Source of the DNA: Eledone cirrhosa
Taxonomy: Eukaryota
Length of the DNA: 64,000 bases
Reading direction: 5' to 3'
NCBI GenBank assembly: GCA_964016885.1
Contig: OZ024743.1
Span: 340,504,001 to 340,568,000, forward strand
In this document: positions 1-64,000 of the stretch, one piece after another
Position numbering within the stretch: position 1 is the stretch's first letter
Layout of the letters: each line of letters starts with the position of its first letter
Made by a program: the position numbers and the translations under genes
Notes under the pieces: generated by a model
What the model saw: only the letters and a program-made list of their open reading frames with translations
What the model was told of the DNA's origin: nothing
Databases searched by the model: none

Positions 1-95
1 AACTAATTAGGTATTGAGATATTAGCTGTATACTTTATGGAAAGTTCTATGGGATTTATGCAAGCAGAGCGAAAATAAATCCGTACGTCTATTTA

Positions 96-833
96 TTATA
101 GAATTAAAATTAGAGATAATTTTTCGGCTAGGCAGAGATTACATGTTTTGGATAGGGAATAATTTCGGTAAGGAGAGGCGTTGCAAACCTTCCTCCAAGA
201 GATGTTGTAGTTAATATTTCTGTCTTTTAAGGACCAAATGAGTTCTGAGAGTGCCGTGTTAGTTCTTTTAAGTTGGTATTTAAAAGACGAATTGTGATTA
301 TAAAATCTTGCTTTAAAGGAAGTGGAAGTGGAACCAAAATAGGTAAAAGAATTAGTACCAGTTATAACCTTACATTCATACACTAAATTTTTATCAAGAT
401 ATTGGTTATTAAGAGGACATTTAGTTCTAACATGGCAATTACAATTACGATTAGAGAAATTACCAGAGTTACTAACAAGTGACCTAGTATTATTTATAGA
501 AGGGATTGGATTGGAGAAGTTATTTACGATAGGAGCTAAAATTTCCTGATTTAGATTGGTGTTATGAACATTGGACAAAGTTACGTTTGACGTCGTATTT
601 AAATTTACTGAATCTAGCCTAGAGTTAACATTGACGTCGGGTTTACTATTGCTATTATTATGACGCTCATTGTTGGATGGATATAATTTATTATTTAATA
701 TTTTATTATTATGTTTAGAGATAATGTTAGAGATGTTGGAAGTGGTGGAATAAGAGAATTTGATTGTATGTTTGTTAAATATCTTACTATAGATATGCGA
801 GGGAGGGAAGCATTTATCTAAGGCCCTAAACAT
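96..833 (-). pseudogene. PLE GIY-YIG endonuclease fragment
   Basis: LVYECKV...YFGST (GIY-YIG), RFYNH, TALSELIW, CNLC..EK. Confidence 0.88.
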
Positions 834-912
834 AGTTTAGAAATATTACTAGTAATAGATAGAGAAAAAGAAGCGTTGCACCAAATCATATTTTTGTATC
901 TAGGTCTTTTAT

Positions 913-1632
913 TTAAGTTATTGGAATGTTCATAACTAACCTTTTACTATAAGTCCTTCGATGATTGGTTTCTTTACTGTATTTAATTTTATCAGGATAA
1001 CTGGCTTTGGAAAGCGCATTATTATAATAATTGGCATTAGCGTCGAAGATAACTTTATTAGAGGATAGATTTGAGATTCTTTTTTCAACATTACTGACTA
1101 TAGCATTTTTAACGTTAGTGGGGTGGTTAGATTTAAAATTAACATAATTTAGATTCTCATTGTCTTTATGGTAAGGGTAATATAGGCCAGTGTCAAGATT
1201 AAGGGAAATATCCAGGAAGTTAACTAGTTTGACGTTGTTTTCAAATTCAATTTTTAGGTTATGGTGCTTAAATAGATCAAGTATATTATTCTTAATAATA
1301 TTAAGTTTAACTATGTTACAGTTTAAGACAGTAAAAAGGGCATCGTCACGATAAATCCCACCGCGAAGTTGAAGAATTTTCCGATTTAAAGAATTCAAAA
1401 TAAAGATACCAAACAAGTCCGTCAATTGCGCTGAATCCGACGAACCCATTGTGATATCAAAATTGTTGGAAGTATCAGCTCTAGTCCAATATTCGTTGTT
1501 GAATTCCAGGATAGTTTTTCTTGCGGTGAGAATGATGGAAAGTTCATCTGTGGTAATGTCAGAATATTTAAATGCGAAAGATAGAGCGTTGTTGAGGAGT
1601 GAAGGCGAAATAATAGTAACTGGCAATGTCAA
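913..1632 (-). pseudogene. PLE reverse transcriptase core/thumb fragment
   Basis: MGSSDSAQ, GIYRDD, VNFLDISLNL, YVNFKSNHP, RISNLSS motifs; broken by frameshifts on both sides. Confidence 0.88.
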
Positions 1633-2634
1633 ACTGAATACATTTTTGTTTGTTTTTATTATTCAGGTCATTAAACCAGTTAATTACATCAGATGTACCA
1701 ATCCATACATTTAAGTTAGAAATAGAGCAATTAGAACGAACCTGTGGGATAATTCTATCCAAGATGGATTTACTAACAACCCCCAGATCTGATTTAGAGG
1801 GGGCGATTAGTCTAACAGGCAATTCCGTTCGAAAGTTACTTTTATGATCCTTGAGATTTATCCTCGGAGTTCTTGGGAAGAATGGTTCGGTCTTTTTCTC
1901 GATGCCAAGTTTAGACATAATCTCAGAAGCTTCTAAGTTTATAGATTCCAGATTGTCAGGGTTTACGATAATTCTTCCTTAGTTCCTTAAGAATAAGGTT
2001 ATAATACTTATCTTTATTAGTTTTGTCGGAATGGACTAAGACTTTTTTAGAGGAATTAAGGTCCGAAATCGTATTCCTGAGATTTATAAGGTGCTCCTGT
2101 CCCCTATAAGGGTTTCTCTTCTTGAATTTAAGACCTCTTATAATATTAGTTAATTCTTCCTCAAATTGCGGTAGATTTTTATTGAAAGGGGGATTTCTTC
2201 TAGAGTAAAATAAATGATCAATATTGTTACGTTCCTTAGTATAGAAATTTCCTTTTAAGCGCTGGTCGTGGAAAAGAGCGATCCATCTAAGCCTTCTCAC
2301 AAAAGGGTCAGTTTTTTCAATCAGAAGTTTAGTGAACTCAGATTTACCAGGTATAGGAATGTCTTTAATTGAAGTTGTTATGTTATAGAAGAAAAATTAC
2401 AGACCATCAAAGGTATCCGATATAAGAGTTAGCGCTCAAACAGTCAAGGAGCAAGTTAATGTAGGAGGTGAGTTTTATTGCAGCACAATAAAGCAATGCA
2501 AATATCGGATAAGTAGCACTCCACAGTTTATAGGACTAGAGTATAAATAATATAAGATCAAAAGATGGTTAAAAGAGTTCCATGTATTTTATATATATAC
2601 AAATTTTTAATTTTTTAATTCTTTATTTTCCATG

Positions 2635-2716
<82 letters not shown>

Positions 2717-2718
<2 letters not shown>

Positions 2719-2925
2719 GATATTAATAAATGGAAACTATATTTATAAAACCATATTTATTTCATTATACATATTTCAAGGATACCAAGTTAAATTATGG
2801 TATGCCTTCATCAGACAAAATACAATATATATCAGTTTTACATAATTTAACTTGGTATCCTTGAAATATGTATAATGAAATAAATATGGTTTTATAAATA
2901 TAGTTTCCATTTATTAATATCGTAT
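2717..2925. repeat. Inverted-repeat pLTR fragment next to (TA)n
   Basis: 2717-2798 is the reverse complement of 2841-2925; the same family recurs at about 3500-3645. Confidence 0.8.
2763..2820 (-). ncRNA. Type I hammerhead ribozyme motif (stem I weak)
   Basis: CTGATGA-AGGCATACCA..TGGTATCCTT-GAAA-TATG-TA. Confidence 0.6.
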
Positions 2926-3009
2926 ATCTACTCCAAATACTTGTCGAGTGCTTTATATCAGTTATAAAAATATTTACTTGTTGTATCCCAACAATTTAAA
3001 TAGAACTTT

Positions 3010-3065
<56 letters not shown>

Positions 3066-3178
3066 TAGTATATCTACCAACATATATATACAGATGCACA
3101 CCTATGCTAGCAAATATATAGGTTTTGTCTTAGTAAGTTTGTGTTTCAATGCAAGGGGATGCAGAACAATAATACGTC

Positions 3179-3221
<43 letters not shown>

Positions 3222-3688
3222 CAATTTTTTCATTTTTTAATTCTTTATTTTCTTGTTTTTGTCTATCACTGCGTTCGTGGATACGTCGCGCGTCCGTGCG
3301 AACGTGCATTTATTTTAATTTTAATTTTAATTTTTATTTTAAAAATTTTCTTGCCTGGTTATTCAGCTACTGAACTGTATGGATGTGAATGTACGTGTGT
3401 GTATGTAATATGTGTATGTGTATATATGTCTGTGTGTAAATGTATTCATATACATGTGTGTGTGTGTGTGCATGTATATATATATGAATGTATGTGCAAA
3501 AGTTCTATTTAAAGTTGTTGGGATACAACAAGTAAATATTTTTATAACTGATATAAAGCACTCGACAAATTTTTGGAGTAGATATACGATATTAATAAAT
3601 GGAAACTATAAATGGAAATATAGTTTCCATTTATTAATATCGTATATGAATGTATATATATATATATGTGTATGTATATATATAAATG

Positions 3689-3751
<63 letters not shown>

Positions 3752-3834
3752 GTATGTGTGCGTGTATGTATGTATGTATATGTATATATATATAAATATG
3801 TGTATGTGTATGTGTACGTATGTATACCCATCTG

Positions 3835-3866
<32 letters not shown>

Positions 3867-4140
3867 TGTATGTATGTATGTATGTATGTATGTATGCATG
3901 TATGTATATGTGTTTGTATATATATGTATGTGTACATGCACGTATGTGTATGTATATGAGTATAAGTATATGCATGGGTAGATGCTTACATATGTATGTG
4001 TATATTTATATATATACATATATATTTATTAATTTCCCCATTACATTACGTACGTTATTTTATTTTATATCAGCCTCGCTTTCAATTGACCTAGTCTTTG
4101 TTTTGAAATCTATATCTCACATCCGCTTTAAATAAATATT

Positions 4141-4198
4141 CATTCTGACGAAGATTTTAGACGTCTGTGTCAGTCGCCAGAGAAACGATTGTAATATG
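4141..4198 (+). ncRNA. Degenerate hammerhead motif
   Basis: CTGACGA 4145-4151, GAAA 4182-4185, near-palindromic stem III ACGATTGT, GUA site; stem II weak. Confidence 0.5.
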
Positions 4199-4243
4199 TC
4201 TAATAAATCTTATTCGTAGCACCACCGATTCTCCGTTTCTTAT

Positions 4244-4345
<102 letters not shown>

Positions 4346-4349
4346 CTGT

Positions 4350-5310
4350 ATATATATAAAAGTAAGTCCAAAGAATCATTAGAAAAAATATAATCAGTAT
4401 TTCCTCTCCTAATCAGTATAAATCAACCACACAAAAAATCATTTAAACGAGGCTATAAGTTTAAAATGTACTTATGAAGAAATAATAGACAAATCATATA
4501 GCTTCTTTTCCGCGACGTACAGCTACATGATATTTACCTAACATTCCTACTACCCTGTAGAAATTGACTAGACATATAGTTAACTACACGTAATTAGGTA
4601 CAAAATTGAAGTTAGAAGAAAAAATGTACATAAACCTTACCAGAATCTTCAATATCTCTACCACCCGGCGGTTTCGTTCCACGTTTTGGATAAATGCGGT
4701 CTTAGATAAATCCACGAGGCTCGGAGCTCATCAGGAGATACCTCAACTGGACTAAGATTTTTCTACCATGATCCCCGCCAGAAATGAATTCAAAATGGCC
4801 AAGAACCATCACGTGGCTATCAAGGCAGAAAGTTTGTCATTGGTGCCTGTCGGCGAGTAGACTGGTTGCTAGAAAGCGCAGCCGAATGATGCCTAAAGAT
4901 TTACTCAACCTTACGGGAGTATATATTAAATTTAAAGGGTATATATATATATAAATTAGACAAAGTCATAGATACATATATATCTTTTTGCCAACCATTC
5001 ACGGTGTGGCTGAATGAAGAATTAATTAAATAATTAATAATCAGAGCGATATATAAAAAAGTAAATCCAAAGAATCATTAGAAAAAATATATACAGTATT
5101 TCCTCTCCCAATCAGTATAAATCAACCACAGAAAAAAATCATTTAAACAAGGCTATAAGTTTAAAATGTACTTATGAAGAAATTGTTAATTATTTAATTA
5201 ACTCTTCATTGAGCCACACCGTGAATGGTTGCCAAAAACATATATATATATATCTATGACTTTGTCTAATTTATATATATATACCCTTTAAATTTAATAT
5301 ATGTAAATAA
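4350..5310 (-). mobile_element. Non-coding PLE pLTR-type insertion in (TA)n with internal duplication and inversion
   Basis: 4350-4480 is repeated at 5050-5182; 4920-5040 is inverted at 5185-5300; homologous to 11030-11590 on the opposite strand; carries an HHR. Confidence 0.75.
4653..4740 (-). ncRNA. Type I hammerhead ribozyme, long stem II
   Basis: TATCTC-CTGATGA-G..(about 50 nt)..C-GAAA-CCGCCGGGTGG-TA-GAGATA; perfect 6-bp stem I. Confidence 0.85.
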
Positions 5311-5316
5311 ATAAAT

Positions 5317-5407
<91 letters not shown>

Positions 5408-5412
<5 letters not shown>

Positions 5413-5919
5413 GGAAAAAATGAAACGAAATTTCATTTCCCACTCTCAGTACGGCTGTTACTTAAATATAAGTATGTACACGTACATACATATATGTATA
5501 CAGACGTACAGTAGTATGTATATATATATACATACATGCACACATATATATATGTACGTATGGATTCACCGAACATTTATTATAATGCTCGGTGTGCTTG
5601 TAAACAAACATCCCGTATTAAGCCGTAGTGTCCAGCAACCATCGTTGCTCGTTTGTTCAACACTGACAAAGGAACGCTGTACTAGTTTCAAGCTTATTAG
5701 CTATCGTCAGCAACGTATACCTTCCTGCCAGATTGTTGAACGTATATTATTACCTTATGGACACTACGGCTTAATACGGGATGTTTGCTTACAAACATAC
5801 CGAGCGTTATAATAAATGTTCGGTGAATCCATACGTACATATATATATGTGTGCATGTATGTATATATATATACATACTACTGTACTTCTGTATACATAT
5901 ATGTATGTACGTGTACATA

Positions 5920-5925
<6 letters not shown>
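5408..5925 (-). mobile_element. Short pLTR-type element with inverted 3' tail, in (TA)n
   Basis: About 5465-5632 is inverted at 5758-5920; family recurs at 26208-26425 and 33600-34325. Confidence 0.8.
5675..5715 (-). ncRNA. Minimal type I hammerhead ribozyme
   Basis: CGTTG-CTGACGA-TAGCTAATAAGCTT-GAAA-CTAG-TA-CAGCG; palindromic stem III ACTAGT. Confidence 0.9.
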
Positions 5926-5993
<68 letters not shown>

Positions 5994-5999
5994 GTGTAT

Positions 6000-7100
6000 T
6001 GAGCAATGAAAATGAAATAAAAGTCGATGATAGATTGGTAATTAGTTCATTGTTTAATTATCGTTTCAGAGGGTTGATTGATCATGGGAGATCGATATAT
6101 AGACTAGTAGGTAATGTTTATGACGCTACCTGTTTCTAGTCACGAAATTCCTCATGTATTGCACTGTCTTCCTCAGAATCACACTACATGCTAATCGATA
6201 TATCGATCCATCATGACCAATCAACCCCCCGAAACGATTGTAAGACAATGAAATTACTACCATGTTGGGTACAGTATTGTTAATGGTGTCTGCATTATTT
6301 ATGTAACGTTTAAATGTATTTGGGTGTAGTTTCATGTATACATATATAAGCCTTTTGTGTCCAGGTTTGTATTCTTCCAAACTGAAAGGAAGTGGGATGA
6401 TATATGGGGGCATACTCTGAAAATATTTCGTATTTAGACATTTCTCAGAGGATTTCAGGCCCTGCAATAGCCAAAGTTTTTCTGTTAAGCAAAGTAAACA
6501 CCTCATTTTTCCTTTCAAATTAAGGCATGAAAAATACAGAATATTCCAGTTAATCATGTATGGGATCCCTTTGTGCTTCAGATATACACGATTTGACAGT
6601 GCTGTAGCCGTCCTCATTTCCTGGTGTTTGAATGATGCGATACGTGTGTAGTACCATTGTTTGAATCGGTCTTGTGTCATACCTGCATATCGTTCTCTAC
6701 TCTCCGTGTGGATGGTTATAGTTGGTATGATAATGGCTTCATTACGACCGACTTGATTTTACATTTTTGTTGTAAAGGGAATTCTTCTTTTATCCTGCCT
6801 GAATATCTCGGGTTTACGTGAGATTAATTTCTATTTGTAATTTTTGCCTTCACGGACCACTGGACTAGCTGATCTTCACCGACTACCCATTGAAAACGTT
6901 CCTATACCTATGTATAGCAGGAACTTTCTATCTAATAACTCTAAGAATTTGTTTACCTATGTGAGTCTTTGCTATGGAGTAGGGGGGAAACACATTGTAT
7001 TTCTTTACCTATTTTTACTTTGATTAATGGCGTCAGGTATTCAGTTAATGGTATCTACGAGTTTGTTCTAATTATCTGGGTGGACATATCTTATCAATAC
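6000..7100 (-). mobile_element. 5'-truncated Naiad-like PLE (GIY-YIG end) with 3' UTR
   Basis: YAGMTQDRFKQWYYTR..TALSNRVY..INWNIL..CLLCLTEK; imperfect inverted repeat 6040-6115 / 6185-6260; candidate HHR 6120-6182 (CTGAGGA..GAAA-CAGG-TA). Confidence 0.8.
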
Positions 7101-8164
7101 AGTTTGTGTATGTGGGAGTGGTGAGATTTATTATTTCTCATCTCGCATACATACGTATGCATGTATATATGAATATATGCCTGTCTGTCTTCATGAATAT
7201 ATAAATATGTCGGTCTCTATATATGTATATATAAATGTAAGTTGGCGGCAAAAACACATCTATTTACTCCTTTACGCTGACATTCACCATTACTGGCACA
7301 TGCATATCTTACCACTTCGTAGATGCGCAAAGTGATTGTCAAGTGATGATTGCAATTTATTATAATGATACGCGCGCACGCGCACACACTCATGCTCGCG
7401 CGCAGAAATATGTATTAATAGCGAGGTGAGGGTGACAACAAGAAGAGAAAATGACTTTCTATATAAACAGCTAATTTACTATGATTCATACACTCGTAGT
7501 ATCATTTCGCAAAGTTAGGTTACATAATTTCAATCGATGTTTGTCATGTATATCTAAGGCAAATTGCATACAAAATGTCTGAATAAAATTTGGTAAACAG
7601 TCTCGTGGGAAAGGGGGAAGAATAGAACATTAAGAATAGTGATTGGAACGTAACACAGGGATTAAGATAATTTACCCGTTGACTCTATCTGGAAAAAAGA
7701 ATAAATATTTATGTTGTAGGTTTACATTAAGTGTGTGGAGAAGTCGAACATGAGATAAGATGGAAAAGGTGACAGGAGATTACGGAGGTGTTGTGTTCAA
7801 GGTAATAGAAGCTGTATGCAACATTTTCTTGATTATAGCGGGTACTTATAAATGCACACGCGTGTGTGTATTAGTAATTAACAATATAAAATAAACAGAG
7901 TGTAAAACACAAACAGGCAAATATAAATAAGTTAAAGGGTGATGTATTGAATGACGTGTGCAAAATTTCTCAAATAAATGAAATTTCCCTTTTAGATAGG
8001 GAAATAAAATGGAAAAATAGCGTTAATATTAGTAAACGTGAAGATAATTTTATGAATTTTAGCATGAAATTCAGAATTTTACATGCTTAAGGGAAATCCG
8101 ATCAGCATTTTGCATCTTTCTCTCTCTCCATCTTTCTTTCTCTCACTCTCTGTCTGTCTGTCTG

Positions 8165-10760
8165 TCTCGGTTTCTAACATGACACAAGATCCTCTCATAG
8201 GAATTTAGACACCATCAACTAGCATGCGTGCGTGTGTGTTTAGGTATGGATGTTATTGTATGTGTGGATGTGTATGCTTTGCGTTTTATGTGTGCATATG
8301 CATATGTTGTGTATCTGTACATGTGTACATGCCGTTATTACATGCAGACGTTTTGGAATGTTTTACATATTTTCACTGTTCAATTAATGAATTGTACTTG
8401 TAATTTTCTAACTAGTCGTGTTCTTTCTGATTCTGCGAAGCCCAGCTTCTCAAGATTTATATTGAAGCAGTTACTAACATATCCCAGTGTCCCAATAATC
8501 ACAAATATAAATCTGATGGCATAGTCAGGGTGGAGTATCTGCAGATTTATCATTAGTTCTCCATATATATTCTCCTTTTCGCTGATCTTTAATATTATAT
8601 TGGCATCTGCTGGGCAGCTAACTTCCACTACTGTGCCTGCATTCTTTTTTCTATCCCATATCATTTTCTCTGGTCTTGAATTTCAATGGGGTTTTTACTG
8701 GAACATTCCACCAGTACTCTTTCATATTATGTATATGTATGTCTTCCACATTGCTGAAACTTTTAATGTGCTTATTATCGGGGCTATCTTTTCTACGGAT
8801 TGCATTGTACAGTGTTTTGGCCACGACATCATGCCTCATAGGTAGAAAGTACCGTGATGACATCTTTGGACAACTGCTTATGACATGTTTGATGTCAATG
8901 TTAATTCTGCAGAGTCTGCCTTTGTTCTCACATTAGGTGTTTTGCCTGCATCCCTATCTCTCTTGTGAATCAGGTATTTTGTATTGATTTCCTATTCTTG
9001 GATTGCAAACGCGTATCCTTGAAAGTGGGAGCCAATATAGCGGTTGTTGTTCCAAGATAGAGTACTTTCTTTATCTATATTACTCTCACTCTGGAGCTTC
9101 CTGGTAACATGCCCATGCATGATTTTATGCTGATAAGCATGCAGGTTTTCATCCATGGATTCGCTATGGTACTGCTGGGTAATTTCCCTGGGTGGGAAGT
9201 TTTGGTTATCATTTAGACAGTATCTTTCCAGGTGTTACTTCCCAATTCTCGTGGTCTTATCTATCTCACGTAGACAGACCTGATCAATAGTTGGGCTCTT
9301 ATGCTCGGACGTTCGTAGATGATGTCGGAGGGATATGATGCGACACTCAAATGCTGTCTGGACTGATGTTAGGTCTCTGCCTCCCTGCTTACGTTTCAAG
9401 TAGAGGTGGTCTATGTCACTGTTGATGTGGATGTTTCCGGTGTTGTTTAGGATTTTCGGGTTTTAACATCAATAGCTCGGATTTCGTCTATCGTCCAATA
9501 GCGTATTCCAAACGTTGGTGTTAGGACAGGCACAGCAAACACAATGTAAAACACTGTTTTATTGTGCGCAGAAATTTCAGATGACAATAATTTTCTTAAT
9601 CGGGTGTGATATTTCTTGGTTACGTGTTCTTTGTTAAAGATAACATCATAGGATATATTCTCATCTATCCCTAGGCATCTGTAGCGGTCCTCGTCAGATA
9701 TCGGTGAAACAGGCCATTGATAAAAATGTTGTTACATTGGCTAGATTGGCTTGTAGTTTTCTTCGCTTTACAATCAGATATGAACATTTATCCTGGCCAA
9801 ACTCTATTCCTATATCCGTTGAGAACGTCATAACCAGGTCAAGATTTATCTTCATAACATTTATGTTCTTGGCATAGAGTTCATAGAGTTTCAAGTCATC
9901 CACAAAGAAACTATAGGTTAGGTTATTTCTTCCCTCACGTGAGTGAGGCAATTATGTATCCTCATTATATATTCACATTTCTTGAGCAGAAAGGACAAGG
10001 GAATTAACAACAGAATACAGAGTATCACAGCGAGACTATCTCCATGAAACATACCCCTGATATTTTATTTTATTAGTGAAAATAGAGTCCTCCTTCTATT
10101 CTTTTAACATTAGGATAGCTTCTATAATCCAAGAGTGGGGAACAAAATCAAATGCTTTCCCGTAGTCCAATCAGACTGTAACCATATTCCTCCTAGTTGT
10201 TGAACGTCTGACATCGTGGTTTTATAAATTAGGAGTTGTTCAGCAGACCCCCAAACAACTTTCTTCCCAGCTGCTTGCTCATCTGTGATGATGTTATTAC
10301 TGTAGCAGTGGTCTTGGAGAAATAGTTTCAGACAGGCTGTATACATTATCTACGTTAGGTTCTGGCATGCAATGAGTCGGTATTTTTTTGCCAAATGGAT
10401 GTCTTTCTTCTTGTTTGGCCAAGTGGGTGTGTTGTTTGTACTAATGCTAACCAGCCTGGTATATATGTCTCTCCCTTGAGAGCTTGCTGGTAGAAATTGA
10501 TAAGATACAAACAAGAATATCAGTTTCTTGAACCAGCATCCGACAATCAAAATATGAAAACACCCTTCCTGGTGTTTTCTTATTTTGGAGTTTTTCTATC
10601 ACAGTCTCAAGTGCATCATCATTTATTCTGTATATATTTGAAGGAATCTATGTCTTTCTGGGATGGCGCCTCAGTGACATTAATTACTTTGTCCTTCATA
10701 TCTCTACAGCCTGATCTTTCGTTTCTTCTGAATCATTTATTATTTTCTACCTAGCATATT
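8165..10760 (-). mobile_element. Degraded non-LTR retrotransposon, R4/Dong-like (RT + zinc knuckle + RLE)
   Basis: YRLIACQN, DEQAAGKK, EQLLI, GDSL, FFVDDLKLY, GIEFGQDKC, HVISSC..RHDVVAK, IWD..VVEVSCP, IIGTLG; many stops and frameshifts. Confidence 0.88.
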
Positions 10761-10868
10761 GAGTCCTTTTGTCAAGCTTAATAGTCTTTTACATCGTTTC
10801 GGAAGCGCCATCTGCCTTCTCTGCTTTACGCTCTTTACATTTCACTTTCCCTCTCTATCTATCTACCC

Positions 10869-11004
<136 letters not shown>

Positions 11005-11235
11005 TTAGCTCTGTCTAGTTTATATGTATATAAACTTTTAAATTTTATATACATCCGTAAGGTTGAGTAAAAATGTAGGCAGTATTAGGCTGTGCTTTCT
11101 AGCAACCAGCCTACTCGCCGACAGGCCCCTATCACAAACATTCTGACTTGACCACTGGCCGCGTGACAATTCTTAGCCATTTTGAATTCGTTTCTGGCGG
11201 GGATCATTTGAGAAAAATCTTTGTCCAATTGAGTT

Positions 11236-11320
11236 TATCTCCTGATGATTTCCAAACTCGTTGATTTATCCAAGATCGGATATATCCAAAAAGTGAATGA
11301 AATCCCCGAGGGTAGAGATA
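11236..11320 (+). ncRNA. Hammerhead motif, diverged copy of the 4653-4740 family
   Basis: TATCTC-CTGATGA..GAAA-TCCCCGAGGG-TA-GAGATA within the homologous element 11030-11590. Confidence 0.7.
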
Positions 11321-12119
11321 GATTTTGATGATTTTGGTATGTTTATGTACATTTTTTCTTCTAACTTTGATTTTGTACCTAATTATGTATGGTTAACTAT
11401 ATATCTAGTCAATTTCTAGAGGCTATCAGAAATACTAGGTAAATTTTCTGTGGCTGTGAATCGCGGATAAAAAGCTATGATTTAGTTATCTATTATTTCT
11501 TCATAAGTATATTTTAAACTTATAGCCTCATTTGAATGATTTTTTGTGTGGTTGATTATGCTGATTGGGAGAAGAAATATTGTATATATATAATATACAT
11601 ATATATTATAGACGAATCAGATCGAATGATTATGAAGTTCGCTACAGAATTATTAATTTCATGAGTCGGCTGTTCCATTGATCGAACAGCTGATACGCTC
11701 ATCGTCTAAACCGACAGAGTTCCATTCACGCTTTCCACCTCATCCTCACTCTCAGTATTTATTGTACATATATATGTATGACATATATGATATACCCGTA
11801 CCACCCACATACATGTATGTGTGCGTGTGCGTGTGTGCGTGTATATGTGTGTGTGTATGCATAATTAGTATAAACTTCACTAGTTAGCTCGATATTCGGA
11901 CTTATGAAATTACCGATTATATGAAAGCAACATATGATATTATGAAAGAGTTATACTACATAAAACATGAAACAGGCAAGATTACATACTAATATATTTC
12001 TACATAAATATCTATACACTAGACACATTTTTAGCACACATAAATAGAAAGACATACAACACACCAGTATCAAAAGTCCAAGCATCTTTTCAGATATTGC
12101 ACGCTCTATACATTGGTGT

Positions 12120-12149
<30 letters not shown>

Positions 12150-12150
<1 letters not shown>

Positions 12151-12432
12151 GGCTCCGTCGATTCCGATGACGAGTATTCCAGTTGGTTCGATCAGTGGAA
12201 ACAGCCTGCAGGTGGTCAATTGTTCCACAGACATGTGTACCCTTAATGTTGTCCCCAGGAATATCTGCTCGACACAGGCGTGCGACATGGCTGCCCCTTT
12301 TGTATTACAGGTACGACAATTTTTGCCAGCTATAAGGACAGGAGCAACTTGAACTTTAGTACTTTGACCAAGGACAGAACGCACCGCTCTTAATCGAATT
12401 AACATCCTAATCACTAAACCACGCCTCTTCAC
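12150..12432 (-). mobile_element. SINE-like interspersed repeat
   Basis: Degenerate tRNA-like head at about 12370-12432 on minus; similar sequence at 11660-11725 and 47565-47690. Confidence 0.5.
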
Positions 12433-12690
12433 GCTATGTTCACTAAGCTAAAACTGTGGAATTGAAATAGAAGACCTCGTCGAAAAATAGATGAATATTA
12501 TATAAGGAATAGCATATCAATTTGCTGTAACCTCCCATTTTTTCATAGGTTTTACTATGAATTTACAAAAACAAAAACAAAAAAAACAAACAAAAAGAAT
12601 TGACAAAAGACCAAACAAACTAAAAACAAAATCTAACACGAAAACTCTAGATATTGCATATTTAGAAATATACTGTGTTTATGAAAAATA

Positions 12691-12756
12691 TTTTGAAGGC
12701 CTTTCGCTATGAATTTTAAGGTTGTGACGATCGTCATATACCTAGCTTCAGCAAAA
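12691..12756 (-). ncRNA. Hammerhead-like motif with 2-nt core insertion
   Basis: TTTTG-CTGAAG(CT)A-GGTAT..ATAGC-GAAA-GGCC-TT-CAAAA; palindromic AGGCCT. Confidence 0.65.
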
Positions 12757-13026
12757 GCAAGGGGAAGTAATCGACGATGCCACCGTTTCTCACTTGTTAG
12801 TGGTTGTCAAGTCTACATATCTCCCCACTTTTTCTGAAGCTAAGCTAAGCCGGATTCTTATAGAACTCTGCTTATGTTTATGAGCTGTTTAAACTTATTA
12901 ACATAGAGAGCGGTAGCCGGCCCAGAATAAATTAGAAAATTGTATTGGTGTTCCGAAATAGCGATATATATATATATGAATGTACGTATTGTATATTTAA
13001 TAGTATACGGTATGTTTATGAAAACA

Positions 13027-13091
13027 TTTTGAAGCCATTTCGGTATGAATTTTAAGGTTGTGACGACCGTCATATACCTAGCTTCAGCAAA
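13027..13091 (-). ncRNA. Second copy of the variant hammerhead
   Basis: TTTG-CTGAAG(CT)A-GGTAT..ATACC-GAAA-TGGC-TT-CAAA. Confidence 0.6.
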
Positions 13092-13266
13092 CGCAAGGGG
13101 AAGTAATCGAAAATGCCATATATATATCGCTATTTCGGAGCACAATACAAATTCATAATATAAAATATTAAGTTTTGAGATATTTTATTTTAATCCTTAT
13201 TTCCTTTTACAGCAGATTACGAAACATCGTGAACATATTCTCCCTATTTATCTATATTCATTATCA

Positions 13267-13378
13267 TCAAATCCCGCCGGGGTTAACTTTGTCTTTCATC
13301 CTTACGGGGGTCGATAAAATAAAGTACCAGTAATGCACTGGGTAATTGCTAGCCTCGTGCCAAAAGTAGAAACAATTA
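13267..13378 (+). mobile_element. tRNA-derived SINE fragment with Nin-like domain
   Basis: TTTCATCCTTACGGGGGTCGATAAAATAAAGTACCAG core shared with many copies in the window. Confidence 0.75.
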
Positions 13379-13893
13379 TCATTGCATAAAGTTTTACCCA
13401 TGATTGACATTAAGACCATTTTAGGTCTGGTCTCTCCATCAACCAGTGTAAGCATCCTAGGTTTCTCTTTCTCGGTATAATAAAACTTCAGATAGAGTTT
13501 AGAGAGATTACAAATAGATTAGGAGAGTTATTTCTGATTTTTATTATAAATTGGTTGGTATCATTTCTCTATCAATAATAGGTGTTGAGCTTATATTTGT
13601 GAAGCTCTGTAATTCAAATTTATTAGATGTTAACGATAGAGCCTCTCTGAGGTTGGTAGAAATAGCAGCTATGTTTCATTCAAATTACAACGTACTGTCT
13701 AGAAAAGGAATGATTCATTGGATCATATAGTCAGAGATATACAATGCTCAAATAGAAAGAAGGGATAGACATGGTTGGAATGTGTTTGATCATATGTCTG
13801 TTCACTTATTGGTTTTACTATGATGTTAATAATCTTGCTGTTATCCTAAACATAATCTTACAGAAATATAGGAAGTAAAAAAATGAAAGTGAG

Positions 13894-14209
<316 letters not shown>

Positions 14210-14286
14210 TTATACTCTGCTATGTATTGAGTACCTTACTTACTGTGGTTACCCCCGATTGAACCCGGGATAAAATTATATATATA

Positions 14287-15177
14287 CGAGGGGTCTTCAA
14301 AAAGTTCGTGGAAAAAGTACACAACTAAAAATCATATGCAGGGATTTTAATCTCAATTCACCTGTACGTTCTCGTACTAACCTGTCATAACATGTTCTAA
14401 CATGAACCCTTAAATGCATGTCCCAAAGCTGTTGCACCGAGATCAGCAGCAAACAAGGGCAGACTTTTCGATGGAAATTTTGAACAAGTGGGATGAAAAC
14501 CCTGAAGCGTTTTTGCAGAGAATTGTTTCCGGGGATGAAACGTGGCTCTACCAGTACGATCCCGATGACAAAACACAATCGAAGAAGTGGCTACCCAGGG
14601 GTGGAAGTGGGCCAGAGAAGGCAAAATTTGAGTGTTCAAGAGTGAGGGTCATAGCCTCTGTCTTCTGGGATGCAGAGAAGATTTTGCTGGTTGACTTCCT
14701 CGAGAACAAGAGAATAATTACAGCTGCATATTATAAAGGTGTTTTGAGAAAACTGACCAAGAAAATCACGGAAAACGCCTGGGAAAAATGCAGCGACGCG
14801 TCCATTTCCACCACGACAATGCGCCCGCTCACGGCGCTCGGCAACACTAGCTATGTTACGCGAATTTTGATGGGAAATCATATGACACCCATTTTACAGT
14901 CCCGATTTAGGCTCATTCGACTTCATTTTATTTCTAAACCTGAAAAAAAAAAAAAAATCATTGAAAGGTACACATTTTCCATCAATTGAAGATGTAAAAA
15001 AAAGCTGCTTTGACATGGTTTAAAACGCGTCCAGTTTTATACAGATGGACTTAAAGGCTGGTATCAAGGGTTGCAGAAATGTATTGATCTCGATGGAGCA
15101 TATGTTGAAAAATAAAAATCATAACTTAAACCGTTTTCCAACTCTCCATTTTCCATAAACGTTTTGAAGCCCCCTCT
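14287..15177 (+). mobile_element. Mariner DNA transposon, internally deleted
   Basis: TIRs CGAGGGGTCTTCAAAAAGTT / AACGTTTTGAAGCCCCCTCT flanked by TA; transposase relic inside. Confidence 0.92.
14414..15115 (+). pseudogene. Mariner transposase catalytic domain (DD34D type), frameshifted, no N-terminal HTH
   Basis: VPKLL, IVSGDETWLYQYDP, SVFWD, FHHDNAPAH (shifted frame), YSPDL, DGAYVEK*. Confidence 0.9.
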
Positions 15178-17235
15178 TATATAGGGAGAGAAAGAAAGAA
15201 AAAAAGAAAGAAAAAAAGAGAGAGAGAGAGAGGGTGAGAGAGAGGAGAGAGATAATGATGAATGTCATTTGTTTATGAGGTAAAATGTAAAATATGGCCC
15301 AAAAATTCTCGTAGTTGTCACTCTCCACTTCAGTCTATTCTTAATTTAAATTAATTTTAATTCTCATCCATTTGCCTTTCTTCGGCCGAAATTATCATTA
15401 AGATAAATACTTTTATCTAACTGCATCGAATTTCGTAGTGTCAAACTCACTACTTGTTTTTCATGCAGCAGGCGTGCCTGGGTATTTTCATCGCGTCATT
15501 ATTATAGCTTTAAGTTAAATAATAGTGTTTGTGAATTACATATATCTAGTGCAGGCGAAAGGATCCTTGCAGCTGTTTAGTCCCAGGTTAACCATGACCA
15601 AGCTGAGATATGGAAAAAGTGTTCTAGTTATGATCATACCTTATCACTCCCCGCCAGCAACAATATGTCTAGGACCACAGTATCCAATTTATTCTTTTCG
15701 TTTTTAAGGGGTGGGGGTGTAATCTGAGGAACATATGGTTTAAATATCTAGTAGGTAAACAATCGCGAAGAACCATCGAGTGTAGAAGAAACGATTCTTT
15801 TATTCTTAGATGTAATTATGTGAAGTATAAAACGTGCTTAAGATATTATATCTAATTTATTTATGTTTTGCTATTCCACTAATAGAATAATGTTTCTATT
15901 GATGTTTAACTCCTGTTTAGCTCGGACAGCACAACCGTTCGAAACTGTTCGAAAAATAATCATTAACCGTGTTATATTTCGAACATAGTGTATTGGAATT
16001 GAAGTAGATTCGACAGCTAACTTTAGTATGTCGAGCCACCACAAAGTGGCTCTTTCATTAACCCATGTATATGATAGTGATTAGTATGAATGTGTATATA
16101 TATATATATTTTTTAATTAAGCTCTGTCACCTCCGATTGAATAGACCTATGATTAAAAGGTATTTCTGTCAAGATCATGTCTTATCGACTGATAGAAAGT
16201 AAGATAATGTACAAATGTATCTTAGACAGTATTTAATTGATACAGTCAACGCAAGTAGAGATTTAACAAGTCATAAATTGGTTAGATGAAATCTGATATC
16301 AAAATCAATAGTGAAGTAACAATTGGTCGCATTTGGGAATTTATCCTTTACATGCTATTACTTCATCTAAATGACATTTGGTCACGTTGAAATGTCAGTT
16401 AGATGCATCAGAAAATAAACTCCCCTACATTTACAAATTAGTTGAAATTATATACTTCTATTTCCATCTGTCCGTGTATAGATTCTACCATGCTGATTTT
16501 AATACTTATTAACCTGCCAACAGAAGACATGCAGGAGATACAGTTGCAAAGTAAAATCTCTTCAACAATCTCAACTTAACGTAAACAAACAAGTTTCATT
16601 CTTCTCATTGCTACTTGCTACTTATTAATTGCCATTAGAAACTTTTGAACATTTTAAAATTACATAAATTTATATATGTGCATATATATACACACACAAA
16701 CACATACATATAGTTTTAAGTTAATACCTTTAATTGTTCAAAGTGTGAACCTACTACTACTACTACTACTACTACTTGATCATGTAGTTGTATCCTCCTC
16801 CTCTTCCTTCTCCTCCTCATCATCCTCAAAGCAGTAGTAATCGTAGTAGTGTTAGTAGCAGTAGTATGTTATTTGATATATTTCTGTTTTTACAGAGAGA
16901 AAGAGGGGGAGAGAGAAAGAGGGAGAGCAAGAGAGAAAGGGAAAGGGAGAGAGAGCAGGAGAAAGAGAAATAGAGAAGATATAGATATAGATATAGAGAT
17001 TTAGTAACATAGATAGATAGAGAAAGAGATAGCGGGAGATATAGATAGATATATAAATAGTGAGAGGAAGATAGAGAGAGGGAGGGAGACAGAGAGAGAA
17101 AGAGCGAGAGAGAGAGAGACAGACAGAGAGGGAGAGAGAAAGAAAGAAATAGAGGATGAGGGGGAGACAGCGAAAGAGCTATTTTTTCGTTTCATAATTT
17201 TTCTTCAACCCGTTCATGGATTGCTCACTCTCATA

Positions 17236-17405
17236 ATTGTTTCTACTTTAGGCAGAAGGCCAGCAATATCCCAGTGCATTACTGGTACTTTATTTTATCG
17301 ACCCCGTAAGGATGAAAGGCAAAGTCAACCTCGGCGGGATTTGAACTCAGATCGTAAAGGGACGTAACTATGCTGGAAAGCATGGCGTCCGACCCTCTAC
17401 CGATG
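17236..17405 (-). mobile_element. tRNA-derived Nin-domain SINE
   Basis: B box GAGTTCAAATCC plus Nin-like core; near-identical to 61556-61737. Confidence 0.8.
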
Positions 17406-18048
17406 TTAAACAACATGAACGAAGAAACTGCAACATATTCATGAATTATGTAATGACGTTGCTTTTTAATTCTCATGCGGACTGGTCGAACAGATTTATG
17501 ATCAAAGACAGTATAGTTACGACTATCTTGTCTTTTTCAAGTATAATATATCGATTTTAAGACAGCAAGAAGAGATTTGAAAAAAGTAAAACTCTTGACT
17601 GCTATCTCTACTATCTAAAAATATATTATATAATTATTAATGTGTCTTTCCTTGGTTAAAATGTCAGTATATGATTTGGCTGTTATTTCTAGAAGATCCA
17701 GTGACCGCGTATAGGTACCATAACTGGTTGCCCGATGACAATGTTTCATTAATTATATAGTATTGTCACATCGAGGAAAGCAATGTAAACTGCGTATCAA
17801 TATATTTACATCTATTAAGATGAATGGAAAATTCAATGATTATATATAAAGAAAAATCAGGATGAAGGATAGAAAAATCAATATTTGTCTTAGGAAAGAG
17901 ACAGACGTAAAGCCCAAATCAATACAATACAATACAATACAATACAATATAGATATAATTAAGAGAAACTTCATGTTAAACAAGATTATGCATCACTATG
18001 TCTGTCTGTTTGTCTGTTTGTTTGTTTCTGCCTTTCTATGTATGTATT

Positions 18049-18400
<352 letters not shown>

Positions 18401-19178
18401 TAAGCAAGTATTGCACCAAGAAAAATATAGACTTCGGCAACAAAGGAAAGTAGGAATTTATTGGCTTTAACATATGTTTCTGTGTCTATTATAATCGTAT
18501 ACATATGCTGACTACAATATATATTGCTCAATCATATGCAATACTCAATTATTACACTGATAGTTCATTTTCTGAATACACGCTTTTCACTGGGAGGATC
18601 TAAATACACTCTCTCAATACGTCAGTTTGGCCATCTTAAAATGAATGTTGCATATTTTTTAACAAAAAAGTTCCAAAGAAAGGGGCAATAATTATTAGTG
18701 CTTATTTGGGTGTGTAGAAGGAGTGAAAATGTGAGGCTAGCGCTTTTATTCAAAATACGAGATGAAGGAAGCTAACTTATACTATGTCCATAGAATATTG
18801 GAATTGAGGTACTGTGTACATTAAGAAGCTACAAGAGTTAGAAGCAATACGGTAGAGATCTGTAAAGAGGAGTTGAGAGTGAGAAACAAGTGACGAGGCG
18901 CTTTTGGTGGCTTATTTGATGTTAATTCGAGAGCCTCTCCATATTTGAGAAGCCACAGCTAGGCAATTCAATCCAGGCATAAGGGTGGTATTGAAAAATA
19001 TTGAGCCCAGATTGTACGACAGATAGAATAAACTATCGGAAAAAAGCATATGAGACAACACGAGAGAGAGATAGAGAGAGAGGGGTAGAGAAAGAGAGAG
19101 AGAAAGAGAGAGGGAGAGAAAGAAAAAGAGAGAGGGAGAGAAAGAAAGAGAGAAAGAGAGAGAGAGAGAGAGTGAGAG

Positions 19179-19244
<66 letters not shown>

Positions 19245-19505
19245 AAATAATTAATTAGTGGTTTTTTCTAATTTAACCGGCAATGTTCATGAGGTTAGTT
19301 AGTGAGCAGGAATATTTTGATATTCAAATATATAAATGAAAATAACTGTTTAATACGGTAACCCCACCAAAAAAGAAGAATGTAAAACAAAGTGAAGAAA
19401 TGGTGATATGTATAGGAAAGAAACAAGAAATTTACTTCCTGTTTCCTTCGGTTGCAACGTTTTTCGAAATATTTACTTCTGCGCTCACAGATTGATTTTT
19501 TTTTT

Positions 19506-19556
19506 AGTTTCAGAAGATCCCGTTAAGGGTGAAAGCAGCGATTCTTTGCTTAAACT
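19506..19556 (+). ncRNA. Hammerhead variant, core CAGAAGA (U4A)
   Basis: AGTTT-CAGAAGA-TCCCGTTAAGGGT-GAAA-GCA..TGC-TT-AAACT in pLTR fragment 19430-19670. Confidence 0.75.
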
Positions 19557-19790
19557 TTAATTTGTCATTTAAATAAATATTTGCTCTAGGGTTCTTATAT
19601 TTTTCATATATATTTATTCTTATCGAGCCCTCTTTGGATTTTAGTCTTCACATTTATTATTATTACTATATATATATGAGTATTTCTTTAGAACTACTGG
19701 AGTAGCAACCTATAGATACCTCAGGCACTGATGGTGATTATCGCTAAATACTGATATTGGTTAGATTATCAATATTCGTATTATTGGGCA

Positions 19791-19917
19791 CCCACTGATG
19801 AATTATAAGAGCCCACTTGAATATATATCTGTTGATTTTATACAAGCTCCTACATAAATTGGTATAATTTCACCAAAATTGTAGGAATCTTATAATGAAA
19901 CGAGACGTCCGTCTGGG
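19791..19917 (+). ncRNA. Hammerhead ribozyme with ~95-nt branched stem II
   Basis: CCCA-CTGATGA-ATTATAAGA..TCTTATAAT-GAAA-CGAGACG-TC..TGGG; perfect 9-bp stem II base; GUC site. Confidence 0.75.
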
Positions 19918-20113
19918 AAGAGATATATTCGATATGTCTCATATGAAATAATACAGCCAATTTTCCACACAATACATTTAGTTAGCACCCGGAACGTTTA
20001 ATTAGGAATATACTCACTTATTTCCTAATGTTTGTTGAGTGAGTTGGAATTTGGCCGGAGTATCGCAAAAAAAGCTTTCTCCGATAATGTTTTTGTTCCC
20101 GTCTAAGTTTTAA

Positions 20114-20184
<71 letters not shown>

Positions 20185-20189
20185 GTTAA

Positions 20190-21835
20190 AACTTAGACGG
20201 GAACAAAAACAGAGAGGCAGTACAAATAAGAGTTTATTAGGTTCACGCTTTTGAGAGTGGGGGTGGGGTGGGGGTGGGGTGGTGAACGACATTTCGGGAA
20301 TAAGCCCTTCATCGGGAGAAAAGTGGGTAGGAAGAGAGTTCCGAAGGTGTGTGGGAGGAGTGCTGGAAAGACATTTTGAAAAAAAAAGAGGGGGGGGGGA
20401 GGAAAAACGATTGAAGAAGTAGAAATAAAAATAAAAATAAACATAAAAATAAACAAATAGTGGAAGGGTGTGAGGCGTGCAGGGGTGGTGGCAGGTGGAG
20501 TTGGGAGAGAGAGGCAGGGGGTCTGAGCGGGGAGGGCTGACGGTGGCGTTTGTGTATGTGTGTAGGTGTACGTGTGTACGTGTGTATGTGAATGTGAGAG
20601 TTGGGGGAAGGACGAGGTTCCATGTTCAGGAAAAAGTGTGCGCGTGGGGTGGGGTGTAAGTCGGTGTGTGCGTGCGTGTGGATAGAGAGGGGTCAGAGAG
20701 GTGGGGGAGGGTGTGTGTGGATTCCGGAGGCTGAGTTGGTATATGTGGGGTGCGTTTGTGTTTATACGTGGTGTGGATGTAGGTGGCGTGGATCGAAAAG
20801 AAATGTGAGTGTTTGTTCGTGGGTAAGTTCCTAAGGTAGTTCCGTGGAGTGTGCGATGAGATGTTGGATATTTCTCATGTTATAGAGTGGATAGCTGGAA
20901 CGATGACCGGTGGTGTGGAATCCGTTAGTTGTGGTGGTCGGAAGTGGAGAGATGTGGGGTGCGCGCGCAACAGGAAGTGGTCAGAGTGTCAACGCAGGTT
21001 GAAGAGATAGCAGTAGAGGAGGATGACAGGTGGAGAAATGGTCTGTTTGTGGTAAGGGGTGGGTGGGTGGTGAGTGAGTTTGTGGTCAAGGTTGCGGATG
21101 GTGGAGAGGGAGGAGCGGAGGGAGTTGCGCATTAGGAGGCGCGAGGATCGGGTGAGGATACGTTGGGTGGAGGGGAAGCGGAGGTGGAGGTGTGGAAGCG
21201 TAGTCGGAAGCCAAAGGGGATGAGGTGGAGGTGGAGGCAGTGGCTGAGGAAATGAATGTGGCTAGAATGCCGGGTTTTGGCGAAGAGAAGGTAGAAGAGC
21301 TGGAGGGCCAGCAGGGTGGGAGAAGGGCGTGAGGAAATGTTTGAGGCGGGTGTGGAGTTGGTGGAGAAAAGATTCAGGCTGGGCATGGTGGGCGTGGAAT
21401 TAAAGCAGGGGGTGGGGTGGAAGAGGAGGGAAGTGTGTGATGCAGAGGGGTGGGGGTGGAACGAAGGTGTAAGTGCAAAAAGGATAGACAGAGACGGGGG
21501 AGGGAAAACCAAAACAAAATTATCGTAAGGAGGTGAAAGTATACACAAGAAATCATGGACAAAAATATCATAGACAAAAATCATAAACAGAAATAAACAA
21601 ATGCAGTAAAATAATCAAGAAATAATGCAATAGAATAGGAAAAAATAAACAAGGAAAGAAAAGGTTTGTGGGAGAGTTTGGGATATATATATGTAAAAAG
21701 TAAACAGAAATAACAACACAATCGGTACAGAATATGGAAGGAATATGTTAGGTTAACGCTTGAAATAGCAGGAAGAGGGTTTTAATGTTTCGGACGCTAG
21801 TTCTTCATCAGAAGAAAGATTGAGAATTTAGAAAG
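20190..21835 (-). mobile_element. Highly degraded, internally deleted PLE-like relic
   Basis: Strong purine skew and coding-like remnants; HHR-like motif at its 5' end (21780-21815, CTGATGA-AGAACTAGCGTCC-GAAA-CAT-TA). Confidence 0.4.
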
Positions 21836-21851
21836 ATTGAAGAGACAGGCG

Positions 21852-22025
21852 GGAGTCTTTTTAGGAATATTTATTTATTTCCTTCACCGGTTTCACAGTT
21901 TTTATGCTTTTCAAAAGCATAAGAACTGTGAAACCGGTAAATTAAATAAGTAAATGTTCTTAAAAAGACTCCAATTGCAGTTTCGATTTCTTTTCCTTAT
22001 ACTTTCACCTGTGTAGGACATCTCC
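21852..22025. repeat. Fold-back fragment of the 34.5/39.0-kb pLTR
   Basis: Hairpin 21852-21972 centred on CTTTTCAAAAG; sequence matches 34500-34637. Confidence 0.85.
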
Positions 22026-22283
22026 TTTTTTATTAAAGAAAAAACTCATTTTCTTATAAATAATAATATATGCCTTATCTTGACAACGGTCGATAAGTCA
22101 GTAACAACTGTCGGTAACTTCCCTTTGCTTCTGCTGGAACTCGCTAGGTGGTGCCCAACCACCACCTTTTAAAAAATCACAGCTAAATGCTTCTAAATGT
22201 TTATTCGTAAACATATACACACTTTACACACACATAAACACACACACACACATGCACACGCACACATACACACGCAAACACAC

Positions 22284-22403
<120 letters not shown>

Positions 22404-22501
22404 GCATATATAAATATAAAGGAAGCTACAAACCCAGCTCCTTCCAATGCATAGAGAACTACCTTGATTTATGGTTTCCGCAGTCACGCAACTACACAGT
22501 T

Positions 22502-22583
<82 letters not shown>

Positions 22584-22939
22584 TGTGTATAAGGGGTAGG
22601 AGCAAGTGTATAACAATAAAAAACAGAGAAAGAGGAAATGAAGTGAAAGTGAGTGAGCGTGATGGGGTGAGGAAAATTTAAGAAATAGAGTGGGGTTATC
22701 GGAGGATAAATGCATATTTATTATGTATAGGAGAAAGGAGCATACTTCAGTAATATGTATCCAATCTGGTAAATGAGTACATAAGATAAGTGGATTTGAA
22801 AATCACAATAAATTGGAACATAAGTGAGCAAAGATGAAAATAAGAAATTGTTTACAATAAAACCAAATAATGATTTTTACTTTAGGCACAAAACCTGTAG
22901 ATTTGGGAAGGTGAAAGTCGATTATTTAAACACCAGTAC

Positions 22940-23445
22940 TTTGCCTTTCATCCTTACGGGGTCGATAAAATAAAGTACCAGTAATGCACTGATTTAATTG
23001 CTGGCCTTTTGCCAAAAGTAGAAACAATTATATTTTATCGGAGGCTGCGAATTGGCAGAGTCGTTAAGACGCCGGATAGAATACTTTACGGTATTCGTTC
23101 TACCTCATTGCGCACTCTGAGTTCAAATCCCATTGGGTCAACTTTGCCTTTCACCCTTTCGAGGTCAATAAGAAAAGTACCAGTCCAGTATTGGGCTCGA
23201 TTCTTTCTCTATAGAAAAAATCGGCTGTGTTCATACTTGGAGAGGGTTAGGCTCTGCCAGGTTTAAAAAGTGCCCTAGACATACCGTTTGACGCTGCTTC
23301 TACGACTCCATAAGGAATTATGGGATCGTTATACTTATCCTTATATATTTTATCGACCTCGGAAGGATGAAAGGCAAAGCAGAAAGTAGAAGGGCGTAAC
23401 GAAATACTGAAATGCATTTCATCCGACGCTCTAACGATTCTGCCA
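22940..23445. mobile_element. Cluster of Nin-domain SINE fragments
   Basis: Cores at 22940-23030 (+), 23040-23200 (+, A and B boxes), 23345-23445 (-). Confidence 0.7.
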
Positions 23446-24384
23446 AAAACTAAATAACAAAATACAATCCTATAAAGTGAAGTGGAAATATTCTCAATAT
23501 TCAGTGGGCAAAATCAAGTCATTTTGAGCAGACCTATGATGAAGAATTATGGGTCATAATTATCTATCGTTTTATATATTAGAGTTGGCATTTTATAAGG
23601 TATTTCTCGTTTTTAAGACTGCAGGATGTGATTTGGCTGTTATTTCTTGCAAGTTCCTCCTTCCAAGTCCCTTTAATTATTGATTAATTTTGTTTGGATC
23701 TGACAGAGAACAACTATGATATAATTTATTCTGTTGTGACCGGAATCGTTGAATATAAGACTTTTACACGACAGAGGGTGAAATAATTATATAAAGAATT
23801 ATTTAGATTGATGTATATATATAACTGAAGCCTTAGGAACACTACTCAAATCTACATTTCTTTTATGACGGCAGAATGTGGGAAGAATGTGGGAAGAGAT
23901 TGGGAAGAGATTTGGTAGTAATTTCTATCACTTCGAGTGACCACACAGAGACTCATTTATTGAATGTTAGTTGTTAGAATTTTTAGAAATCGTTAAATGC
24001 AAAACTATAACGTGATAGTGGTTGAAATAATTATATGCAAAATTATTTAGAATGATTCTGAAGCGGAAACAAGGTTGTTTTTTAATTGAATAAATATTCC
24101 CTAATGTATTTAAAAATTAGCCGACGAGTGTGGTCAGAGTGATTGATTTCACCTAAAAGAATTTAACACCCAATTTTAAGTGACTACCCATCGGTAATGG
24201 AAGAGAAAAATCTACTGAAATACCAAAAGAAGTTCGCTTTGATTTGACAATCATGCTAATTATTTCAGTGACAAACAGAATAAATAATTGCGCTTCTTAA
24301 ATTACTTTAACGGTTGCATATTCTGTTTTGTAGAGAATATTTTTGGAAAATGTAATTTTAATATATTCCAAAAATTTTAATTTC

Positions 24385-24630
24385 AGGAAACCAGCATAAT
24401 GTAAATGAGAAATACAGGTGTGAAAACGAGAGTAAAGACAAAACAAAACAATACTTTTACCGTATATTCCATGATATATAAGACCACTTTTTAAAAAGAA
24501 ACAAAAAGAATTCCAAAAAGGGTCTTATCATGAAATAATGTAAAACCGTAAAATGCTGTTATATTTCGTTTTATCTTACTCCCGTTTCCACTCCTTTATT
24601 TCCGACTTCCATTATACTAGCTTTCCTTAT
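24385..24630. repeat. Old imperfect long hairpin (MITE-like)
   Basis: 24385-24492 is a degenerate reverse complement of 24515-24630. Confidence 0.5.
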
Positions 24631-25739
24631 TTAAGGTATACTTAAATAATTCGGAAAGGTATTTGCAAAATAAAAGACAAAAACAAAAACAAACAAGAAA
24701 TATTCAGAATTAACTTAGTAAAAAATTAAGTCACTTTGAAATTTAATCTAGAAAAGCTTGAATTATATATTTACTTTGTCGTAATTTTCACACCTTTTAA
24801 TCTAAGGAATATTATATATTATGGATACACACATACATACCCTCCCACACACATAAGCATATCCCGATCATATTAATTCAGCCTACTACATCACCAAGTA
24901 AACGGATAATGAAGACCTAGAAAAGTTGATGATTTGGAAAGAAACTGCTAAGAACTGATATGGCCATTAAAAAAGCTTTGTTAAAAAAAAGATAGCAAAT
25001 GACACACACGTTTTAAAACATGTAAATGGTTAAATGATTAACCTCGTTACAATGAAGTTTCACCACATAGCCATAATAAACGAATATATATATATATGTA
25101 TATATTGAATTCTCCGGTAAATATAGTCGGATTAGCTTTTCTAGATCTTGTTCATTTGTAAGATAGCAAAACACGTGTAAATTGCATATTAAATGTTGAT
25201 CCTCTAACTACGATTTTGTCCCCCCCCCCCACACACACACACACAAACATATATATATATATATATATATAAGAACCGAAAGAGAATACATGTGGTTGAC
25301 AAAATATATGCACCAGAATATGATCAATGTGTGTACAGTGGAAATATTTACACAAGGAAAAAGGTGCTCAATAACAAAGTAGAGAGTATATATGTATTAT
25401 ATTACTGAGATCACTATCTTTTGCTAATCTAAGTTTCACGGATTGCCACTGAGCAAACAACTAGAAAGAATATTTACTTGACACACTATATATTCCAAAT
25501 ATAATTGGCATAATTAATATAATAATAAACTATATAGGAATGGCAGTTTTACAAATTCATTTCTAACAAATAGATGTGAATATATGAAATATACTATATT
25601 CATACAGCCACCTATTTACTCACCACCTCTCACGTACTCACACACATTCAACATTTACACATAAATGTGTACATACTTATCATCACCACTAATGTAGTCC
25701 ATTTTCACATGAATATATATATATGTACATACGCATACA

Positions 25740-26210
<471 letters not shown>

Positions 26211-26579
26211 AATGGAAAAGAATGAAACGAAATTTCATTTCTCACTCTTAGTACGGCACTTACTTAAATGTAAGTATGCTTGTATGTATATGTATACAGA
26301 CGTACAGTATCATATATATATGTGTGCATGTACGTGCATATATATATGTGTGCATGTATGTATATATATACATACTACTGTACGTCTGTATACATATATG
26401 TATGTACGTATACATACATACTTATATATATATATATATTTATAAAAATACACACTAATGCAATTTTAAGGTAACTAACTATCAAGTGTAAAAACAGGAA
26501 GTGTCAAAATCGTTAAGATATATTCATCAATATACATTTACCCGCCACGCGTCAGCTCCCCCCACAACAAATCTGCTAG

Positions 26580-26900
26580 ACGGAATGTACTTCTGTATGT
26601 GATGGATGGTTCTTAACATCACTTGAAAGCACCACACCACCAACATAGAATTTTATGATAGTCTGCCAAAGTTAAGGAAAAAGATAGCTCAGCGAAGATT
26701 GTGTTTGGCAGGCCTCTGTATGAGACATCCTCAAGAAATAGGTGGATAAAATATGAGAGACAAACTACTAACTTTATTTACTTACTTCAAAAAGACACGG
26801 ATCTGAAAAATGTATTGGAATTAGAAAGAATGATAGTGAAGCGAGACACCTGGCATAAGATTCGTTTCCTGTTTTGATCGGAAGATCAGCAGAGACGATG
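26580..26900 (+). mobile_element. RTE-like LINE 3' fragment
   Basis: EFYDSLPKLRKKIAQRRLCLAGLCMRHPQE, similar to 55183-55308. Confidence 0.6.
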
Positions 26901-26909
26901 TGTATATAT

Positions 26910-27095
26910 AATTGTTTCTATTTTAGGCACAAGGCCAGCAATAACCAGTAGATTACTGGTACTTTATTTTATCGACCCCGTAAGGATGAAAGGCAAAGTT
27001 AACCTCGGCGGGATTTGAACTCAGAATGGCAAGGACCGTAACTCTATGCGTCAAAGTATGGCGTCCGACCCTCTACCGATACTGCCAATCCACCG
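26910..27095 (-). mobile_element. tRNA-derived Nin-domain SINE
   Basis: A and B boxes plus Nin-like core. Confidence 0.8.
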
Positions 27096-28763
27096 ATAAT
27101 GAAATTTTATTAGAACGTTAGAGGTTTATAAGTATTAATGTCCATTTCTTCCATCAGGGGCGCTTATATGCCCTATTATTTAAACTATTTGCCTATAGTA
27201 AAAATAAAAGAATAAATAAATTAATAAGTTAATACTCAACAACGTATATACATATTTAAATAAACAAATATATAGAAGTAAATCAGTTTAACATATTTAA
27301 GAATAAGCGGGATGGTAAACTGTATTTAGACAGCTAGCCATGTTATTTTGCGTATTGGTCAGTTATATCATATTGCCACTGGCCAAAGCTAGATCATTAA
27401 GCTTGGCTTGGACGCCGCAGGATTCTCTTCCCAGCTCGAGCCAGTGGGGCTGGACTAAGAGGGTGGCAAAAGGCCAAACGCCATAACGATTTGCCAGTTC
27501 CGCGGTGGTAGGCCCCCTCATCTAGACTGCTACATTCTGTGACACTTTCTCCAGCGGCAACCTTGTGCATTTGGTGACTAACCCAGGCTTTGCTCCTTGT
27601 CAGGCCGAAGAAGGCACGCTATGAAAATATTGGTCGCTCTCCAATAAGTTTGTAGCAGTGGAGACAGCTGACGTTCTTGGCCACTGGGTTACATCCCTAC
27701 TCACTACTATCGGGGCCGAGTTGGCTACTTGAAGGAGAGAGCCACACGAGTTGCAATAGCTATTCCAACGCGTCTCCCTCACCATCTTCTGGGGTAACGT
27801 TTTCTCCATTCTGTCTGCTGGGAACACGAGGTGACCTATACATGGGCTCCCAAACACAAGAGAATGCTCCTCCACCCCGCTTAGGCCCGTGACACTGTGG
27901 TAGCAATGCTGAGTTGTACTGTCACCTAATAAGTTTCCTTTTTATCTTATTGCTATTTGTATCCTTATTTTTACTTGTAGTGTTTTACTTTGCTGCGTCT
28001 GTTTGAAGACATTAGTGTTTAGATTGACTTATAAATAAATAAAAAGTAACATTATTCTCTAAAAAAGTTAACTACTAAGAACAAAGGTCAGACAGATTAT
28101 TATATACACCACATATATATATATATATAAACACAGAGAGAGACACATATGAATGTATAGATACATATACACATTATTTTAAAAAATTGTTTCATTGTTT
28201 AACATCATATGTTAGACTGTAGTTTTGAATATTCAACGAGGTATATGAGGATATCTTTCCACCAAAACGGATAGAACTACTTCAATTAAATATTGACATC
28301 AACGCTTCATTAATTTTTAATTATATATATGGGTGGTGGGGCATTTAGTCAATAAATATATGTATATATTATATAAATGATAGAGATATTTTTGTGAGAT
28401 AAAGTAATATATATGGCATCGCAGTCCACATTTTAACCACCCAACCTTCTTTTTAAGAGAGTATAATACTATTTTATAGGCTACTATTTCTAATAAAGCC
28501 AGAGCACACGCAGAATCTCCATGGCTGGCTCTCTGACAAAAAATGTTTCTTTAATTATATGATACTGTCATTGCTTCCATCGAGGGAAAAGCTATGTAAA
28601 CCGTGTCTCAATTTATTTACATCTATTAGGATGAATGGAAAATTCAGTGGTAAATAACAATCAGGATGAAGGCTCGGAAAATCGATATTTGTACAGGAAT
28701 GAGACAGATATTATGTGTTGGATAAGCGTAACAATATAATACAGTATAATTGTAAAGTGAAAC

Positions 28764-28798
<35 letters not shown>

Positions 28799-28935
28799 AT
28801 AATAATACATTTGAAGACTAAAATCCAAAGAGGGCTCGATAAGGATAAATATGTATCAAATATATAAGAACCGTAGGGCAAATATTTATTTATTTTTAAG
28901 CCAGTATAGTACTATCTATTATATATATATTTATA

Positions 28936-29009
<74 letters not shown>

Positions 29010-29021
29010 TCTGTTATTTTA

Positions 29022-29146
<125 letters not shown>

Positions 29147-29267
29147 CATATATACATATATATATATGTATATATATATATATATGTTAACACCATATGT
29201 AACACCATGTGTAACACCACATGTATATATATATATATATATAAACATATATATATATACATATATA

Positions 29268-29454
29268 TATTGTTATATTTTGGGAGGGTCATGTTGCCAA
29301 AAAGAAACACACGCACCAGTTGCTTTCACTTCAATTTATTATGAATTAAATTTATAAATTTAGGAATTTATAAATTTCCGGTAGGTTGGTTGGTTCCACA
29401 ACCAAACGATTGTTCATATATTGTCAAAGAATCTTGCTAAACAAATTCAGAAAC

Positions 29455-29458
<4 letters not shown>
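29268..29458. mobile_element. Short (TA)n-inserted repeat family
   Basis: Homologous to 31200-31420 (with ~35-bp inverted arms), 48300-48420 and 56768-56850. Confidence 0.65.
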
Positions 29459-29503
<45 letters not shown>

Positions 29504-29997
29504 AAAGTTAAGATACTGCTCCTTAATTGTAGAGCTAACTCTGTTGAAGGGAATTGACTGCTATTTCTAGTTGTCGAATACCTATTCACGCCACTGAAAC
29601 GAAGCCGCTGTGCTGTGTACTATCAACACGTGGTAACGGCCAGTTTAAGATTTTGACTCGAAGTGTAAACATGGATCGCTTGATATTGTTCTTCCTTGTT
29701 GATAATCCAATAATATCCACTTTCCGTGACTTACCATCTGATTAATTGGTGAAATATATTTCTTTAATGAAATATATACAGGGAAGATTAATCATTAAAA
29801 GGTATATATTTTTGAAGTTCTAGTTAACTTTATTTATTTGTTACCTACTAGCCATGCGTGGTTACACGCTTGTAAAAATTATCTCCTGTGATTTTTCCTG
29901 TTTATATTTATTTATATATATGTTGATCAATTCCTAGTTATTATTATATATATACATATATATATATATACATATATATATATACATATATATATAC

Positions 29998-30057
<60 letters not shown>

Positions 30058-30062
<5 letters not shown>

Positions 30063-30999
30063 AAGAATTAGTATATCTACCAACATATATATACAGATGT
30101 ATACCTATGCTAGTAAATATATAGGTTTTGTCTTAGTAACTTTGTGATTCAATGCAAGGGGATGCAGAACAATTATATGAAAGACGTAAAATAAGAAAAT
30201 TATAAAAATTTACTTACTTACTAAAATTTCACACCAACTAATTAGTTTCTGAAAGGGAATAAACATGATTTCCAGGCAAAGCGTGGACACAGGGAACTTA
30301 TACAAAAATAATTCAGTGGATGGAAAAAAGCAAGCGAGGACTAGATTCCAGGACATTGAAAAAAATCACTGCCTACTTAGTCGGTGGCGAATTCAAAAGA
30401 ATCAATCACGTGACATCGAGGTCAATCAGTGAGGAGTGAGGGTGCTAATAAGACAGTAGCCTGGCTATTACTATGAACCATAGCAGTAGTTTTGGCAAAT
30501 TTTTGCTCAACAAAATAATTTGGAGTTAATTATAAAGAATTAGTACATCTACCAACATATATATACAGATGTATACCTATGCTAGCAAATATATAGGTTT
30601 TGTCTTAGTAACTTTGTGGTTCAATGCAAGGGGATGCAGAACAATTATATGAAAGACGTAAAATAAGAAAATTATAAAAATTTACTTACTGATTGACCTC
30701 GATGTCACATGATTGATTCTTTTAAATTCGCCACCGACTAAGTAGGCAGTGATTTTTTTCAATGTCCTGGAATCTAGTCCTCGCTTGCTTTTTTCCATCC
30801 ACTGAATTATTTTTGTATAAGTTCCCTGTGTCCACGCTTTACCTGCGAACTTAGCTGAGAACAGATCTCCCTGATGACGAAAGGATATTTCTCCATGTTG
30901 TTCCAATCGGAAACCATGTTTATTCCCTTTCAGAAACTAATTAGTTGGAGTGAAATTTTAGTAAGTAAGTAAATTTTTATAATTTTCTTATTTTACGTC

Positions 31000-31005
<6 letters not shown>
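30058..31005. mobile_element. Rearranged pLTR-type insertion with direct and inverted duplications
   Basis: 30061-30218 matches 30533-30690 (also 3061-3170); 30275-30430 is inverted at 30688-30840; 30175-30272 is inverted at 30910-31005. Confidence 0.75.
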
Positions 31006-31056
<51 letters not shown>

Positions 31057-31135
31057 CATATATATATATGTACATATATATATACATATATATATATACA
31101 TATATATATGTATATATATATACATATATATATAC

Positions 31136-31189
<54 letters not shown>

Positions 31190-31461
31190 ACATATATATA
31201 TTTCGTTTCTGAATTTGTTTAGCAAGATTCTTTATCTGAAATCGTGTGTTGAAACCGATATTGTTATACTTTGGGAGGGTCATGTTGCCAATAAACCAGA
31301 AATTTATAAATTTGTAGATTTGTAAATTTATAAATTTATAAATATATAATAAATTGAAGTGAAAGCAACTGGTGCGTGTGTTTCTTATTGGCAACATGAC
31401 CCTCCCAAAGTATAACAATACATATATATATACATATATATGCATATATATATATATATAT

Positions 31462-31568
31462 ATAGGAACCAGTAAGACCCCGACAGCTGAGCTCAAGCCG
31501 TTTCGACGGCTAATTCTCAGCCGTCGAAACGGCTTGAGCTCAGCTGTCGGGGTCTTACTGGTTCCTAT
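31462..31568. repeat. Perfect ~50-bp-arm hairpin containing the 3' half of a hammerhead
   Basis: Loop AATTCTC 31512-31518 closed by GACGGCT/AGCCGTC, followed by GAAA-CGGCT..AGCTG-TC. Confidence 0.9.
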
Positions 31569-31644
31569 TACCCACTCTACTACCTCAAGTATCGAGTACT
31601 TTGGTGCGTTATGGTCCACCTGGTTCCTTACCACATTTCCTTCG

Positions 31645-31872
<228 letters not shown>

Positions 31873-31881
31873 GTATATATG

Positions 31882-31956
<75 letters not shown>

Positions 31957-32002
31957 CTATACCTATATATATGTAGATATATTTATTAAAATAACAGATT
32001 AA

Positions 32003-32053
32003 AGTTTAAGCAAAGAATTGCTGCTTTCACCCTTAACGGGATCTTCTGAAACT
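32003..32053 (-). ncRNA. Hammerhead U4A variant (inverted pLTR copy)
   Basis: Same motif as 33397-33447. Confidence 0.75.
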
Positions 32054-33396
32054 AACAAAGTCAATCTGTAAACACAGAAGTGGATATTTCTAAAAACGTT
32101 GCAACCGGAGGAAGACAGGAAGACGAAACTTTGGTTCGTGGAAACGTTCCCTGGCAAAGAACGGGAAAAACTAATATAATACGTCATTAATAGGAGCGGT
32201 GAAAAACAATTACACGCAAAGACAGAACCACGTCTGGAGTCTAAAAGACAACCACACCCAATATAAGTTACACTGGGAGATCCTAGCTAGGGCTAGATCG
32301 TATAACGGAAATGAAAGACCCTGTGACCTCTACGCCGCTGAGGGCCTGGAAATACTCTACGCCACAGACCACATCTTAAACAAAAAATCTGAGGCAATTT
32401 CGGCTTGTAAACATAAATTGCACAAAACTTTCCTGTATTACAGCCCCACATTATACCTTAACGGATAGTAGGATCTATACGTGGATATTTTACCTCTTGA
32501 TGTGGTAGTTAAGTATATGTTATGTTTATACCATTACTTATTTGCATAGATAAGTATATATTATCCGTATGTTTTGTGAAGGTACGTATACTTTCTCGTA
32601 CGTATATTTGATTGTATATGTTATGGCGTATATTTTAATATATTCTGGTACATATGCTTTTGGTTATGTGTATACGGGAGTTTTGCGTCTGTGTGAGTAT
32701 GCAGGTTCGTACGTATGTTGGGTGTGTGTATATGTGTACTTCCTGTTTTGGTTGACGTACTCTCCGAACATTTGTGTATTTACATGTAGATATGTGTGTG
32801 CGCTTGTTATATACGTATTTATTTATTTATATACGTTTATTTATTACTTATTTATTTGTATACACGCACACACACACACATGTTTATATGTGCGTGGTTT
32901 TGTATACCAATGGCGAGTGTTTTCGCGTATGCTTGTGTATGTACGTATTTGGATGCGTGTATGTATTTATTTAATTTCAATTACCTCTGTATTGTATTTT
33001 ATTTACTTTATTCTTAACTCTGAAGCGGAGAATAATTCGGTTTCCTAGTTAGAATTTTAGTCTACGACTTCAGTTATACCATTTACGTGGTTTTGTCTTT
33101 GCGTGCAATTGTTCTCCACGCTTCACATATGACGTATTATCTCCGTTCATTGCCAGAGAACGTCTCTATGAACCACATAAGAGAACATTAGTCTACGACT
33201 TCTTTTATACAATAAACGTGGTTCTGTCTTTGCGTGTAATTGTTTTTCACCGCTCCTATTAATGACGTATTATATTCGATTTTTCCCGTTCTTTGCCAGG
33301 GAACGTTTCCACGAACCAAAGCATTGTCTTCCTGTCTTCCTCCGGTTGCAACGTTTTTTGAAATATCAACTTCTGCGTTTACAGATTGACTTTGTT

Positions 33397-33447
33397 AGTT
33401 TCAGAAGATCCCGTTAAGGGTGAAAGCAGCGATTCTTTGCTTAAACT
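33397..33447 (+). ncRNA. Hammerhead U4A variant in 3' pLTR
   Basis: AGTTT-CAGAAGA-TCCCGTTAAGGGT-GAAA-GCAGCGATTCTTTGC-TT-AAACT. Confidence 0.78.
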
Positions 33448-33554
33448 TTAATCTGTTATTTTAATAAATATTTGCTCTACGGTTATTATATATTTGATAT
33501 ATATTTATCCTTATCGAGCCCTCTTTGGATTTTAGTCTTCAAATTTATTATTAT

Positions 33555-33606
<52 letters not shown>

Positions 33607-33714
33607 GGAATAGAATGAAACGAAATTTCATTTCTCACTCTTAGTACGACACTTCTTAAATGTAAGTATGTATGTATACGTACATACATATATGTATACA
33701 GACGTACAGTAGCA

Positions 33715-33796
<82 letters not shown>

Positions 33797-34043
33797 CAGG
33801 CACACATATATATATGCACGTATCAGTTTACCGAACATTTATTATAATGTTCGCTTTGTTCGTTTAAGTAAGTGCCGTACTAAGAGTGAGAAATGAAATT
33901 TCGTTTCATTCTATTCCATTTATCGTTTTCAGTGCGCCTGGCCGACTGAACTCACTCGATATGCAAATTAGGCTCCTCAGCCGTTAATTTTCATAAGGAA
34001 AGTATATACTTTCGAAACTTCAACCATCTGGCAGAAAGGTATA

Positions 34044-34084
34044 CGGTGCTGACGATAGCTAACAAGCTTGAAACTAGTACATCG
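34044..34084 (+). ncRNA. Minimal type I hammerhead ribozyme
   Basis: CGGTG-CTGACGA-TAGCTAACAAGCTT-GAAA-CTAG-TA-CATCG within element 33600-34325. Confidence 0.9.
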
Positions 34085-34234
34085 TTCCTGTGTCAGTGTT
34101 GAACAAAAAGGTGACGTGGTTGCCTGAACACTGTACGGCGTAAATCAGGCTGTCCGTTTGTTTACAAACGAACAAAGCGAACATTATAATAAATGTTCGG
34201 TAAACTGATACGTGCATATATATATGTGTGCCTG

Positions 34235-34270
<36 letters not shown>

Positions 34271-34320
34271 TGCTATTGTACGTCTGTATACATATATGTA
34301 TGTACGTATACATACATACT

Positions 34321-34354
<34 letters not shown>

Positions 34355-34356
34355 CA

Positions 34357-34485
<129 letters not shown>

Positions 34486-34601
34486 GAGCGGTTTTTACAA
34501 AATGAAAAAACAACGAGATGTCCTACACGATTGAAAGTATAAGGAAAAAAGATGAAATCGAAAATGCCACTGGAGTCTTTTTAAAAATATTTATTTGGCT
34601 T

Positions 34602-34637
34602 CTTTACCGGTTTCGCAGTTCTTGTGCTTTTCAAAAG
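34602..34637 (-). ncRNA. Minimal hammerhead, U3-A8 core variant
   Basis: CTT-TTGAAAA-GCACAAGAACTGC-GAAA-CCGG-TA-AAG. Confidence 0.8.
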
Positions 34638-35592
34638 TAGAATTAAGATGAAGGGTTTGTGGTTTTTCTCGCTTCTGGTTGGAGTCCGAATGTTACTTCT
34701 GTTTTATATGGAAAAAAGTGGCTCGAAATGCTAGGTTTTTAGAAAAGTAATTTGTTTGGTTGATGACTGTCATGTGAATAAGTATAATAATTTCGCGCCA
34801 GTTCGCGTTACAAAGTTCTTATTATATTTGCCTTTAAAAAAAAAGGATGGGTCTCAGATTGTTTTTTTATATGAGTGAAATTTGGTTTGTTGATGCAGTC
34901 ACGTGAATAAGCGCATCAACTTTCGCGCCAGTTTGTGTTTGAATTTCTTTTTACTTTAAAAAAGTGGCTCAAAGAGGTTTTGTTTATGAATGTAATTAGA
35001 TTGGTTATAAATGAAATTATGACTGTCACGTGAACAAGTACATTAAATACCGCGCCCGTATTTTGGAATTTTTTTGTAGCCATTTAAGGAATTTTGTGCC
35101 AAACAAAAGATAATGGTCAAGAAAAAAGGGATGGGGAGAATTGTTCTGGTTCAGTGAGTATGGCTGATGTGCTGGGGTGTCAAAATTCAGACTTTCTATT
35201 GAAATAAAGAAAGTAGAGATATGTATTTTTATTTGTGTGTGTGTGTAGGAAGATGATTCTATTAGTAGAAATGGGGGAGGGAGCTGTGTGTGTGTATGTG
35301 TGTTATATATGTGTGTGGGAGCATGGTTAGCATGTTAAGATGGAGAGAAAAAATATATATTTTGTGTGTGTGTATGTGTGTGTAGGAAAATGATTCCGTT
35401 AGTAGAAATGGGGGAGGGAGTTATGTGTGTGTGTGTGGGGGGGTATGGTTAGCATGTTAAGGTATTAGAGTATTAACGTATGTTAAGGTTTATTTAGCTC
35501 TGGTTTTATTTTCGAATATAGGTGTTATGTGTGTATCTATGTATGTGTCTGTTTGGATGGTTTGCATGTTATGGTGTTAACATAATTGTATA

Positions 35593-38500
35593 TTAAACTA
35601 TATTTAATGCTGGTCTATATTTTTGAATAAACATATTTTCCTTATTTATTCGTATTTGTTCTGTTGTATTGTCAGCGCAAAGATAAAATGGGAAGACTTG
35701 GAATTTGGGTGTCTTATTACTTGCGCATATATCTAGATGTGCACTGAGTGGTATCTGTCTTATGGTAGGGTGTCGTAATTGTTGGCGATGAATTGTCATT
35801 CTGTTTCTGAGTGTGAGTTTAGTTTGTCCTATATAATCTTCATTGCATCTTTACATTTAATGGCATAAAGTAAATTTTTTGATGAGCAAGTGAAGTGATT
35901 TTTTACAACAAAATTTTGTCCTGATTGAAATGTATACGTGTTACCTTCAATGAGGTGAGTGCAGGTTCCACAATTAGAGCGACCACATTTTTTGACAGTT
36001 TGTTGTAGGTTTGTGGTAGGTAATTTGGCATTGGTGAGTAATGTTTTTTAGTGATTTCGGTTGTCTTTTGCTTTTGAATATTTTGTGTGTTTCAAGGCTT
36101 TTTTCATTCTTGGGCCTTGTTTCAATAGTGGGATTTTCTTGTGAATAATGTTGTAAGCTTCCGCATTTCTTGGGTTGTGTGTTGAGATATATGATAGAAT
36201 ATTGGACGTACCTTGAATTTGTTTCTGTTTTCGAAATTCATCAATGCCTATTTTCGAAATTCATCAATGCCCTTTCTATTCCATTATTTATTAGTAATGG
36301 TGGGTACTGTCTTTCGAGCAGAATTTCCTTTAATTCTTGAAGTCTTTTATTTCGCGTTTCATAATTGGAGAAAATTGTGCAAATTCTTCTTGCTAGCTTA
36401 AAAGGGATGTTCGTCTTCATGTGCTTTGGATGGTTGGAGGTGAATAGCAGGTATTGTTCGGAATCTGTTGTTTTGTAGTGTATGTCAGTTTCAATATTTG
36501 TGTCTTTTTTATGATTAAGATGTCCAGTATAGGAGTTGATCTTGGCTATATTCCATTGTGAATTGGATGTGGTTATTGATGCCGTTAATTAAATTTTTGA
36601 AATCATTTAGTTGGTCGAGTGTGTGAGACCAAAGAATAAGACACTCATCCAAATAACGTTTCCAATTCTCTGATAAATATTTTGTGGAAGTTCAATCCGT
36701 ATTTTGATTTGGTGTGTTCATGTCTCTTGACTTCCAAGTATGCCATGTATAAGTTAGCATAAGTTGGAGCGACTTTTGTACCCATCGCAGTCCCCGATAT
36801 TTTCTTGTAAGTACTGCCATCGAAATCAAAAAGTTGTTCTGTAAAATAAATTTTAATCTCTCGGTGATGAAGCTTTTTTCTATTCTGTCAGTTATCTCAT
36901 TGGGATATTTCTCTAGCCAGAATCCTATTGCTTCTAGTCCGTATTTGTGTGGGATCGTTGTGTAGAGATTCACTACATCGAAAGACACAATAAAAGTATC
37001 GTTGACATGTTTGGGGAGGTGGTTTAAGAGGTCCAGATCGTCTCTTACAAGGCTTTGTATGTGTTTGTGAATTGGTTTTAGTAGTATGTCTATAAAATTG
37101 CTTAGTCTGTGTGGGCCCGCTAGAATTGGTCTTAATTTAAGGTCAGTGGGGTATTGTGTGTTCACGCAGGTTGAAGAGGATTCTTTACAGGCATCGTTAA
37201 TTATTTTACACTTGTGGATCTTCGGAAGTCCGTAAAGGTTGCTGGCTTTGTATTCAAAATGTGTTAAATAATCGCGTTCCTCTTTAGTTATGTCTTCCTG
37301 GTATCGACAAATGAATGTGTTTAATGTGGTCATAGTTTTTTTTATTGCTGGTAGTTTTTTACTCTTTCATAGCAGTTAGTGTCTTGTAAGAGAGAGAACA
37401 TAGAATTTTTATACTGTTCAGCATCCATAATGACGACAGTACTTCCCTTGTCCGCTTCCTTAATTACAGTCTCAGTATTGTTTTTTAGTTCATGGATAAT
37501 CTCCCATTCCCTTCGATTCGTGTTGGGTTTGGGTTTAGGTTGCGGTAGTTCATGGTATGGGAAAGTTGTTATGTGGTCACAAAATGTGTCCAGAACTCTG
37601 TTTCTACCTTTTGTTGGGTTGTAGATGCTTTTATTCCGTACAATTGATAGGTCGTTATTCTCCTTGTCAAAAAATTCCTCTGTGAAACATAATTTTCTAC
37701 AGAAGTGTGAGATATCGTCATTTATCTCATTGAGGTTAGATTATTGTGGTCTTGGTTGTAATTTCAGTCCTTTGGAGAGAATTTTAATTTGTTGTGCTGA
37801 GAAGTTTGTATTTGAAAGGTTGATTATTTTCGGTTTTTCAAAATCGGTTTGTGCCACCGGGTGTCGTGGGTCCTGTAGCCTTGGTCTAAAAAAATGATTT
37901 TTCTGAATTGTTTTTTCATGGGTATTATTATATCTAATGGCATTTCCCCTGTTGTTGTGTGGTCTTGTATAGAAATTTCGGACGTATTGAGGTTCGGCTT
38001 GTTGATGGTCCGGGTTGTAAATTTTGTTTCTTTGTGTGGGTTGTGATCTACGATTTTGGAACAGGTTATGTGTGGGTTGGGTCTACGGTTTTGGAATAGG
38101 TTTTGTGTGGTTTGTGATCTGCGGATCGAGTCCTGTCTTGTGTTGGGGGACATTCGGGTTTTTTAGTAGGGTTATAGTTTTGTCTATGGGTTCTGGGATT
38201 ATCGTCATAGTTTTGCTGGGGTATGTTGGACGCTTTGTTACTTTTTTTTTGTTATTTGTTGTGTGAGTTTTAGTTTGTTTTAAAAATGGATTACCTGTAT
38301 GTTGTTCATTTTTGAAATCCATTTCGTAGTTGTTGAACCAGGTGGCGTTTTTTTCCCATCGCTGGAGGGATGTTAGTTCTTCATCCTCACAATTTTCTTT
38401 CCAAAGTTTTAAGATTTTTTCATAGAGTAGGCCTTCAGAGTGCCTTGAGATTTCTGTGTCCATCTGTTGGTCGAGTGACTTAACTTTTTCTTCGTTGGAG

Positions 38501-39000
38501 TTGGCTCTTAACCGCAGCAGTTCTATTTCTATTTTAAACTTTTCTAAGGCCATCTTTTCCCTACGTTTTTGTTGGTTTTGTGGTTCATTCGGGATGGGTT
38601 TTATTTGGATTTTTTGGGGAGGATGATTGGAGTAGAGTTTAACTACTTTTCATATATATCTGCTTTGCCTTTATTTTTTAGGAGATTCCAAAAGGCGAAT
38701 TTGCGGGCTGTGAGCTTTTGAGTCCATATATTGATTAGGGTGTTTTTCACTGAGTGGACATCTCGTAGATTGGGTTCTAATGGTTGTTCCAGCTTTGGGA
38801 GCATTGCTGTTTCAATGGTTTTGATTAATTTAGTTAATGCTGGAGTACTATTCGTCTCTTGGGTATTTTCTGCTTCTTCGTGGGGTCCTTTTTTATAGAT
38901 ATATATTTGGTCCACTTTGTTGGTCAAAATTGAAAGTTTGGAGGAAATCTCTTTGAGTTCATTTAAGATATCCTGGTTCAGTGGGTTGTCGCTTTGTTGA
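35593..39000 (-). pseudogene. PLE polyprotein (N-terminal region, RT, GIY-YIG), disrupted
   Basis: ORF pieces 38643-38927, 38083-38553, 37824-38153, 36692-37333, 35593-35799. Confidence 0.88.
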
Positions 39001-39166
39001 GACTTTGGTGGAATTTTAGGTCTTCGTGTGGTGGGTGTGAATTAGAAAATGAGGTATTTTACAAAATGAAAAAAAAAACGAGATGTCTTACACGAGTGAA
39101 AGTATAAGGAAAAAAGATGAAATCGAAAATGCAACTGGAGTCTTTTTAAAAATATTTATTTGGTTC

Positions 39167-39202
39167 CTTTACCGGTTTCGCAGTTCTTATGCTTTTCGAA
39201 AG
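39167..39202 (-). ncRNA. U3-A8 hammerhead in 5' pLTR (additional U4C change)
   Basis: CTT-TCGAAAA-GCATAAGAACTGC-GAAA-CCGG-TA-AAG. Confidence 0.7.
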
Positions 39203-39319
39203 TAGAATTGAGATGGAAGGTTTGTGGTTTTTCTCGCATCGGGTTGGTGTTCGAATGTTACTTCTGTTTTATATTGAAAAAAGTGGCTCGAAATGCTAGG
39301 TTTTATGTGTGTGTATATG

Positions 39320-39378
<59 letters not shown>

Positions 39379-39501
39379 GAAACAATGGTGCATCTATGAT
39401 GTAGGATTGTTGCGAAACTGTACAGTCGGGACATTGAAGAAAAAAATAGTTATATATATGTGTCTATTACTTCTTCTTACTTTATAATTTGTTATATATA
39501 T

Positions 39502-39710
39502 ATAGTATAAAAAAACGTAAAATCAGTGATGCATCTGGACTCAGTTTATTGCGTGTTACAATTGTTTCGCCGGCAGGTAGCTCGAGAGATGACCGTAGAA
39601 TCAGCCAGATCCATACAATGATCATGTCTCGAGTTACCTGCTGGCGAAACAATTGTAACACGCAATAAACATTTCAGATGCATCACTGATTTTTCGTTTT
39701 TTTATACTAT
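39502..39710. repeat. Fold-back hairpin with hammerhead 3' half
   Basis: About 90-bp arms; GGC-GAAA-CAATTG-TA at 39643-39657; no CUGANGA strand. Confidence 0.8.
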
Positions 39711-39791
39711 TCACACTCTGCCTTGTATGAATATTTAGTGCTAATTTTGGCATACCGCTTATGGAAGCACCATAGCTACCATTATACACAC

Positions 39792-39850
<59 letters not shown>

Positions 39851-39948
39851 CAGGGTGTTCCAAAGATGTATACACACTTCAACAGCATTCTAATAAATAT
39901 TGCCTGTACAGGTAATCAAAGTATGCATACATTTCTTTGGAACATCCT
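39851..39948. mobile_element. Tiny Tc1/mariner-type MITE remnant
   Basis: TA-CAGGGTGTTCCAAAGA ... TCTTTGGAACATCCTG inverted termini. Confidence 0.55.
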
Positions 39949-40154
39949 GAAATTCTGTTATAACGAAATTCACGGGGTATAAAAAAATTCGTTGTAACGA
40001 AAAATTAAAGTTTTCGCTCCGACATAGCATACCGTATATCTAATGATATACCTTGTATTTACGAAGAAACATTTTGAAAGCCTTTTAGGTATGAATATTG
40101 AAAAGCTGACGAGTAGCGCCGTCTAGCAGTTTCCAGTTAAAGTAGAGGGGGACA

Positions 40155-40189
40155 ACTGCTAACGCGTTTCTGGCTGTCATCAGGACGGT
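40155..40189 (-). ncRNA. Minimal hammerhead
   Basis: CCGTC-CTGATGA-CAGCCA-GAAA-CGCG-TT-AGCAG. Confidence 0.7.
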
Positions 40190-40487
40190 GCTTCCTTTGC
40201 TCTCTGCTGGAATTTGAAACAGTTCAAAATATATAGTTATTTTTTGCCTATGTAGATGGCCGATTAGCCTCCTTTGCATGTGGGGCTGTACAAGCTGGCT
40301 CAGCTTGAAAGTAGAATTTAAGTTTTCGCTCCGACATAGCTGTCTACATATAAGTATGTGAATTTCGTATATCTAATGATATACGGTATGTTTAAGAATA
40401 AACATTTGGAAAGCCTTCTGGCTATGAATATTAAAAAGCTGACGGCTAGCACCACTTAGCGGATTCCAGTTGAAGTAGAGGGGGACA

Positions 40488-40528
40488 ACTGCTAACGCGT
40501 TTCAAGCTCTGTCCGTCATCAGGACAGT
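40488..40528 (-). ncRNA. Minimal hammerhead
   Basis: ACTGTC-CTGATGA-CGGACAGAGCTT-GAAA-CGCG-TT-AGCAGT. Confidence 0.7.
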
Positions 40529-40974
40529 GCTCTCCCTTCACTCTGCAGGAATTTGAAACAGGCGAAAATAAATAGTTTTTTCGCCTTATAGTTGGGCTGA
40601 TTAGTCTCATTTGCATGTGGGGCTGTACAAGTCGACCCAGCTTCAGAGTAGAATTAAAGTTTTCGCTCCGACATAGCTGTGTACATATGTATAGCTAACT
40701 GAGATATAAAACAAGAAATAGAAAGAAAGTATGTGAATTTTGTATTATATATGGTATGTTTACGTATGCACATTTGGAAAGCGATCTAGCTTTGAATATT
40801 GAAAAGTTGATTCCAGTAGTTATCCCCCGCTACTTCTACTGGAATCCGCTATATATGTTTGCCAAAAGTATATGGATAAGGAATAGAGGGAACGATACAA
40901 TGCAATGAAAATATTAGTTTAACACTAGATATCTTAACGTCAATGCAATGAAAATATTAGTTTAACACTAGATG

Positions 40975-41011
40975 TCTTAACGTCTCGGACGTTAATGCTT
41001 CATCAGAAGCT
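40975..41011 (-). ncRNA. Degenerate hammerhead (GAAA to GAGA)
   Basis: CTT-CTGATGA-AGCATTAACGTCC-GAGA-CGT-TA-AG; resembles 21780-21815. Confidence 0.45.
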
Positions 41012-41087
41012 AACTGAGATATAAATCAAGAAAGAAAGATAGACGAGAGTAAGGAGAAAAAGCACGTGTATGTTTTGACAGTCATAA

Positions 41088-41127
<40 letters not shown>

Positions 41128-41759
41128 TAAACGTATATTAATATAAAACTCAATTGTAGAGATACAAATTACAGATGGGTCTATCCTTTGGCTTCGGGTG
41201 TCAAAGAAGTATTGATATGAACCCTTTCAATAATTTTAGTTCATGAGGAGGTGTCTCGGATAAAAGTGTTTATTCAATTCCAATTTGAAAACTTATTGTC
41301 AATTCCTTATCATCATTAACTTGCGAGTCTCCACTTTCGTATGTTGTAACATAATTGACTGTTGAGCATTAGTGCATCTTTATCTATTGTTGAGGTGATT
41401 AACCTTCTTGAAATTTTATGTATTGCTTCTTCACTTGCGACATCAATAGATTTACCATATATTTCTCCTGTTATATTGCCTTGTACAACCATATAGTAAA
41501 TAATTTCTATACAACACACATTAAACATTACACTATTTCATCACTAGAATTTCATTACCAACTTCACAAGCCATGTCAAAATATCACCTTCACTCACTGT
41601 TCCGATGTTGCCAATGGATTATATGCATTTCCAAAGAAATGTCTGCAAGTTGCATGACTCGAATCGATGGTAACAACACTTCAGCTTCTTGAAATCAGAT
41701 TCGCTATTTGATGCCAGTTACGTTTAAGACGAATTTTACCTTCAAATGGTGTCATTCCG

Positions 41760-42120
41760 TCTCCAACTGATTCGGTTGGATCCCCTAGCGAGACCAGACG
41801 ATCTCATGGATGTTATTCAACCATCTTGCTCGAGGTCTAACCCTGGGTCTCCTGCCGGTTGGTTTTGCCCGTAAAAATCTGTCCAGCAATTCTTTCCTGA
41901 GGCATTCTAACCACATGTTTATAGTATCGGAGCTGTGATCTCTCAATTTGAGAAGTAGTGGCTCTATCCGGACTAACTATCTAATCTTCGAGCTACGCAC
42001 CCTATAAAGAAAGTTACTCCATAGACCATTCGGAGGAACCCCATTTCGGCCGCTTGTATTCGCGATCGTATTCTTTCGGTCAGTATCCAAGATGCATGAC
42101 CATAGGTAAGGGCTGCCACT
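41760..42120 (-). mobile_element. RTE-clade LINE 3' fragment
   Basis: LTYGHASWILTERIRSRIQAAEMGFLR..EPLLLQIERSQLRYY..HVVRMPQER. Confidence 0.8.
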
Positions 42121-42289
42121 GAAATTTAGTTGGCCCCTTGAAATTTAACAATAATATTTTAAGATAGAAGTATTCAGATTTCTTAGAACCCTGGAACCGC
42201 AAAGTCTTATCAAAAGCATAATGATATGAGTGCTAGATTATAGAAGGCCTCACGCCCGCACATCTACTAGGTTCCAGAGAAACCACGCT

Positions 42290-44200
42290 TTTATCTGTCT
42301 ACTATTTTAATTAATAGCTTCTTATGCTTGTTTTCAATTTCCTTAATACCTAATGCTTATACTGATCAACAATTAACGAAACCGTATGCACTTTACTCTA
42401 TTTCCAAATAAACTAACAACCATACCATTTCCTCGGATTTGTCATGTATTTTGTATCCTACAAGTCACCATATTTCCCCAGGAGCCGAAATGTGTCTGAC
42501 AATTAAATAATATGAGACATAATTGTGCGTAATTCTTCAGTCTTTATTAATTTCATCAATTTTGTCGTTTACACAATATTGATATGATAGTTAAAATTGT
42601 CTTAAGTTTTTTTATCTGAGGGACAGTCAAATGTATTGTCAAATGTATTATTTTCAATTTTCACAGTGGTGATATTATTCTATACATAGGATATCCACCA
42701 ACATTTGATTTAGATGCTTCTAGGGAAGCGTTTACTACAATTATTATGCTCAATGCATTCTGCATTAAGATATAGATTGCTACTGGGACCGTAAATAAAG
42801 CATTTCTTACGGTTTTGTTAATTGTTGGCTCAGTATATGCATTAGGTATTTAAGCGTACACTAATTCATTTAATTTGCCTGAGTCTTCAAATTTATTTTT
42901 ATTGTTGGAGATGATCAGAATTTGAGAAGGAGGTAATCTTCGTTTCTGGAAATCGATAGAATAGTAATATCCCTTATAATTTTCCAAAATATTGTATTCC
43001 AGGATATTCTTCAATAAATCTGTCAATTTTATCATTTTAAACACTCTTGTCACGATATCAGGTCTGTCTGAAAGGAATTGTCTAAGAAAGAGATTATCTC
43101 TAATTTCATATCGCGAACTGCTGTATGTCATAATGATAAAGAAATCTGGCTTTCCAGATTATTTCACCATAGTAATGGAATCATATTAGCGCACTCGCTT
43201 GTTCCTTGAGGATATTTGAAATTATGATGGAAAAATAAATATATATCCTATTTGGGTTCTTGCAACACCGGTAAAAGTGGCTACATGAACTGAAAGTGCT
43301 TAATATTTCTCAATTCTGAAACGACTTTGTTGATATTCCATATAACTCAAACTATTTGCCTCAAATTGAAGCCAAGAGTCGCAACCCATTGCTGAAATAA
43401 CATTTTACTATGCAGAAATGGGTTGTATTCTTCTTTTATTGCTGCTTGTGCAAACCTGAATTGCAATGTATTACTATTGATACATCTATAGTGATTAATT
43501 AATTCAGGTTTGATTTTCAAACGTAGCTGCCTCGTTGGTTCTTCATAGGAATAAGAGAAAATGTTAGTCATTGGGTCAAGATAACGTCTCAGTATGTTCA
43601 GATATAGTACCAGTGGCTATTTCTGAGTCAACCATGCAAAATTGGGCATGTTGTAGAAATTCTCCTACAATATGATACATATTGCTGGAGCAATGAGATT
43701 TGGTCATCAGAGTGAAAACAATACGGTTCAAGACATGAAGCATTAAATATCCGACCTCCCTGTAAAGCAAATGAAAGTACTGAGTTAGTTGTTCTAGGGT
43801 TGGGTTTGAAGTGTTTATAATTGGGATTCCTTGGGTTGCTCATGATATCATAGATATATAGAAGCGTTTGCTTTTGGCGAGGAAATAGAATTTTATCTTA
43901 AGTGACAGCAGTTATTGCATTTACCACCCAAGAAAGATCTGATAAAAGTTTGACACTACAAAATTGGCAAGAAAAAAAACTATGAATAACTAAAACTGAA
44001 TAAAAATATTCATAAATTCCACAATATTTTATAATTTTGCGTTCTTTATTATAGCGCTTTGTCTCTTTTTAAGCCTTTTCGTTTTATTCATGAGATATTT
44101 TATCATTTTCTCATATTTTTCATCATCTAAGATTGTGTCTTGTTTTTCTTGCATTTTTACAGCTAAGTCACGGATTCACATCGGTCATTGACTTCTTGAG
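42290..44200 (-). mobile_element. Helitron Rep-domain relic
   Basis: KPDFFIIMT (motif 1), RPDIVTRVF, IDFQKRRLPPSQILI (motif 2), CSKRFP..GYPMY, LFQQW, upstream Cys cluster; many stops. Confidence 0.85.
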
Positions 44201-44569
44201 TAATAACATTCATCTGAGAACTTATTCGCCTATTTGATTCAATTATTGGATGTTCAAAATGTCCGAATTGTGTATTCTTTTAGCTTTTCTTTGTCGTACT
44301 CTTTTCCTATTCTCCCTTTTCCTGGGCGAGTTGCCGCCGCTTTTTATTCAAATTTTTCCTGTGTGTAATCACATGGAATGAGGAATGAAGGTTGTAAGGG
44401 ACGAAAGCAAAGAGAAAAATATAACAGACACATCTTCTTATCTGACGGATTATATAATAAAAAATCAAAAGCAAATTTCGGAGACATAGATATCAGTTTT
44501 AAGGAAAATAATTACTTATGCTTACTTGACAATCCAATAAAGAATTAATTCTACTTAACAAGCAGCAAT

Positions 44570-44810
44570 AGCGAATTGGGAATAGAGCATCAGAGTCTTT
44601 AGAGCGATTTAAGTGTTTTTATATATTTCTTCTGACTTTATACACTCTGAGTTCAAATCTCGTCGAAGTCAGTTTGCTTTTCATCCTTTGGAAGTCGATA
44701 AAATTAAGTACGGATCTAGGAAGAAGGATTGGCGTAATATTAGAATGCTAGAGGAGATGCCTTGCAGTGAAACTATTTCAGCTCTATGTGTTCTGAGATG
44801 AAATTCTGCA
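44570..44810 (+). mobile_element. Degenerate Nin-domain SINE(s)
   Basis: CTCTGAGTTCAAATCT, TTTCATCCTTTGGAAGTCGATAAAAT. Confidence 0.6.
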
Positions 44811-45144
44811 GCCTATCACCAGATAAATCCGGGTCGTTTGGGATCCGGCAAACACTATGAGTTGAAAAATTCTTAAGCTAAGTTCTTCAGTTTATTACTC
44901 TCAACACAAACTCTTTAACTGGCATTCGAACTATATTTCAACAAGCGACAATAATGTATATTTATTAATTTGTAATCATAAACAAATATTTAATAGAAAT
45001 CCTGTACGAATAAATAAATAAATCATGATGGTTGTGTAGTTTTCTGCTGATTGTTGTCAGCTATCTTATCGTTTTATACACATATATTCACACAAACACA
45101 TGCACGCATACATGTATATAGTCTGTCTTAACTCATTTAAGGAT

Positions 45145-45413
45145 CGTTATGTCGGTGTTTATCGCGGTTTCATGGCGTGAAGCGACTAGGAGTATAAGAC
45201 TCCTCACTGGAAAGGAGGCCAGTCCATCGCAGGGTTAAACCCCCAGCTTTTGCTGGTATTCATTTTCAGCTGGGACTCATTTTCAGTATACTGAAGCAAC
45301 GTGAAATGAGGTGTTTTTCTTAAGAACACAACCCGCAACCTAGCCCAGGAATCGAGCCCACGACATTATGACCATATGTTCAACACCCTTACTACTAGGC
45401 CGCGCGCCTCCAC
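45145..45413 (-). mobile_element. tRNA-derived SINE with Meta/V-like central domain
   Basis: GGAGGCGCGCGGCCTAGTAGTAAGG (A box), GGCTCGATTCC (B box), TTGTGTTCTTAAGAAAAACAC, CCTGCGATGGACTGGC. Confidence 0.7.
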
Positions 45414-48400
45414 ACGCATACATGCATACACACAAACTATTTTTTTTATTGGTTTAAGGCTTTGGACTGTTGTGATGCTGGGACATTATGAGGTTAATAA
45501 ACAGTTTGTTATTTATTATATATATTACTTATTTTATCAAAGTGTCAAGACTTAGGCTGCTAGTTTTAGGAGATTGAATGACCATATCGACGCTGTATGT
45601 TACAGTCTCTTTCTGAATGATATTTCTCTAATATCTTGAACGTACGACCTACAAGTATTAACCCCATTAACTGATTATATATTCAACTCTGAAACTAGTG
45701 TGGCTAATTACTGAAAGCCAATATCAATTTTTAATTGATTAATTAAGAAAATAACAATGAACTGTTTCAATAAAGTATATTTTCACGAGATATGCATATT
45801 GTTGGTGACTCATTGATTTTTTACACAAATATGTTACATTCATTCCTTTTCTGGCTTCTCAATTTCGACTGCGGACATGCTGGGGCACCGCCATTATAGG
45901 TTTAAGTCGGTTATACCAAAGCCTGCCTTTTCTCTGGTAATTTGATTTCATATAAGACCTACGTGCATATAAGGAATATGAAGAAAGTAATCGTTTGAGT
46001 AATTATGGGTAAGCTTCTAATGGTAAAACGTAACTCAACTTCGTGTAAAAGAACTATTTTGGATAAAAACTTCGGTAATATATCAATCTATTTAGAGATG
46101 AAAAACAAGTCAACATTTATGTATAGGATGATAACTTGGACAGAACGAGACACATATGAACGCATGCCCACATTTTATCTTTTTATATTGGCGGAATCAA
46201 TAAGCTACGCTTTGTGAAACATGATCAGCTTTTAGATAAACACAGACTACACATAAGGACACAGGCACACATACAAAGACACACATATACATACACACAG
46301 TCACACATACACACATACACATATACACACACACGCATACACACACATACTCATAGATACATTCACACACAAATACATATACAGGCACACCGACACACAG
46401 AAACAGACATACACAGTCATATTTTCACATACACACAAATACACTCACAGACGCACACAGAGACGTTTGCACACAATCGTGCATACACACAATATACACA
46501 TGACCGATTTTCATACAGTAGCTGTCTACCATATTTCGCTAATACGTTATTAGTCAAACCATGACTATGGCAGAAGAGTGAAAATAAACGGTAGCATTTT
46601 TCAGTGGACCACACTGGCATTTGTATATTTAGGAAAATGACTTATGATGCACTGGATAAAAAACATTACACCAATAAAACCACTGAACCTGTATACTGTC
46701 TACTGCATTGGCTCTCAATTTAAACTTTCCTGCATCAGCACTTAATTTTAAATTTACTGCATTAGCACTTATCTTTTAATTAATGTTTGAATAAATGTAT
46801 GCTTGATTTTCGCGCTTATTTAGTCGACCATAAGTGAGTAATGAGTGATTAAAAGATTTCGTGGACACAACAGAAAAATGTATTAAGAAACACTTGCCTA
46901 AGGTGATTAAACAAATCATCTTTCTTCTGTTATGAAAAATATTGCATATGATATTAACTGGTTCAGTAGTTCGTATACTAAGCTTTTAAATAAATTCTTG
47001 CAGTTCGATATAGTTGAGTTCTTTCTTTCTATAACAAATATCTTCTCTAAAATAGTTTAGTATTTAGCAGCAACATATTTATTAGAGAAAAGTGGTGCAT
47101 TGGCAGAGTTAGAACTTCGACGGGGCTCTCGTTGAGGCCAGCTATGTCTTTCTTCCTTTCGGAATCGATAAATAAAGCACCTATTCAGTACTGGGGTCGA
47201 TTCCTTCTCCTCCTCCACACTCTCCTGGAGGAAATCGCATTTGGTTGTAGAGGGACGGGCTCCGACAGGTTTAAAGTGTCCAAGACACGACGTATGACGG
47301 CATCCCTACGAGTCCATTAGGAGTTGTGGGATTACAGAAATCATTAGATCTGACTATGGAAAAATACTACCCTCTACAGAAAGATTTAACGAGGACACTA
47401 TATACATATATAAGAAGAAACCTCAACCACCACAGCCATTATAAAAAGATTAGTAGAAGGAAGAGTAATTAACCTATCCATTGACAGGGATTTTTCCACC
47501 GTTCTGCTTTCCATTACAAAGCAGTAATATCAAGAAGATGCTTTAAAGAAAAACATGGAATGGACCTTCGTTGGTTTCAACGATTAATGTTCCATTCGTT
47601 CGATAAATGAAACGGCCAGTACAGGAAATTAACGTGCAAGTGGCTGAAGATTCCACAGACATGTGTACCATTAACGTAATTCTCTGGGAGAATTCCCATC
47701 CCTTCAATTTTACCCACAAGAAGCCACACAGAATTATTCAGTTACAACCGTTTCCACCTTATTATTCTTTTCGTCTCATATTCTCCGAAATTAGTTAGAA
47801 AAGATTCGTTCTCTGAAGGGTGGGGACTAAAAAAGGAAAAGTGTTCATTTACTTCTGTTAGAGAATCCGTATCATTCATAAAGAAGACAAAACGAATATT
47901 CTTCCATCAATTATAAAATAAGTTTTCTTTTGTTGATATATAAAACAAACAAATCATTATTTGAGTAAACAAGCAAACTCCTCTCAGATCAATGACATTT
48001 CACATTTTATATAATTTATATCTCTTTGGACAACAATGATGAGGAGAAGAAAATAAGCGGTTTTCAGACAATAACTTAAATAAATTCCAAATATACTGCT
48101 TTTGTAATTTTTTTAGTCCTTCTTAGTCTTTTGACTGGGGAATGCAGCTGCACCAGCTTCAAGTGTTGTAGTAAATTATATCGACTAAACTTGTTTGTCG
48201 ATCAAAGTTGACTTTGGGTCAAATGTCTGCAACAAAATGATATGATCATAACGTCAAAACCTTGCATAAATTAATGTATATATATATATAATATATACTC
48301 TTATGTTTGGGGATGGCCATGTTGCCAAAATATCTAATAAAAACAGAAGCACTATTCGATTTTCACTTCAGCTTTATCATTAGTTATTAGTTGGCTCGAC

Positions 48401-48659
48401 AAAGTTCTTTCGCCACACATTCTGTGACCTCCTCAACGACTACTTTTTTGTATCTGCACCTTCTCTTCTTTTTGCTCTTATTTTTTTTTTATAAAACTCC
48501 CTTTTGTATTTCTGTGGCAAGTTTCCTGTCCGCACATGCGTTTGCGTCAGCTCCTGTGTAGTCTGTTTGTGTTTGACATGTATATGTGTGTTTGCGTGCG
48601 TGTGTGAATTTGTATATTTATCTGTCTGTGTCTTCCTATGATTTTTATTTGCATCGTAC

Positions 48660-49150
48660 ACTGTCATCAGTCATTAGTTTGTTGGGTGGGGGTGTTATTA
48701 TTCCACCTTCTGCCGAATTAAGAAACACCATGTCGTTTGCAAATTCCTGCCGATTGATTTTACACCTGCCAATCATGGTACGAATTCCAACCCGGCTGCA
48801 CATATCAATCCTATTCATGTAATTAATGAACAGGTGAGGTGACAGTACACACCCCTGGCGAAGTCCGACTCACACATTGAATGGTTTCGATTTCTCAACA
48901 TTTATCCGAACACAAATACTCGGGCATTCATATAGAGACATCAGGTGCAGCAAGAAGCTGACCATTGATTCCATACTCCTGCACAACCTTCCACAGCAGG
49001 TCCCAAGGAACGGATATTTGCCTTTTCAACCAGGTATATGTTGTAGACAGGAGAACTGCACAGACAATTACACTAAGGCAAGCCGACAGATTTCCAAACT
49101 CAAATTTAGCGTATGTAAATGCGTTACTGGATAAACCACAATTGTTTTAC
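48660..49150 (-). mobile_element. LINE reverse transcriptase fragment (RTE-like)
   Basis: GLRQGCVLSPHLF..YMNRID..EFANDMV. Confidence 0.75.
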
Positions 49151-49293
49151 CTCCTATAAATCATATGACAATCAGAAGTACGAGAGGCAGTCACTTAACC
49201 ACAAATGAACGGATAACACAGACATACTTTCTCTCACACACACGTGCGCACACACAGAGATACACTCACACACAAACACACAGAGACACACTA

Positions 49294-49376
<83 letters not shown>

Positions 49377-49836
49377 TACATAGATACAGTCACACTCATA
49401 CATTCTACTTGTCATATATAGAATGTGAGACTACTTTGATGTATACACTTAATTCAGAATGCTCAACTTCAAGCATTTTCATCGCTCCCATTTGTTGACA
49501 CACATAACCAGCGTGTAATTCTATTATCTCCCATTTCCATTTATACTTGATTATTCTAGCCAAACCAAACGTTGTTTTCTCCAAGCTGGCATACAGTCAA
49601 ATCTCATCGCAGTCTCTATAGTTGTTAAAAAAAAGGGGAAATGAATATCCTCTCTTGTTTGCTTCAACATTCGAAAAGGAGCTTCATTATTGACATTTCG
49701 GGGATAGTATCAGTCGATTGAAGTTTTTCCATGCGCTATTTCTAGAGTGTTAGACTCTAATTTTTGTGTATGTATGTATGTATGTATGTATGTATGTATG
49801 TATGTATGTATGTATGTATGTATGTATGTATGTATG

Positions 49837-49867
<31 letters not shown>

Positions 49868-49868
<1 letters not shown>

Positions 49869-50276
49869 AGATGACCCCTTAGCCTTTGTCAAGGCAGAAT
49901 TCTAGGAGAAGGAAAACTCTGATATAACACCTGCAACCCTGATGGTATACAATGATGTTGACTTGTTCTTCTTTTTGGTAAATATCATTTTGGTTAAGAG
50001 AGTGGGACTGGCTTTGTGCAGTGCCTTTGTTCACTATAAAAGCTTCATGGCACAGGTATTGCTTTATATCTGGAGATCTCTCTGCACTTGTCGTCACATG
50101 GTACCATGGGCCCAGCGCTATGTGTCGATAATTGTCACAAGTGTAGTGTTTGTACCAGAGTTTTCAAGTCGCTGGCTGGACTAAAAAGTCACACTCGTTC
50201 AGCGCATCGGGAGGAGTTCTCCTACATGGATATAAAGTAGTGGCCGTACTCGAAAACGAGCTGGCAGCCACCACCA
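49868..50276 (+). mobile_element. 5'-truncated copy of (TATG)n-associated short retroposon
   Basis: Near-identical to 52157-52560; (TATG)n on both sides. Confidence 0.85.
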
Positions 50277-50289
50277 TGTATGTATGTAT

Positions 50290-50784
50290 CTATGTATGTA
50301 TGTTCTTCTGGTTTTATAATTTCACAAAATATTACCAATAGAGAGAGAGTCGGTTTCTAACATAGACACAAGACTCTCTCATTGGAATTTACACAACATC
50401 AACTAGGTAGATATGTATGTATGTATGTGTAGATATGGATGTTATTGTATGTGTGGATGTGTATGTTTTGAGTTGTATGTGTGCATGTGTATATGCTTTG
50501 CATCTGTACATGTGTATATGCAGTTATTAGATGCAAATGTTTTGGAATGATTTACATCATTTTACTGTTCCATTAATGGATTGTACTTGTAATTTCCTAA
50601 CTAGTTGTGTTCTTTCTGTTCCTGTGAAGCCTAGCTTCTCAAAATTCGTATTGACGCACTTACTAACATATCCCAGTGCCCAAATAATCACAGGCATAAA
50701 TCTGAAGGTGTAATCAGGGTGGAGTATCTGCAGATTTCTCATCAGTTCTGCATAAATATTCTCCTTTTCACTAATCTTTGATAT

Positions 50785-50785
<1 letters not shown>
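50290..50785 (-). mobile_element. R4/Dong-like LINE 3' end in (TATG)n
   Basis: RNLQILHPDYTFRFMPVIIWALGYV, homologous to 8170-8600. Confidence 0.85.
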
Positions 50786-50816
<31 letters not shown>

Positions 50817-50844
50817 TGTATGTATGTATGTATGTATGTACATG

Positions 50845-51480
50845 TCAGGTCACCAGTTGGTGCTACTGGTAACATGTATCCCAGTACAACCTGTCTCATG
50901 GTCGGGTCGTTGGCGACTAAACTGGCAACCCCACCAAGGTTTCTTGGTGAGGAGGGTGACTTTGGACATCCTGCAGGACTAAAAACAAAACCTGTCAAAG
51001 GGCAAAGGAGCTCTTAAGAGTCAATGGCCATCCAAAATCACCGGGAGAGATGACCCCTTTAGCCTTAGTCAAGGCAGAATTCTAGGAGAAGGAAAACTCT
51101 GATATAACACCTGCAACCCTGATGGTATCCAATGATGTTGACTTGTTCTTCTTTTTGGTAAATAGCATCTTGGTTAAGAGAGTGGGACTGGCTTTGTGCA
51201 GTGCCTTTGCTCACTATAAAAGCTTCACGGCACAGGCATTGCTTTATATCTGGAGATCTCTCTGCACTTGTCCTCACATGGGCCCAGCACTATGTGTCAA
51301 TAATTGTCCTACCATGGGCCTAGCACTATGTGTCAATAATTGTCACAGGTGTAGTGTTTGTACCAGAGGTTTCAAGTCGCTGGCTGGACTAAAAAGTCAC
51401 ACTCGTTCAGCGCTTCGGTAGGGGTTATCATACATGGATGTAAAGTAGTGGCCGTACTCGAAAACGAGTTGGCAGCCACC
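50845..51480 (+). mobile_element. Short non-autonomous RTE-derived retroposon, full copy 1
   Basis: Same 5' start as the 51954 copy; 3' relic [20 protein letters not shown] (C2H2-like RTE C-terminus); microsatellite tail. Confidence 0.8.
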
Positions 51481-51637
51481 ATATGTATACATGTGTGTGT
51501 ATGTGTGCATATGTGTATATGTATATATATGTATATATATGTATGTATACATATGTGTATATGTGTACGTATATGTATATGTATATGTATGTGTATATAT
51601 ATGTATGTGTATACATATATGTATATGTGTGTGTATG

Positions 51638-51669
<32 letters not shown>

Positions 51670-51875
51670 TATATATGTATATGTATATATATGTATATGT
51701 ATATATATGTATATGTATATGTGTGTATATGTATATATATGTATATGTATATATGTATGTATATGTGTATATATGTATATGTATATATATATATATGTAT
51801 ATGTATGTGTATATGTATATATATGTATATGTATGTGTATGTATATGTGTATATATGTATGTGTATGTGTATGTG

Positions 51876-51906
<31 letters not shown>

Positions 51907-51953
51907 GTGTATGTATATGTATGTGTATATATGTATATATGTATATATATATG

Positions 51954-52560
51954 TCAGGTCACCAGTTGGTGCTACTGGTAACATGTATCCCAGTACAACC
52001 TGTCTCATGGTCGGGTCGTTGGCGACTAAACTGGCAACCCCACCAAGGTTTCTTGGTGAGGAGGGTGACTTTGGACATCCTGCAGGACTAAAAACAAAAC
52101 CTGTCAAAGGGCAAAGGAGCTCTTAAGAGTCAATGGCCATCCAAAATCACCGGGAGAGATGACCCCTTAGCCTTTGTCAAGGCAGAATTCTAGGAGAAGG
52201 AAAACTCTGATATAACACCTGCAACCCTGATGGTATCCAATGATGTTGACTTGTTCTTCTTTTTGGTAAATATCATCTTGGTTAAGAGAGTGAGACTGGC
52301 TTTGTGCAGTGCCTTTGCTCACTATAAAAGCTTCACGGCACAGGCATTGCTTTGTATCTGGAGATCTCTCTGCACTTGTCACATGGTACCATGGGCCCAG
52401 CACTATGTGTCAATAATTGTCACAAGTGTAGTCTTTGTACCAGAGTTTTCAAGTCGCTGGCTGGACTAAAAAGTCACACTCGTTCAGCGCATCAGTAGGG
52501 GTTCTCCTACATGGATATAAAGTAGTGGCCGTACTCGAAAACGAGTTGGCAGCCACCACC
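51954..52560 (+). mobile_element. Short non-autonomous RTE-derived retroposon, full copy 2
   Basis: As above; diverged relatives at 52713-52845 and 53240-53515. Confidence 0.8.
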
Positions 52561-52924
52561 ATGTATGTATGTATGTATGTATGTATGTATGTATGTATGT
52601 ATGTATGTATGTATGTATGTATGTATGTATGTATGTATGTATGTATGTGTGTATGTATGTATGTACGTATGCATGCATGTATGCATGTATGTATGTATAT
52701 ATGTATGTATGTATGGTCGGGTTGTCGGTGACTAAATCGGCAACACCACCAAGTTTACTTGGTGAGGAGGGTGATTTTGGGCAACCTGCAGGACAAAAAA
52801 CAAAACCTGACAAAGAGCGGAAGAACTCATAACAGTCAACGGCCATGTATGCATGCGTTTATGTGTGTATATATATATATGTATATACATGTATGCATGT
52901 GCATGTATATGCATGAGGACATAG

Positions 52925-53130
52925 AAATAATTTTTTCTACTTTTGGCACAAGGCCAGCAAATACCTAGTACATTACTGGTACTTTATATTATCGACCCCG
53001 TATTGATGAAAGGCAAAGTTAACCTCGGCGGGATTTGACTTTGCCTTTCATCCTTACAGGGTCGATAAAATAAAGTACCAGTAATGTACTGGGTAATTGC
53101 TGGCCTTGTGCCAAAAGTAGAAACAATTAT
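52925..53130. mobile_element. Head-to-head inverted pair of Nin-SINE fragments
   Basis: 52925-53035 (-) joined to 53036-53130 (+); inverted similarity extends into both flanks. Confidence 0.8.
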
Positions 53131-54208
53131 TTCTATTTCCCCACGCATATACATACACATGTATACATGTATATACATATATACATATAGAAATAATGGA
53201 CATAGAAATAATGGAGCTGGATACCCGATCGCGCGGTTAAACCACTTAGCCTTTGTCAGGGAATTCTTCTAGGAGAAGACAACTCAGGAAACTGGGATAA
53301 GTCCGACATGAAAGATGCGGCACAGTAGTTAACGATGATGTTGATCTTTCCTTCTTTTCGGGTTATAGCTACTGTCGCTCAGAGAGTGGGATTGGCTAAG
53401 TGCACAGTTAAAAAAAATCTTCACACACAGGCATTGCACGATAGAATTAGTAAATAATAATTAATAATGATATATCGTGCAATTGCTATACTCGATAACG
53501 AGAGGGCAGCCATCATGCATGTATGTATGTATGTATGTATGTATGTATGTATGTATGTATGTATGTATGTATGTATGTATGTATGTATGTATTATGTATG
53601 CATGTACGCATGTATGCATGTATGTATGGATATATGTATGTACGCCAGGTAATCTATGGTCATCTTGCTTTCTATTTGATTGTTGCTACTTAAGGGTTTC
53701 AAACATTTAGAAAGTAGCTTTTGTATCGTATAAACAATTGTTATTATAAAACATATTCCTAATCGATAGCGAATTGACAGCCACCATGTGTTAATATACA
53801 GGTGTAATCAGGTAAAACACTCAACGTCAGTCGTGTATATCCAGCATTGCGATGGCGATTAAACGCGACGGAGTTTCAATGTATGAATAAACATTACGAC
53901 AGATGTGTTGGTTACGTACTCGTCTTTATTGCATATGTTCACTGAACTTTCGCAAATATGGAAGCGTTTGCCTGCGGCATATCAATTTAGCAAAATTTCT
54001 TCACACAATTGATTTTACATCTGATAATGTCACACGGGTGGCAGTTGCTGTTGTAATGATTACATAACTGCTGTACACTGATGATACTGAAATACGCATT
54101 TTGAAATAAATACGATTATGTAACAATAACAGGTGCCTCAATGTTAATTCACCCCCACCTACATATACATATGCATGTGTATATATATATATATATATAC
54201 ATATATAC

Positions 54209-54301
<93 letters not shown>

Positions 54302-54349
54302 AACAATCTTATTTGCTCACATACTTTTGAGAGGGGCGTGGGGGTAATG

Positions 54350-54830
54350 TTCTCATAAATAACTTTCACAGCGCCCTATCAGAAGCAACTTTCTCCAAAC
54401 CACCCCGATGGATCCCTAAGCAAGAACAAATGTATTTATGTTATCCAACCATGTTCGATGTCAACATCTGGGTACTCTGCTGATTGGCATTGCCCGTAAA
54501 ATCTGTTCACCGATTCTTTCCATAAACATTCTAACAACATGTCTGTAATACAGGAGTGGTGATATCTAGATTCGAAGAAGTAGTGGCTCTATTTGGAGCG
54601 ACACCTTGAACTCCGAGCTACACTCCCTATCGAGTATGGTATTCTTTCGGTCATTACCTAAGACGTATGACCATAGGTAGGGTAGGCACGAATACCAAAT
54701 TGAAGTTAGTGAGATGGTTTTACAGCTACATCCTTTTTCTGACGATTGAGTGTTGACGTCGTGAACTGTGTTACCAGCTCCAGCATATTTTGCTAAGAGC
54801 AATATGCTTGTTTCGTGATTCAACGGGACA
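54350..54830 (-). mobile_element. RTE-clade LINE fragment
   Basis: Homologous to 41760-42120 (IEPLLLRI, TYGHTS). Confidence 0.7.
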
Positions 54831-54955
54831 GCTTAAACATATCGTATATGCCTTTACATACATACTCGTTATGTTGATTCTACTGCTATTACACACACAG
54901 ACACACACACATATACATACATATACACATATATATACATATACATACATATATG

Positions 54956-54991
<36 letters not shown>

Positions 54992-55034
54992 CATATACAT
55001 ACATATACATACATATACATACATATATATATAT

Positions 55035-55304
55035 AAGGCGGGTAAAATTCCCGAGATCCATGGACGAGTTCTCTCCAGCGGCCTCTGTCCCTCATTATCG
55101 CTGCCATGTCCTGCGTCTCCAACAGACCAGTGTCTGTCCTTAGGGCATCAACATACGTTAACCTTGGTCTTCCTCTTCTAGTGTGTCCATGTATACACTG
55201 AGGATGAAAAACTCAGAGCTCTATGGGAGCATCCCAAAAGTCAGCTCAAAAGTGACACAGAGGAGACTGAGGTTAGCTGGACATGCTCACCGACATCCAG
55301 AGTT

Positions 55305-55308
<4 letters not shown>
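55035..55308. mobile_element. RTE-like LINE 3' end with 5' inversion, in (TA)n
   Basis: Minus [27 protein letters not shown] joined to plus ELYGSIPKVSSKVTQRRLRLAGHAHRHPEL. Confidence 0.75.
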
Positions 55309-55379
<71 letters not shown>

Positions 55380-55684
55380 CTCATTTGTGATAAATAGACA
55401 GAGACGGGCCGAAGGACATAAAAATATGTAAATATAGATAAATAGTTATACGGAAATTTCGAAGCGCCGAGAGATTATGAATTTCACAAAAAATCGAGTA
55501 AAAACGATTTTCTAAGTTATTTATAACAACCAACTGTATTTACAGTTATTTTTCTGCAGCTGAATATCGCTACATTTTCTAAGAAAATTCATAATCTTCG
55601 AAAGTTCAAACTATCCACACCATGTTCTTCACATCCCGAACTGTTTGATTTAGCTTCTAAGTTAGACAGTAACTGCTGTTAAAG

Positions 55685-55757
55685 GCTGTTAGGCTCAATG
55701 GTTAGAGCAGGAAACCGGTATCTGAAGGATATGAAGTTTGATTCTCCATAGTGACCA
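55685..55757 (+). mobile_element. tRNA-like (SINE head) sequence between ~60-bp direct repeats
   Basis: GGCTCAATGGTTAGAGC A box, AGTTTGATTCT B box, ends GTGACCA; repeats at about 55495-55555 and 55790-55845. Confidence 0.55.
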
Positions 55758-56625
55758 GAGTCATTTGTTTTCTTTTCTAAAAAGTGTCTTTACCCGATTT
55801 TCTCAGCTATTTTTAGCAACCAACTGTATTTACAGTTATTTGTCTGTCATTGAGTTTCCAACATGTTCTATGAACCACATACAAATATATATATCAACCG
55901 GATATATTCAAGACATTAGAAAAAGAAAAGAAATGTTTCACCTTCAATGGAGGGATGAATCAAAAAGAAGAAAAAAATATATTAGAGTATATAAATTTCC
56001 TCTCTGATTAATGTCGGCAGCTCATTCTTTCGTAATACAAAATAAAATTCAATCAACTATATATAGAGATATCTGTTATACTCTCATCGTTTTCTCAATG
56101 TCTCTGTATCTCTATTTTTCTCTTTCTATCAGTAAGTTTGGTTCTACAGTTGTACGGATTCTCTAGTGTGCAGGCAGTAGTCAAAGAGATTGCCTCAACC
56201 TCAAATAAGTTTCGATAGTGTTTTAATTATATTTGTATTACTGCATTGCTTTATAGATATTCTTACAATGTATGAAAGAAAGAAATGCTAAATGCTTTAA
56301 GGTTTGAAATATTTATTTGAAATATGCCCTTCCATTTTAAAAAATTCATTTGTTTTCGATGCATTAACATTTAATGGTTTCTAATTTAATGCACAACCTT
56401 CAACCTTAATATAATTTAATGCACAGCCTTCAGCCACAGTATATATTAATAAAATAACTTCCACTTTTATACTATGCATTGAATCTACAAAATAGCGTTT
56501 GTATTTGAAGTGAATAAGTATTTCTATCTTTTTGTAATTGTAATCGAATCGTTGTCCTTAATAAATAGAAACTGAAACATCATCCTACGAATAGGTACCA
56601 ATGTATTGGCAGTTATAGACACATA

Positions 56626-56696
<71 letters not shown>

Positions 56697-56737
56697 CAGT
56701 TATAGACACATACGCAAACACACACACACACACACAT

Positions 56738-56769
<32 letters not shown>

Positions 56770-58850
56770 TGTTGTTCTTCACGAGAGTCATGCTGCCAAT
56801 AAGAAAACGTACATTGCTTTCGTTTCACTACAGTTTTATTATTATTTATCAAGTAACTATCCAACAGTTGATTAAACAACCAATAGTCTATTTATGGAAT
56901 TGCCAAAGCCCCTTCATTACACGTGATTTTATCAATGAGGAAAAGAGGAAATAATCTGGAAGCAAGGTCGGGACGGAGCGGAGACACTGAGGGCAAGTCG
57001 TCACAGTTCACTGGATTAGCCTCTTAGTATTAAGTATTCATTTTTCCGTCATCAATACAAAACCAACATACACCCCCCCCCCCACACACATACACACACA
57101 CGTATATATATATATATATATGTAAATATATATGTTAAGATCTTAAGAAAAAAGACACTCACACATACACGCACGCCCACATACACACAGACTCATACAC
57201 ACAGATATAATATGCCTTATACCATCCATTAATAGTTGAAATTTAATAAGATGTATATATTGGCGTCGTGACTGAAACTAAGTCACTATATTCGAAAATA
57301 AAATAAAAAGAAACCTTGCTCACTCACACGTTTGCTATATGTTAATGAAATAATATGATATAAGAAAAGAACGTTTCCAATGTATAATCGCACATACATA
57401 CACACACGCATACATTAACCACACACACACACAAAAACACGCACACATACACCCCCCCCCACACATATACATATATATATATGTGTGTGCGTGCGTGTAT
57501 GTATCATAACATGGATTAATCTTCAGTACATTAGTATATTCACTTACTTGTATTCCCTTCAATTTCTCGATATTAATATTGCATTATCTTACTACTGGTG
57601 TCTACTTTCTGGACACAATGTCGCATATTTAGAAAGTCTGTAGCATTATTTGTACAATACTACCGTGCAGTATTATGTTGAAATATTTATTAAATAGCTG
57701 GATGAAAAATTCAATATAATATGAAGGGGGTCACTGACATTAAAGAAAGATTTAAGAAAGAGGAGAAAATAATTAACTTCTTGGATTGCTGAACTTGTTT
57801 TACCATTCTCGTATTCCAGAACAAATTGTAGGAAGATTATTTATTGTGTGCTCTAAGTGGCGGGAATGGCCATAAATGCTATATTGCTTTACTGTTCACT
57901 TCTTTTCTCGAGGCCCTGTAGTTGACGACATGTAGGCTATAGCTTGAATATTACGTTTCTCTTAATCTATTGAGAGCTTCCTACTGCGCATGTAATTCTA
58001 CTTGTGTCAGCGTTCACCCAAGAACATAGGCCGCCCATTCATTACGATAACAGACAGATCACCCAGTTTGTGTATGCCCTCATTAGAGACAACTTATCGT
58101 ATCGTTTTAAAACGCAATATAGATAAACGTTTGCAGGTTTTGCGCAGAAATTTATCCGAGCCAACGATGATACCTTTATGTGCTCACTCGATTCGCTAGG
58201 GATAGAAGCTAAATTATCTTCATTAATTTTAGCCATGGTCGACAAGTCCCTTATGTTATTTATGTAAAAAACAATTTCAATTTGAAAGGACACTAGTTCG
58301 ACTTATTGGTGTATTTATTGAATGTATTCTATAAATAACAGTGAAAATCACTCACTCTAAAAACACTATCATTTTTAAGAAGAACGCAACATTTGATAAT
58401 GGATTAGTATAAAAATAGAATGTCATCCAAAACAAAATTCATAAGAATTTCGCATGTGTGCATGACTATACACTGAATGTGTTTCAGTATTTCTGTACTG
58501 TATATTACACCATATAACTTTATCGTATACTTCGGTTGCTTAGTGCTTAAGTTAATATATATCTTAATTAACTATCAACATGAGCACAAATAATATGCAA
58601 CTGTGTACTTTCATTTCGAGATATTACTATGAGTGATACGGTATATAGACCCCTCGGTGTTTTTGATGATTTATATACCTTCTAGCTTCGAACATCGATT
58701 AAAGATGTTTATCATATTTTCAAGTTTTAGTATTTACATGCCTATACTAAAAATGTGTGAATCTATATACATATTTACGCAGTTTCGGTTACCTCTATAC
58801 TGTAGATATACAGATCTAATTTGATCATATATATATATATATATATATAT

Positions 58851-59521
58851 AGTAGGTCGAATTCGCTTGCACACCGCTAAAGATTCGATTTTACTAAGCC
58901 TCCAATTATATTATTTTCTGCTAGATTTAATAATTAACTAATTAATTTAATTAGACAATTCTGTTGATTGGTTAATTATTTGTGTTTGCTTAATAACATC
59001 TGGTCGAGAGCTTATTCTGAATATTAGCGGAAATTATAATATTTCCTTTGTCTAACACTTTGAATGACCCGCCAAAAACCGGGGGTTATTTCCCTTGTTG
59101 GAAATAACACGTGACAACTAAATGTTCGATTCGCTGATGCTAACTACAACATTTAGTATTTCGCCCCGTTCTTTGGTAGAACGAAATCCCGTTGATGAAA
59201 TGAATCCTCTGTTTGATCATGAATACCACGAGCTTGCCAATTACGTAAGTCTCATATTTGATTTCGGATTCATAGAAACACTTTAAACGTATAACGTTTG
59301 ATTTGTCCAGGTGTATTTTTTCTCAACCTGTTAGTTCTTTCGTTACTTTGGTATTGTGTGTTAGATTTTGCCTACCACAATGTTCAATTTGTCAAGCTAT
59401 TTAAACGTATGTTATTACTCTAAGGACCTACCTTGTCGAGTGTTTTGCTAACTCATTCATAAAGTAGGTAGAATTTGCTTGCTCACCGTCAAAGATTCGA
59501 TTTTACTAAGCCTCCAATTAT
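58851..59521 (+). mobile_element. ~670-bp element with ~60-bp terminal direct repeats in (TA)n
   Basis: 58851-58911 matches 59463-59521; the interior is homologous to 60935-61505. Confidence 0.8.
59185..59320 (+). ncRNA. Extended hammerhead (degenerate core TTGATGA)
   Basis: TTGATGA-A-ATGAATCC..GGATTCAT-A-GAAA-CAC..GTG-TA. Confidence 0.6.
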
Positions 59522-59574
59522 ATATATATATATGTATATATAGAGTGAGAGAGAGAGATAAAGAGCGAGCGAGA

Positions 59575-59944
59575 ATAGAAGAGGAAACACAGGTAAGCAT
59601 TAAAAAAAGAATTCTATCCAGGTATTTACGACCGTTTCATTGGTAAGCGCAACCTTATATCGCTATATTGCAAATAGCAGCCACTCGATAATAACTGTTA
59701 TTCACCTCCAAATTTTCAAAATAATGAATAAGTTACTTGTAAAAGGTTCTTAATATATTTCTTAAAAAACATTTTTTTGGAATAGTATTTACTATATAGA
59801 GAGAGAGGAAAGGGGAGAATAATTAGGAAGTAGAGAGACAAACGGGGATGGATGGAGGGGTAAAGATGGAAGGATTCGTCGATCAGTTTGATTCGTAGAC
59901 TTGATGTCGTCAATTTACTGTGTAGGGAGTTAAACGTTTATAGT

Positions 59945-59994
<50 letters not shown>

Positions 59995-60787
59995 GGGGGG
60001 GGGAGAGATAGAGAGATAAATATATATATATAAAAAAGAGGGAAGAGAAAAAAAGAAGAAAAGAAAAGAGAACAAAAAAAGGGGAGAGAAGAAAAGAAGA
60101 AAATGAAAAAAGAGAAAAGGAATGAAGGAGGAGAGAGGGACGTAAGTATTGGTTACTGTGGGTAATTAAAGGGGTTAGATTCAATAAGAGGGTAGAAAGT
60201 CTAAGAATATGCAGTTTGTCAGGTTGTAGTACGAGGTTAAGGGTTCGATTTGCACTTGTAGTGCGAACACTTTTCTTTAAGTCTATGGTTGCAATAAATT
60301 GATCTTTCTATTTTATTGTTGAGTAACTTATTCTTCGAACTCAAAATGTGAAACAGTTCAAGGTCACATAACCGACAGCTTCTCATACCACTCGGATATT
60401 CATGCGCGTTCGATAGTTTCTTCCACTTCAGGGTGTATTGATGGTTCCCTCAGTTTTTAAAAAATATATTAAGAACCTTTTACAAGTAACTTATTCGTTA
60501 TTTTGAAAATTTGGAGGTGAATAACAGTTATTATCGAGTGGCTGCTATTTGCAGTATAGCAATATAAGGTTGCGTTTACCAATGACACGGTCGTAAATAC
60601 CTAGATAAAATCCTTTTTTTAATGCTTACCTGTGTTTTCTCTTTTATTCTTTATACTCCAAGATTGAATGTGATTTACCACATTCTTGCAAACTTATGGA
60701 GTGGTCCCTAACCGTGCGTTGGAAACCGTCCAAGAAAGTGGCTACCTTAACTACGAACTGTATTACAATAAGCAATTTTCTGCTTCC

Positions 60788-60790
<3 letters not shown>
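59575..60790. mobile_element. PLE-type fragment with ~195-bp inverted pLTR pair
   Basis: 59575-59768 is the reverse complement of 60454-60655. Confidence 0.8.
59623..59723 (-). ncRNA. U3-A8 hammerhead with long stem II
   Basis: TATT-TTGAAAA-TTTGG..CCAAT-GAAA-CGGTCG-TA-AATA; mirror copy 60499-60599 has GACA for GAAA. Confidence 0.72.
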
Positions 60791-60835
<45 letters not shown>

Positions 60836-60862
60836 GTATATGCGTATATATATATATATGAC

Positions 60863-60936
<74 letters not shown>

Positions 60937-61103
60937 TCATAACTTCTGGTTGAGTGCTTAATTCGGTTTAGTCTAAAGGAATTTCATTCCTTTGTCTCAA
61001 ATTTGAATCCACCGCCAAAGCGGGGGTTACCTCCCTTGGAGAAAACCACGTGTCTATAGCGAAATTCACTGCTAGAACATACCCACAGAGGCTAAAGAAC
61101 ACA

Positions 61104-61300
61104 AGACTTGCTGAAGAAGTAAATCCTTTGTTCTGCCGCCAAAAACCATTAACTTTCAGACGCCTGCAAGCGGAATTTGTCGATCTTGGATTTGCAGAAA
61201 CCTAGCGCTGATATTGTGTGCTGTATGTGATGCATATCGTGTGCTATACGATATGTATTGTATATTCCATTCAGTCCCAGCGTTTTGTCCAGGTCAGTCT
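61104..61300 (+). ncRNA. Extended hammerhead with large stem II and III inserts
   Basis: AGACTTG-CTGAAGA-A-GTAAATCC..GGATTTGC-A-GAAA-CCT..AGG-TC-AGTCT. Confidence 0.72.
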
Positions 61301-61555
61301 AATATCTTCTCCTGAGTCCTGTATTTTAGTTGCTGTGGTAATGCGGCTGGATTGCCGATCGCTATATTTGATTTGCTAAGCTGTCTAAACGTATTGTTAT
61401 TACTCTGGGGTACTATCCCCACCCGAGTGCTAAAGCTACATACCAAATTTGCATTCGTTAGCTTGGCCGCACACTAAGGCTTCGTTAATGCTGTACTAAA
61501 ATTTGTATATATATATATATATAATAAATGTAACCTGAGTTTTTCGAACATTAAT

Positions 61556-61737
61556 AATTGTTTCTACTTTAGGCACAAGGCCAGCAATTATCCAGTGCAT
61601 TACTGGTACTTTATTTTATCGACCCCGTAAGGATGAAAGGCAAAGTCAACCTCGGCGGGATTTGAACTCAGATCGTAAAGGGACATAACTATGCTGGAAA
61701 GCATGACGTCCGACCCTCCACCGATACTACCAATCCA
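61556..61737 (-). mobile_element. tRNA-derived Nin-domain SINE
   Basis: A and B boxes plus Nin-like core. Confidence 0.8.
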
Positions 61738-61741
61738 AACA

Positions 61742-62138
61742 TTAATAATAATATTTGATTCGTTTGCAATTATGCAAACAGCTTCTTTTATAAGCCATGT
61801 CAATAGAATGAGCTCCTCATTCCCTCTCCTGTGTTGACATGCAAACAGAACTGCAGACACTAATGTTTCTGGGTGATTACCCTTCATCAGTGTAGTTTAC
61901 TGCTTACCTGCCAACTGTCATAGCTTGTGAAAATATATGATATTTTCTGAAATATACAGTGGCTGATCGGCCTGATTTGAATATTAGCAGATTGGCTGAT
62001 CAGCCAGCTCTGCATTTTAGCAGACTCACTGATTTGCATGCCAACACAAGAGCGAGAGAATGAGGGGCTCATTGTACTGATATAGCTTAAAAAGAGGCTG
62101 TTTGCTTAATTGCAAACGAATCGAATATTATTATCAAT
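61742..62138 (-). mobile_element. Short element with ~105-bp inverted arms enclosing a hammerhead
   Basis: 61742-61848 is an imperfect reverse complement of 62028-62138. Confidence 0.8.
61850..61896 (-). ncRNA. Type I hammerhead ribozyme
   Basis: ACTACA-CTGATGA-AGGGTAATCACCCA-GAAA-CATTAGTG-TC-TGCAGT; GUC site. Confidence 0.88.
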
Positions 62139-62153
62139 ATTCGAAAATCTAGT

Positions 62154-62226
<73 letters not shown>

Positions 62227-62257
62227 AAGAATCAAAGAACTGTTCAAAACATTTTTG

Positions 62258-62304
62258 TGCTTACAACTGTTTCCTCCAAACCGAGGTTTGGATTCTTCGG
62301 AGCA
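62258..62304 (-). ncRNA. Hammerhead, core CCGAAGA (U4C)
   Basis: TGCT-CCGAAGA-ATCCAAACCTCGGTTTGGAG-GAAA-CAGTTG-TA-AGCA. Confidence 0.75.
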
Positions 62305-62881
62305 ATTTATTAATGAATGAACAGTTATATGACCTCCTTTTTACCCAAGAGACATACAGATACATATGCAAATATTGTGGGTCAACATTCATTACAGCAA
62401 TTAGAGTGGCAGTACACATTTAGAGATTACATTCATATTAAAAGGTACAGTCAAAAATACAGGTTAAAATACAACATGAAAATAAGCGGTTATATAGTGC
62501 AAATGGTATATGTGTGGCAAGCACGTGCGTCTTGTTTATATAGTGTGGCATAAAACTGCTCTGTAAATCATCTGATGTTTTTACATTGAGCTACTTAACT
62601 TACTGGTAATAAGGTAGTAATATATTACTGCCTACCACTATTTAGGGTTAGTATAAAAAAATATATATAACTGCAAAAGGTTTTTGTATTTACATAACCA
62701 TAAATAGTATAATTAATACTATATATATATATATAGTATTATCCGTAGTGTTGTAATATGAATATTATACACAGTAGATGGACAGCTCACGTAGGGTTTG
62801 CTCGACGGTTCCAGTTGTAGTTTCAAAAGTAATCCGGAGAAAATAGAAGGATTTAAATGGATACAGTTCAGTAAAAGGAAT

Positions 62882-63002
62882 TTATTGGCACGTGTTTCAA
62901 TAACAGTTATATGACCTGAAAACAGCTGCTATCTACAAAGTTTTAACTATGCAGACACTCAATATTTCAATGTTATTTTCAACTACCATTTCATCAGAAT
63001 AA
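62882..63002 (-). ncRNA. Hammerhead with long stem II, cleavage triplet mutated to GCC
   Basis: TTATT-CTGATGA-AATGGTAGTT..AACTGTTATT-GAAA-CACGTG-CC-AATAA. Confidence 0.7.
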
Positions 63003-63663
63003 TATCATTGAGAACTTGTTTGGTTTTTATAGAGAATATTAAGAGGGAGGAGTGAAGTTGTTAGAAGAATAGTAAAGGGAGTGGATAGAAATGTTTGATA
63101 GCAGTGGGTAATTAGATTCCCATCTGTTATTTTGTTAGTTGAGTTTGACATTTTTATGACATTTTTAAAGAATATTCATTATTTGGCGTTGGCTGTATTG
63201 GTTATTTTTCTAAATCTATAGAAGGATTAGAGATAGTAAAGATATGCATGGTTGGTTTTGTGTTTGCATTAATTCACATACAGACTTAAATTTTTCTTTC
63301 AAGTGTACGTATCCGTTCGCCCACACATAAATATATGCGTATATATACTTATATTTAAAAAAAAACACATTAACACTCACACACATATATGTACACCTCT
63401 ACAAATACATACACTCACATACACATACTTACATGCTCATACTTACATACATATATACCTGTACACACATATATATATATATATACATATATATATGTGT
63501 ACATACATACGCATTCATGTATATACACTTTTATACTCTACTTATCTTCATATACACACATATAGACACACACATATATACATACATACTCTTGTCCATG
63601 TGTATATATATATATATAAATACACATATACATGAATACACATACATTTAATTATACACATCA

Positions 63664-63700
<37 letters not shown>

Positions 63701-64000
63701 TCACCCACTTATTTACTTATTTATATACATTTTCACATATATATATTCATATGGTTGCTTTTAGACACATTCATTATAACATATTCGCACCTATTCTCAT
63801 CAGCATATTTATCCATTATTAGTGTGATAATTTAAGGTTAATAATAGTACATATATATGTTGAGAAGAGATTGTTTTTATATTTTTCTAACTTGATTGAG
63901 GATTTGTAAGTTGGGAGGATGTCCCTCGTTTATGTAATATTCTGCTTGTAGTGGGAAAAAAGGGTTTTAGTTCAGTGACGGCAGAATAATGTTCGTTCAA

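Follow-up and report, generated by a model that had tools for sequence, protein, structure and literature searches.

A non-coding retrozyme-like repeat superfamily of Eledone cirrhosa with an oversized, probably self-cleaving type I hammerhead

Two diverged elements embedded in TA runs, found close together in a window of 64,000 nucleotides (the whole stretch of Eledone cirrhosa DNA analysed here), raise the question of whether such repeats carry a working ribozyme, where it would cut and how the repeats have spread. The answer we favour, with a probability of about 0.82, is that they belong to a non-coding superfamily whose extended type I hammerhead likely cuts at GUC^C and whose RNA is likely copied in trans by the reverse transcriptase (RT) and endonuclease of a Neptune-like Penelope element. 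Copy 1 (family F1) occupies 58851..59521 on the + strand and comprises 1.1 units of a 612-nt non-coding repeat. Copy 2 (family F2), also on the + strand at 60935..61505, is a 5'-truncated stretch of 571 nt from a 649-nt unit, and TA runs flank both copies on both sides. An earlier note on this DNA had taken the two for homologous, diverged elements, and their local alignment score of 250.5, against a mean of 109 and a maximum of 139.5 in 200 shuffles, agrees with this. The note had also described terminal direct repeats in copy 1. A direct repeat is indeed present (65 nt, 91% identity, spacing 612), but since copies stop at a fixed mid-unit 3' end and run a variable distance 5', it is the overlap of a 1.1-unit insertion and not an LTR. 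The partial upstream unit at 58851..58909 (+) has the same sequence as 59463-59521, which gives the overlap its pseudo-LTR-like appearance. Likewise, the proposed unit of ~610 nt holds for the family of copy 1 but not for that of copy 2. From the predicted cut to the fixed 3' end the distance is 211 nt in the F1 family unit (59308..59521, +, in copy 1) and 216 nt in copy 2 (61290..61505, +), and a segment of the 59308..59521 type is the commonest short insertion. Between the two copies lies a 197-nt inverted repeat (59572-59768 / 60454-60650), its arms 94% complementary and 685 nt apart. A SINE-like short repeat of extremely high copy number (summed contig depth >1e7) occupies 61528-61740, and the same repeat interrupts several ribozyme copies at other loci.

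Motif patterns were used as queries against the 3.0-Gb genome. A first look returned 3,844 candidates with copy 1 and 2,424 with copy 2 (40 of each were scored). A motif of 20-21 nt common to F1 and F2 has 2,166 exact matches (control 0); a third clade, queried by its 3'-end motif, gave 5,065 (control 0), and a pattern joining the core to a pseudoknot strand gave 3,149 (control 10). The superfamily thus numbers thousands of copies in TA runs. Its units measure 580-650 nt and have no long ORF, the longest ATG ORF being 54 aa in the F1 unit and 49 aa in the F2 unit. The copies are dispersed, share a 3' end that is fixed at mid-unit and passes into (TA)n, vary in 5' extent and lack poly(A), and because their 5' extent often reaches the preceding unit they form head-to-tail partial tandems. 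Most range from less than one unit to 1.5 units; one locus (L288) is a tandem array of seven units. In a set of 193 distinct insertions (210 loci), a TA run is found at the 3' junction of 172 and at the 5' junction of 135. The superfamily combines a non-coding unit, one type I hammerhead and head-to-tail repeats, as expected of a non-LTR retrozyme, with the fixed 3' end, variable 5' truncation, pseudo-LTR tandems and microsatellite target expected of a non-autonomous Penelope-like element. As judged from its units and insertions, it is a non-LTR retrozyme or non-autonomous Penelope-like element of a new type, with an oversized type I hammerhead. A plant-type LTR retrozyme, with type III hammerheads and true LTRs, was excluded because the topology is type I and the terminal repeat is a unit overlap of variable length. 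A tRNA origin was rejected as well, ARAGORN having detected no tRNA gene in the units, and an A-box-like motif was considered and set aside; the units contain 3-4 runs of at least four T. When successive units were compared for descent from the same template, a unit's own partner was its best match in 5 of 19 F1 cases and 4 of 8 F2 cases. In one subfamily (L226, L292, L294, L295) a (TA)n run lies inside the element, ~10 nt downstream of where the cut is predicted, and some copies of this subfamily end or are interrupted there.

The central proposal of the earlier note, a 130-200-nt hammerhead in a non-coding retrozyme-like family, was borne out: we find extended type I hammerheads of 134 nt in copy 1 (59179..59312, +) and 199 nt in copy 2 (61097..61295, +). 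The parts of the copy 1 ribozyme are a pseudoknot (59179-83/59210-14), stem I (59187-91/59308-12), the core (59192-99, with U3 and G8), stem II (59200-07/59266-73), GAAAC at 59275-79 and the predicted cleavage triplet GUC at 59305..59307 (+), the cut falling after 59307. Those of copy 2 are a pseudoknot (61097-101/61129-33), stem I (61105-10/61290-95), the core (61111-18, with C3 and G8), stem II (61119-26/61188-95), GAAAC at 61197-201, a long stem III hairpin (61202-86) and the predicted triplet GUC at 61287..61289 (+), with the cut after 61289. The fold was assessed in an alignment of 28 ribozyme regions that covers the subfamilies and includes both window copies; these rows are related, so that covariation counts overstate the number of independent events. 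Stem I, formed by the strand directly 5' of the core and the strand after the GUC, is paired in 92.7% of cells, and its first, core-adjacent pair is formed in 27 of the 28 rows. Stem II has 8 bp and a ~60-nt extension, with two-sided changes at seven of the eight pairs, and the first two pairs of stem III hold in 28 and 26 rows, respectively. An additional helix within the stem II insert is paired in 92.1% of cells. A pseudoknot of 5 bp is a likely component of the modelled structure; 79.3% of its cells are paired, and two-sided changes in it are few. None of 500 shuffles reached the covariation score of the fold. U4, G5, A6, A9, G12, A13, A14, A15.1 and U16.1 are invariant in the 28 rows, and C17 is kept in at least 90%. 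Stems I and III abut the core, while stem II is separated from it by an A·A mismatch (10.1/11.1). The 3-8 pair is kept in 27 rows (U-A 16, U-G 10, C-G 1); among 111 matches a U3·G8 wobble occurs in 51 and C-A at 3-8 in one. On this model the ribozyme is a type I hammerhead with stem I abutting the core, predicted to cut at GUC^CAGG. Its activity could be reduced by two features foreign to the canonical core, the A10.1·A11.1 mismatch and the U3·G8 wobble. Copy 1 is likely impaired, given its private changes in stem I and the pseudoknot (C59190 and T59214); copy 2 has C3-G8 and intact helices. The stem II, the A/A opposition and the ~60-nt insert (58 and 61 nt) of the earlier note are all retained in this fold, inner stem III hairpins are present in both copies, and the motifs that the note quoted all occur where it had put them. 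Its expectation that the ribozyme would escape standard searches was also correct. Rfam gave no match at gathering score in the 64-kb window, and at E<=10 over 58700-61700 it returned no ribozyme, the hits being confined to TA-repeat microRNA models and other weak matches due to chance. A loose descriptor picked up three further minimal-hammerhead-like motifs in the window, at ~34049 (+), ~5710 (-) and ~40522 (-), with C3-G8 or C3-U/G cores.

The positions at which genomic copies begin bear on whether the RNA is cut. Our F1/F2 set came from the first 100 of the 2,166 shared-motif matches, which yielded 90 loci and 89 insertions, the rest being tandem mates or loci already sampled. Of 71 first-pass copies, 53 reach the cut site, and 27 of these end within 0..+25 of it. 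The density of ends per 1000 nt is 26.5 at 0..+25 and 4.3 downstream, while on the upstream side it is 1.5 in the nearest 26 nt and 3.7 beyond them; the 0..+25 interval was first chosen post hoc, and p is about 1e-10 as the best of all intervals scanned. Among the 193 distinct insertions no end falls at -30..-11, two fall at -10..-1 and 48 at 0..+19, with 10, 11, 17 and 10 in successive 5-nt bins. The third clade, whose 70 loci (66 insertions) were chosen by 3'-end motif, provides an out-of-sample case: 17 of 46 copies stop at 0..+12, three at -10..-4 and none at -53..-11 (in a first pass with shorter references, 16 of 43 stopped at the site). By type of 3-8 core, with few copies in each, the fraction stopping is 5/14 for U-A, 16/30 for U-G and 6/9 for C-G. 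The stop fraction is higher at the extended ribozyme than at the minimal hammerhead of a Neptune-like family (27/53 vs 9/68, or 51% vs 13%; Fisher p 8e-6), although such fractions are not cleavage yields, because religation or template jumps would hide cuts. Since copy starts pile up exactly at the predicted cut, the RNA likely cuts itself in the cell. The genomic 5' ends thereby suggest, as evidence at the population level, that the cut sets the template's 5' end. Four insertions (L300, L338, L431, L176) start exactly 4 nt upstream of the predicted cut, and these may record a jump to the RNA's 3' terminus and subsequent abortion. A search for a transcription-start pile-up in the non-coding families showed no more than a mild excess of 5' ends near a conserved motif.

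The pile-up could also arise if the hammerhead were conserved but did not cut, and the reverse transcriptase stalled at the 3' foot of the fold or at a bound protein; we consider this improbable. The first helix that the enzyme would meet is the weak stem I of 5-6 bp, and the strong helices come further upstream, in a stretch poor in ends. It is true that the A·A and U·G positions are non-canonical and that a small number of ends fall 4-10 nt upstream of the cut site, both of which would suit stalling, and Frangieh et al. (PMC11167929) reported that insertion in vitro has no need of cleavage and that no reads end at the site. However, the edge is identical in F1, with a weak stem III, and F2, with a strong one, and it recurs at the minimal hammerhead of Neptune-like family 1, which has almost no stem III. 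Moreover, position 7 varies while the catalytic residues stay invariant or nearly so, which also argues for cleavage over stalling.

A second alternative concerns the register. The earlier note read stem III as ACAC/GTGT in copy 1 and ACCT/AGGT in copy 2 and put the cut at GUC 61293-61295 (GUA 59313-59315 in copy 1). The complementary strands exist, but they are not in the catalytic register and make use of the strand that belongs to stem I, and both fold and site were off by 6-8 nt. We place the cut after GUC 61287-61289 and GUC 59305-59307 because of the covariation and the edge of the 5'-end pile-up. That the earlier register (stem III as ACCU/AGGU or ACAC/GUGU, with a cut 6-8 nt further 3') is the active one seems to us very improbable. 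In its helix 84.8% of cells are paired and one pair covaries (C-G 11, U-A 11), and the next nucleotide is A, C or U in every clade, yet this register leaves no stem I adjoining the core: the core-adjacent pair forms in 3 of 28 sequences when tested with a stem I that we derived from copy 2, and the column count for this register does not credit the 2-nt-shifted register of the F1 rows. Calculated without the pseudoknot, its energy is lower in 8 rows, window copy 1 among them; the corrected fold is lower in 20, and for the F1 medoid it is also the free MFE structure. The earlier site and the positions after it account for many ends, but these later ends can be explained by a join at the first TA microhomology, while 10 of the 193 ends, at 0..+4 of the corrected site, lie upstream of the earlier one and the edge at the corrected site is sharp. 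We prefer to read the pairing as an inactive fold that competes with the active one; every clade can form it, and, speculatively, it may be an off-state of the ribozyme. The construct proposed in the note, 61095-61310, does include the whole copy 2 ribozyme.

With cleavage at GUC^C as the preferred reading of the 5' ends, the next question is which enzyme copies the RNA. The window contains a broken Neptune-like element (34600-39050, -), with RT fragments at 36692-39041 and a U3-A8 minimal hammerhead near 34634. Two further stretches on the - strand (96-2396 and 6126-6758) we take, from their motifs, to be fragments of another element of the RT + GIY-YIG type, although Pfam had no hit on the pieces that were submitted; a 191-aa frame at 14414-14989 (+) resembles a fragment of a mariner-type transposase and may be one. 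Pfam found nothing in six ORF fragments of the window. Traced from a window fragment, one family has intact 775-aa RT + GIY-YIG ORFs in 12 of 12 fetched loci. The ORF runs from an RT domain (RVT_1, at E 1.3e-6 slightly below the curated cut-off) through a CxxC linker to GIY-YIG, and we call it Neptune-like because of this domain order and the description in PMC8557442. In Neptune-like family 1 the fixed end in (TA)n follows 141-156 nt after a minimal hammerhead with a U3-A8 core, and the family's 3'-end motif has 7,455 exact matches in the genome. Neptune-like family 2 carries a different minimal hammerhead, with a U3-A8 core and U·U or U·A as the first stem II pair, and its spacing of 192-215 nt (21 measured) is close to the 211 nt of F1 and 216 nt of F2. 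At 70 loci of family 1, 9 of 68 copies stop at 0..+21 of the cut site and none at -26..-1. Of the 70 copies at these loci (L433-L502), 37 start 57-75 nt upstream of the minimal hammerhead cut, often joined to an inverted piece, and these -57..-75 ends likely mark a transcription start in the pseudo-LTR. Target, layout and U3-A8 core are common to the Neptune-like elements and the non-coding superfamily within the same genome. The assignment of the partner is circumstantial, because blastn of the F1 and F2 units against 42 loci of one Neptune-like family gave no nucleotide similarity and no ORF-bearing autonomous element with the extended ribozyme was found among the loci examined. Neptune-like fragments upstream of an extended ribozyme at L296 and L300 were discarded as nested neighbours with minimal hammerheads of their own. 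Chimeras with Neptune-like ends were likewise dropped as proof of partnership: two of four candidates are explained by an alternative Neptune end, and two remain. At L189:1897-1936 and L300:3687-3791 the 5' ends of non-coding copies are joined directly, on the same strand, to incomplete Neptune-like pseudo-LTR pieces, and these fusions are possible template switches. A satellite or SINE-like family spread by unequal crossover or by a LINE, without a Penelope-like partner, would suit the seven-unit tandem and the lack of homology to the Neptune-like ends tested, but it has very little probability in view of the dispersed copies with a fixed mid-unit end, partial upstream unit and 3' TA run in place of poly(A), the absence of a tRNA gene, and a layout that is that of the Neptune-like elements in the same genome.

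If the RNA is cut by its hammerhead and copied by a Neptune-like enzyme, as we favour, multi-unit loci would be transcribed and the transcripts cut at GUC^C into unit-length pieces. The partner enzyme would nick (TA)n and prime internally, ~211-216 nt downstream of the cut, at a point where the unit continues with TAT, which could base-pair with the target. Of the events that get as far as the RNA's cut 5' end, about half would stop there and leave inserts of ~200 nt; the remainder would cross the site by way of an uncut, religated or circular, or re-engaged template and give copies of up to several units. With its long stem III the ribozyme would be able to act as a monomer, whereas the minimal hammerheads of animal Penelope-like elements depend on dimers. 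A more elaborate scenario, which we offer tentatively and regard as rather doubtful, would have a superfamily of viroid-sized circular RNAs (580-650 nt) with >7,000 genomic units and a monomer-active hammerhead with a multi-helix stem II domain. In it an off-switch pairing would keep the circle closed, the RNA would parasitise Neptune through internal priming and rolling reverse transcription, and the 5'-end record would be a read-out of cleavage in vivo.

The role of the hammerhead in Penelope-like elements is described as unclear in Craig et al. 2021 (PMC8557442), and for an anole Penelope-like element in vitro, according to Frangieh et al. 2024 (PMC11167929), cleavage was dispensable. In our data three repeat clades and an autonomous family have 5' ends at the predicted cut, which suggests that the cleaved RNA is a real germ-line template. 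This 5'-end pattern makes the role of cleavage in Penelope-like retrotransposition directly testable. No description of the F1/F2 family or of the ribozyme architecture was found in the mainly open-access literature searched. The supplements of the 2014, 2020 and 2021 papers cited here list further hammerhead families, possibly including similar variants.

Like the animal non-LTR retrozymes (Cervera & de la Pena 2020, PMC7229834; Li, Clavereau & Pollet 2026, bioRxiv 10.64898/2026.07.22.740005), the superfamily is made up of repeats that neither code nor are autonomous, stand head to tail, have a single type I hammerhead in each unit and are proposed to depend on Penelope-like elements, and the F1 and F2 unit sizes fall within the 51-972 bp range given in the latter work. 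Unlike the retrozymes described there, whose ribozymes are canonical or minimal, it has a ribozyme that measures 134-199 nt, is extended in stems II and III and shows the A·A mismatch and mostly U3 cores; its copies are mostly dispersed, of less than one to 1.5 units, sit in (TA)n and have their 3' end fixed at mid-unit. With the minimal hammerheads of Penelope pseudo-LTRs (Cervera & de la Pena 2014, PMC4209133) it shares a helix II of 7-8 bp, a helix I of 4-5 bp, an additional nucleotide at stem II's 5' end and the U3-A8 core variant. It differs from them in the long helix III, with its predicted monomer activity, the ~60-nt structured extension of helix II, the predicted pseudoknot, the second unpaired A before G12 and the lack of an ORF. 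Pseudo-LTR partial tandems and microsatellite or AT-rich targets are also features of Neptune and Poseidon elements (PMC8557442; PMC11167929), as is the start of reverse transcription inside the RNA downstream of the hammerhead, which we propose for F1 and F2; unlike these elements, the superfamily has no RT-EN ORF, and its genomic 5' ends mark the ribozyme site. Finally, in pseudoknot-stabilised hammerheads (Perreault et al. 2011, PMC3088659) the flank of stem I contacts stem II through base pairs, as is predicted here, and U3-A8 covariation occurs naturally as well. In our case the contact runs through an internal loop of the long stem II and 10.1-11.1 is A·A, whereas U·U is the mismatch reported there as tolerated at that position. 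An architecture that escapes Rfam and would fail the core filters of that study suggests that large animal genomes may hold many more such families.
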